Below, one piece after another: positions 1-64,000 of a DNA stretch of 64,000 bases. Made by a program: the position numbers and the translations under genes. Under the pieces are notes generated by a model, which did no database searches, had not been told where the DNA came from, and worked only from the letters and a program-made list of their open reading frames with translations. Source of the stretch: Asterias rubens (taxonomy: Eukaryota); NCBI RefSeq assembly GCF_902459465.1, contig NC_047079.1, positions 11,594,001-11,658,000 on the forward strand, read 5' to 3'. The first letter of the stretch is position 1, and the number at the start of each line of letters is the position of its first letter.

Positions 1-267
1 GCCGAAACACGTGCGTATAAAGATGTACGTATTCACATTTTTTTGTCACGCAACACTGAACGCCAAGGCAAGTATGACTTTAATTACACACAGCGCGTGC
101 GTGATCAACGCTTAACACAGAACGGATCAACCACAGGACTAATTGTAATATCCCTTATACTTGGATATTTTGGAGTTACACTTCCAGGGGTTATGATCGA
201 GCAAGGCATGCTGGGAAAAAATGGCGCGGCGAGATCGATCACCCCTGGGAACGAGGTTGGGCCATGA
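1..267 (+). CDS. Possible 3' end of an unidentified coding exon, open from the window edge, with one hydrophobic segment
   Basis: Frame 1 is open from base 1 to TGA at 265-267 (…RVRDQRLTQNGSTTGLIVISLILGYFGVTLPGVMIEQGMLG…). The segment is more GC-rich than its flank. No family was recognised, and overlapping minus-strand ORFs cannot be excluded. Confidence 0.3.
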   Translation, partial: AETRAYKDVRIHIFLSRNTERQGKYDFNYTQRVRDQRLTQNGSTTGLIVISLILGYFGVTLPGVMIEQGMLGKNGAARSITPGNEVGP

Positions 268-726
268 AGGCCCAACGAGATATGGCCGGGATTGTAGATT
301 GCACACAAAGTAAAGACTAAAGACCACAAGGAATTAGAAAAAATTCAATTTTTTGCTGATGAAAAGTCAGGAAGTTTACTATAAAAAAAAAGACATACGG
401 GGCAGTCTGGTATAAGTTAATATACTGGATGCCAGATTGGATTAGAGATGTAAAAAGGAAGAAAAGTATTAAAGAAAAAGAATAGTGCCTTGTGATATTT
501 TTTGAGAGACAGAAGATTTTTGTATTTGATGAAATCATAAAATGCAAATTTTTATTTGAACTACTAATTTGTTGTAAGTTAAGAAGCTTATACTTTATGG
601 TTAATCAAAACCAATTTATTTTGCACAATTGATTAACTTTCATGATGTTTGTCAAACTTAATTGGATCAATACAACACCTTACACTTGTTTCTTTTGTGC
701 TTTATGAATTCTTGGGGTTTTTCAAC

Positions 727-1110
727 TTAAAGGCACTGGACACTATTGGTAATCACTGTTAGCATAAACACTTAACGGTTAACGATCAATGGAGAGCTGT
801 TGATAGTATAAAACATTGTGAGAAACAGCTCCCTTTGAAGTAACGTTGTTTCGAGAAAGAAGTAATTTTCCACTTAAATATTTGAATTTGATTTTGAGAC
901 CTCGGAATTTAAATTTGAGGTCTCAAAATCAAGCATCTGAAAGCACACAACTTCGTGTGGCAAGGGTGTTTTTCTTCCATTATTATCTTGCAACTTTGAT
1001 GACCAATTGAGTCCAAATTTTCACAGGTTTGTTGTTTTGTGCATATATTGAGATACACGAAGTGAGAAGACTGGTCTTTGACAATTACCAGTAGTGTCCA
1101 GTGTCTTTAA
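727..1110. mobile_element. Non-autonomous DNA transposon (MITE family A), TTAA-flanked
   Basis: TTAA|aggcactggacac…gtgtccagtgtct|TTAA. Related copies at about 5008-5217, 8068-8447 and 41888-42278. Confidence 0.85.
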
Positions 1111-1469
1111 AACCAGATTCATAGTCAGTAAAGGACAAAATATACCACTGTTTGAATTTTCACTTCTTTTAATGTTCCTAATACATTTTCATGAGGTAAA
1201 ATGTATACTGTTACCTGATCGGTTGGTACATAATAAAGTGCAGGTTAACTAAATCATACAAATAAAATGTTTGTATGTTTGGGATCTTTAACAAAATCTG
1301 ATTTTCCCATTAGATTCTATATCATAAGGCTATTTTTTGTTGTTGAAACCCTGTCTCATTACATAACATTACGGGTACAAAATCAGCCAAGGAGCCTGAA
1401 TATTTTTCCAGTCGGTCTCACTTTGGTCATGTGGGTTGATATTATAAACTTAATATTGCTGCATCATGC

Positions 1470-1842
1470 TTAAAGCCATTGGACCCTTTCGGTTCAGAAA
1501 AAAAAATAAAAGTTCACAGATTTACAAATAACTTACAGGGTTTACAGAAGGCAATGGTGAAAGACTTCTCTTGAAATATTATTCCATGAAATGCTTTACT
1601 TTTGAGAAAACAGCAAAACAATATAAATTCTCGTTAACGAGAATTACGGATTTATTTTAAACACATGTCATGACACGGCGAAACGCGCAGAAACAAGAGT
1701 GGGTTTTTCCGTTGTTTTCTCCCGACTCTGATGACCGATTGAGCCTAAATTTTCACAGGTTTATTATTTGATATAGAAGTTGTGATACACGAAGTGTGGG
1801 CCTTGGACAACACTGTTTACCGAAAGGGTCCAATGGCTTTAA
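1470..1842. mobile_element. MITE family B, TTAA-flanked
   Basis: TIR agccattggaccctttcgg…ccgaaagggtccaatggct, with TTAA on both sides. Confidence 0.88.
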
Positions 1843-2206
1843 AGGACTTTTATTTTATCAAAAGTTATTTTTTTTGACATCTTTATTTTATTTTGGATGT
1901 AAATGTTCAAATTCCAAGACCTTAAAAACTAACTCCACTTTGTTCTTGAAAAGACATTTCTTGGTTTAATACTTCCTAGCATTCCAAATTATCAATATGA
2001 TAACAAGTAAACACCTATAAATATTGTGTTTTTCAACATGTGTTACATTGCACTAGTAATAACATTAACAACATGAAAGGAAACCTGTTTGTGGTGTGCC
2101 TTGTTAACCTTGAAGCTTTCATAAATTATTTTCCTTTGCCCAACCCAAAACTCATTTAAAATCAACAGATTCAGTTTCCCTTGTGGCTTATCACTTGATA
2201 TAACAA

Positions 2207-2482
2207 GTTGCCTCGGATCGGTCGAGTTGGTCTTTGAAAAGCGTTTGTAACCGTTTGTTATAAAATGCATATGGATAGAAAGATGTTTTAAAAGTAGAAA
2301 TTTTTGACTCCCACAAATGGTCGACCGTGTTAGTTAAACCACGCAATTTCGAAGCAAATTTGTGTGGATCATTGTATTCTACTTTTAAAACGTCCTTCTA
2401 ACCATATGCATTTCATAACAAACGGTTTTCAAACGCTTTTTATAGACCAACTCGTCCAATCCAAGGCAACGTGTTCCTTTAA
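2207..2482. mobile_element. MITE family C, left end truncated
   Basis: gttgcctcggatcggtcgagttggtc…ccaaggcaacgtgttcctttaa. Confidence 0.8.
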
Positions 2483-3234
2483 GGTGATCCCCTGGCTGCC
2501 GCTTCCTAGGTTGTTGTAAACCTGGATGTGATCCCTGGTTATACGGCAGATGCAGGTTGAATGGTTCTGACTGGAATCCTCAAATAATTGACACAATAGG
2601 GAGGCTGCTAACATTAGGGCTCGTCAGTTTAGTTGGTAGAGTGCCTGCACATTTTTTTCTGGAGGTTCAAATCCAATTCTAATTTGTTTTTGTTCAGCAA
2701 ATTATATTTAAAAAAACTTGTTGTCTACATTCTGCCAATTTCATCCAACTAAGCATCATTAACACCCATCAAAGTATACTTTGAACTTAAAACTTGAACT
2801 TTGAACTTGGAAACAACTATTGCTGAAGTTCTCTAAAACTAAATAATGACGGAATAGCATTTTTACAAAATATCTATTGAAACGTGTTTGAAAAACAAAA
2901 TCATGGTGGTCCCTTAATATATTGTCAGGAATATTGGAACCGGCTTGAAGTGACTTGGCAAGCCACTACCTGAGCCATGGTCTTAACCTTAATGTCCATT
3001 CCAATTTTTCCATAAGACTTTTTTGCGAAAGTCTTTTCCTCTTAGGGAATCTCTTGGAACCTTTAGGAAATAAATTCCAGAAATTTGGCCGCTACACATC
3101 AATTTCCTTGGTAGATCAAGATTCCAAAAAGAGTCGTCCAAATAAATGTTAGTGATTGACCCATTTTCAAACTATGGTCAATCACCATGGCAATGAATAA
3201 ATAACAATAGAAAGTCTTGATTACCGTGGTAATG

Positions 3235-5919
3235 CTACGTGAAGTAGTACGGTTTCTTGACATTGATGCCATGTTCACTCAGTGCAGGAGTCAAGTCTTC
3301 CATGGTCAAGGTGTATCTCTTGTCCTGTTTCAAAAAGAAAATGAAATCAACTTAGATCCTCTCTTCATAAGTTAGGTGTTTTTGAGAAATGTATTTTTGA
3401 AAAGTCTTCTTAAACCATTTCCCCCAAGTTCCTATGTTTACTGTCCACTTAAAGCACATTACCAAGTTACTTGTTATGACAGGCCTCGAATTACACAAAG
3501 GTTACAAAGGCCATGGCCGAAAATCCGTAGTGAGTACGATTATGTCCACACAGGAAGAATAATCCAAAATAGGAATACACATAATCTTAGAAGTTACCAG
3601 CAACACTTCTTATAGTCAAATTTTCTGGATATGTTTTTCCATAACCACAGTGACTTCAAGGTGAAACGTTCCTCAAAATGCATTCTACACCCGAAAGCTG
3701 CTGTGCTTCTTACCATAGACCCTTTATAACAGGCCGACTGTTTTGTATCTTTTTCACAACGTACCTTGCCGACTTTCTTTGAACTCTGACCCGATCCCCT
3801 CATCTTACAATGTTGGAGAGCATCGTTGGCAATGTCAGAGATGAACTTTTGTGCAGCTAGGGATATTACACGCACTCTGCAGATCAAAAGTTACAAAACC
3901 AAGGTCAAAGGTCTCATCATATCAATAAATATGAGGGGGGAAACAAGTAAGTAACAGTCTTATATTTAAGCTCTTTATCATTGCAGCCATCCTAGAGGTA
4001 AACAATAGAAACGCATAGGTTTGAACGCAAGGCGCACTGGATTTGCCAATGAACCTCTTGTTTACATCTAGGTGAGGGCGCCCAACACAAACGACGTCAT
4101 GAACATAAGTTCTAGAAGACACAATGGGGGGGGGGGGGTACCCCATGGAGCAACTAATCTTTCATGAATAAGAGCTTGAGTAAAGTGCACTGATCTGCTC
4201 GGCAATGACACTACCTCCTGACCAAGTGATTTCTGTTGTTATCTTTTGTTATCATTCTGATCTTTAGGGTCCTTGGGTTTCTACTTACACTCTTGGGTCT
4301 GAAGACTCAAATCCAGCTCTATTGAGATAGTATCCAGTCACTGCATCAGGTATCTAGGGATTGGAATGACAAAACTTTGTTTATTTCTTTAATCATTACA
4401 AAAGACATTTTGCAAACTCTGGGCTCTGCTCGGATGAAAAAACATTAGGTTTTGGGCATACATTTGCTGGACAAATATTTGTTGTTTCAAGCCATTGGAC
4501 ACTTTCGGAACAGAAAAAAAATTAAAAGTTCACACATTTACAAATAACTTACAAGATTTACAGAAGGTAATGGTGAAAGACAAATATCACTTCTCGATAT
4601 CGAGAATTACAGATTTATTTTAAACGCATGTCAACGTGCGGAAACAAGGGTGGGTTTTCTCGTTATTTTCTCCCGACTCCGATGACCGATTGAGCCTAAA
4701 TTTTCACAGGTTTGTTATTTTTTATATAAGTTGAGATACACGAAGTGTGGGCTTTGGGTAATACTGTTTACCGAAAGTGTCCAATGGCTTTAGGGTTTAT
4801 TTATTTATATTTTAATTTTTTAAATGTTGTAACCCCTGAACCCCTGGAGTTTTAGATTTCAATGAGCTTTTAGAAACAGCTCCTCAGCACTAGAGAAGCG
4901 CAGGATTTATTGACAATTAAAAAAAGCAAACAATCACCAACAGGCCTGGAATGTCATCTTTGACAGGGCAAAGCCATTTTGATTTTGAAAAGGGGACTTC
5001 CATTGGTAACACTATTGGTAATTACTCACAATAATTATCAGCATAAAAACTCACTTGGTAACGAGTAATGGGGAGAGATTGATAGTATAAAACATTGTGA
5101 GAAGCGGCTCCCTCTGAAGTGTTTTCCACAAAATTTGATTTCGAGACCTAAGATTTAGAATACACCAACTGTGAAGACTAGTCTTTGACAACTACCAATA
5201 GTGTCCAGTGTCTTTAAAATTTATTGGACATACAATTATTTGAAGGGGCATCAAGGCCAAGACAAGGGCAACAGAGACGTCATGGCCTCTGTGGCCTCTA
5301 TGTTATTCCAGGCCTACACCATCATCATCAGCGTCAGGCCATCTTGTCAGATGATGCCTGCAGAGATCGTCTTACAGCACGGGCGTGCCTTCGTGCACGT
5401 CGCTCCTCCTGGCTCTGGGCCCATGAATCGTGTATATGCCCGCCGCCCTGTCGGACAAGCCGCCGCCCTGTCGGACAAGCCGCCGCCCTGTCGGACAAGC
5501 CGCCGCCCTGTCGGACAAGCCGCCGCCCTGTCGGACAAACCGTCGCCAAGCAGGCCGGTCTTTGGCCAGGCATCCCCAATCAGCTGGTATGCCCGTTGCT
5601 CTTATGGTCCTTTTTACTACATCTTTGTAGCGGAGCAGAGGGCGCCCAGAGCAGAGGCCTACACCAGACAGTGGTAAATAAGTCTGTATTCAAATAGAAG
5701 TCTGAAATTTATGAATCATGAAGAAATTAAAGTGAAGTTGAAATTAGTAAACTTGGAACTCACAGTGGGTGCATAGTCTTCAATCTGATATAATAAATCT
5801 TCCAATGCATCTCCAGCCGTCTTAACCTCTCCATTTGCCAGAACTTCCTTTGGGGTCGGAGTAGATGAACCCGAGGTACCAGTGCTGGAACTGGTTCCAG
5901 AGCTTGGAGCTGTTGCCAT
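3235..5919 (-). CDS. TAF10: TFIID subunit 10 (histone-fold TAF), 4 coding exons, 140 aa
   Basis: Exons 5764-5919, 4289-4353, 3765-3876, 3235-3324, all GT-AG and phase-consistent. The product contains [56 protein letters not shown]…DKRYTLTMEDLTPALSEHGINVKKPYYFT*, the conserved TAF10 core. Confidence 0.97.
4489..4792. mobile_element. MITE family B, internally deleted copy
   Basis: agccattggacactttcgg…ccgaaagtgtccaatggct, with the same interior as 1470-1842. Confidence 0.8.
5008..5217. mobile_element. MITE family A, partial copy
   Basis: Shares its internal sequence and the right end gtgtccagtgtctttaa with 727-1110. Confidence 0.75.
5322..5654 (-). mobile_element. 5'-truncated RTE-clade LINE 3' end in TAF10 intron 1, with a 12-bp TSD
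   Basis: The minus strand translates RPLLRYKDVVKRTIRATGIPADWGCLAKDRPAWRRFVRQGG…EERRARRH, the RTE ORF2 C-terminal pattern, followed by a (TGA)n tail. It is flanked by direct repeats aggcctacacca at 5310-5321 and 5655-5666. Confidence 0.8.
5441..5540. repeat. 20-bp GC-rich tandem repeat, 5 copies, inside the RTE fragment
   Basis: cgccgccctgtcggacaagc at 5441, 5461, 5481, 5501 and 5521 (the last copy has 1 mismatch). Confidence 0.97.
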
Positions 5920-7026
5920 TTCTTCTCACCTGCTGCAATGTTGAACAAATGAAACAATGGTCCAAATTAATTTTGGTCAAACAAATATAGATATATTTAT
6001 ATAGTACAATTGAACAACACTGCTTAAGAGGAATAATTGTTTATTTTGTTTCTACATTCAATGTTACGGTGTGCTGAGTGAAAGACTAGCTCTTGCTGTC
6101 TATCTCAATCATTATTTGTTAAAAATTATGATTTTAAAATGTGTTTACAATTTACCTTCAAAATCAATTTATACATAAAATATGTCAAGTTCTATCCCTT
6201 TTGATTATTGTTGATGTGCTCTATGGGGTATCGAAGGGCACGTTCGATGATTATGTTTTGAGGTTTATATTTAAATTGTCAACATGCTGTGATCAAACAA
6301 AGCCGAGCAAAGTCAACTCACATGCTAGTGCCGTCGGCAGGCTGGCAGGAGGGTTATGTTATCGCAACAACTCACATGCTCAAACCATACTCAGTTCTAG
6401 AACTATCTTATCTATATGGAGGTTCGTTCCGCTATCGTCTCCACTAACGATAGCACAACGAACCTCTCATAGTTCTAGCATGGAGCTATAGGAGTACTCA
6501 ACAAAGAGGAAAAGTTTCTATATGGCGCCACCACTTTTTTATTCGATATGAAATAAAATAGTATCTAATTTACCTCAAATTGAGGCTCAATGAAACAATA
6601 GGCTATCCCTTGTTGTTGTAAAACAAACCAAATAAATGGATAACTTTCTATATGGCGCCACCACTTTTTCACTCGTTTAGGAATCTTTACTCTTTGAACA
6701 AATGAGAAATAATAACTCACCTTATTGTCTATCCAAGAATTTTAAATAAAACCACAATATTTCGGCTACAAAATGTGTCCAAAGAAGACTGGCATAACAC
6801 AAAAATGATTTCTTGAATATTGAATGATTGACCATTGAAAGTACACAGCGCCCTCTAGAGATTTATTTATTTAAGCCCAGTCGTCCCTTACCATGTAAAG
6901 AGCTCAGTTATTTGACCAAGTCGTCTCATACAAAATCCTGTTGTTGACCAAGGTCGCCCCGTCAATATGCGGTGATTACTGTGGGAAAACTTGTCGGTCG
7001 ACTTAGTAAGGGGCGACTTTCCGATT

Positions 7027-7038
7027 CAAGATGGCGGC
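7027..7038 (+). promoter_or_regulatory. YY1-type motif overlapping the MRPS22 start codon, in the TAF10/MRPS22 bidirectional promoter
   Basis: caagATGgcggc matches the YY1 consensus. Similar motifs sit at the UBXN10 (caaaATGgccg) and EXOC8 (caacATGgcgg) starts. Motif match only. Confidence 0.45.
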
Positions 7039-10000
7039 CTGCATGAGAAGAAAATTTCTTAGGAATTCGGGTCAGTTTTTGCGAGGATACTTCGGAGAAA
7101 GTGGCCTGTCATGTAAAGTGCAGAGATGTTCTTGTTCTTCCAAGTCATTTGATTCAAATAAAGGTACTTTAGGAAGCTTTGGAGGGAGGGAGGGAGATGG
7201 TTTGCAGTTGCACGGAACGCCATGCGTTTGTTCGTGCATGCAGTGAACGGATGCCCAGTTTCCGGACATCTGCTGAATAAATTAATTTTGTTCATTTCTG
7301 TATTAAAAACACAACTCCTTTTCTGTTTATATTTTGATGGCCGTTCATTGGCAAGACTAAATTAAATGAGTTATTTATTAGGCTTAAATGTAATTTATTT
7401 TCTTTTTTTAATTTAATTACTAATTTCAATGACAATATTATAAATTGTTACTGATAATTATTTTATTTAGTTAAAGTGGTTTTCTTTTTTAGGCCTATTG
7501 TATTAAATATATGAAGTATATAAAAAAAAAAAAATTTATTCACAAAAATTGTAATTAAACGACAAGAACAGTTACAGTACTACTCAAAATAACACTTCTT
7601 TCTTCTCTATTTTACTTTTGGAGTTGAATAATTCTAACTTGAAATTGAATCTACAAATTAAAATAGAGTGCCGATATTTGTAAATGAGTTATTACATGAC
7701 ATTAACATTTACAATGCTACGTACTAGCATCATGAACATGGAGGTAGAAATACAAGTAAACAAAATCAAATTCAATATATTGCAATAATCGCATCTCTCA
7801 TCCTACTGACCATCGAGAGGATTAACTTAGAGATGATGGAGGGTTACCGTTAGGATCACGCAACTATTGAAATGCATTTCTGTGAAACGTTTACAGGTGC
7901 TTCAAAGCTGTTTCTGTCCGATGAAGTGCAAAGCATCTTGAAGAGAATAACTGGGATGGATCTAAGCAAAGTTTTCCGCCACACCAAAGAAAAATTAGAA
8001 GCACCAACTTACAGACTTGTCAGCGATGCTAAACTAAAACAGGTAACAACTTAATCTGAATCTTACTAGACACTGGACACCTTTGGTAATTGTCAAAGAT
8101 CAATCTCCTCACTTGGTATATCTCAACATATGCATAAAATAACAAACCTGTGAAAATTTGAGCTCAATTGGTTGTCGAAGTTGCAAGAGAATAAAGGAAG
8201 AAAAAACACCCTTGTCTCACGAAGTTGTGTGCTTTGAGATGCTTGATTTCGAGACCTCTGCTGACGTCTCAAAATCAAATCAAATATTTTACTGAGAAAT
8301 TACTTCTTTCTCAAAAACAACATTACTTCAGAAGGAGGCGTCGTTTCTCACAAAATTTTATAAACAGCTCTCCATTGCTCGTTACCAAATACGTTTTTAT
8401 GCTAACATTTATTTTGAGTAATTACCAATAGTGTCCACTGCCTTTAAAATTTAACAATTTGGAGGACCCTTGAGACCTGAATCTGTTGTCCCCCGTTATT
8501 ATTAAAAGAAAAGAAAATTGTTTTATATGTTCATATCTCAGTCAAGGTAATTACTTTTATTTAGTTTTTCACATAAAAAAAGTTGTTCTTCTGTAGCTTT
8601 AGTTTGTAATTTATAATAATAATAACATTCAATTTATAAGGCGCACAGTATCTGGAATAGAACCATTCAAAGGAACCATTTAACATTGCATTTAAGAAAA
8701 CTAATTTAACTAGTCATTTCATTTTTCTACCTGAATTTCACAGCTTGAGGAGGAGGCTAAGAAAACGGCTGAGAAGAGACTACAGATGCCTCCTGTGATT
8801 GAAGAGAGAACAGAGATTGATGAAGTATTAGCAGAGAATCCAGAGCTGGAAGGTTTAGAGTCGTCAAAGTTTGTCTTCACAGATATAACATACGACCTGA
8901 GTGACAGGGTAAAGTCAAACTCCTTTTTTTTTTTCAGTATTTGTAATACTAGGGTTGATTTCATAAAAGCCTTCATGAAGATTTGTGGAAACACCATGTA
9001 TGAACCTCTCTCTATGAGCTATGATGGTTCTAAAAAGAACGTTTGAGCGTTTGGATCATCTTCAGTAGAATGCTTGACTCTGTTGCCATATATGCTGCTT
9101 ACATGTGTGTAGTAAGTACTGCATATTAGGTTTCCGTGGAGCATCAAGTTACAGTCCTCCACAAACCTTCTGGACTCTTTCCCCTGCAAAGTTCCAGATC
9201 TTAATTATTCATAAAGTCTATAAACGGGCATTTTATGCTGATAGAGCAGCCATTAGCACAGTTACTAATTTACAGCAAAGCAAAAGGCATACTAATTTCT
9301 TGTAAGGAAACCCATTGTGAACCAACAGCCATTAGCACAATTTCTACTTTATAGCAAAGCAAAAGGCATACTTATTTGTCAGTGGTCCTTGTAAGGAAAC
9401 CCATTGTGAACCAACTTGCACTGTAAAATCTTCTTGATTGTTTATGAAAATGCAATGTTGCTCACTCATTTCTGCTATAGTTAGCCAGAAATGTGCTTAC
9501 TAACCGACGGATTTATGAAATTTTGACCCTAATCTAACTCCTGTATGTGTTGGGACATTAAAGTTCATTTGTTGAATACTGTTTATTATTACTGATACTA
9601 GGAGCGTTTTATTGTTGTTCGGGAACCAAACGGCGTGTTGCGCAAAGCTAAGTGGGAAGAGCGTGATCGTATTCTCCAGATTTATTTCCCCCGGTCCCAA
9701 CGCCAGCTTGTACCACCACCGCTGTTTGAGGATGAACGGCTTCAAGTAAGTCAAGACTTCATCTGAAACTTGTTTGACCATTTTGAAATTGTTTGTAATA
9801 TGTATTTCAATTTTATCTAGATGACTGACTGAGTACAAGTATAAAACTTTATAAATAGCACTGGTACATACATAACGACTTAATTATTAAAGTGAGGTAA
9901 TTAATCAATGTAAACTTGCAATGTATTGTTTTTCTTCCTTTTTTTCCAAAAACCAACGTTTGATGATCACTTTATACTCTGATTCTTGTACACTTACATT

Positions 10001-13000
10001 TTGTAAGATATTTGTTAAAATCTCAGTTCTACAGAGTTTGTCCTGAAACTTTTCAGTGTCTACAGGGTTTGTCTGGAAACTTTTCAGTGTCTACAGGGTT
10101 TGTCCTGAAACTTTTCAGTGTCTACAGGGTTTGTCCTGAAACTTTTCAGTGTCTACAGGGTTTGTCCTGAAACTTTTCAGTGTCTACAGGGTTTGTCCTG
10201 AAACTTTTCAGTGTCTACAGGGTTTGTCCTGAAACTTTTCAGTGTCTACAGGGTTTGTCCTGAAACTTTTCAGTGTCTACAGGGTTTGTCCGGAAACTTT
10301 TCAGTGTCTACAGGGTTTGTCCTGAAACTTTTCAGTGTCTACAGGGTTTGTCCTGAAACTTTTCAGTGTCTACAGGGTTTGTCCTGAAACTTTTCAGTGT
10401 CTACAGGGTTTGTCCTGAAACTTTTCAGTGTCTACAGGGTTTGTCCTGAAACTTTTCAGTGTCTACAGGGTTTGTTCTGAAACTTTTCAGTGTCTACAGG
10501 GTTTGTCCTGAAACTTTTCAGTGTCTACAGGGTTTGTCCTGAAACTTTTCAGTGTCTACAGGGTTTGTCCTGAAACTTCTCAGTGTCTACAGGGTTTGTC
10601 CTGAAACTTTTCAGTGTCTACAGGGTTTGTCCTGAAACTTTTCAGTGTCTACAGGGTTTGTCCTGAAACTTTTCAGTGTCTACAGGGTCAGTGTCTACAG
10701 GGTTTGTCCTGAAACTTTTCAGTGTCTACAGGGTTTGTCCTGAAACTTTTCAGTGTCTACAGGGTTTGTCCTGAAACTTCTCAGTGTCTACAGGGTTTGT
10801 CCTGAAACTTTTCAGTGTCTGGCCTGCAGCACCAGCTAGCTTGGCATTTCACTGGTTCATATTTTAGCTCTTACTCAATCTAAGCTCCATCAGCTATTCT
10901 GAAATTTGAAACAGGCAAGAAACAGGGTCAGGGTTGACTGTTGAAATTCTCTGTCTCCTTTTGTACACGGGTATTGTAGATAGTTGAGGAAGAAAAAGTT
11001 GTTTGGCGGACAAAGATGTTCGTTGGATTCAAACTAACTTTGTATTTTGTATTTCCTTTCTGAATGTTTTCTTCAGGGTATGTTTGACCAGGATAGACAT
11101 GAATATCTACTGGATGCAGCTTGTGTGCAGTTTGAACCTGATGCCAAAGATTTCATCCGGGTAGGTTTGCAAGTTTGTGTATGCAGTTAACATTTAATAT
11201 TTGAAACTATAATTATTTTTCACTATTTCTTTTTGAAACAGATCCATCAAAAACTAAGTTTATCCACAAAACCCTTCATGGAAAAACTTTATTTTATCCC
11301 CAAACTCAAGGTGGGGGAATCGCGAATAAAATGTTCATCAAGTTGTTTACAATTTTATGAGAATGTTATTGTTGAAAACCTAGATGAATTGGTCCTCAAT
11401 TTTACAGGCATGCAACTTCTGAACAGACGGATGATTTCCCCATCTTCTTTTTTGTGGTTAGTGCTCCATGAGAAACTTAAAAACACATTTCAAATATTGT
11501 GTCCGAGACAGTTTTCTTGTTTTTAAAAGTTTCATTTTCAAAAAACAGTTACCTGCTTTGAAGAGAATAGTATAGGTATGCCCAAAACGGTATGTCAGTC
11601 TCGTCTGTTTAAAGAATTGTTTTAGTAATGTTTTTGTAAGGATTAAATATTTTAAACTATAGTTATGTTTTTTGTCTGCAGTTTCATTAGATATTTGAAA
11701 CTATAATTATTATTTGTCACTATCTCAAGTTTGTTCCTTCATTTTTTGAAACAGATCCATCAAAAAACATATGACGACATAGACGCCAAAGAGAAACATA
11801 ATCTTCTCAGATCAACGCGACACTTTGGTGGACTTGCCTTCTATTTGTCGAGGAAACAACAAATTGACGGACTGTTGGTTGATATGATTAAGAGACACCT
11901 GTAAGTACATTGAGGAGTCTTGGTTCAAGACAACAGCTTAAACCATTTTATTGCATGATTCATCTCCTGAAAAAGCTTTTATTTAAAACTGTTCTATTGT
12001 TATAAGAGATGTTAAATTTGCATTGGGGATAAAGAATATTAATTTTGGTTTTGACCCATACACCGATGTGTGTTAGCACTGTATACTCAGTACTTTCCCG
12101 AGTCCTGTGAAAAATATCACAGGCATGTTACTCTGGTGGGATTCGAACCCACGACCCTTGCAATTCTAGAGCAGTGTCTTACCAACTAGACTACCGAGGT
12201 TGCCCAGCAGCTAGAGGCAGTTCGAATCCTATGTTTTGTGGCAGCGGGTAGAGCAACGATATAAGAGATGTTAAATTTGCATCGGGGATAAAGAATATTA
12301 TTGTTGTTTTGTTTTAGTTTGATACTTTTCAGATTTGTATTGTTGTTTTCGAGTGCATTTTAATGGACCCTTTTTTTTTTTTTTTTTGAGGTTGCAAATA
12401 AATTGCAATTCTATCTATTCTGTGTTTATTATAACATTAGTACATCTCAAACCCGAATTTGACCCCAGAGGGGAACATATTGATGAATCTTTTTTTTCTT
12501 TTCTTTTCCAATCCTACTTTTTCTTCTTGGATGCTTTCCACTTTTGATTTGGTTTGATTTATTTAATCATAGACCATTGTCCCGCTCTGTTTAAGTCTGT
12601 ACTTTATCTGATGTTTGAATTTGTTTTTCCCCCCAGTATTTCCGATGCAGTTGATGTGGTTCATTTGACGCATCTTATGGCACCAGACTCTCCATCAGCC
12701 GTGGAGGTTAAAAACAACAAGCTAGAAGGGATTGACGCTCTGAAGGTAAAACAACACTACAATCGGAGGGGGTGGGGGGGGCTTTTATGGCTGGTGTAAA
12801 CTCTTGCATCGAGATAAAGAATATTATTTTGGTGTTGCCCTTAAACTGATATCTGGTAAAAGCTGTATACTCGGTGCTTCCGGAGTTTTGATATGTGATT
12901 CGAACCCACAGCCTTTGCAATTCTAGAGCATATGTAGTAAACCATTGTAAGCATGGGCAGTGAGTACTGCAGCAATTTGGGTTTGACATTTTACATTCGA

Positions 13001-13404
13001 GAGGGCGAGGCCATTTTCATTTTGCAAAGGGCACTTCTATTAGAAAAATCTGAAAGTCTAGGGTATACTTTGAAGGGGTGAAAAGGCACAGACGAGTGCA
13101 ACAGGGGCTATGGACTTCATGCTTAACCACGCCTGGTGTTTGGCACTTCTCATTAACACTTTCTGTAATTTGTCATGAACGAAACTGTTCAAAGAAAAAA
13201 ATTCATTCTCAGTTGTCCTTTTCCCTAATTTACAAACCTTTTCAATTTTTATTTTTTTATTTTCCCTCTGTCCAACTTCAGGTATTTATTGAGAAGGATG
13301 CCAAGCAAACAGGATTATTAGAACTTGTCCTACAGTCTTATGAGAATGATGTTGCTAACCAAGAAACAGATACCGAGGAGCAAGTTAGTGACAGCCAGAG
13401 ATGA
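7031..13404 (+). CDS. MRPS22: Mitochondrial ribosomal protein S22 (mS22), 8 coding exons, 349 aa
   Basis: Exons 7031-7163, 7897-8042, 8744-8908, 9602-9745, 11077-11160, 11755-11900, 12637-12745, 13282-13404 (1050 nt, in frame). Motifs: [81 protein letters not shown]. Basic N-terminus consistent with a presequence. Confidence 0.96.
8068..8447. mobile_element. MITE family A (opposite orientation)
   Basis: gacactggacacc…gtgtccactgcctttaa. The interior is the reverse complement of the 727-1110 copy. Confidence 0.8.
9248..9416. repeat. Tandem duplication, 2 copies of about 80-90 bp, in MRPS22 intron 3
   Basis: cagccattagcaca…gcaaagcaaaaggcatact…cttgtaaggaaacccattgtgaaccaa occurs twice head-to-tail. 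Confidence 0.85.
10029..10820. repeat. 31-bp minisatellite, about 25 copies, in MRPS22 intron 4
   Basis: Unit gggtttgtcctgaaacttttcagtgtctaca (period 31, e.g. 10085 to 10116). Nearly homogeneous, with one truncated unit near 10685. Confidence 0.97.
11183..11254 (+). pseudogene. Duplicate of the MRPS22 intron 5 3' end and first 13 nt of exon 6 (decoy acceptor)
   Basis: atatttgaaactataattat…tttttgaaacag|atccatcaaaaa occurs at 11197-11254 and again at the real junction, about 11691-11767. Confidence 0.85.
12001..12300 (-). mobile_element. tRNA-derived interspersed repeat bounded by 40-bp direct repeats
   Basis: Minus-strand head ggtagtctagttggtaagacactgctctagaattgcaagggtcgtgggttcgaatcccacc. 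Relatives at about 12800-12940, 39870-39930 and 59975-60075. Confidence 0.75.
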
Positions 13405-14132
13405 AGAAAGACAATCAGAGTAAGCTGAACTCTGATCAGTCGGGTAACCTCCAGGGGCCAATTTCATAAAGTGTTTAAGCAGAAAATACCGCTGGGGCTC
13501 AGCAATTTTTCTCTGCTAAGCATAAATCAAGTGTAAATCTACTGATCTGCACACCCAGTTTAGACCATGGGGTTACTCAGGCACCAGCACATTACCCTAG
13601 TCCTTTGTTTTAGAGGTTCCTTAAATCCTCTGAAATGTCATGCCCATGAAGTTTAGGGGGCTTCATCATCATCTCATACTGTTGTGTGCAAGGAAAACAC
13701 AACCAGACCTCTTTTTTAACAATATTTATGCATTTATTCAGTGCAAAGTATATTAAAAAATAAAAAGCAGTTAAAACATTTTTGTTGTGGGGGATATATT
13801 ACAAGGTACAGGGATTCTAACTTGATTTGTGCTTCCATCGACGATGTACATAACTCTTAATTTGTGAGATTTGCACACAAAATCCAGCAGAATTGTTGCT
13901 CTGGATATCTAATTTGAAAACTTCAGCAAATGAGACAAGAATACTTCACAGAGACTGATTAATGTTTTTGTTTGATATTGTGACATTTACAATAAAATAA
14001 GTCATATACAATGACTTCTGTACAAATTAAAATAGTTTGACTGGAAGATTCTGTTTGTCGGGTGTTTTAAACGTCTTCCAAAGTGTAAGAGAACATTGTA
14101 TTTGTAGATCAAGATTCACTCCTTGATTTTAG

Positions 14133-14513
14133 TTAAAGGAACACGTTGCCTTGGATCGGACGACTTGGTCTATAAAAAAGCGTTTGTAACCGTTTGTTAT
14201 AAACTGCATATGGTTAGAAAGATGTTTTAAAAGGAGAAGACAACAATCCACACAAGTTTGCCTCGAACTTGCGTGGTTTTCCTTTTACTTTGCAAACTAA
14301 CACGGTCGGCCATTTATGCGAGTCAAAAACTTGACTCCCATAAATGGCCGACCGTGTTAGTCGACGAGGTAATAGGAAAATCGGGCAATTTCAAGGCATG
14401 TTTGTGTGGATCATTGTATTCTACTTTTACAGCATCTTTCTACCCATATGCATTTTATAACAAACGCTTTTCAAAGACCAACTCGACCGATCCAAGGCAA
14501 TGTGTTCCTTTAA
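14133..14513. mobile_element. MITE family C, TTAA-flanked
   Basis: TTAAaggaacacgttgccttggatcgg…ccgatccaaggcaatgtgttcctTTAA. Confidence 0.88.
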
Positions 14514-15028
14514 GTTAGTAGATAGTATTTGAGGCATTGCATGGTGAGGTATCAATATATATTTGGTTTGCGGTAACACCATGTGTGTATCTACTTGCCA
14601 GGTAGAGTTTGTTCTTAGAGAACTGTCTTGCTTAATTCTACTACCGCAGAGTAGATTGTTCGGGTGTTCGGGAGACTTCTCAGTTCTGAAAAGAACTGTC
14701 CTGCTTATTAACTATTACCTGGGCAGATGGTACAGAAATAGGCTGGGACTACTACTTTAGCAAATTAGTAGAGTTGTGACTTTGCCTTCCTCAGCTCAGA
14801 TCAGTTGTTCTGGAGACCTATAAGGGTTTCCCTGTTGCCTCTTGCACACTAAAACTGAACACTTTGTTGACTTCTTTTACAGTTATTATTCAGCCCAACA
14901 GTACACTACATTTTCGATGCATTAGTTTTAATTAACACCACACAGCTATGTATATTGTGAATAAAATAATAACCAAAATGAAACACAACACAGATCAACT
15001 CTACTTAGGTACACTTAGTGTTACTAGC

Positions 15029-15144
15029 AATAGATGGATTACAATACGCGTCATCGATCGCCATCTTTGATGTATTAACAAGGGGAAAAGTGCACACGTG
15101 TACGCGCTGTGCGTGCACTTTTCCCGTATTGCAATCCATCTATT
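15029..15144. mobile_element. Small inverted-repeat element with an inner palindrome
   Basis: aatagatggattacaatacg…cgtattgcaatccatctatt enclosing ggaaaagtgcac…gtgcacttttcc. Confidence 0.65.
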
Positions 15145-15795
15145 CATTCAATCCCTTCACTACATGGTAGCTTAACCCCCACAGTTAGGGGCTTTGATCT
15201 GCCACGCATAGTTGGTTTAGGCTATGCACTGCAGTACTGAATGCAGCAGGATTTTAAAGCAAAACCTGGGATAGATTTTTTTAGACTTTTCTAGGTGGTC
15301 TGGCAAGGCAATATCCCAAGTTCATCAAAATCTTTCGGAATTCTACCACTTTTTGTTTTGGGTAAGATTTCTATGAATACACTCTTATTAAAAGAAACCA
15401 CATTCTAAACGCTCAATAAAAGTCTATTGAGCTAAATAAAACGAGCACATTTTCAGGCAAATAGTTCAACAAATAATGTTCACAGTCCACTGATACAGCA
15501 TAATCCACTCTTCTGATGTCCAATGAAATGCATATCGTCTGTTGATGTTTGTCAACAAATTGAGAGACAGTTTTGTTTGCCTATGAGATGACGCTCAATT
15601 TTGATCAGTGAACGATTTCCCTTGCATAGCGAAGCAAATTGTATCAGTTGCTACTCAACAATCGTCAGTTGCTACTGAATATCAGCATTTAGTCTGCACA
15701 AAACTTGTTCAGTCTATATATTTTGCCTTCTGCCATGCAAAATTGGTGGACGAAATCGTTCTCTGCTAATGTATGAATCCAGAAGTTCTTGTTCA

Positions 15796-18700
15796 TCAAA
15801 CGTCTAGATCATCATCAGGGTCTTCCTCATCCATATCGTCAGCCTCGTCCGGTTCGTAAAATATCTTCCCCGATCCCTCCGTGCTGCCGATTTTTATTGT
15901 ACGCCTGAGTAAAACAATGACAAAACAAAAAGTTATCAAATAATAAACCCTTTTGTTCAACACAAAAAAAATAAAAAAGGTATGTAAAAAATAGTTCACC
16001 CTTAGGTTTTGTAAAGATATCATTACACACAAAAATAATTTGATAGGGCCCCAAGTCCAGGGGCATGGAGGTGATTGCCTCTGTCAAGCCTGGTTGACTT
16101 TTTCATACTTTAGTCTGTGAACATTTTAGTGCGTGTTAACATATTTGAGAGAGAATACCAATAGACAATACCCATGAAATATGTAATTGCACATAGCGCT
16201 CGCGCACTAACGTTTTGGTTGGCGAAATGAGGGAACATCGCGTGTGCGTGACGCAGACGCGATTGCACGTCTGCTTAGTGCACAACTCTATGGTGTTTGC
16301 CAACCACCAGGGTCTGTACGCATGCGTGAATATAATTAGCATGTTTCATGGGAAGGGTCCATTGTATTGCCAGCTTGGCCCCGAGGTGATACCTCATTGC
16401 AGAAAGACCCTCTCAAGAAATTAATAATCATACATTATGTAAAACTCACTGAGAGATATTACCTTTCTTGTACTTTGGTGTATGGCAAGACGACTTTGTC
16501 TTTCGCTAGTCTTTCCGAGTCTCTCAATGTCAAGTTAAAGGTTAGGTTCGCTGTCGGGTCAGGCTGTGGGAAAACAAAGTCAGAAATGAAAAAGCATTTA
16601 ACCTAAGCAATTTATCAAGCGGTATTTTCTGTTGAACAAGTGTGAATTATTTGCCCCGTGTAGGAATGCTACTCCAAAATCATCATTTGTTACTAACTTG
16701 CTCAATATTTGCGTTCCGTGTGCACAAAACATGCCTGGACAGTATAAATGCAAAATGGTTCCTTTAACAACATGTAACAACTTTTACCATTTGGCACATT
16801 TTGTTTTATCTAGAAGGCACAGAGTTAGTGCTATAATAATGTCTAGTTGTTGTTGATGTTGTTGTTGTTGTTTGTGTTTTGTTCCTTACCTGTGGATCAG
16901 ACTCCACTTCAAGGTTTGCTGTTCCTTTGTCTGGAAACACAAACAGCTGGTAATCATGATCAACACTGAAACCTTCTCTCTGTGTACAAAAACAGGATAA
17001 CAATTACTTGATTATAATAAAAGAGGGTTCGAGCGGGGCTTAGGCTCCAGCTGCCATTTAGAAGCCATGTACTGAAAGCACATGTTTAAAGGAACACGTT
17101 GCCTTGGATCGGTCAAGTTGTTCTTTGAAAAGCGTTTGTAACTGTTTGTTATAAAATGCATATGATTAGAAAGATATTTTAAAAGTAGAATACAATGATC
17201 CACACAAGTATCGCTCGAAATTACGTGGTTTTCCTTTAACCTCGTCGACTAACATGGTCGGCCATTTATGGGAGTCAAAAATTTGACTCCCATAAATGGC
17301 CGACCGTGTTAGTTCTCACAGTAAAAGGAAAACCACGCAATTTCGATGCAAACTTGTGTGGATCATTGTATTCTACTTTTAAAACATCTTTCCAAACATA
17401 TGCATTTTTTTTTTTAACGGCTACAAACGCTTTTTATAGACCAACTCGTCCGATCCAAGGCAACGTGTTCCTTTAAGCAGAAGAAAGGATTTCAATAATA
17501 GGGCCATTGTTTGATCATTTGACCCACTGGTCAAAGATTTATTAAATACACCATACTGTTAAGAGGGTAGTGCATTCTGCTCTACAGCCAGGCTCCTAGT
17601 GGATGAGACTGTGAAGGGGGTAACCCTGTTTCTGCCCTGCCTATGAGTAGGTGGCAGCCTGTCCCTGGTGACAGTTGATTTGGGCTGTAAACCCAAATCG
17701 GTGAAGTGTAGCCCTTATTTTGTAGTGGCTGTCCTGTCCGTGGCCTTGTGAGGTTAGGCGATCTCTAATTAATGTGTTTTTTAAACTGTAGGAAAAGGGC
17801 AGTGATACACCTGTAACTGCAATACTTACTATTCGTATAACTTTCCCAGATTTCCTTCTATGTACTAACTCACAGAGTGCCGTGGGTTCTTCTTGAATAG
17901 GAGCTATGGACCGGTATGGTTCTAAGTATAGAACTGACGACGCTAGGTGACAGATGGCGCTTGTGGCTGATACATCATGAACGTCTTGATGTAGGAGACA
18001 TATCACTTGTGAAATCTCAGGACCTTAAAATAATCAAAATGAACATTCCGATAAACTCTAATACTGATTAAAAGTCACAAAAATATAGTGTACTCTTCTA
18101 CATCCATTGTTCAGCTTGATTCTGGGCAAAAACATTTCCTTTATTAACCATCCTACTCTTTGTGCCATTTTCCTGTGTGCCGCTGTGTGATGCATACACC
18201 ACTTGTATACCATTGCAAGTTGGACTAGTTTTTATATTCAAAACTAGTGGATTGAATGGTCAGACAGTAGGAGGGTTGACTGTGTAGTATGAAGATACAT
18301 TCACCACATGATATCGTATAGCGGGCAGGCAGTGTATCTATCATTCAAAACCTCAGTGGGTAATATTGATTGGTCAGACAGTAGGAGGGTTGACTGTGTA
18401 GTATGAAGATGCATTCACCACATGGTATCGTATAGCGGGCAGGCAGTGTATCTATCATTCAAAACCTCAGTGGGTAATATTGATTGGTCAGACAGTAGGA
18501 GGGTTCACTGTGTAGTACTGTGTAGTTGATTCACATCAACTAATACTAATCTGCAAAACAAAGCTCGGGGGACGGAGACAATTGCCTTTGTTCCTTTGTG
18601 ATGTATACCTAGCTTTCCACAAAAAAAACTTTAAAATCATGTACTTAACAGCTTTTAAACTGCCAAAGGAAAAAGGGTAGTTATGATGATACATGTACAT

Positions 18701-21618
18701 CTTTTTTTTAATCAACCAATTTGGGGCTGGAGGACAAATAGTCTATGGTTTAGTTCTTTATCAATGACTGAACATTTGGATTCCGACAAGGTGATGCAAC
18801 AAATGGCCTTGAACTTCGCTCTTGAATGTACACGGCAATTTCCCTTGTTAAGTCAATTTCGAGGCCCGAGCTATTACCTTCCCAATCAGAAGAGTGTGCG
18901 AGTTGATGCAGTGCTTTACAGACCATCGTGACTGATTTATGTAAGATGACTGGAGAAAGAGAATCAATGATAACGGCGATGGTTTGGGTTCCTGTGACTG
19001 TGTGATGCTCTAAGTGGGATTGGAAATCTGTCAGTGTGCTGAAGTGGAGCAGGTTGTGGTCCTCTGAAGAACTAAAAGGAAAAATAAGAATGATTTTGTT
19101 AAATTAATAGAAACTCTTTTAAACTCACATAGGTTTGTCTGGTGAACTTTTAATAAAAAAGTATTGTTTAAACAAACAATTTGAAAGAGTATAATTGTTT
19201 AAATTTCAAAAAACAAAGTATGGTCTTTTTTCATCAAAACTGAAAGTATTTATTTGTTGTAAAACCTCAAAAGGGCTTTTTGAGGCAATGAAAACATGTC
19301 CGGCAAGAAAAAGGCTGGTGCTTTTTATTATACAGTATTATCAGTGTTGTTACGATACGAGTGAACAGGGAACCAAACATGGCCATACTGTAGTGAATAT
19401 ACCCCCTTTTCACTATAGTGGTATGGTTCAGTGCTCAGCTTCCTCCCCTGTGGAGGATATGGACAAGTCCTGAGCCCAATCTCATAGAGCTGCTAAGCAC
19501 ACAAATTTGCTTAGCATGAAGTTTCTCCCTTGATAAAAACAGGATTACCAACCAAATTTCCATTTTTTGCATATTGCTTGTAATACTGGTATTCAGCTGT
19601 CATTTGCTTATCCTGAAAATCACATGGAAATTTGGTTGGTAATCCTGTTTTTATCACGGAAGAAATTTCATGCTAAGCAAATGTTTGTGCTTAGCAGCTC
19701 TATGAAATTGGGCCCAGGTCAGTGACTGTTGAGGTTGAAAGCTTGTTACTGTTCAATATGTGTTCCTTTATCAAACTTCACCTGTATACATTGTTGGTAA
19801 AAACCACTAAACCAGTTCTTTTTGTTCAGTAAATCATTGACATGTGTAATGGCCATTTAGTACAACATTCTTTTTAAAGAATGACATTCCTTTAGTCTTT
19901 AACTTTCACAACCCTGGTCAGGGAATGCTAGACTGGGTTGAGTTGGCTTTTTGGGTGCGGCCAGGCAACATCTTGTGTGTGGAGGGCTGAGGCTTGGCAT
20001 ACTGGGTTGATGAAAGTACATGTAATTGTATTGGTGCGCTGCGTGCTAGCTCTCATTTCAAGTAAGTTTCCTTTGATAACTTAGAGGGTAATTCTAGAGT
20101 TTTAGCTTAGCTATTTTATTTAACTGTAGTTCTGTACCAGCCACAAAGTCTCTACATTTAGTTTGCCCCACAACATTCTGTTTTACATGCATTTTAAAGA
20201 GTTTATTCACAATACATTTTGTCTGTTTTATCGAGGAAGTTTAAGTAGTTTTGTAGTCAGCTTTTGAGAGCAGTAATTAAAATAAATTGGCCATTTTTGT
20301 GGCTGGAAGTAAAAGCCACCCAAAAACTGTGGTTCGTTTCCTTAACTTGTTGGTGCACCCTGTTTATGCTACATGACTTACCTAACACCATTCCACTCCA
20401 AAGGGTCTGACCATCCATCATGACATGTGACCTTTGACCTCACAGCTGGGTCAAATCCAGATAAGAATACTGTCGGTGAGCGGTCAAACATAAAAACATG
20501 AACTTGATCCACCCTGGAAAAAACAAAATAGATGAGATTAAATTTGCACAAATTAGCAGGCAAAACAAAAAGCACAAGTCGATGTTATCGTTTAAAATAA
20601 ACAAAGAAATATAATCTAGAAGTTGTTTACTGAGATAAGTAATCTTTTTCTGGCTGGATGAAAAGCCAGAAAATGTGCTATTTTTTTGTAAATGAGTAAC
20701 CAATATTACCGACCTGCTGGCAAGAACATTTGTAAGACATCGAAGTAAAGGTCTACCACTGATATCCACAGAATCTGATGATACAGAATGAAATAAAATC
20801 AATGATAAGTAAATGATACACTACAGAAACCACCCTTCCTTCTTGTTAACCAGACTGATTTTGCAATTGTTTCATACCGTCTACTTTTGTTTCTACTACA
20901 CAATCATTCATAACCATCGTCAAAGTTGGGACAAATTTATGAAATTGCGTGACTGTTTGTATGGTAAAGAATTTCGATTTCACAACACAAAAGTCAATAG
21001 TCATTTATAATAAAAAATATAATCATATCACTTGACAAGTTACAATGCCATTATTTCAATTTGGATAACTTTCCGTATGGCGCCACCACTTTTTCACTCA
21101 TTTTTACAAAAAGGGATATATCAATCAGGTAAATAAGTTCCTATATTATTTCATATCGAATGAAAAAGTGGTGGCGCCATACGGAAACTTTTCCTTCAAT
21201 ATAATAAATATCAAAATTTACAATTGTGTATCACAGTATCACTCACCTACAATACAATGAAAATCAAACAAAGTAAATACAACTATTGTTTGGACTTTAA
21301 TAATAACAAACTGTTTTGTTGAGTCGAGTCTTCCCTCCACGAAAATGAAAACAAAAACACATTAAACCATGCAACACATTGGTTTTTATCATGTTATTAT
21401 GCAGTAATTACTAACACTAAACAGTAAACACAAACCATAGAGAAAGCACACGTAACAATAGTAAAAATAGTGCAATGATGACATCATTTCATTCACCACT
21501 TCACATTGTGAATTGACATTTTGGTAAACAAATTAAAAAGCACCAGTTTTATACCTTGTACAACAACCAAAGAACTGCTTTCATTTCCATTTACAATCTG
21601 CTGAAGTAGGGATGCCAT
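15796..21618 (-). CDS. ELP5: Elongator complex protein 5, 8 coding exons, 314 aa
   Basis: Exons 21555-21618, 20714-20774, 20382-20513, 18878-19071, 17830-18023, 16890-16979, 16463-16563, 15796-15904 (945 nt, in frame). Motifs: MASLLQQIVNGNESSSLVVVQDSVDISGRPLL, CHDGWSDPLEW, VIIDSLSP, PDPTANLTFNLTL, and the C-terminal KIFYEPDEADDMDEEDPDDDLDV*. Confidence 0.93.
17086..17476. mobile_element. MITE family C, TTAA-flanked
   Basis: TTAAaggaacacgttgccttggatcgg…ccgatccaaggcaacgtgttcctTTAA. Confidence 0.88.
18251..18515. repeat. 114-bp tandem repeat, about 2.3 copies, in an ELP5 intron
   Basis: ggtcagacagtaggagggttgactgtgtagta recurs at 18258, 18372 and 18486. Confidence 0.9.
19469..19718. mobile_element. 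Foldback MITE (family E) with ~95-bp inverted arms
   Basis: cctgagcccaatctcatagagctgctaagcac…gtgcttagcagctctatgaaattgggcccagg. Degenerate relatives at about 13456, 23563-23797, 30408, 36777, 45068, 54147-54404, 56530 and 61417-61615. Confidence 0.85.
21062..21195. mobile_element. ~135-bp hairpin MITE (family D)
   Basis: ggataactttccgtatggcgccaccactttttca…tgaaaaagtggtggcgccatacggaaacttttcc. Another copy at 47763-47897 and rearranged arms at about 6510-6675. Confidence 0.85.
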
Positions 21619-21818
21619 CCTCAAAAATACCTTGAATCTCTCAGCTAATTAAAAGTGTGTTTGAATTCGTGGAAAATAGTAAACAAATCTCCGATCCTTT
21701 TGCGAATGCACACCATGTGTTTTCCTTGTTTGAAATGCTGCCAGTGGTGCTTGAACTCTGACCTGGCATTGTTGTACGCATGAGCAGTAGCCTTGTCAAC
21801 AACATAATGAGCTTCAAA

Positions 21819-23372
21819 ATGGCCGACGTGAAGTCGGCAAAAAATAACGATAGTCAAAGAACTTCCGGCCGTGGAACGAAAATTACTAGGACTACAGTTG
21901 TTCCAGGAAGTGTGGTTGGCAGTAAACTGGTGCTAGATCAAAAAGGTAAAGATTGTAAATTAAAATTGGCCATGACGTGTATTAAATAAGGCATTTTTCT
22001 TTCCCGTTTGTTTGGTCAGATTTTTCAACTTTAAATTCTCATTGACTTCGTGCGCTCAATGCATTTGTGTAGTGAGTAGTGTGTACTTTGTACGTGTATC
22101 AATAATCAAGACAATTGTTCCTTTTGTTGTGCAATTTGTTTGTTCATGCACACCTCTTGCGGTTTGGAATGACTGTTCATTTTGTCGACTTGCTTGACCT
22201 ACTTTTAATTTTTAGTAAACTGTTTTAAATTAAACCAATGATTTATTAATTAAATTTTAAAATTAAAATTAGCTTACTAAGCTAAAATTTAAATAAAAAA
22301 TACAAATAAATAATTTTGTTAATTTAAAATGAAATAAACCTAGGGAGAGGACATTCCACACCACTTTATTATAAGAGTTACTATTTCATACTTCTTGATC
22401 TTGGCATGGAAAGTGTAGGATTTTGTTTTCTTCATATTAATTAATACTGAGTGAAACAAAAATCATTATTGCTTATTAATTCGTTATCAAAGTAATTAAG
22501 TTGAACTAAAACTTAGATTGAGGTCATATTGTAATTTAATTAGTTATTGGACTAATTTCAAACTGTTACATCTTTGAACTTTGCACTCTTTTAATTTTTT
22601 TTCTTCAGATTTAAGTCGAGCAATGCAGAAAGGTACACCAAAGAAGAGCGCAACAGTTAGCCGGTACCCTAGTCCACCTTGTACCCCACCTAGAAAAACC
22701 CATGGTGCTGGAAACGTTCAACATGGTCAAATGACACTTGCGCATAATAGACGTTCAGAAATGGAGAGCACCGATGGGGTGAATCGATCCCGTCCTAGTT
22801 CAGCTTTCACGCCCTACTCACCTCTCCCCCAAATCGGACAGCCCGAGCATGATCTTGACGTTACTGCTGGCATGAGAAATTTAGAATTGAATCATCCGGA
22901 CAGAGTTGGTGTCAACGCTACTAATGACAATGTAGTAACTTCAGAAACAGGAAGGCAAAAAAGTGATAGGAATTATCCAGAAGTACGGACTAAGCGATCA
23001 TCGTCACTGTCATCTGTTCAGACCAGTAACAAGAGAGTGTCTCGTCGAGAAATGCGAGGCCAGCAATTTGCCAGGAGAAGAAACTCACAGAAATCGTTAA
23101 ACATTCCTGACGAACCGTCCGCTGGAGAAGAAAGATTCCTCATCGCTTTGAAATTACCAGAAGGTGGTAGGCTACAGAGATATTTCCGTCCGTTGGACTC
23201 CTTCTTAGATATTGTTTCTTATGCGGAGAAAGAATCTGGGCGTTCTTTCTCAGACTGCAATGTTTTTACGAGTGACGTTCCTAAACGGATTGTGAGTGAT
23301 CTTTCTGTTTCACTGCGTGTTGCAGGATTCAAAGACAGGACGTTACTTTACTTGGAAGAAAAAGATGAATGA
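21819..23372 (+). CDS. UBXN10: UBX domain-containing protein 10-like (p97/VCP adaptor), 2 coding exons, 296 aa
   Basis: Exon 21819-21945 (MADVKSAK…LDQK, G|GT) joins 22609-23372 in phase 1. A Ser/Pro/Arg-rich low-complexity region is followed by a C-terminal UBX domain (IPDEPSAGEERFLIALKLPEGGRLQRYFRPLD…DVPKRIVSDLSVSL), the UBXN10 architecture. Confidence 0.85.
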
Positions 23373-25472
23373 CAAAAAGAAACTAGATTCCATCCATTTA
23401 TGAAATAACAATACTTATATTTTAGGTATTTTTGTATGGCAGAAAGACATCGTTCAGCAGTGAAAGCCATTGGTTGGAGTCCTAATGAAATTTGAACTTG
23501 TAAGGGGTATAGCTTGGACTGCAGCCAGCCCATAAACTGTTGGTGCCCATGTGTATAGGTCAGGGCCCAATTTGAAAAAGTTTTTAAGCAGAAAATACTG
23601 CTTAGCAAATATCTTTGCAAAGAAAACAAATAAATGGGACACCAGTAGCATCAATGTAAACTTTGCAAGCAATGTAAACTTTGCAACAATATCAACTTTA
23701 CCTAATTTTGGCTGGTAAATAGTTTCCGTTATTTAGTAAGATCTTTCTGTGCTTGGCAAGTTTTGATGCTTACAGGCTTTATGAAATTTGGCCCAGGGCA
23801 GTTGTCAAGAGGGGCTGTGCAGCACTCATCAGTGACCCAACGGGTTTACTTTGGTGCTGGGTATGTGGCATGGTGTATTCCCTTCCTCCATTGTGTGTTC
23901 TTTTTGATCTGGGAATTTCCAGGAATTCTGAAGATGATTTTTTATTTTTTTTGGGGGGGTAGCTACCTTTGTACAAGAGGGGAAGAGTGTGTTAGAGGAC
24001 AATGATTACACATTGTGTATGGCATTTCCATAAAAACCTACAGTTTTGTTTAACTGTCACCAGTGTGATTTTATTTTCAGACAAATTTGGTTCAAGACCT
24101 TACTTCTAATTATGAAACTTTCAAAGTGTACGTTTTCTACTTCCTAAATACAAAAACACTGCTAACGTTCTGGTGCCTTATAATAATAATAATAATAATA
24201 ATTATTGTGTTTTGCTCTCTTGTATTATTTTATTCTGAAGTCTTGCCAAAGAAATTTTAACATAAATTTATGTACAATATATGTTTGTCATGGAGTGAAA
24301 TCTTACAGAAAGAGTTTTATCTAACATTCATTTGCTGATACAAAAATAAATGACAACATGAAATTGGTAGTTTTGGTTTACGTTGCGTCATGATTTTCTC
24401 CTCTGTAGAAGTTAAATAATTAACTCTAACTACATGTATACTACTGTATGCAGAGCAATTCCACCATATTGCTTATGTTGTTGAACTGTCTGTAATCCTT
24501 CAATTATCCCTATTTAACTCTCTGTTCCCATCTTTACCCATGTCTGCTAAATGGGAAAATCAAAATAAATATCCAGTATCCCCAACGCTAATAATATTCA
24601 ATTATTGTACATTTTGTCTGTTTTTAGCTTTCTCAGGGAACCACAGGGCAAAGTGGTTTACCAGGGGTGGGGGGGGGGCGGCATATTTGGGTGCAGTCGT
24701 GAATACCCACCAGCCTCACCGCTTTCTTGTAAAGTGTTATTTCAGTAAAAATGTATGTTGTCTATGTTGCAAATGAAAATGAGAGGGGATCTTTTGGGTA
24801 CATATAGTGGAAGTCATGGTGGGCAAATTATAATTCAAGGAAAATTACTTATGCCCCCAAAATCTGATAAAACAGTAATTTACTTTTGAAAAAGCACTTT
24901 GTCACCGAAATTATACCAAGAAACACTTGAATTTAAATACAAAATTATTGTGTTAGAAATGTCAGAAATTACTAACTTTATGTTAATTTATGCAAAACTG
25001 TTTTCATATTTCTTAAAATTATGCATGCAAACCAAGGGTAACTGTTTGCTGTTTCATAAAAGTGTATGTTGTCAAAAAATACCAAATGCTTGCGTTTCAC
25101 GGAGTTGCTCAGAGGGTGCAAAATAGGTCTAAAAATTGGGAAAATAAGTATTGGAATCACCACTTGAGTTTTTATAAGTTTTATTTCTGCCGAAATGCCC
25201 CACATGGTAACTTCACCTACGCCTCTACAAAACCGCATGCAAGAAGTCGATGGCTTGTTAGCATCACTCATCTAGAAAAAAGGGTAAGTTTGTTTCTTTC
25301 TGTGTTTTTATTTCTTTTTCTTTAAAGTTTAAAAGTCCGTTAAACAAACTAAAGTAAACTTGTGTCTATTATTAGTTACGCGTAGCACCTTTCCTGACCT
25401 CTGATTGGTCAATGGTTAAAAACGCTGCGTGCAACTCCTGTTTAGACTGCAGAGGGCGCTATACACCGGCTC

Positions 25473-25487
25473 GTTGCTAGGGCAAAC
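25473..25487 (+). promoter_or_regulatory. X-box-like (RFX) motif upstream of CFAP107
   Basis: GTTGCTAGGGCAAAC, about 200 bp before the ATG of a ciliary gene. It has a strong GTTGC half-site but is imperfect overall. Confidence 0.4.
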
Positions 25488-25681
25488 ACCTGCTGAATGA
25501 CCCTCCCATAACACATCAACAAAACAGTGACCCAGTTTAATACCGCGCCAGCAGACACGTACACACGTGAACATAGTAACACATTTCACACTTAATTACC
25601 GGTGGTCTGCTAGACAGGGCGTGTTCTCGCAAGAAAATTAACTACGATTCAAGAACAAGATAAACTTTTGTTGGAAGGAAA

Positions 25682-27867
25682 ATGGCACAGGCAGATCCTA
25701 TGAAATGGTCTCTTCCGGGGTGGAGGATTGAGCAGAAATATGCCAACGGAGTTCTGATTGGAAATTGGAACGAAGCAAGAAAAACGGTGAGCACACACAT
25801 CTTTAAAAAAAAATTAAATCTTAGTCTTTGTCTTTTTGTGTCAAGTCTTACTCTTAGGACTGATATAGTGATACTGATAGTGAAAGTGATAATGCCACAA
25901 ACAAAATCTTTTAATTATTACCGGTAGTTGTAGTAGATCTTCAGTGCAGAGTTTCCAATTTATTTTTGTGTGTGAAACTTTTTATGAAACTTTTTGAGAT
26001 TATTCTTGATTTCGTTTTGTAACTACGGGAGACGATAGCCCGAACGAACCTCATAATTATTATAGGAGTAGGTTTCCTCCATGGTTCATTCAAACATGTC
26101 AAATACTAATGGGGATCTGTTTCAAATAAAAAAATATCGTTTTTATAAATATTTTTCATATTTATAATCATTGTTGACGTCATTGTAAACATTTTCATTA
26201 GATATTATGAAATTTATTTGGTTAAAAATGTCTCATTCATTTTTCTTTTCTTTGTTTCAATTTGACAGTGGAAAAGGGGACAAACAGGGGTAAACTCAAC
26301 TCACAGAATGGATTTTGTGAAATATCCTAACTACAAACCTGACGTCATGACGAGACGAGCAGCCATGATGAGAAGTGATGTAAGTAGAAATCTCAAAGAT
26401 GGCCCAGAATCTTTGGTTCAACAAAAATGTAAAACAAACCTAGACCCATTATAACTGGGGTGCTGTGTACTCGCTAAACATAGTTTGACATTTCCATTTC
26501 GGTCCTATTAAATACTAACTTGCAAAAATGTGGGTCAAATTTGTTTTTAAAGCTACCGGTCAAACAACAAACACTGCTTCTATCATTTTGTGAAATAACA
26601 GTTTTGAAAAAAAAACCAATTTTCTCTGATTCTCACATTATTTGAAAGATTTTTCTGACAGTGTACAACAAATATGCCCAAAATAAATGACATAGGCTAT
26701 TTTCTTTCTTGAAGTCCATAATTGTGGGAAAGGTCGAAAGGGCCACCAAGGCAAATACCAGAAGCAACAACAGAGACCTTGTTGGCTCTGTGTAATTCTT
26801 TTAATCACACTTGAAAGTTGTAAAACTGTAGAGACTTCTTTTAGAACAAATGCTGATCTTCTTGCTTTGTATTATTTTTTATTTCCAGGGTCTTGACAAT
26901 AAACTTCTCTTTGAACATCATAACAACGACTTCTCTAGTAATCTCATCTCGTGGTACGATGAGCAATTCAACAAACGAGAGCGGACAGGAAGAGATACGC
27001 TTCCTGAACAAAGATCTTGGGATTCGCATAAACTGGCGTGGGAACCTGAGAAATCTGATCATCCCATACATAGTGAGTATAAATCTAATAAAGGACAAGA
27101 AAAGTGAATTAAAAGTGACAAGCAAAAGTGAATCTGAATAGAATAGTTGATGTGAGGGAAAACCCATGCAAGCGAGTATGAACTGCACAACCCAATCCAC
27201 ATGCCTGGCTCCGCTAAGCCAAACTTTGTAAGTTGAAGACATTTCAGTTTTAGAACTGATGAAAACCATATTCACAAACAAGGCTTCAGTGCAGAATTTA
27301 AAAAAAAACTACTAAGCCAACCTGAATGCTATTAATTTGTTTATTTTTGGTAAGTTTATTAAAAACGAAATCCAGAAAGAGGAATTCTTATTTTGGATTG
27401 GATTTCTTTGGCTTGGATTTTTTCCCTCAAGATTCTGATAATGACCAAATAAAACAAAACCTACTTTCTGTATCGCCACAAATGATCTGTTCAGCCCAAA
27501 TGATCTCTTAGCATTGCAATCAAACTTATTTTGCTAATTTGTTATCCTCACAGGTGCACCAACAAACTTCGGCCTCCGAGACAAGCTGAATGCAAAATGG
27601 CAAAAGGAGCAAATGCAGTCGGGTATGGGCGAGTACCGCACAACATACGGACAGTCTTACATCCCCCAAGCATCCGACGCACTTGTGAAGAATCATTATG
27701 CACCACCGAGGGCGCTATCAACAAGGCTTCACCGAGCCAACCTAATTAATAAAGACCTTAGTCTAAGGAGCGTTAACGTTTTACAAACACCTCAAGAGCT
27801 GGGGCTACCAACACGGACTGAGCCAGCCACTAGGAGTGCAGGTGGTCCAACGCAAGTGTCCATGTAA
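25682..27867 (+). CDS. CFAP107: Cilia- and flagella-associated protein 107 (C1orf158; axonemal microtubule inner protein), 4 coding exons, 237 aa
   Basis: Exons 25682-25786, 26269-26379, 26889-27072, 27554-27867 (714 nt). Motifs PGWRIEQKYANGVLIGNWNEAR, LISWYDEQFNKR, WDSHKLAWEPEKSDHP and APTNFGL match the C1orf158 family. Confidence 0.9.
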
Positions 27868-29678
27868 AGAGAAATTATATTTTATTATTATCGTGAGACC
27901 CAGCAGTAATAAATTAACACCAGAATGGGGCCTTTCTCAAATCTCGGCTTGGGCCCCGGCTCAGGCTTATGCTCTGCGAGCTGCGTACGCATTGGAAATG
28001 CATCTCGGCCTGTAACCTACGTTTTTTGGAGCAGTGCGTTTAGCACGCGGTAGTTCAGCAGCTGGTGCCAGAGCCCAAGCCGAGGTTTGAGGCCCCTGGA
28101 ATTTCATCTTGGATATCAGTCAGTGCCTTTTCTCAAGTAAAAAGTGTTTGCATATGTCTGACAATGTCTAAGGTAGTACTTGTAAAGGGGCACCAGACCA
28201 AGGCCATGGTCTGTATGGCTAGGTTCGATATCTATAGAGATTGCTTAACCATTTTTTTCTAAGCAAAATGAGCAGGAAACCAGTCACAGATGGTACATAC
28301 ATGTATACACCATTGTAGTTTACCTGGTAATCATATTCTGGTAAGCACATTTTGTGTTGTGCTCACAAGTAGCTCTAAGATAGTGGACCCAGCCCAAACT
28401 GAAGTTCCAGTCTGATGTTAAGACCAACAATGGTCAAGAAATTCAGCATTGATATCATCAGCTTAATCTTCCCACCAAGTAGTGTCATCCACTTACATCA
28501 TGTCTTAAAGTTTGCTCACCAAACTGTGAAATCTTTTACAAAGTTATTGCATATTAAATAATCATGGACAAATACTCTGAAAGAACTTAATCTGATAAAA
28601 CAAACTGTCTTTTAAATACTATAGCAAAATGATAGTTTATTCATAAATAATCTTAACCGCAACAATTATGTTCTCCTATTACAAAAGCTTTATCAATAAT
28701 TTTGAACTTCTTTAAACAGGTACCAGTCAATACTTCCATATTTTTTTAGATTTTCAAATTATATAAAGTTTCCCATTATGAAATTTACTATAAAATGTTA
28801 AACTTTACCTAAAGTAAAATTCACTATTATTGTTTTTTTTTGAAAATGAGGCCTGGTTTTTCCAATCATGACATAAAATTTGCAATAATTTGTTATGACA
28901 TAAATAACATGAAGTACCTGACCATTGTCAGCAATTTCCAAACCAGTTTTGAACCATGTGTTCTAAGGGTTTTAGTACAAAAAACATTTTTCATTTTGTC
29001 TGTTCCGTGCACACAGGCAGTAGCGTTCATTTTCTCAGTCAATTATTAGCTTGATGTTTCATCGTTATACTAATTATATTTATTATGGCGCAATGTGGTA
29101 ATGTTTCTTATCTTCCATTCATTTAATATGCAATCAAAGTGAGGCTTTAGAGAACAAATAGTCGGACACCATTCTGTATAATAGATTCTAGTATTCAACA
29201 GTGGTAAAGGAAGATAGGGAATCATACTTAGTAGAATTGTAGCAAAATAGTTCATTAATCATGCTATCATACATTTTAAAAAGTATTTTTGAGAATCAAC
29301 ATTGAACTACTGTATTATTCTAAGGTTATTTTGGCTGCCTTCCTGATGTTTTGTGTGTGGGTTATTGTTTAATGTTTGCTTGCCGAATGCAATGGTGTGT
29401 ACTTCCAATTATTTATGCAGTAATGGTTGCATTTTTTAACCAGTTGTAAATATTTGTAAATATATAAATAAACAACAATATGAACAAAGACATTCTCTTT
29501 CATACATTGTTTCTGTGTTACAGTCTCACCAAAAATCAGAAAATAATTTGTTACAAAGAATAATATAATTTTGCAATATAACACCCCCCCCCCAATTAAA
29601 AATTGATTTGTCATTTTCGCTCGGTGGTATAAAAAAGAAATGCATTTTCTGACGTAGGAAAGCAGGAAGAAAGACGAT

Positions 29679-30022
29679 GTGTCAGGGCCGAGTGGTTAAG
29701 AGCATCGAATTCAAGTTCTGGTGGTTAAGTCACCGATGTGTGGGTTCAATCCCCGTACGTAGTGACACAGGTCTCCTTGAGCAAGATGCGTTACTATAAT
29801 TACCTCTCTTCACCCACAGGTATTAATGGGTACCTGCAAGGGTAGAGACTGATATTGTAAATGAAAAAGCCTTCGGAGCGCCACCACAGGCTGTATACTT
29901 CCCAGGGAGCTGAGAAAGATTCTAGGTATATTGTTGGCCCAATGACCAGGGCACTAATGTAAAGCGAATTGAGAGGGTTTAATGTGAAATGCGCTATTTA
30001 AGACTGTCATTATTATTATTAT
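29679..30022 (+). mobile_element. tRNA-derived SINE with a CORE-like domain and (TTA)n tail
   Basis: gggccgagtggttaagagc…ggttcaatccc…ccttgagcaag…taatgggtacctg…gcgctatttaag…(tta)n. A 5'-truncated relative lies at about 50709-50972. Confidence 0.8.
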
Positions 30023-30047
30023 GGTTTACAAAGTTGTTTACAAGTTT

Positions 30048-32618
30048 TCACAAATAGATTGATTTTGTACACATGTATTTAGGTAACAGTGCCCTGAGTG
30101 TCATGTCAGTGAACAATGCAGTCAATCCCCATATATGAAAACCGCTTCCTTTAAATACAGGCATGGTGTACGGCCCCTTCTTTGTTGACTTTGGGGGATC
30201 AAACCTTGTATAACTGTTGTTGGTTGGGTCACAAAGTTCAGATATCGGTACAGTGAAGACTAGCTCTACCTGTTGAAGAAACAAACAAGAATTGTTCAAA
30301 GAAACCACTTGGAACTCGGAAGATAAGAAACGATATGCCAAGCCTAGTGTCAAATTGAGCACTGCCGCAAATTCATAAAAATCTTAATTAAATAACCAAA
30401 CAACTGGGCCCAAATTCATAGAGCTGCTTAAACAGAAAATATTGCTTAACAATTTTATGCTAAGCAATAATAAGCAGGATACCTGTCACAAGTTGTACAC
30501 GTAGCATGGTAGTTTGCCATGGTCATGTGAACAGGGCTAGAAGACGGCTCATTAACTAACTGTATGTCATAGATCTATTGACATCCATTTATATATTGGG
30601 CGACTTGCATAAAAAAATTTTTTTTTTAAAAACCTGAGTATACAGTGCTAACACACATCGGTGTATATGGGTTAAAACCAAAATTCTGGCGCTCTAACAA
30701 CTAATAGCCCTCTGTTGGCTATCTCCCTACTTTGTCAATATCTGAACTAAAAAACAATTGTTATTTACCTCCTTTTTGTTACACTGTTCATTTAGTTTGC
30801 TGGCATCCACGTTTTTGATAAAAGCAACTACTCCTGTTGCTAAAGCATCTCCTGTCTGAAACGGAGGACAATAAAAGCAAAGACATTTATTTTGAATTTT
30901 CACATTCCCCTTTCCTGCCCTCATTAAAAATAATGTTAGGTGAGCAGATTATAGTTCTTCAGTTAGGCATTAACCATTAATTCCTTCCCTTCATCAAGAT
31001 GTACATGGTGCTGTTTAAACTTGCAGGCCTGGTACTTGCTAAATTGTAAGGGTCAGGCGATTTGTCCTTGTAAAGGGAACCTTTTTGAGGGAAATCAACA
31101 ATTTTACTGGAACACAAGGGGCCGGCAATGATGCCGTGGGACATATTACCTGTTAAGTTGTTATACAAAGGGACAAAAGATTGTTGTTGGTATGTTAATT
31201 GTAATTATCAGAAATTAATATTTATATTAATAATTATCAATATTTCCCACACACTTACTCTGTTTGGAAGTGGGATGAGTTTACCCCAAACATCAACGTC
31301 TTTAGGATTAACACCAATCTCTTCATTCATTTCTCTTAATGCCGTCTCGGTCACATCTTTGTCTCCATCCTCCTTCAGGCCACCAGGAAAACTGCAATTT
31401 ATAAATTCAACATTATATTTTGATCAAATTTTGAACTTTTACAAATCATGCCCCTGGATCCTTTGAATGTACAGGATGTCTCAAAAAAATGAAAGTTGAG
31501 TCCATAAGCTATCCATACATCTAAACCTTTTCCCCCAGAATCATATATTTTTCATTCGGCAGCCATTTAAAAGTGTATAGTTTTTGGGGGACACACTAGT
31601 TTGAAATGCAAAGCTTGAATGATCCTAGAGTAATTGTCGTTTACTTTTTAAAGTAATTTGTGTTATTAGGTGTTGGGGCTTTAGTACTTCCAGAAAATAT
31701 AAGGCTCCTCCATGAAGCCTTATAGTTTCTAGAAGAAGGGCTTTAGTAGCCCACCTTGTTGGGCTGTTGGCTCTCTTTTAACATCGTTCTAAAAGACGGA
31801 TGTTAAAAGAGAGCGTAACAGCCCAACAAGGTGGGCTCAAGTTTAAGGGGACACGCTTTCTAATTTGTAACAGTTTTAAAGTTAAAGGTGCAAGAGTTGA
31901 TGTTTTATTTGTCGTTTTTCAGGGGGGGGGGGGGGCTTCAGTTCAGGGGTGGGGTAGCCCACCTTGATGAGCTGTTTATGGCTCTCTTTGAAAAAATCGG
32001 TCTTATCACAGTTGCCATTACATACTGCTGATGAGACCGATTTTTTTTTAAGAGAGCCATAACAGCTCAACAAGGTGGGCTAGGGATTGGGGTGCTGGTT
32101 AGGCAAGACCAATCCTCAAGTTGATCTCACCAGATCTCTCCTCTGTGAGAAGACATATGCTGAGAGCGGAGTGTGAACAACACTGAAGGGATTCCATCGA
32201 TGGTGCATAGAGGAACGCACACGGCTGCTGTCTTTGGGGTTATTCCCTTTTTAGTCAGTCTTCTCACAGATGGTTTGATGGACTGCATAAATGTTATTGC
32301 TCGAGCTTTATTTTCATCACTGAACACCATGGAGTTTATTGTAGAAGTTTGTCCAGAGTTCATGTATCGCAGTGTGTGATACATAACAGAAGTTCGTGTT
32401 TTCTTTGCTGCACAATTAATTTTCTTTTGGTTTAGTGTGGAAAATGTCCTTGTTGTTGGTAAAAAAGACAAACTTGATGATGTAGTTGGTATAGTAATAG
32501 TAGTAACTTGTGAAGAAAAGTTTCTTTGGCATAAGCAACCTAGTGTATCATAATGTAAACTAAATAATGGTTTCCATCTCAAAGTTTTCAAACGCATTTT
32601 TCTACAAAACATTGCCAT
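30048..32618 (-). CDS. NUDT8: Nudix hydrolase 8 (CoA diphosphatase, NUDT7/8 family), 4 coding exons, up to 309 aa
   Basis: Exons 32131-32618, 31259-31391, 30769-30855, 30048-30269. Contains AAVCVPLC…VLFTLRSQHMSSHRGEICFPGG (CoA-hydrolase motif), the Nudix box GGLKEDGDKDVTETALREMNEEIGV, and HIWGLTA. The long basic N-terminus looks like a presequence. The exact start Met is uncertain. Confidence 0.88.
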
Positions 32619-32930
32619 TACTTTTACTTAAGACTAGTTTGAGTAGTTAAGTATTTATATTTTTGTTTCTATCAAAACACCTTTAAAAAAGAGTAAGCCG
32701 GTAAGTCAAGCAGCAGAGGTGCATATGCTTAACTTATTCTCAGTATCGTTTCAACACCTGAGAAAGAAAACAGAAGACATAATGATTTTTAATAATTTAA
32801 TTTAATTCAACACCCACCAACAAAAGTCAAAACAGAAGTGAGAAGACGTCAAAAAGTTTTAACACTGCCTGTTATTGTTAAATTTAAATAAATCATATTC
32901 ATATCCAAATATCTTTTAAATTAAATATCA

Positions 32931-32944
32931 GTTACCATGGTAAC
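32931..32944. promoter_or_regulatory. Perfect palindromic RFX X-box
   Basis: GTTACCATGGTAAC, about 310 bp upstream of the NUDT8 ATG, probably in its 5'UTR intron. Confidence 0.5.
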
Positions 32945-34215
32945 TAACAACATTATGAGTTGCTACATACACAAGCAGAATTTCCTCAAATTAAAAAGAA
33001 AGGCGAAATAAACTTACAACTTATGACACGGGGCGTTTCTTTTTGCAGCAGACGGCTTGACGGCTTGTTTTATTTTTTTCATCACCACTAAATGTATCTG
33101 GCGCCCTCAAGAGTAAAAGTAGGTGCGAGCTTGAATAACCTTGTTCTCAAAATATCGTATTGCTCGACCCCTCATGGCAATCAATATTGTCATTTTGCTA
33201 CACCTGTCGTATGAAGACGCAAGGGCCGGGCGGTTTATTAATTAAGTTTATTCATTTGGTATGACATAAGACATCTAGTTGACAATATTATTCTCAATTA
33301 ATCTTGACAAGTAGAAATCGTTGCCATCTTAAAAAGTTTTTGTACTAAAAAACACAAACATCTGAATTACGTAGGCTTTTTGATAAAGAAGCTTTAACTT
33401 TCAACAGCCAATCAGAAACATTCTGTAATTGTATTAAGAAAAACTTTCTGCGCTTTTCTTCGAGAATTGAACAAAACTCAAACAAAGTCAAACACAAAGA
33501 TAAATAATTGCCTTTTGCTGCAGCATTTATTTGTTCACAATAATTTAATAACTTGCACACACAAAAAGGAATGTAATTAATGGCCTAATAAATTTGTAGG
33601 CGGGATTTTTTTTCAAAGGGGGGGGGGGCTACTTCTTACTTCGCCGACATATAGAATGTGTCCTTTAAAATATTTAAATGTATATTAGTATCTTAGTTTA
33701 GCATTTGCCCGGGGTTTATGGAAAGAAATCCTGAAATTAAGACCAACACTCAAGGGCTTGATTTTAATACATTATACAATCGCTGCCAAAAATTCTGATT
33801 ATTGCAAATTATGTTATAAATATTTATTAATTATATTCAATTTAAATATATTACATCATCAAATAAAATGATTACCATCACAACAGTTGTTTCTAAAATT
33901 AAACAAGAAACTCGGAAATACTGTCAATCGTTTACAAATAATTGTCCTAAACTTTCCCCACATAAATTTATCAAAAAAACCCATTTGCAACACTTTTTTG
34001 TTTTTTTTTGCAGAATTCAGGACTGGGATATCATCTTTTGCAAAGGGCACTTTCATTGGAAAAGCTGAAAGTCTTTGGGAAATTTCTGAAGGGGCACCGA
34101 GGCCAAGACCAGGGGAATGTGGACTCCACCTAGTTCGGCCCCTGAGTACAGGCTTTTTAACGGTAAGAATGATGCATTGAAATTGCCAGGGAAAGTTTGA
34201 TGAGACATCCCCTTA

Positions 34216-34603
34216 TTAAAGGAATATTACAGAATTGGTTTTACTAGCAAAAAAGTTGCTGGCAGTGTAAGCACTTTATGTAATCCACCGTATACATAAA
34301 CTAACAAACCTGTAGAAGTTTGATATCGATCGGCCATCTGTCTGGGTCACGAGAGATTAGTGAAAAACCGATTACAGTATTTTGCATTGCATTGATGCCA
34401 AAACAAAAATGAATAAAACGCTCACTGAGCGATAAACTCCAAACGCGAAATTAGATTATTTATTTCTCATCAAATATGAAATTTCAGACAGAAATATTGC
34501 AAGGGATGTTTTCTACTATCATCATCATCAGACCGTGTAAGTTTTATGTAAATCTGTAATCTTCACAATTTTTTTTCTAACCAATTCTGTAACGTCCCTT
34601 TAA
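34216..34603. mobile_element. TTAA-flanked MITE (another family; a related copy at about 49950-50312)
   Basis: TTAAaggaatattacagaattggtt…aaccaattctgtaacgtccctTTAA. Confidence 0.75.
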
Positions 34604-35635
34604 TCAAAAACACTTTTCGTCAAATAATCTTTGAGAAAATGTTAATGATCTTGACACTCTGGCAGTTCAAAAGTTGTGTGCTCAAATAAATGTCTTTGTT
34701 GTATAATTTACAAAGTTATGTAAACAATAATAATACGTCTATTTACAAATATTTTAGCTTAAATATCAAAGAGTAGAATACTGTTTCAGACCGATACACA
34801 AATGGATGATTATTTGTCACAATTTTTAGTTGTTTTATGCAGCAGAAAAGGCCATGAAAGTGTTAAAGACATTTTTAATTAGTCATGGAGGTAAAGTTTT
34901 AAATTCAATGCCCTCAAAGACCATAAATGATTGAACGCTTAACAGAATTAACACAAATACTGATATTCTACTGACCTTTGACCTAGGTCAACATCAAGGT
35001 CACAACCTCAAGGTTTCTAACAATCATGATGACACATTTTGTATGACAACAAATTAAAAAACAACTTTTTTTACCCTTAAAATAGATATCACTTAAAGAA
35101 TTTGTTTGCAATTGATCACGCTTAAAAAAATTGCACCTTTAGCTTTTTGTTTTGAAACATTTTCACAATTATTTACTAAAATTGTTATCCTTTTATAAAA
35201 AATGCAAACAATTTCTTTTCTAGTAACTGTTGAACTGATGTTGTCAAGGCTTGCCAACTTTATACAATGTTTGCTTAAAGATCTATTTGTTAAGTTTTAG
35301 GAAAACTGTTCGCTGTTCGTCCGGGAAAAAACATTTGGTCTATATTCATATGTTTGAAAAGTTTACTCAGAATCATCTGAAGGCAGCAAGTTGATAAAGA
35401 GTAAACAAAATTCAACAAACGATCAATTTCAGATGCAACACACTCTTTGACAAATCCAAAAATCAAAATATCCAAGTTGAGAATGATCAGTACAGTATCT
35501 TGAACCATAAAAGCTTGTAGATAAGAATGTTTGCTGTAAAGTTTATGGTAAGCAATGCTTTATGCACACTTTAAAAAGTACACCAATCGGGTTACTAATA
35601 TTGCACAGTGTTCAGCGTAAGCTTTTGTTCCCCCA

Positions 35636-38600
35636 TCAAAACTTAACTTGATTGAGCCCAATATGGGACACCACCTTAGTTACCGTAATGCCTACACTAC
35701 TTCTTCTTGTTACCATGGTACTTATATTGTTCCAGTGGTGTGTTTTGGGATCATAGCGCTCCACACTGTTTAGACTGCTACTGCCGTCGTTTCCCCCGAC
35801 AACGTAGAGTTGGTTGTCCATGGCAACAGCATCATGGGTGCTCCTAGTAGGAGTAATCGTCAAGAACAAGATTTAGATTTTGTCAAAAGAAATATTGTGA
35901 CAAATAAATAAACCAACGAAGGTGTGGTAAGACTGGTCCCTCTTTCCTGAAACCCCCCACCCGCCCCCAACAAGTTTTGTTGCACCAATTTGAATACTTA
36001 TTACCAATCCCTTGGTCAGTATCGTTTTGATTTGGTCAGGTTTGCAGTAACACCATGTGCAAATCTCTGTTTTTAGTACTGATGTTTCCAAAAACAAATG
36101 GTGGTTGACAACTCCACCGGTTCTATTCAGAACCAACAGTACTCTAAAAAGAGAAATTTTCACATGGTGCTACCACAAACCTCACCTAATTATACTCCCA
36201 CTAAGCAAGTTTCAAATCCTACTTAATGGAGATATGCATAAACTCTTTTTAAGTTCACTCCATGCCTGTTTTTTTTAGACAAGGCTACCTTATTTAGTGT
36301 AAACGGATAAAAGTGGGGGTGCAAATGCAAGGCGTCTCTAGACTTCCTCTCTTGCTCAAGGGGTGCAATTTGAATGGATAAAGATGCGTTTCTAATGAAG
36401 AACTCAATGCCCTGTTTTTATCTAATAGATTTATGCTTTTTCTTTCAGGCCCCATCTTACCTCCTGACAGACATAGACGGAACCGGTTCCCACAGGTTGA
36501 TATCCGGATTAAACCGCTCTGCACTACTCAGACAAGCCGCTCCATCATTCCCACCAACAACATAAAGAGCGCCCTCAACCACAGCTGCTCCAGTGCTACT
36601 GCGTCGGCTGATCATGTGCGGCATTTGTACCCATATGTTCGTCTGTGGGTCGTAGCGTTCAACGCTGGAAAGGTGACATGAGCCGTCGTAACCTCCGATC
36701 GCATACAAGCAACCGTCTGAAAAAAACCCCAGTAAGTTTGACAGATTTGTTCAATTGCACACTGTAAGGTTGACATGGGCCCAATTTCAGAAAGCAGAAA
36801 ATACTGCTTTGCAAATTTCTTTGGTCGGCAAAAATTGCTGTGCCCCTTCATGGCTTGAAATTACGTTGAGCATTTCCATTGACATGTTTTCAACACGAAT
36901 GACATTTCAAGTAATTTGCGTTTACCAATGACAATTTTTGGTCATAGCCGGTTCACCTACCCATGACAGTGACTTTCACATAGCGTCTTCTAACTGACAT
37001 AGCAGCTACTGAAGTCCAGGTGTTAGTCAAGGGATCGTATCGTTCCATACTGTTCAGACAAGACGCTCCGTCGTACCCACCCACAGCATACAGAAGTCCA
37101 TTCAGGACCACCACACCTAAGCTGCTTCGCTTGGTACCCATCGGCGTTACCTCTTTCCATGCGTTTGTTTGTGGGTTGTAACTTTCAACTAAGGCCAAGT
37201 CAACTGTACCGTCGTATCTGTTGGAAAAATGGAAAGAAAAATTATCTCCTTAGTGAGCAACTCCTTTTACAAACGTAGTGTGACCAGGCACTTTAAGTGA
37301 CTGCCCCCTCTTAAGTTAACTAATTGTTGACTTAGCAGCAGCCCACCTGCTGAGGGTCTTGTTTCCCAGGGCATGGTCAGTGTGGTCAGCCCCAGCTCTA
37401 CCCCAGGTATAGTGTAGCTATTGTGCAACTAAGTCATTCCATTGCAAGTTATCATCGTGTGTGCAAGTAATTTTTCCAAGAGTCTCAGAGCTATTCCAGT
37501 TTCAGAGTTATTCCCATCCTTGTTATACTTACGCATCAACCCTTTTTTTTAATCTTTTGTGCTTGTGAATAAAATACTTGTATAAAGAACCAATCTTGTC
37601 GGGTCACAGTAGTGAGATAACATAATCTACCTAGCAAGTAGTGAACACCTGGTGCTACTGCAAACCCTACCATGCATTACCTCAAAACCCACGTAGTAAG
37701 ATAAGTTATGAGTTCTAATGGGATTGGACAAGGACTTATATTTCACTTTAGGCAAAGCATTTTTAAAACTGTCATGACAGCAGTTTTGAATAAAAAACCA
37801 AAGACATGTCTACAAATATTTGTTTACTTTTCTTGAATGTAGTGTTTTCAGAAACCAGCTCTTACAAACTTCCCCTACCGTGTCACGCTTAAAACCATTT
37901 GTTTTTTTTAAGAACTTGTATATATTACAAACTTTAAAACAATCAGACTGCCAACATAGACGTGGCGTTTGATCAGCAGAGTGTGGGTTCGAATCCCGGT
38001 CGTGACACTTGCTACATAAAATTGGGGAGGTAGTGCTTTCAGCTCTACCGGCCAGGCTTCGGACTGATGATACCCAAGCCTACATCCGTATGAACTGTAA
38101 AAGGGGTAACCCTGTTTCAGCCCTAGGAGTAGGTGGCAACGACCTCTGGACAAAAATAATTGTAGCCCACATCTTGAAGTGGCCTTCAGGCCTTGTGTGT
38201 CTGGCGACTTGCATAAAAAAATATATATAAAAAAATAGATAGCTCAGTCAGTAGAGTGGCACGCTAAACCGGAGGTTGTTGGTTCAAATCCCACTCTAGT
38301 ACATTTGTCTTTGTTCAACCGCCAATCATTTAAAATTAAACCAGTCAGTTTCCCTTGTGGTTTATTATTTAATAAATGTTAAAAGAAACAAGCTTAGTTG
38401 TGAACAACCAAAGCAGTTTATCTATTGGTTTACAAGTTCAAGTCCTGGCTGTTGTCACACTCATTCAAATAAAACTCACCCTCCGACTGCATACACCAGC
38501 CTGCTGATAGTAGCTACGCCTAGTCGGGCTCTCCGGGTGCTCATGGGTGCTAACGCGTGCCACGTGTCACTCCGTGGGTCGTAACATTCACACTCGCTAT

Positions 38601-41600
38601 GAATTGCGAATAGGCTACCACCGCCTGTAGTGGGGATATATCAGAGATGATCATAATGAGATGTTGCAAAGTAAAGAAAAGGATAATCATCCAGGAAAAT
38701 TTCAATCAGAGAGCTTTCTTTATATTCCATTTACTTAAGCTTGGTGGTCTGGTTAGCCGGTAGTGGTATCTTTCCTTGTCTTCTACCTCTAGGACCCCCA
38801 ATTCAAATCACACCGGGGTACTATGTGGAGTGGGTTTTCAGTCCATACCCAACTGCATGGGTTTTCCCTACAATAATTCTCTGGGGGTTTTCCTCCCACA
38901 TCTAAAACTGAAACTTCCTTCATTGTCTTCTCTCTATTTGGTTCTTGGTAAGTACAGTGATTAAGTTTGCTTTTCGGAGAATCCTTGACTTCACAACCAA
39001 AATAAATAAAGTTTAATGAAATTAAATTTCTGATCAGCAAAAGATCTTTTGCGGATTTATGTATCAAAATAAATGTTGATACTGATGATTATCATCTATA
39101 ATTCAAATAAATCAGTGCTGTTTCACAAATAGGAATTCAGGCCTTGACCTTCACTCTTGAAGGGGCATGGCAATTTTCCTCGGGTAAGAGGAATAACTAT
39201 GAGGAAAATGTAAACTTGTATTGGAACTTTGTAAAGGACACCACAACAAAAGCACAGGGCACCATGGCAATCGCTGTGGGTGCGAAGGGTTATTTTGTCG
39301 ATGTTGGTGCCAAGGGGTTATTTCGAGGGCTGTGAATTCAGTTTTAATTTCGCTTGCGACTCTACCAATAGAGAACAGCATGGGTACACAGGCTGAGTTA
39401 TGTCTCTCTTTAGTTCGGGGTGTCTGCATTGAGGCTCGCTGTTCTGGTAGCAAGTGATACTTCAACGCTTCAATCAGGAAATCTTTACACTCGGGGCTGC
39501 CTCGGATAATCGGTTCCGTCTCAACATTGTTGACTAAAAAGTCTCGGGTGAGGAGAGGTAGACGAACTAGCTCCATCAACTGTGGAGGAAATATTTCGAA
39601 AAAGAGGAATATAATTTGGTGTGATAAGGCCCTATTGGTGTGTTACATAAACTATGATTTCAAAGCGGGTGCTGCAATGATTTGAGTAGGATTTGAAACT
39701 TTGCACGGTTGAAGAATACTTAAGAAAGCTTTGCTGTAACACATAATATCTCTTTTTAGTGGTGTTGGTTATGAAAAGAACTGGTGGTTAACGACTCATC
39801 ATTTTGATCAGTATGCTCTGATCGTCTTCAGGAGAATGCTGAAGACAATATTTGGTTTTTGCCTGTCGCATCGGTGGTGTAAGGTAAAAAACCAAACCGA
39901 ATTCTTTATCCCCGATGCAAAATTCACATCCCTTTTAAAACTTAATTTGGTTACCTTGTCAACATATTTTAGTCGGGGTTGTAGATCGGTTCTCACCCAC
40001 ATCACTACTGCGTTGAAAACGTCTTCCTCTGACGTTATGTTTAACTGCTCACTGGAGATGAGTTGGGCAACCTGTGAGAATATATGAAAACAAATCTTAG
40101 ATTTTGTGTTTAAGGTGATCTAAAGACCTTATGCATCGTCTTGTATGTATTTTCTTATTCTTAATATTTATGTGTACAGTGTAGGACAAAGAATCTCACG
40201 ATGTTTCATAAATGTTACCAATGAATGAATGAATGAATGCGCATGACGTCATTTGAGTAGGGCGCCCTCGCACAATTCAACAAGAAGGTTGCTTATTGGC
40301 TTAACCTTGCCTCCCAAACAGAAAAATTATGTTCTTTGCCAACTGCGTTCATTGTAGCTCTTGATAAGTAGGAACAGAGCAAATAATTTTGCAATTTATT
40401 GAAAGACTAGAAAACCAAGTTGTTAGGACTTCAGGGAATTTTAATAACAGGGGTTGATTTCACAAAGAACTTAGGACTAGTCCTAGGACTCTTTAGGAGT
40501 TATCAACAAACTTAGGGCTAGTCCTAAGTTAGGACGAGTTTAGGACATGTTACTCGTTCTAACTCAAGATAAGACTAATAGCTCTTTGTAAAATCCTCCC
40601 TTGCTTTGGTTTAAGTTGGTTGTCTTTTGGTGATTAACATGTAGATGATGACAGCTTTTTACCTCATCAACAGGTAGATGAAGATACTCCTCTGTATTCA
40701 CAACATGATTAAAATTCTGCAGCGAGTAGAGAAGTGATGATTGCTCCAAGTCGTAGCATCCGTGCATATCGGCAAAGCGTCGGATCCCGAGGCAGTTTGA
40801 CGGATCAAGCTGACCGAGGAGGAATTTACAGCAGGCATCGCGGACGCTGTGAAGCTGTAGGACACTGGCTGCTGGAAGGAGAGCCTAAATAAAACAGAAA
40901 GTACAACAGAGTAGGTAAGATTGCTTTCTAACAAATGTCTCCTGAGTAAAAGTAACCAGGAAACAGGATTTATGCAAGCAGTTGTGTAGCTGGGGAGAAG
41001 GGGCTGGCCCCGGGGCGCGCGCCGCCTTAGAGGGCATCGCGGACGCTGTGAAACTGGAGGACACTGGCTGCTAGAAGGAGAGAGCCTAGATTAAACAAAA
41101 TGTCTCCTCAGGTAAAATAAGCAGGAACCAGACTTTAAACATGCAGTCAGTGGTGCAGATTGGGGGTCTGGGTGCCGCCTTAGAGGGCACCAAAATGTCC
41201 AATGTCAGTTTTACGTTCTTCAAGGATATCTGCCTTTGGGATACACCTTGAGCAGCAAGTGACATCATTCGAGTGTGGCGCCATCGGCCAGAGGTAAAAC
41301 AAGTTCGCTCTTTGGCCCATCCATGTGCTGCGCGTACAAAGAGGTGCACACTTCTGTTTCATCATCATTCGACAGGGGATGACATCAATGAAAACAAAAA
41401 AGTACAGGGGATGAAAATGTTCCTATTTGAAAATAGGAACATTTCAAGATGAACAATGGCAAAGACCTTGAAAATCTCAGAATGATTAAGTTTTTAATTT
41501 CTAACCTGTACATTCTTCTCTCCAATGTTAATTTCTGCCGTGTACGCAAACTGAACGAGTTGTTCTACTGCACTTGCTTGGATGTCATGCAGGCAAACCT

Positions 41601-42718
41601 CAGTCTGTCGAGACTCTGTCATATTACCTAAAAGAAGAAAGTTTATCCAAGTTAGGAAAGAATGAGTTTACAAGTTACAACCATGTACTAATAAGTATCT
41701 TTTTTTGAAGTGACGGTTCCAAGAAAAACCAGAGGTGAGTGAAGTCTCAAGTTTGAAAACTTTATTGAACTCTGCTCATCTTGAAGAAAAAAAGCAGAGT
41801 GCACTTTGATTTGAATCACCTCTGATTCTTCTCAACCTTCTTCTTCGAAGATAAATGTTATGGTCACCAATACACCAGAGTCTTTTATTAAAGACACTGG
41901 ACACTATTGGTAAATGTCAAAGACCAGTCTTCTCACTTGGTGTATCTCAACATATAAACAAAATAACAAACCTGCGAACATTTTAGCTCAATTGGTCGTC
42001 GAAGTTCCGAGTAATAATGGAAGAAAACAACACCCTTGTCACACGAGGTTGTGTGTGCTTTCGGATGCTTGATTTCTGGACCTCAAATTCTAAATCTGAG
42101 GTCTCAAAATCAAATTAGAGGAAAATTACTTCTTTCTTGAAAACTACGCTACTTCAGAGAAGGGAGCCATTTCTCACAATGTTTTATACTATCAACAGCT
42201 CTTGATTGCTTGTTGCCAAGTAAGTTTTTATGCTAATAATTATTTTGAGTAATTACCAATAGTGTCCACTGCCTTTAAGTACACATCGTTAAGCTTCAAA
42301 ACACAACACAAAGGACACTAGAGACTTTGGATCTCCTCAGCATTTATAAACTGCTTCTTCAAATACCCTTTCACCTTCCAGCAATTTTCAATTTTGAAAA
42401 GATGATATATTTAGACTTAAACTCACTTGTAAACATTGCATGGAAGTATGCACTGCAAGACGCCAGGACCAACTTATGAGCCGAAATAACCTTGTCACCG
42501 ACTTTAAGTATGATGTCGCATAGTGTCGCTTGTTGACGCATACGATTCATCGCGACGAAAGCGTCGTTAGCGTGGCGCGATGCCCGGTGTGTGAAGTACT
42601 CTCCGAGTTTGGCATTCTGTGATGTACAACCCACTGGGCTGATTACCGGTGAAGCAGGGTGCCGGGATAGAGTCCGGTGGTGGGAAACTTGCACAGAGAG
42701 CTCCAACTTCTTATCCAT
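35636..42718 (-). CDS. KLHL17: Kelch-like protein 17 (actinfilin; BTB-BACK-Kelch), 9 coding exons, 610 aa
   Basis: Exons 42427-42718, 41506-41627, 40663-40884, 39955-40071, 39366-39579, 38480-38624, 36961-37217, 36461-36716, 35636-35843 (1833 nt). RHANDAFVAMNRMRQ, GGGSLFAIHSECECYDP and STHDAVAMDNQLYVVGGNDGSSSLNSVERY…TRRSSVG point to KLHL17 rather than other KLHLs. An in-frame TGA lies just upstream of the ATG. Confidence 0.93.
37969..38215 (+). mobile_element. tRNA-derived SINE fragment
   Basis: tgatcagcagagtgtgggttcgaatcccggtcgtgacactt is shared with the 48981 SINE. The 3' part is shared with about 17610-17750. Confidence 0.7.
41033..41190 (-). pseudogene. Degenerate duplicate of the KLHL17 exon 3 acceptor, first ~50 nt and adjacent intron (pseudo-exon)
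   Basis: 41033-41087 copies 40834-40886 with a 2-nt insertion and several substitutions. The flanking intron (aaatgtctcct…gccgccttagagggca) is also duplicated. Confidence 0.85.
41888..42278. mobile_element. MITE family A (opposite orientation)
   Basis: TTAAagacactggacactattggt…ccaatagtgtccactgcctTTAA. Confidence 0.85.
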
Positions 42719-43892
42719 TTTGAATTGTTCTCAGAGTCCTAACAGTTTTTAACTATCCAAAGTAAAAACTATCCAAACTAAAAACCCAACTTGTTGAGAT
42801 CTTCGTTGGACTAATGAGAATATCATTCACTCCATCAACGTAGTAGATTCCTGAGGGGGAAAAAACCAACAAAACAGACTTGAATTCATGCAACTTAAAA
42901 CAACTTATGTACTAAGTCAAAACTCATGTAAAAACAATAGACAAATTTAAGGGGAAGAGTTTCAATTTTATACTGCATACTGTATGAAGTTTTCTGTTCA
43001 CTGTTCCATGAATACAAACAATTTTTAACCACAAAACAACAAAGAAGTTTCTCATTCAAACAAGTAAACATGTAAACATGTTTACCATTGTAAGCTTGTT
43101 TACACATACCACAAGCTTGACCTAATCCAGAGATTACTTAACATTCTTGTAATCTTTTTCTCAATTATTTGGAGTTGAACTTTTAAGATACAGTTCAATT
43201 GATACAGTCAAAATATCTTGTTTGTTAAACCACAAAAGTACACATTTTTTACAATCCCTGGGATTTTGCACACAATAGAAAACCTTGGCACCATTTGTTG
43301 TTGACTAAACGTGTTGGTCATACACAATGAAAAGAAAAATTAGCTTAAAATTCCACAAGACCAATGGTCTGTTACGAGATAAACATCCTACATTTTTGTG
43401 TAGGGGTATTAAAATATTTAGTGGACGGTATCATGTAGTGTAAATGTGTGGGTTGTTAGGACTTTTAACTCAGGAAATTCATATACTTTAAATTCATATA
43501 CCATGCAGCACAGGAAGTGGTGTTCAGCAAGGCTTGATTTCCCTTGCTCCAAGATTCATCTTAAAAGTAATACAGACATGAAATATTTCAGCCTCCTATC
43601 TGATTTGAAATTCTGCCCTCAGAAAAATCAGCAAAATTGATATCAAATAGCTGTACAAAAAACCTATTGTACTGCATTCCCCCTTGTACTTGCTAGAATT
43701 GTCCTAACTTTAATTATTCTTTTTTTTCTCAAAGAGCCATAAATTATATTGTGTCTGGTCTTGGCATAGTGGATAGTAATGTGATATCAAACTTTGCTTA
43801 GCAATTAAGATAGATACACATCTTTAAAGATCAATCTTAGCATTTTTTGTGATATCAAGCCCTGTACATGTAACCAGATTTCCACTTCACCA

Positions 43893-44264
43893 TTAAAGCC
43901 ATTGGACCCTTTCGGTACAGAAAAAAAAAAAAAAGTTCACAGATTTACAAATAACTTACAGGGTTTACAGAAGGTAGTGGTGAAATACTTCTCTTGAAAT
44001 ATTATTCCATGAAATGCTTTACTTTTTGAGAACAGTAAAACAATATCAATTCTCGTTAACGAGAATTACGGATTTATTTTAAACACATGTCATGACACGG
44101 CGAAACGCGCGGATACAAGGGTGGGTTTTCCCGTTATTTTCTCCCGACTCCGATGACTGATTAAGCCCAAATTTTCACAGGTTTGTTATTTGATATAGAA
44201 GTTGTGATACACGAAGTGTGGGCCTTGGACAATACTGTTTACCGAAAGGGTCCAATGGCTTTAA
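43893..44264. mobile_element. MITE family B, TTAA-flanked
   Basis: Perfect TIRs and TTAA flanks. Very similar along its whole length to 1470-1842. Confidence 0.88.
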
Positions 44265-47187
44265 ATGAAGTTCAAAACGAATAATAGCTAAATCCTAATG
44301 ATATTGTTGTTAACAAAACTAGAATTGGGTCAGATGTTCATTTGAACAGGAAAGAAAAAAGGCTTCAATAAAATAAAATTTATAGAAATAAGTAATACAA
44401 AAAAAGATAGCAAATTCTTGTTTTTGAAAATTTATATTCAATCAAAGTAAGCAAATAACAATAGCCAAAGTGTTTATAGTTTGGTATGGTCACAAGTACT
44501 TAGTAAACCAGTCCTTCATGAATTTATCAGCCAATTGGATCAGTCCACAAAGTTCAAGGAGCTTAGCCTATCCATTGAATATTAAAACTAACTGCCCCAC
44601 GGATTTAAACCTTTTGAATACATTAGGTAATTTTGTAGGCTACAACTGCTTCATTTTTAATAAATAAAATTAAAGTGGGTTGTGATTTAATTGGTATATT
44701 GGTGACTTGTAATCAATCAAGGCAGGTTGCTGAACTTTATTTATGAACGAACTCATCGTAGCATGACCTACTTTACAAATTTGCCGGATATTACCCATGA
44801 TTGGTCACAAGGAATTTACTTGTTCAAAAGTGAGTGTTAATAACAATGAATATCTTTACCACATGTGCAGTACTACTTTTTTTTTTCAGGCGATGTTTTC
44901 ACAAATTCTCTCAATATTTGGGGATTTTTTCCCCTGGCTAATGAACTGAGCAAGGAAGAAAAACTTGACTATTTGGATTGAAGCGAAATTAACATAGCCT
45001 GAGAACTGACAAGGGTGCAGCACTCACACATAATTGACTGGTGCCATCTAAATTCATGTTAGTCCTGGGGCCAATTTCATAGAGCTGCTTAAGCAAAAAA
45101 TTTGCTTAAGCACGAAAATAGCTCGCTTATTTTACACATGTTACTGGCCAAAATTTCATGCCATAGGCCTATACATTGCTTAAGACTAGTATTTAGCTGT
45201 TGTTTACTTAGCATAACAATTGAGTGGAGTCTTGGCCGGTAATCTACCCGACCAAATCATACAACTTAAACTGCCCCGTGAAAGAATTGCAGCCCTCAGT
45301 CTGTGCCACCCTAATTGAGCTAAAATTATTAATACTTGATAGAATGACTCACTAGGGTGGGATTATTTTAGAGATTAGCTGAGTACTGATTTATAATTCA
45401 GGGTCTATTTTTGTACCATGTAGATGATGAGTCAGACGGGATGCAATTTCAGCTAGCTACTCACACTTACACTAGACAATAAGGCGTGAAGAGATCATTC
45501 AAATCATCTATGAAGGTGTAGAGATGGGATTTTAAGTGAGAAAGGTGGAAGGGGAATAGGGATGGGGGGGGGGGGGGTAAGTCAGGGGCGGATTCTGGCA
45601 GTGGCAGTCTTTCATTGGGGGTGACCACCCCAATGACCTGGCCCCATTTGTGGGTCAAACTCAGAATCCCAAGATTCAGAGCCACAAACACAAGGGGCTG
45701 ATGGGTAACTCGTCTCAGGACTCCTAGAACTATTACGGTTTCGTCCGGCTATTGTCTCGGGAGATGATAGCCGGACAAAACCGAAATAGTTCTAGGAGTC
45801 CGAGACGATAGCCGGACGAAACCGAAATAGTTCTAGGAGTAGGTAACTCTAACCCTCCATCCTCCCAAATGCGATCGACTGTCTGGAGGATCCGGAAGGT
45901 TACACTTACAATTATCACAACTATAATTTTTTTATAAGGCTATTGTTACATTTTCTGTCTGCAGACATAAGTAAGGTAGATCTACAATAAATATGCATTG
46001 GAAAACACGTTCAGAAACATACAATTAATAATTGTAATATAAAATTGTAACAAAAATGTAATATTAGGCCTAGCCTAGGGCAGCTAGGCCTAGATTTGTT
46101 CGTGCAATTTTTCAATTAAATATTAAAAACAATTATGTGAAATTTAACATGAAAATTGAAATCAAAGTCAAAGACACAAGCACATACTACAAAAACACAA
46201 ATTCAATGATTTTCACAGAATTCATACTTGCCTGTTCAATAACATGATCATCGCTCCTTATTTGGCATTGATCAGCATCTATTTCATTCATATCGCCACA
46301 TCCCAAAACACCATCACTGAACCGCTGAGCAAGTCGAGTTCGTCTGGATTGTAAATGCACCCCCAAAATAATACAAAAAACACTCATAAACCCGCCATTA
46401 CACAACAAAGACCCGCTAGTGAAGTCTTCTATTATCCTGGAGAAAAAACAGCAACAATAGAGCCAGCTGGTTGTTCCTTGTTTATTCACCATTCACTGTT
46501 CCACATTCAGACATAATCTGCTCCTCGCACCTGCTCGACGCCCCGGATACTGGTCGGGTACATTTCCTGCATTCCCCCCACCGATTTGGTCAGTCGACAA
46601 CCGGCCCGCCCGCCGCCTGGTCACCGGTAAATGTTTATCATTTTCTGCACCAATGGTTTCACGTGACGCTGTTGACTAAAATTTGCCCCAGGCAAAATTT
46701 GGTACAAAAACTGTGGTTTTAGTCACTGGCGGATATAAGCTTCGTTGTAAAATCAGCATGCCTGTTTGATGTGTTTCGGTTTGTGTTTTTAGAGGATGAT
46801 GATGAATTGTTTATAACATGAAAACGAGGCAAACTGAGAATGGAATTCATCAAGCCTCGAAATCAATCAATCAAAAAGGAAATAGTTTGACCGCTGATGG
46901 CGCGCCCAGCCGTCAGTGCTGCCTCGGAATAGTTTATAGGTTATACAGGGGTGTTTAATATTTTAGCATAAAATATTTATAAAATATTTAACCCCAAAAA
47001 TATCATTTGATGTTGTTTTTTTAAGATCGTACGTAAGAATTACTAAACAACGAACTTGAAGGGAGGCGTTAGTTTTTATACTGAATGAACTCGTTCGCAT
47101 TTAAATATTGTTTCGGACATACATCTGTTTTTTTCCCTATGGGTAAAATGGAATGGTCTAGTGACCCCGCCTATTACAGAACTCAAC

Positions 47188-50100
47188 ATGGCGGACCACG
47201 TAAAGAAAAATCTTTCGAAGGATGATTTTGATGCCCAAAAATGTAAGTTTTCCACTCTCTTGTGTTGTTAGTTTTATCACACAGACTTAGAATAATTACC
47301 AAAGATGCTTTTGGGTTTACTAAATTTATATGAACTCGTTGAGTATAACTGGAGAAGAGGTGGTTAGAAAAAAATGTAAAGTTGTTGACGTGCTGTGCCA
47401 TATCTTTGATTTGAGACAGTATCATGCAAATTGCTTCGTATCCTGAGCGCAGAATGCATAATGTGCACTAGGCCTCATACGTTGGTTGTCGCGCTTAATG
47501 GAAATGCTCAGCGCACTTTCAAAAACGCGCTATATTATTAGTTTACACTGAGTTAGTTGGAAAACTTTAGTTTATTTTTGATACTTGGCTTTTGTCCCCA
47601 GATTTTTTTCCACATTTAGCCAACAAAGTGACGGACACCCTTTACAAAAAACAAAAACTATTACAATTTACATTTATTTTGTGAGATCCACTCTTCTCTT
47701 GTTTGACTTTATTTAATTATTTTCACAGTCTGACGTCTGCTGACTGACACTGTCACTAGTGACGGAAAAGTTTCCGTATGGCGCCACCACTTTTTCATGC
47801 GATATGAAATAATATAGTATCTTATTTACCTCAATTAGATAACCCTTTTTGTAAAGATTAGTGAAAAAGTGGTGGCGCCATACGGAAAGTTATCCCTAGT
47901 GACAGTGGAACTGGAAGTGTTTTTATTGAATATTACTATTTTAGTGTTTAGTGTGTCTGTCTAGGGTGTGTGTGTGAGACTAAAAAATATTGAAATACTG
48001 TATTTCAAAAAAACACCAAAACACCTTCATTGCTCTGTGAAAGTATACACATTTGTATCCTTAGATTGAATATATTTATATTGTCAAAGAGAAAAATAGT
48101 TACGAACATACCCGAAAATAGCTTCTTCTTCTTGTATTTATTTGTATAATTGTAGGTACCGGTTATTTAAAAATCTCATTCTCATGATTTATATACATCC
48201 TAATTTTTTTTTTTTTAAAGAATGTGTACCCTAGTGTTATTTTTTATTATGATTTCATAGCACGGGACTATGATTGTTACAAAAACTAAATATTTGTTCA
48301 CTGTAGCATAACCAAGGTCAAGTCATCCATTACAATTCATTGAACGAACCACTTATGAAACCAACCCAACTATAGTAGGGTAATTTTCTACAAGAATCAA
48401 ATGCCTTGGTTTAGAAAACCTGACCGCAGATTTTTATACAGTTGTTTACAATGAGTAATGCACTAAATTCCTATCAAAAATACCTCTTGCCCGGAACTAC
48501 AAATACTTGTTTAAATGTTGTATAGGCTTATGAGGAAAACAACTTGTCAACACCATTGTCCCCCAGAATGCAAAAAATGCACTCTTTGCAGGATTTTGCC
48601 ATTTATTGACAAAAAGTGAGGTCATGTAAACAAAAAAATAGTTACTTGGCATCCCCGCCCAACTGTCAAAAATGTTTCAGATTTGGACCTTTTCGAAATT
48701 TAAATTTGTAAACACTTAATGTAGAAAAACAAAATATTTGGCAATGTAACACAGAAGCTTAGTATTTTTCAGCCACAAACCAGAGAGACCAGTTGGAATT
48801 TCACATGTCAATCTCTATCTCTAGTCCGCCAGCTTTTCCAGAAGTCCATGTTTCATATTAAATGCAGTGCTTTTACCTACTGAACTTGCCAGCCAGACCA
48901 CTTGGAGAAAACTTTGACTGATCCTCAGATGATTTAACTTGCATTTAACAGCAGACCCATTTAGGGAGAACGCTTGTTTTGGGAGTGTCGTGGCCGAGCG
49001 GTTAAGAGCACCGAATTCCAACTCTGATGTTTCTGATCAGCAGAGTGTGGGTTCGAATCCCCAGCCGTGACACTTGTGTCCTTAAGCAAGACACATAACC
49101 ATTGCTTCGTCCTTCGGATGGGACGTAAAGCCGTTGGTCCCATGTGTTGTGTAAACGCATGTAAAAGAACCCAGTGCACTTATCGAAAAGAGAAGGGGTT
49201 CGCCCCGGTGTTCCTGGCTGGATTGGCAGCATATTGCGCCATAGCACCTTGTAAACCATTACATGGTGCTTAACGATTAGGTCTTATACATGTATCTCAA
49301 AATTCGCCCCACTCCTTGCAGTAATAATACCTGGCGCTTTGTATCCTTTGGCAAAAGGCGCGTTATAAATACGGTTATTATTATTATTATTATTTATTAT
49401 TAGTAACTCCTCATTTCATTTCATTTATTCTGGTTGTGAAGCCAAGAACTCTCGGAAAAGCAAACTTAATCACTATACTAGCCAAAAACCCAATGGTAAT
49501 AAGGCAGGGAAGGAAGTTACAGTTTTAGATGTAGGAGGAAAATCCTAGAGAATTATTCCAGGGAAAAAAACAGGCAGTCAGGTAGGGACTGAATTGAAAA
49601 CCCAATCCACACAATGCACTGCACCCAGTGGGATTCGAACTGGGGTCATAGAGGTGGAAGGTGACGAAAGACATTACTACGCCAACTTGGCCACCTAAAC
49701 CACCCCATTATTAGTAATAACTATTCTGGATTTGTTTTTCGTTTTTGTCTCAACAGATGTTTTTGACATCTGCTCTGGAGGTGATGTTTACAACGAACTC
49801 CTTGAGCATCGGCAGAAGGTTCAGCATCTCAGCGAAGACACAGCGATAGCACTCAAGAAAAATGTCTACAGGAACTATACGCAGTTCATTGAGACAGCGA
49901 AAGAAATATCATGTATCCTTTTATAGAAACAAGTAGGAAGTGTTTCAACTTTAAAGGATTTGGTTACTTTTTTGTAACACAAAACACAATGTCCACAGAT
50001 TTACATTTAATTTACACCATTTGAAGATAATGATAGTAGAAAGCATACCCTAAAATATCAGTTGCTGAGGTGCTGTAGTTTTTGAGAAATGAGTAACACA

Positions 50101-53100
50101 ATGTAATGAAAACACAGTTTTACATGCTAAAATAATTTTCATCTCATGATCACTGAGGCGAAAATTATTTTCATCACATTGTTTTACTTATTTCTAAAAT
50201 AATTCAGGCATATAATATTTTAAAGGAAGCTTTCTACCATCATTATCTTCAAGCTGTGTAAGTTTAGTGTAAATCTGTGGACATTGTGTTTTAAGTACAT
50301 AGACCCTTTAAATGATCATCTTATCTTTGAGAAGCAATCGCCATAAAAGCAAACTCATTTCTGTCAATCATACTGGTGATGTTCAATAACAACCAAATTT
50401 AAAGTGATTTGTTTCATTTGTTGAGACTTTGTTCATCACATAATTGTTCAGTCAGTCTTGACAGACTTTATTCCCATTCTGCTCAGGGGGCACAGCAGTT
50501 TTCCTCTAGTAAGGGACACTTCTATACTATCACCCACAGCACCCACAGCAATTGCCTTGGTGTCCTGTGCTTTTGCTGTGGTTCCAATACAAATTTACAT
50601 TTTCCTCAGAGAGGTGCCCCTTTCTAGAGGAAATTGCTTTGCCCCTTCAAGTTCAATACCCGCTATTCCTTTGTATGTTGCAATGCACGGCAAATTTCTC
50701 TTGGGTTACTTGTGTCCCTGAGCAAGACACTTAACTTGATTTGCTTCTCTCCAGCCAGGGGTAAATGGGTACCTGTAAGGGCAGAGATAGTTCTTTTGTT
50801 TGATTTAGCTTCGTAGCGCATATTTGTTGCACAAGCTATATATACTCCAGAGGGAGCTGAGATGGTTTTAAGGAATGAATTAAATGGCCCAGTGACTAGG
50901 TGTAATAATGTTGGAAGAGCTTTGAGACGCCCTTCAAGTGTGCAAAGCACGATATAAAAACCTATTATTATTCTTCCTGAGCTCCTTTATGGATCAGATC
51001 TTGAAGGAGAGATGTATCAACTGAGCCACGTCTTAACGGAACAGAAATCCATCATGAGCCAAATGCTAGAAATGTCCATTGGAAAGAAAGGTAAGTTTCT
51101 TAATGATTTATAAACAGATTAAATTAAATAAGGAAAACAGTCTGGTAAAATTTTAAATAATTTTGGGTTGAACAAAGAGAATAGACCGATCCAGTAGGCT
51201 CAGCCCACGATGCACGTGTGAGCATGAACACGTGGGGCTCTCCAATGCCTTTCTGCACAACTCTGCGGCGCGCGCCAAGCAGACGCGCACGCATGTCGGA
51301 CCTTAGTGTCGGACCTTCATTGTGTTGTGATTGGTCATTACACAATGGGGCGGGGCTTAATGGATCGGTCAGTTGACTAGAGCTTGACAACAAAATGTGT
51401 CCTCTGGCACGCTAACTTTTTTTTATGCTTTGAAAAGCACTGATATACAGCGCTTATGGCCTAACATCACATATTAGTGTATGGCAGAAAACCAAAATAA
51501 TATTATTTATCCCTTGTGAACTTATTACATTTATTAAACAATGAGTTTTATTGATTATGACTTCTCGATTATTCTGTTATTTTCTCGATTCTCTTGTTAT
51601 TTTCCAGAAGCTTCAGTAAGAAATAAAGACTTGCCGCAGAACAAAGATGACCAGAAGAGAACAATAGCCTCACTCCTGGATCGAGTAGAAGGATGCTCGG
51701 TCAGTAATCAAAAGAACTCCTAATTTATTAACTTTTGAATGTGGATTAGGTTAAAATAAAGGCAAACAAGTTCCAAAACAGTCTGGTGCCTTTCCAGCAC
51801 TGATGCATTTCTTACTGTATTTACCTGTCTGTTTTTTGCAGAGGATAACCGAGGTACCAGGTCGATACATTGTCCATGATGGCGACCTAGTGGAGTTAGA
51901 CACGGATACGTTCTCCGAGGTTCAACGAGTTCATGCTTACCTGCTCAACGATAGCTTAGTTATTACAACATTCGTTCCCAACAGGTAGAATAAACTTCAG
52001 GCTTTGAAATAACCCACAGCATTTGCTGTAGTGCCCTGTGCTTTTTCTGTGGTGCCCTCTGCAAGGTTCCAGTACAAACTTACATTTTTGTCTCATAGAG
52101 GTACCCCTTATCAGAGGGAAATTACTATGTAGTTAATTTTTTACTGACTTGGGGGAAAGACAAATTTGCCAACCTCTACCAGCTGTTTCAAGTTTACACT
52201 CCATCAAGGAATCTTTGATCAAAATCCATGCTTCTCCTCAATGAACCCAAGTCTCGACACTCATGGGGTGACAGGTCTTTTTCTTCAGCTGCGCCACGCA
52301 TCTGGAACTCTCTACCACTTAGTCTTAGATCTTGACTTTGTACCAAAAAATTCAAATCTCTTCTCAAAACTTATCTTATGTCGCAGGTTTTCAAGAATTA
52401 ATTTTGTTGTGTCTGTTTTTCTTTGTTTTTGTTTTTTGGTTTACTGCGCCTTGAACACCCAGCAGGGTGGATACGTGCGCATTACAAGTCTTATTATTAT
52501 TATTGATCTATTAAGCCCAATTTTGGTGGTCTCCCTATTGGTCAATGTCTTTGTTCAAAGTGCCAGTAAGAAGTCATGCAATGAGGTTTTAAACACTTGT
52601 TTTGCAGACGGGGACCAGTGAGGTACAAGTACCAGGCATTATATGAGCTGGACAGCCTTGCTGTTGTTAACGTCCGAGATGTTGGTCGTAAGTCACTTTT
52701 TGGAATTTCCATCATAACATAATCGATTAAAGCAAAACAACTACCCTTAGCATACGCCTTTGAATGTCTCAAATTTTGTTTGTGATTTGTAAAGTGTAAA
52801 CATTTCAAAACAATTAAGATTGAAGTAACTCACAGAGCTTTTGTAGTCTTCATGAAGAGTAAATACGATCGACAGAAATCATGTATAATAAAAACATAAT
52901 AGTAATAATATGTGGTATCTTTTATTTATAACTTGTTTTTCTTTTTGACTTCGTAGCTGTGAAAAATGCTTTCAAGATACTGATGTTTCCTGATCAGAGG
53001 ATTTACAGAGCGGACAACTCCAAGACAAAGGTACAGAGAGTAAACCTGGTTTTTATGATAAGAATAGTACTAAGTTTTTATACATGTATAATAGTGCTTT

Positions 53101-56100
53101 ATAATCTAAGACTAAGATCATCTTAAAGCTCTTGTTATTTATTACAGATAAGCTACATTTAAGTGTTGGAATGAGGAGATCCATTTAATTTAGCAAATTT
53201 ATACATTGAATCCCAAAAGGTAAACATGGAATTTCTTGTCATTGTTTTGAATTTTCTTTTCAGCGAACATGGCTGGATAAACTCGAAGAGGCGAAGAAGA
53301 CTAAAGCAGCTGCTGATACTCACAGGAGGGAGTTGGCTGAGCAGATGAGCGTAGAGTCCAACGATTATAATCGTGAGTATTGAGTAACGAGTAATGAGTT
53401 ATCAGGCCTGAGACTCCAAGACAGTTGCTACGACACTTGATTAGGGAACGCTTTTTGTGAGTTACGTAAGAGTTGTTGAACACCCATACACAATTCTGAA
53501 TGAGTGTGTATCGCACAATGCTACCAGGGTTTGCTCATCTGGAGTTTGCTATACAAAGGTTTGCCTCAAACCATTTGACTTGGCAATAAATAAAAAATAA
53601 TAATCATATTTTGCTATATTTTGGGGCGAGATAGCCAGGGTAAGGAAAACAAAATCCTAATGTTTTGGGTTATTTTTAAGTTGTATTATTTCATTTATTT
53701 GTATTACTTAGAAAATACAGTTTATTAAATTTTGATTTCAAATTGTGTATCATTATGAGAATTATAAAAATCCTGACCTCCCAAGATGACATTATAAGCT
53801 GCATAGAAAAATATAACATTTCATATTTTGTTGAGTTCTTTTTAAATTGTAATGAGAGTTTGGATATTTGCGATCGTATTTTCAGATAAGACAGATATAT
53901 ATGGATTCTTACTGAGTGAAGGTATATCTTGGTGTGATTTAGCATGACTGCCTGCAACTTTGATTCATTTGAAAATCTATCTCCAGAATGTATCTTCCAT
54001 GATTGTTTCTTAAAGTGATATGAACATACCAAGCCCTGCAGATAGAACTTGAAGTAATTGTGTCAAACTGCATGCAAAAGGATTTTTTTTGTTAGATGTT
54101 TCGTTAGAAATTACAAAGAAATATTACGACCAGAAGTCACCCAAACCGCATCCCATAGTGTTGCCTGTTATAGTTTTACCCTTATGAAAACAGGGCTGTG
54201 ACATCAGGGCCCAATTTCAACGAGCTGCTTTTAAAGCAGAAAGTATTGCTTAACATTTGTTTCTGCTAAGCATAACTATGCAAGATAACGGTTACATTCT
54301 GCACGCGTAAAATGGTTACTTAGCTTGAACCTTATTTTGGTTCGCATAATTTTGTTGTGCTTAGCAACTTGTTATGCTTAAGCAGCTACATGAAATTGGG
54401 CCCTGCTCTGGCTTAAGGTTTTGATCTGCCGTTTGAAGCCTTGTATCAAATGTGCATGTCTTCTGATTGGGCCTAAGCCAGAGCCGCTGAATCAGCTGCT
54501 GTGTGGCTGTTGCTAAGGGTGTTGCCATGGCATGGGCCTCTTATGCTTCAATGCATGTTGTCATGATGATCAAGCCACAGCCGCTTTTTCAGACATATCC
54601 TTAGGCTGTGTCCGAAACGGCGACTTTGGCTACAGCTACTGACTCGTTTGAGCCCTATCTTTCATCCACCATTTTGTCTTGTTACCCATGTGCAAGAACA
54701 ATGATCGATACTGATTCCTGTTATACCAAATGGTCTCTGACTATTTGTTCGTTTTGTATTGTTGACAGCGTTTGATGAAGATGATGATGTGATGTCACCC
54801 ACAATGCCAGTGGAATCGTCCAGTATGCTCAAAGTGGATTGGCTGATAGAACTACCTGAAGACCTAGACATGTGTATTGCCCAGAGGAACTTTGAAGAAG
54901 CTACTGATCTCATCATCAAAAGTAACTAAATACTGCCCTCTTGGGGTCAATATAGAATTGCATTCACTTTGCACACGCATCAAACCAGATTTCACTACCT
55001 TGCCAAACAACTCGAGACAGGAAACTTTTGCAATTGAAAATTCTCTTAAATGTTGTTATAATGAAGAGTTAATAACAACTGTTTTTTTCTTTAAGATCCA
55101 ACACTACTCAAAAGAGATATCCACATGGTTTTACTACAAATCTCTCTTAGATATTCTCTCTACCATGCAAAGTTTCATGACCTGCTTATAAAGAGTACAC
55201 AGAAAGAGTACTAAAAAACAAGTGTTAAAGTGTTTTCCTGTCAGATTAAGGTACAAAGAAGGATGGTGTCGATGATACGTACAAATCAGGCAATAAATCC
55301 TCTAGAAATACTGGAGCCCCAGAGTCAAAGTGGTTATTAGCCCTAATAATAAAGTACCATTTTAAAACAGACGGGGCCATTTGTATTTCTTCGTTAGAAA
55401 GAGTCCTTTTCTAAAGGAGATGAAATGTAAGAATTTCTTTTAATTAACAGAAAACTTTTTGTTTTACAGCGAATGAATACCTTGATTCCATTCCACAGAG
55501 TCCAGCGCTCAAAGAAATGAGGTAAGATAAATGAGAATTATTGCTAGAAATAACAATCTTATTTGTGTGTTAGTCCGTGTTCAAGCTAGGTATCTTAGAC
55601 TGCATTAGAGTTTTTGTTCCATACTTGAAGTAACTTTTAAATTTCTGTTGCTCCTTCATCAATGACAAGACCTCCAAGCGAAATCAAACATTGTACAAAC
55701 ATAAGTATGGTATAATTTGTTTTTACCCCTGCACCGATGTGTATTAAAAACTGCTAAACTACTATGTACTTTCCAAAATTTGATGATGATGGCATGTCTG
55801 CCATCCACTTTTTAAATTGAAATTACATTGAGAAAGTTCAGTCTAAAATGCATCAGTCTTCTGAAGGGCCTCATACATGGTACATTTGAAGGGAAAAAAA
55901 AAAAAAAAATTAAAAAATGTTATGCTTTTTGGAAATGGTTACAAATAAATTTTTATTATTTGCAGGGCTAGAGTTGACCACAGAGTGAAGCAGTTGACTG
56001 AGGTGCTGACTCGTGAGTTACAGGTATCACCCGACCGGTCACTCAGAGGTGGACCTCAGGTGACTCGAAGGGCAGTCACAGAACTCATCCGCCTTGGAAG

Positions 56101-59100
56101 AGCAACTCAGGTATGTGAGTAACCTCGAGCCCTCAGAGGTTTTCTCATCGAGCCTCGGCCTGTAGGCAGATGTTTTATGCTTACGGAGCGGCCATTGGCA
56201 GAACTTCTATTTTATTAATATTGCTTGCCCGTGTCCCAGGTCCACTGTAGATTCTGTCCCCCATATGGGAAATTAACATGGGCTAGAGGAGGACGATTCA
56301 AAAGAGGGCGCTATCAGAAGAAGTTTGTACACAGTTTGCCATATTGGGGGGACAGAACCTGCGGGGGATAGAATCTCCTGCCACACCATAAGCAAAGTAA
56401 AACGCACGCTAGCTTTCCGCCCGTTCTTGTTGACAAACGAGTGATGCTACAATGCACATACTCACTAAATGAAATCATACTGTTTATGAAATGGGCTTTA
56501 CTTTTGATTGTTTTCTCTTAAAGTAAGCACAAATATTTGCTTAGCGGTAATACAGCTTTATGAAATTGTCCCCAGGTTAATTTCTTACACAATTCAAAAC
56601 TAACATTAGGTGTTACCAGTTGCAACAATGTAAATTCTATGGAATTTTGGCTGGTACCCAGTTTCTTTTAAGCAAGATTTTTCTGTGCTTAGCAAAAACA
56701 ATTCTGTGCTGAGCAAGTTTTTATGCTTACGAGACCCAGATTACTTGGTGATTCTTCAGAGATAATAAAACTTCTATGGATTCCTTTTTCTCAATTTAAA
56801 ACTTTCTTGATTTGTCTGTTCCTGGTAGGCGTGTGATTTATTCCTGAAGAACCGTAGCGCATCCATTAAACAATCTCTTCGTCAGTTGAGGATAGAGGGT
56901 GCTACAAGCATGTACATCACAAAGCTTTGCGGTGTTTTCTTTAACAACATCATTGAGACGGGCAAAGAGTTCCGCATCACATTTTCTGAAAATCAAGGAT
57001 GTTTCTCAGGTAGTTATTTAACCAAACCTTAATCTTACCCTAATGTTAACCATACCTTATTGTGATGATGTTCCCTCTCAAATTTGCCAAAATTACAAGC
57101 TACTGGGACAAGTCTATTGTCTCATTTGCCCTTGGTAACAGAAAGTGGATAATGACAAATACTCGAGTGACTGGTAAAAGTCTATTGCCTCATTTTCCTG
57201 TGTATCAAGAAAATGTGTTGTTACAAATGCTTGAACAATTAGTAATAAGTCTACAGTGTATATCCTCATTTTCTTGGCCAGCCAATGCTCAATCCAGGCT
57301 AACCCAGGAATAAAACAAATTAAAAATCTTTGACTTGTTCCTTTTGTGCAGTAGTGATGATGAATATTGATTTAACTTTTTAGTTGTTTCTGATTATATT
57401 TCTTTATTCAGGGTCCGTTGATAAAATAACTACTATGATTCGGTTTAGTATAATATTATTTCAAACTTTGTTTGCAGCGTTTGTCGTTTGGAGCAAAGCT
57501 GAGTTGAAAACCTTCGCTAATCACTTCTCGCGTCAAGCCCTCGCTAAGAAGACAAGTGTAGCCATCGTAGCAGAGTGTGTTGGAATCGCTCGGACATACT
57601 GCCAGCAACTCTCAGTGATTGGTCTGGAGCTACTGTTTGCTATGAACACATTATTATTGAGAGGAATACGGGAGGCAATGCAGTACAACAAAGAACAGCT
57701 TATTGAAGCTTCCAGACATCGAAATGTGGTAAGTTGCAGGCGTGGGATTTCATCTTTGAGAGGGCAAGGCCATTTCAGGCCTTATGCTTCGTTTTTTCCT
57801 TAATAGTAAAAGGCACCCTACTACTGGAGTATTTCAAGGGCACCAAGGCAAGGCCGTTTCAGGCCTTATGCTTTGTTTTTTCACCCTACTAGAGCATTTC
57901 AAGGGCACCAAGGCAACCACCTTCGTTGCCTCTGTGAGGTACCAGGCCTGCCAATGGTATACCTAAAGGGCACTTCCATTTGTTTGAAGGGCACCACGGT
58001 CAAGAAAAGGGCAAGGAAGGCCATGGCCTCCTTTGCCCGTTTGTATTCCCTGGAAAGAAACAGTTTAAATTGACCTTTTCATTTTCGTTTTTCAATATCA
58101 TAGTGTCGGTTTCTACTCCTCTCCTAGATTGAACCCGGCTGTACAGAGTATTGTTTAGTATTTTAGAAGTCTCATGAGGTTCTCCTTATTGTTTGTTTTC
58201 TTTAAAGGATGAACGATGGTACCCACTGAATCTGAAGAATCCCAACGCAGCTAATAACCTCATCCAAGAAATGTTCCAACTTGGCTTTGAAGATTTCAAC
58301 ACTCTGGTTTATGGTACGTCATCTTATTGAACTTTTACCCATTGAGTCATTCTTATAATCATTGCTGCAATATTAGTGTTCATGAATGATAGGGGTATGT
58401 GGTGAATTAGTGACATCAATTCTACAAGACACCTATTGGCTCCCTGCTTAAGCCCACATTCATAGAGTTGTCTAATATATTGCTTAACTATTGTCTGCTG
58501 AACAGAAATGAGCAGGATACAAAGGACACAAAAGATGCAATACCGAACATACTTTGTTTTGCATGTTTGATCTTTGTTGTTTATTTTTATAGTTATCAAT
58601 TTGATTTAATGTATTTTTTTCTTACAGACAGTTGCTTTGTAAGTCTTTCCAGCAGTAATGTTGCTTTTACCAAGGTGCTTCTGTCATTTCTACTCGATGC
58701 ACTCAAGCTTTATGTTCCAGAGGTAAGTCTTCAATGAAACTCCTTGATTACACAAAACTGGGGGTACTTTGACTGGGCAACAGGTGCCTGATCATACCTA
58801 GCAATATCCAGCACCCTCTTATCTATAGTTGTTCCCAGATGTAACATGGGCCACTGATGATACAATGTGCGTGTTGTATTAGGGCGAAGGGGATGGCATA
58901 CCCAAACTGGGCATACTTGGACTGGGTAACTAGGTGCCTGATCATACCTAGCAATATCCAGCACCCTCTTATCTACAGTTGTACCCAGATGTAACATGGG
59001 CCACTGATGATACAAGGGGCGTGTTGTATTAGGGTGAAGGGGATGGTATACCCAAACTGGGCATACTTGGACTGGGTAACTAGGTGCCTGATCATACCCA

Positions 59101-60689
59101 GCAATAGCTAACATTATCTTATCTACAGTTGTACCCAGAATTAATCTGGAACACTGAGGGTGCAATGGGAGCATTGTATTAAAGTATACTCAAACTGGGT
59201 GTAGTTGGACTGGGTAACTAGGTGCCTGATCCTAACCAGCAATATCCAGCACCCTCTTGTCTAAAGTTGTACCCAGATTTAATATTGACCCTTGAGGATG
59301 CAATGGGAGTTTTGTACTAGGGTGGGGTTGTATACCCAAACTGGGCGTACTTAGACTGGGTTACTAATACTAGGTGCCTGATCATACCCAACACCCAGAT
59401 CTAATATGGACCATTGAGAATGCAATGGGAGTGTTGTACTAGGGTACTATATACCCAAACTGGGCGTACTTAGACTGGGTAAGTAGGTGCCTGATCATAC
59501 CCAATACCCTCTTGTCTACAGTTGTACCCAGATCTAATCTGGATCACTGAGGATGCAATGCGAGTGTTGTATTAAAGTATACTCAAACTGGGCGTAGTTG
59601 GACTGTGCCTGATCATACCTTACACCCTCTTATCCACAGTTGTACCCATATCTAATATGGACCATTTAGAATGAACTAGGGTATTATACACCCAAACTGG
59701 GCGTACTTAGACTGGGTAACTAGGTGCCTGATCATACCCAATACCCTCTCATCTACAGTTGTACCCAGATCTAATCTGGACCATCAAGGATGTAATGGAG
59801 AGTCATGTTCACCTAATGGAGACAGCAGTCATGTCGGACAGGTTTGCCGACGAGCGACCATTCATCATGACGAATATTGATTACCTCTTCACTGTCCTGC
59901 TTCCTCATGTTGAGAAAAAGATCAAGGTAAAAATAATCCCCTCAAGTAAACTTGTTCTTGTGATACGACATCTGCTCTAGCAATGAAAAGGTTGTGTGTT
60001 AGAATCCCACCCGAGTGATTTCCCTGTGGACTTTTGTTCACAAAACTCAGGATAGTGCTGAGTGTACTGTGCTGCAAAATTTACATCTATTCAGCTGGTT
60101 CTGATTTCTTTCCAGTCTGTGTCAAATGTTTTGTCAATACTTTCCAAAATGTGTACATCTTTTCTGTTATTATTAGGTTTGGTTAAAGAGACTTTATTAA
60201 TGTATTGCATTAATCATTTTAAATGTGAAGTTTACAAACTGTCAGTAATAAATATATTAAGTTAATCAGTAGGGAAAACTGATCTGTAATTTTCTCAAAC
60301 TGTGTTTCTTCAACTCAAAAATATTAAACTCTCTTCAAGAAACAGCCGTCGATTTCACAAAGAGTCATGACTCGTCTTATCTCGAGTTAGGACAAGTAAC
60401 TCCTAGTCCTAACTTAGGATTAATCTTAAGGTCTGCATGCTAATGTGCATGGTTGGGACTCGTCCTAAGTCCTAAGATTAGTCTTAAGTTAGGAAGAGTT
60501 TTGTGAAATCGACTATTTCAAATAAGCAAATGTATTTCTTTAGCTGATCAATTTGTATTTTTATAAATTTTTAATCTTTGGAATCCTTTACAGGGTGTTG
60601 CAGATCGGAGCCTGAAAGAATTGAAGGACTTCCGCAATCGCCACCGGCAAATCACCCGAAAGGTTCAAAATCTTGGTGCACTAATATAA
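47188..60689 (+). CDS. EXOC8: Exocyst complex component 8 (Exo84), 17 coding exons, 682 aa
   Basis: Exons 47188-47242, 49757-49912, 50998-51090, 51608-51699, 51842-51984, 52608-52687, 52957-53030, 53264-53372, 54769-54921, 55470-55521, 55966-56110, 56829-57009, 57478-57728, 58208-58313, 58628-58722, 59759-59926, 60594-60689 (2049 nt, in frame). Motifs: LKKNVYRNYTQFIETAKEISYLEGEMYQLSH, a PH-like region, WLIELPEDLDMCIAQRNFEEA. Confidence 0.95.
47763..47897. mobile_element. ~135-bp hairpin MITE (family D), opposite orientation
   Basis: ggaaaagtttccgtatggcgccaccactttttca…tgaaaaagtggtggcgccatacggaaagttatcc. Confidence 0.85.
48981..49402 (+). mobile_element. Full-length tRNA-derived SINE with a CORE-like domain and (TTA)n tail
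   Basis: A box tggccgagcggttaag and B box ggttcgaatccc, then gtgtccttaagcaagacac, ending gcgcgttataaat…(tta)n. Confidence 0.85.
52206..52502 (+). mobile_element. L2/CR1-type LINE 3' fragment
   Basis: Translates …LLLNEPKSR…WGDRSFSSAAPRIWNSLPLSLRS*…KFKSLLKTYL, the L2/CR1 ORF2 C-terminal motif with an internal stop. Ends gtgcgcattacaagtc(tta)n. Confidence 0.8.
58755..59800 (+). repeat. Diverged tandem array of about 110-150-bp units in EXOC8 intron 15; each unit is a copy of the intron 3' end plus the start of exon 16
   Basis: Eight units contain actggg…taggtgcctgatcatacc…cctcttatctacag|ttgtacccagat. The last unit is the real acceptor of exon 16 (59759). Confidence 0.93.
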
Positions 60690-62320
60690 CGAGGTATAGA
60701 AGGGCTTTATTTGTGACTATCCAAATTATTTTGTTTCTTTGTTTTTGTTTTTATAACTCCACTTGCTTATTCTATTATGTTAACATATTGCTGATTTTAT
60801 TTTCAGATTCTATATTCTTGAAATGTTTTTGTATGTTTACTTTTTGTTTTAAGTGCAATATTGATTTTTGTAAAAAAAATTAATCTCATATTTGATGAAC
60901 CACGGGAGCTAGCACATGATGTGATGTGATTTTAGTTTCTTTCACAAAAATGAAAAAGTTTTAATTTTGTTTTCAAAAATATCAAGAAAACTTCATTGAA
61001 TATGTTAACTTGGATTAAAATCCCAGTGTTTTTGTTGTTGTAGGTTTTTCAAGTGGGCTTTGGATTGTTGTCTAAAGATTCAAACTTGTAATAATTTAGT
61101 TATTGAAGCTCAAAGAGAAACCAGTCATGTTCTAGAGTCTGGTGCTTATGATGTAATGACAAATGTCATAATGATTGGCACTATGGCTTCTGAGTACAAT
61201 ACAAAGATGGCATCTCTCGTTTGAACTGGCACTAATCCGCTGAATGTTAGTAAAAGTAGAAAGCTGTATAACTATTGTTGACTGACCAAAGATTATTTAT
61301 TCAGAAAACATCAGTTAAATATTATATCCAAAACATGGACACTTCTTCCCTCAGACCCCCCCCCCCCCAAATGAACATTGACAACTTTATACACTTATAA
61401 ATGACACTCGGATAGATCCCAATTTCATAAAGCCTGTAAGCAGAAAAACTTGTTTAGCACCTAAAAGTATTGCTCAACAGAAACAGGTTACCAGCCAAAA
61501 TTACATTTAGTGTACACTGTTGTGACTGGTTGTGACTGGTGCCCACTCAATATTAGCTTAGCAAAGAAATTTATCAAGAAGTAGTTTCTGCTTAACAGCT
61601 TTATGAAATTAGTCCTTAATCCTTGTCATTTGATTGGAGGATTTAAGGTCACATGATAATTTTAAAATCTGTCGCGTCAGTTGAAAATTGTCAGATTTCA
61701 GCATATGCTTATTTGGTGTGTACATCCAGGCTATTTTAAGCCAAATACGTAATTTTGAAAATTTTAAACTTTATTTATTTTTATAGATTCATCTTCCAAT
61801 CAGATTATATAACAAATAGTGAACATTTATTTGCGCAATAATATTTTATTCATTGAAAGATGGATTGTTCCATTCAACTCTACCTCACCTTGTTGAATGG
61901 AACATTCCATGTTTCAATCTATGAAAATATTCTCACCCATTGCACTCATAAATATTCATTATTTACATCTCATGGTTTTTAACCTTGTTTGGCCGGTTGT
62001 TTGCACACCTCAAGGCAAACTGTAATTAGTTCAAGCCGTTAGAAGGTCCACAATTTTATTTATGCGGGGAGTTTGGTCACCGGTCAGAAGAGTTACTAGA
62101 ATACGAAGTCGGCATTAGCTTCAGAAACAAAGATATGATCAGTATCATATTAATATAATCTGCGAAGAAATACATAAAAATAAAACAATTATAGACTGCA
62201 GACCCTGGATCTATGTGTTTATTTCTGTTTTAGACCAACAATTCAAGTTATTCCAGAACTATTGAATAGCTATCGTATAACTTTTACAACCATGATTCCG
62301 TTTATGGGAAATTACAGTGT

Positions 62321-62532
62321 TAAGGCCGAGTCACACTGCAGCGATAACGAAAATGATCCCGATCATGACGCAAAGAGAACGCATTCCATTGGTTTAATGA
62401 GCGTGTGCGTAGTCCGCGTGGAGCAATTCAAGCAATAGGATGAGTTTTCTTTGCATCTTGATCGTTATCTTTTTCGTTATCGCTCTGTTATCGTTATTGT
62501 TTTCGTTACTGCTGCAGTGTGACTCGGCCTTA
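62321..62532. mobile_element. MITE with GGCC termini (PIF/Harbinger-like)
   Basis: TAA ggccgagtcacactgcagc…gctgcagtgtgactcggcc TTA. The superfamily is inferred from the termini and TWA flanks. Confidence 0.7.
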
Positions 62533-63317
62533 TGGCAGTTTTATTAATAAGGCTCTGTTCGAATTGGTGGCTACAGCTCTGGCTACGACTATTGCTAAGG
62601 GTGTTTCCAAGGACATCCTATACTTCAACCCATGATGATGTAGCCGTAGCCATAGTTGTAGCCATCAACTAAGACACAGCCTATGGATAAGGTTAGAACA
62701 TCAGTCTTAATTTTTGTCTTACTTTAAGTTGTTTTCATTGTATTTGTAAGCTACACTACTCAATCTACACAACTATGTTTTTTCTTTCTTATTCTTGCTT
62801 TATTTTCCTAAAACATTGCTTTCATTACACTTAGAATTTCAGTGAAGATGATTTTTTAATATTTCGTGGAATTGTAATGATAGTAATTGTGTCCTTTACA
62901 ACTGAACAATGTGAGCTGCTCTTTCCAAACTTCGAGACTCATTCCCTGGTTTTGCCTTACTTGTGGAATCCAAACCGAACCAACCATGGTTGGCAAAGAA
63001 CTCAATTTATCAAAGAATTACTAAGATTCATCTTAAGTTGAGTTTATCACAAAAGTGATTTGTATTGGGTTAGATGTGATGCTCTGCAATTTAAAGTTAC
63101 ACACTGGTTAAGATTAGTGATAGCTATTAGTGAAATCAGGCCCTAAGTTAGTAATCTTCTTTGTGCAAAGACCGTTTCTTAAGTGTGAGAAACAGGAAAG
63201 ACTTCATGTACAGTGTATTTGCTATTTAGGCTTTGAACGGTTATTTAATTGAGAGAAAAAACTAGGTTGTTGATAAAAGCATTTTGCAAACTGACCAATT
63301 TAGCTTGCCTGAAGTCT

Positions 63318-64000
63318 CTAAAAGTCAGGACCAGTCTTGCTTTCAAGAGGCAGGGCAGACGGTTCCTTCAACTCAAAGTCAGGACCAGTCTTGCTTTCAA
63401 GTGGCAGGGTAGTCGGTTCCTTCAACTCAAAGTCAGGACCAGTCTTGCTTTCAAGTGGCAGGGCAGTCGGTTCCTTCAACTCAAAGTCAGGACCAGTCTT
63501 GCTTTCAAGTGGCAGGGCAGACGGTTCCTTCAACTCAAAGTCAGGACCAGTCTTGCTTTCAAGTGGCAGGGCAGTCGGTTCCTTCAAATCAAAGTCAGGA
63601 CCAGTCTTGCTTTCAAGTGGCAGGGCAGACGGTTCCTTCAACTCAAAGTCAGGACCAGTCTTGCTTTCAAGTGGCAGGGCAGTCGGTTCCTTCAACTCAA
63701 AGTCAGGACCGGTCTTGCTTTCAAGTGGCAGTGCAGTCGGTTCCTTCAACTCAAAGTCAGGACCAGTCTTGCTTTCAAGTGGCAGGGCAGTCGGTTCCTT
63801 CAACTCAAAGTCAGGACCAGTCTTGCTTTCAAGTGGCAGGGCAGTCGGTTCCTTCAACTCAAAGTCAGGACCAGTCTTGCTTTCAAGTGGCAGGGCAGAC
63901 GGTTCCTTCAGCTCAAAGTCAGGACCGGTCTTGCTTTCAAGTGGCAGGGCAGTCGGTTCCTTCAGCTCAAAGTCAGGACCAGTCTTGCTTTCAAGAGGCA
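63318..64000 (-). CDS. Putative terminal coding exon made of 18-aa tandem repeats (KEPTALPLESKTGPDFEL)n, running off the window edge
   Basis: The frame is open from base 64000 to TAG at 63318-63320. Unit variants are synonymous or conservative in this frame, with no indels. No homology was recognised. Confidence 0.45.
   Translation of the reverse strand, partial: PLESKTGPDFELKEPTALPLESKTGPDFELKEPSALPLESKTGPDFELKEPTALPLESKTGPDFELKEPTALPLESKTGPDFELKEPTALPLESKTGPDFELKEPTALPLESKTGPDFELKEPSALPLESKTGPDFDLKEPTALPLESKTGPDFELKEPSALPLESKTGPDFELKEPTALPLESKTGPDFELKEPTTLPLESKTGPDFELKEPSALPLESKTGPDF
63321..64000. repeat. 54-bp tandem repeat, about 12.5 copies
   Basis: Unit aaagtcaggaccagtcttgctttcaagtggcagggcagtcggttccttcaactc, starting at 63321, 63375 and so on. 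Confidence 0.97.

Follow-up and report, generated by a model that had tools for sequence, protein, structure and literature searches.

Intron 15 of EXOC8 in the sea star Asterias rubens consists almost throughout of copies of its own 3′ boundary, which raises the question of whether these cloned splice acceptors form a device acting on the gene or are DNA that the gene tolerates. The initial annotation carried a bank of candidate poison exons in its headline, and listed a copy-number-tunable poison-exon switch, recursive splicing, intron gain in progress and neutral slippage expansion. We favor, with a probability of roughly 0.77, a minisatellite of the 'mirage' type, tolerated and near-neutral and not a device. 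The gene was identified as Exo84/EXOC8 by Pfam matches to Exo84_C and PH_EXO84 and by the RefSeq protein, which the spliced exons match exactly, and the array intron is number 15 when a 12-aa cassette exon is not counted, in agreement with the name and number first given. All features lie on the forward strand of the window, i.e., the whole 64-kb stretch of DNA analysed. Exon 15 (95 nt, 58628..58722; in exact agreement with RefSeq protein P0189 after splicing) is bounded by split reads 58313>58628 and 58722>59759 and ends with ...CCAGAG, the spliced protein match placing junction 58722/59759 in phase 0. The donor GAG/GTAAGT (PWM score 11.0, 98th percentile of real donors) opens the sole 32 non-repeated bases of the intron (58723..58754).

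The remainder of the 1036-nt intron (58723-59758) belongs to eight tandem units of 109-150 nt each, arranged head-to-tail and of minisatellite size. TRF reported a tandem array at 58755-59784 with periods of 150, 138 and 118, and anchoring on AAACTGGG placed the unit starts at 58755, 58904, 59054, 59192, 59338, 59457, 59585 and 59694; both agree with the original description of an intron that is almost all repeat, with seven upstream copies and a real eighth. Unit 8 is the authentic intron end plus the start of exon 16: its intron part (59694..59758) holds a CTGAT that resembles a branch site and lies about 27 nt ahead of the AG, a pyrimidine tract and the authentic acceptor CAG/, and the first ~41-60 nt of exon 16 (168 nt, 59759..59926) are the template of the units' exon-like part. 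The units align to the final 65 nt of the intron and at least 41 nt of exon 16, and are 78-93% identical in pairwise comparison, bearing out the view that 3′ splice-site modules were cloned from the real intron-15/exon-16 boundary. Relative to the real unit, the decoys (as we call the upstream copies) are 85-98% identical in their intron-like parts and 68-86% in their exon-like parts; this higher divergence of the exon-like parts could reflect selection to silence the decoys rather than pure drift. By blastn, the unit has no further copies elsewhere in the 64-kb window. Minisatellites are common locally, five arrays being present within the 64 kb.

Six of the seven upstream units keep a branch-site-like block, a pyrimidine tract and an AG. 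Unit 1 (149 nt, 58755..58903) has a TAG/ acceptor with its exon-like start at 58829 and a stop (TAG) at 58880; unit 2 (150 nt, 58904..59053) a donor-like GTAACT at 58926, a CAG/ acceptor at 58979 and a stop at 59030; unit 3 (138 nt, 59054..59191) a GTAACT at 59076, an acceptor at 59129 and a stop (TAA) at 59180; and unit 4 (146 nt, 59192..59337) a GTAACT at 59214, a weakened acceptor (AAG/) at 59267 and a stop at 59318. Unit 5 (119 nt, 59338..59456) is the one copy described as having lost its acceptor, and a 37-nt deletion has indeed taken its AG, along with the pyrimidine tract and the start of the exon-like part; GTTACT replaces its GTAACT. Unit 6 (128 nt, 59457..59584) carries the array's only GTAAGT donor-like site (59479), an acceptor at 59522 and a stop (TAA) at 59573, while unit 7 (109 nt, 59585..59693), with no GT donor-like site (16-nt deletion), has an acceptor at 59640 and a stop (TAG) at 59667. 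A search for AG/TTGT(A/T)CCCA returned the six decoy exon starts exactly as claimed, plus the real one at 59759. Five decoys translate as LFPDVTWATDDTMCVLY, LYPDVTWATDDTRGVLY, LYPELIWNTEGAMGALY, LYPDLILTLEDAMGVLY and LYPDLIWITEDAMRVLY, each followed by an in-frame stop at codon 18, and the sixth (59640) as LYPYLIWTI with its stop at codon 10, again as described. Lying more than 50 nt upstream of junction 59926/60594, which leads to the coding part of the last exon (exon 17, 60594..60692), these stops are eligible for NMD, as had been claimed, assuming that the exon-junction rule holds in sea stars.

In every detail checked the initial observation is correct, including the donor-like sites, which are TGG/GTAACT in units 2, 3 and 4 and at 59716, and TGG/GTAAGT in unit 6. 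Scored with a PWM built from 44 real donors, a small and non-independent training set, GTAACT and GTAAGT rank at the 2nd and 11th percentiles, respectively; no GT site of the array is at or above the lower quartile of the real donors, and a competent cassette donor was not found. The donor of exon 16 (AAG/GTAAAA at 59927) scores 9.4, at the 91st percentile. The 43-53-nt 'micro-introns' between pseudo-exons are, as noted at the outset, shorter than any real EXOC8 intron (minimum 142 nt, 51700-51841), and the only branch-site-like motif within them stands about 16 nt from the donor, which is too close for splicing given the geometry of the spliceosome. On the acceptor side, the decoys at 59129 (3.1) and 59522 score at least as high with a crude PWM as the real acceptor, itself rather weak, so that site strength alone does not explain decoy silence. 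Such a series of good 3′ splice sites in one intron might also suit recursive splicing, i.e., stepwise removal of the intron through the decoys. A ratchet site needs AG/GT to regenerate a donor, however, and no such site occurs at the decoys, every one of which is AG/TTGT; ...CCAGAG joined to TTGTACCC yields no GT, and a 1-kb intron is too short to need stepwise removal. The sequence rules this option out, and we give it next to no weight.

In the available RNA, regular splicing is retained and only the true acceptor at 59759 is used. Among the junctions listed, all 12 split reads from donor 58722 go to 59759 (11 in RNA run X15 and one in X16) and none to the decoys, where the initial annotation had proposed looking, in RNA of low depth that comes from the sister species, 10 of the 13 variant sites showing the A. 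amurensis allele. Zero of 12 is compatible with decoy use of up to ~22% at 95% confidence, and NMD would mask decoy isoforms at steady state. Junction 58722>59759 also lies inside a 1795-nt transcript contig of depth 39.5 (RNA-labelled run X3), and all five RefSeq protein isoforms, from two species, read ...LKLYVPE/LYPDLIWTIKDVM, the last acceptor being used; decoy junctions appear neither in that contig nor in the five RefSeq models. Raw RNA reads have zero depth in all 10 array bins in both raw RNA runs, with the qualification that reads of diverged decoys may have dropped below the 92% likeness threshold.

Leakage through the decoys as an unselected by-product, at a low level (~1-10%) and cleared by NMD, is in our judgment unlikely. 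Each use would extend exon 16 upstream or add a pseudo-exon with a premature stop, and copy number would slightly lower EXOC8 output with no regulation. Such leakage would fit modules that are near-identical to the real one, the scores at 59522 and 59129, the position of the stops far upstream of junction 59926/60594, and the array contigs that run X3 also contains, at depth 3-4 vs. 39.5 for the mRNA. These contigs, however, are colinear with the genome and unspliced through decoy acceptor 59267 and the GT sites at 59214 and 59360, and share end points with DNA contigs of run X19; they therefore look like pre-mRNA or DNA carry-over, not spliced pseudo-exons. The lack of decoy split reads among the junctions listed, and of raw reads on the array, likewise speaks against leakage.

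The array is also present in Asterias amurensis, where the intron measures 1667 nt and comprises 11 units, vs. eight units and 1036 nt in A. rubens. The intron found at the same position in Patiria, Acanthaster and Apostichopus is short and repeat-free, with lengths of 406, 161 and 330 nt, respectively. That the repeat was collapsed or inflated in one assembly is scarcely credible. Assemblies are prone to errors at tandem repeats, and the only A. rubens reference matches the window exactly, but the chromosome-level assembly of A. amurensis, made independently, shows orthologous units in matching order; overlapping contigs of DNA run X19, also independent, cover most of the array in reference order with 0-3 mismatches per piece; and 0.2-0.59 of the array's 31-mers occur in over 15 DNA runs. 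Patiria and Acanthaster, both without the array, share the conserved exon 16 start LYPDL(I/V)WTI(K/R)DVM, and the exon start is conserved in Apostichopus as well; the protein segment is conserved across Asteroidea. Since the exon start is conserved in species that have no array, the exon is the source of the copies. In a tree of units (R1-R8 from A. rubens, A1-A11 from A. amurensis), the cross-species pairs were R1/A1 (weak, 84/51), R4/A7, R5/A8 (99/97), R6/A9, R7/A10 (100/97) and R8/A11, and these six orthologous pairs make the array older than the split of the two species. The deletion of unit 5 is also found in A8 and thus likewise predates the split. Units A2-A6 are an expansion found only in A. 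amurensis, with which unit 2 of A. rubens groups in the tree.

A bank of poison exons, kept by selection because it serves as an AS-NMD switch that controls EXOC8 dosage and is either regulated or tunable by copy number, would be consistent with the retention of 3′ splice-site modules in most decoys (in A. amurensis, the branch-site-like block, pyrimidine tract and AG are intact in eight of 10) and with the persistence of at least six units since before the species split. Nonetheless, no extra conservation of the decoy 3′ splice sites was found, with 4 substitutions in 71 positions vs. 18 in 428 elsewhere in the orthologous units (7 of 180 in the upstream part and 11 of 248 in the exon-like part), and the AG kept in about six of seven units is, by our own estimate, what ~10% per-site drift would leave. 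For the rest of the locus, blastn pieces are 84-95% identical between the species, exons and gaps included. The stops owe their positions to a single ancestral junction, and in the pair R7/A10 the position is not conserved, with codon 10 vs. codon 32 (A10 having 31 codons before its stop). Units have also undergone AG loss (A3), deletion and transposon insertion, the last in A7, the ortholog of unit 4, which has a CAG acceptor and a 149-bp inverted-repeat, MITE-like insertion; outgroup sea stars have no array at all. What defines a poison exon is that its inclusion is observed, usually under regulation, and such exons often show high conservation. Like the AS-NMD cassettes known from splicing regulators and other genes, the decoys combine intronic splice-like signals with an in-frame NMD-eligible stop, but they differ from them in having no inclusion in the available RNA, no excess conservation, weak donors and micro-introns that are too short. 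We consider the switch very improbable. The fallback of the initial annotation, neutral slippage expansion, is instead the best-supported reading.

For a tolerated mirage-type minisatellite, we envisage that a ~130-150-bp segment, probably the 3′ two-thirds of a short intron (~100-160 nt) plus the first ~40-60 nt of exon 16, underwent tandem duplication in an Asterias ancestor and later amplification by unequal exchange or slippage, lengthening the intron about ten-fold to its present sizes of 1036 nt (A. rubens) and 1667 nt (A. amurensis). Each duplication would have left one intact boundary beside the remaining exon, so that the coding sequence would never have been interrupted. The upstream copies are relics subject to drift, AG loss, deletions and transposon insertion, and their number differs between the species. 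Exon definition is the likely reason that the last acceptor wins, because it alone has a real exon and a strong donor 168 nt downstream, whereas the decoys have weak GT sites only. Should a decoy be used on rare occasions, the stop would come long before the last exon junction, and the transcript would probably be cleared by NMD.

Structures of this type have already been described, as the amphioxus mirages and, in mirror image, as the human F7 VNTR. Mirage minisatellites are known from amphioxus Adh3 and the globin genes BflGb6 and BflGb9 (Ebner et al. 2010, PMC3087553). BflGb6 units of 150-160 bp, 81-100% alike, join the 3′ intron end to the 5′ part of the next exon; in the amphioxus mirages many units keep AG signals and splicing is normal, copy number varies among haplotypes, concerted evolution acts within the cluster but excludes boundary units, and somatic instability was reported for Adh3 (PMC3087553). 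The starfish array is alike in its boundary-spanning unit, mostly kept AGs, normal splicing, concerted evolution that leaves out the boundary units, and copy-number change (the latter from comparison between species, A. rubens vs. A. amurensis); it differs in belonging to an echinoderm and another gene, in its older and more diverged units (78-93% identity), and in having at least six units orthologous between two species. A mirage-to-intron model was proposed for the amphioxus globins (PMC3087553), and by analogy the exon-like part of a central unit might be recruited here and the intron split, which would accord with the conservation in both species of the unit 6 GTAAGT (ortholog A9). Such a new exon or intron in the making is extremely improbable, however: all exon-like parts contain in-frame stops, the unit upstream of the GTAAGT has no acceptor and the one before it a weak AAG, and no such junction occurs in RNA, among the junctions listed, or in the RefSeq models.

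In the Rogers model of intron creation, tandem duplication of an AGGT inside coding sequence gives rise to a new intron (Hellsten et al. 2011, PMC3265369). The starfish array shares with it intragenic tandem duplication, redundant splice signals, removal of the extra copy as intron and an unchanged protein, but what was lengthened here is an ancestral intron, whose position is shared by other sea stars and a sea cucumber, and duplication was iterated 7-10 times. The earlier suggestion of intron gain in progress is better put as the lengthening of an intron that the ancestor already had. In the 37-bp VNTR of human F7 intron 7, the terminal unit spans the exon/intron boundary and the other units hold silent 5′ pseudo-sites (Borensztajn et al. 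2006, PMC1557585); the exon-adjacent site wins, and 5′-to-3′ scanning was shown with 50 minigene constructs (PMC1557585). The starfish array likewise has a boundary-spanning terminal unit, near-identical silent pseudo-sites beside the authentic one and a winning exon-adjacent site. F7, however, clones the donor (5′) side in 37-bp units, whereas the starfish clones the acceptor (3′) side in units of 109-150 nt that include branch site and pyrimidine tract, and a 5′-to-3′ first-come rule would pick the wrong (first) acceptor.

The locus does not reveal a new regulatory mechanism, and a regulatory switch is not supported. It is quite improbable, in our estimation, that the decoys are not fully silent, either diverting a few per cent of pre-mRNA to NMD-cleared products or acting as U2AF/U2 sinks that slow intron removal; if so, unit number (8 vs. 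11, possibly variable within species) would set the dosage of an exocyst subunit. The array extends mirage minisatellites from amphioxus to echinoderms and is a natural example of an intron grown ten-fold through iterated duplication of its 3′ boundary with the protein untouched, showing that the spliceosome can bypass six to eight acceptor modules that are nearly identical. As the counterpart, on the acceptor side, to the human F7 VNTR, formerly used to study donor choice, and with two species that differ in unit number, it is suited to asking why an exon-adjacent acceptor beats those transcribed earlier.

An exact spliced match of the RefSeq protein to the window put EXOC8 exon 15 at 58628-58722, intron 15 at 58723-59758 (1036 nt), exon 16 at 59759-59926 and the start of the following exon at 60594; the gene's exons encode the Pfam domains Exo84_C and PH_EXO84. 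Reading of the sequence over 58400-60300, together with Tandem Repeats Finder, gave a tandem array spanning 58755-59784, which leaves just 32 intron bases (58723-58754) uncovered. Unit boundaries were set by anchoring on the motif AAACTGGG, which yielded eight units starting at 58755 (149 nt), 58904 (150 nt), 59054 (138 nt), 59192 (146 nt), 59338 (119 nt), 59457 (128 nt), 59585 (109 nt) and 59694, the last of these holding the true boundary, with pairwise identity among units of 78-93%. Decoy acceptors, that is, upstream copies of the real acceptor at 59759, lie at 58829, 58979, 59129, 59267 (AAG in place of CAG or TAG), 59522 and 59640, while a 37-nt deletion removed the acceptor of unit 5. 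In-frame stops follow the decoys at codon 18 (codon 10 for 59640), and donor-like sites read GTAACT at 58926, 59076, 59214 and 59716 and GTAAGT once, at 59479. The decoy acceptors, stops, donor-like sites and unit 5 acceptor loss had been reported by the initial annotation, and all of its positions held on re-examination.

Searching protein representatives first with exon 13 and then at full length retrieved echinoderm EXOC8 proteins, the closest being that of Asterias rubens (92% over all HSPs, 96-100% within exons). A 2200-nt comparison with an A. rubens assembly record (L004) showed 100% identity, which identifies the window as DNA of the common starfish. The start of exon 16, LYPDL(I/V)WTI(K/R)DVM, is kept in the sea stars Acanthaster and Patiria and recognisable in the sea cucumber Apostichopus, and the intron at the intron 15 position is free of repeats in all three (161, 406 and 330 nt, respectively). 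Because these outgroups share the exon start and the repeat-free intron, exon 16 and its upstream intron are the ancestral elements, and it was their boundary that gave rise to the array by copying, as the annotation had proposed in calling the units cloned acceptors. Its further suggestion of intron gain in progress was not borne out, the intron having been lengthened by the array; with the array collapsed it would measure ~97 nt. A dispersed repeat or transposon was rejected as the source of the unit: sensitive blastn across the 64-kb window yielded no additional copy, an Rfam search of the array on both strands found no family, and there was no match at the outgroup loci; the match of the exon-like part to conserved coding sequence also speaks against such an origin. 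A search for more haplotypes through the exon 13 ORF returned only a 1.2-kb metagenome contig, which falls short of the array.

Minisatellites are frequent in the window, with five arrays making up ~4-5% of its length. Besides the EXOC8 array these are a 54-mer of 12.6 or more copies at 63321-64000 (running off the end), a 114-mer of 2.3 copies at 18251-18517, a 20-mer of 5.4 copies at 5440-5547, and a 31-bp minisatellite of ~26 copies, 98% alike, at 10023-10820 in an intron of the upstream gene. Units of the last end in CTACAG followed by GGTTTGTCC, loosely resembling the acceptor of the next exon (TCTTCAG followed by GGTATGTTTGACC) at 11076, ~250 nt downstream; this array too may derive from a boundary, having since become separated from its exon.

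The initial annotation had also suggested comparing unit number in orthologous introns, which gave eight units in A. rubens vs. 11 in Asterias amurensis (assembly record L005, intron of 1667 nt) and none in the three outgroups. When all 19 units (R1-R8 from A. rubens, A1-A11 from A. amurensis) were placed in a maximum-likelihood tree, the orthologous pairs R4/A7, R5/A8, R6/A9, R7/A10 and R8/A11 had support of 90-100%, the R1/A1 pairing was weaker (84/51), and A2-A6 formed one clade, an amurensis-only expansion. The acceptor-removing deletion is common to R5 and A8, and GTAAGT to R6 and A9. Unit A3 has lost its AG, and A7 carries in its pyrimidine-tract region a MITE-like insertion of 149 bp with terminal inverted repeats of ~23 bp (L005 15804-15952) that A. 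rubens lacks; sequences weakly related to this insertion (74-80% identity) occur at 40237-40300 and 4033-4113 of the window. Paralogous units diverge by up to ~20%, vs. ~4% for orthologous units, which puts the earliest duplications several times further back than the divergence of the two species.

Orthologous decoy pairs showed 7 substitutions in 180 positions (3.9%) in the upstream part, 4 in 71 (5.6%) in the 3' splice-site region (-25 to +3) and 11 in 248 (4.4%) in the exon-like part and tail; the splice sites of the decoys have therefore changed no less than the remainder of the unit. Over the remaining locus, blastn pieces between the two species were 84-95% identical, exons and gaps included. 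By our estimate, ~10% per-site drift would be expected to leave the AG intact in six of seven units. The codon 18 stop is a single inherited junction sequence, GTA[T/C]TA[G/A], so that the stops are not independent, and R7 and its orthologue A10 stop at different codons (10 vs. 32). The authentic acceptor region (59735-59758 vs. L005 16468-16492) has itself taken 3 substitutions and a 3-nt indel within -25 to +3, more than any orthologous decoy, and in A. amurensis it has a longer T-rich tract (…CTTTATTTCAACAG). Identity between decoys and the real unit is lower in exon-like parts (68-86%) than in intron-like parts (85-98%). This gap might reflect selection silencing exon enhancers in the decoys, a possible explanation; the simplest reading would be concerted evolution, which would keep homogenising the neutral intron parts, those of the last unit included, while the real exon would be shielded by selection and the decoys would hold early derived changes in common.

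RNA reads were placed across species at 92% likeness, the raw RNA runs (X15 and X16) having the A. amurensis allele at 10 of the 13 variant sites. The annotation had proposed following split reads from donor 58722: in these low-depth, cross-species data all 12 joined 59759 (11 reads with 11 start points in X15, one read in X16), and no joint to any decoy acceptor was among those listed, a count that bounds decoy use only below ~22%, and NMD would mask decoy products at steady state. The same junction was present in a 1795-nt transcript contig (depth 39.5) of an RNA-labelled run, X3. The flanking junctions had 5 reads (exon 14-exon 15) and 6 + 2 reads (exon 16-exon 17), and 58722-59759 is therefore ordinary constitutive splicing; raw RNA depth across the array was zero in 10 of 10 bins in both X15 and X16. 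Indirect, independent support for use of the last acceptor comes from the five RefSeq isoforms of A. rubens and A. amurensis, all of which splice LKLYVPE to LYPDLIWTIKDVM. They vary only away from the array, by a one-residue NAGNAG choice (one Glu at the exon 4 acceptor, 51605-51610) and by a 12-residue cassette exon (beginning HKTDIYGFLLSEA) between 53377 and 54753 that is also found in one Acanthaster isoform.

Two low-depth X3 contigs do fall within the array, at 59148-59308 and 59331-59479 (depths 3.1 and 4.1). We rejected them as a pseudo-exon ending at GTAAGT: they run colinear with the genome, unspliced, across both decoy acceptor 59267 and two GT sites (59214 and 59360), and they stop where contigs of the DNA run X19 stop, at assembly-graph breaks. 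They look like pre-mRNA or DNA carry-over. The first contig matches the A. rubens R3-R4 junction at ~94% and has no counterpart of at least 90% in the A. amurensis reference, unlike the remainder of X3, which carries amurensis alleles; this mismatch suggests that the array may be structurally polymorphic. Elsewhere in EXOC8, 60262-60543 (intron 16) showed an RNA and DNA pile-up of hundreds to thousands of reads vs. ~5 on flanking exons, with contig depths in the tens of thousands; numerous joints to the opposite strand and loose ends occurred at 60348 and 60513. The segment resembles an interspersed element of very high copy number and inverted-repeat structure, transcribed from many loci. At 58476-58569 (intron 14), with ~30-fold raw-read depth, contig depth of 1775 in the RNA runs and several polymorphic sites, there is probably another dispersed repeat.

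Splice sites were scored with a position-weight matrix from 44 real sites in EXOC8 orthologues of three sea stars, a crude matrix with non-independent training sites, noisy above all at acceptor positions -20 to -15, whose scores are good for rank only. The real acceptor scored 1.7 (9th percentile of real sites), decoys 59522 and 59129 scored 3.8 (18th) and 3.1 (11th), and the exon 16 donor at 59927 scored 9.4 (91st). The real acceptor being weak for EXOC8 and two decoys equal or better, acceptor strength does not account for the choice. No GT site in the array reached the lower quartile of real donors by this matrix (GTAACT sites 1.2, 2nd percentile; GTAAGT 59479 3.6, 11th percentile), and of the two units just upstream of GTAAGT 59479, one has no acceptor and the other has a weak AAG. 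Within the 43-53-nt micro-introns proposed between cassettes (the shortest real EXOC8 intron is 142 nt), the sole branch-site-like motif, CTGAT, sits ~16 nt from the GT. A branch site so near the donor is too close for spliceosome geometry, so consecutive cassettes cannot splice to one another. The poison-exon reading is thus unsupported, given the lack of a decoy joint among those listed, the lack of extra decoy conservation and the weak donor-like sites; recursive splicing, also raised by the annotation, is excluded by sequence, the decoys being AG/TT and not AG/GT. We infer that exon definition is the most economical mechanism for last-acceptor use: the last 3' module alone would have a strong donor to pair with on the far side of a real exon.

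Our preferred reading of the array is a mirage minisatellite (one whose unit spans an exon/intron boundary) that is tolerated, near-neutral and has lengthened an ancestral intron; it is a further example of an already known type. In the amphioxus globin gene BflGb6, units of 150-160 bp combine the 3' intron end with the 5' part of the exon, AG signals are kept in many units, splicing is normal and haplotypes differ in copy number (PMC3087553). The 37-bp VNTR of human F7 intron 7, whose pseudo-sites are functional yet silent beside the authentic site (PMC1557585), is a donor-side mirror image of the acceptor-side EXOC8 array; beyond the mirage and F7 papers, our literature search turned up no human gene with a VNTR on the acceptor side. 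Introns are also made or extended by tandemly duplicated splice signals in the Rogers model, which Hellsten et al. re-enacted (PMC3265369). The EXOC8 array is a modestly interesting natural substrate for studying 3' splice-site choice: a first-come-first-served rule predicts use of the first decoy, which makes the locus a useful test case.
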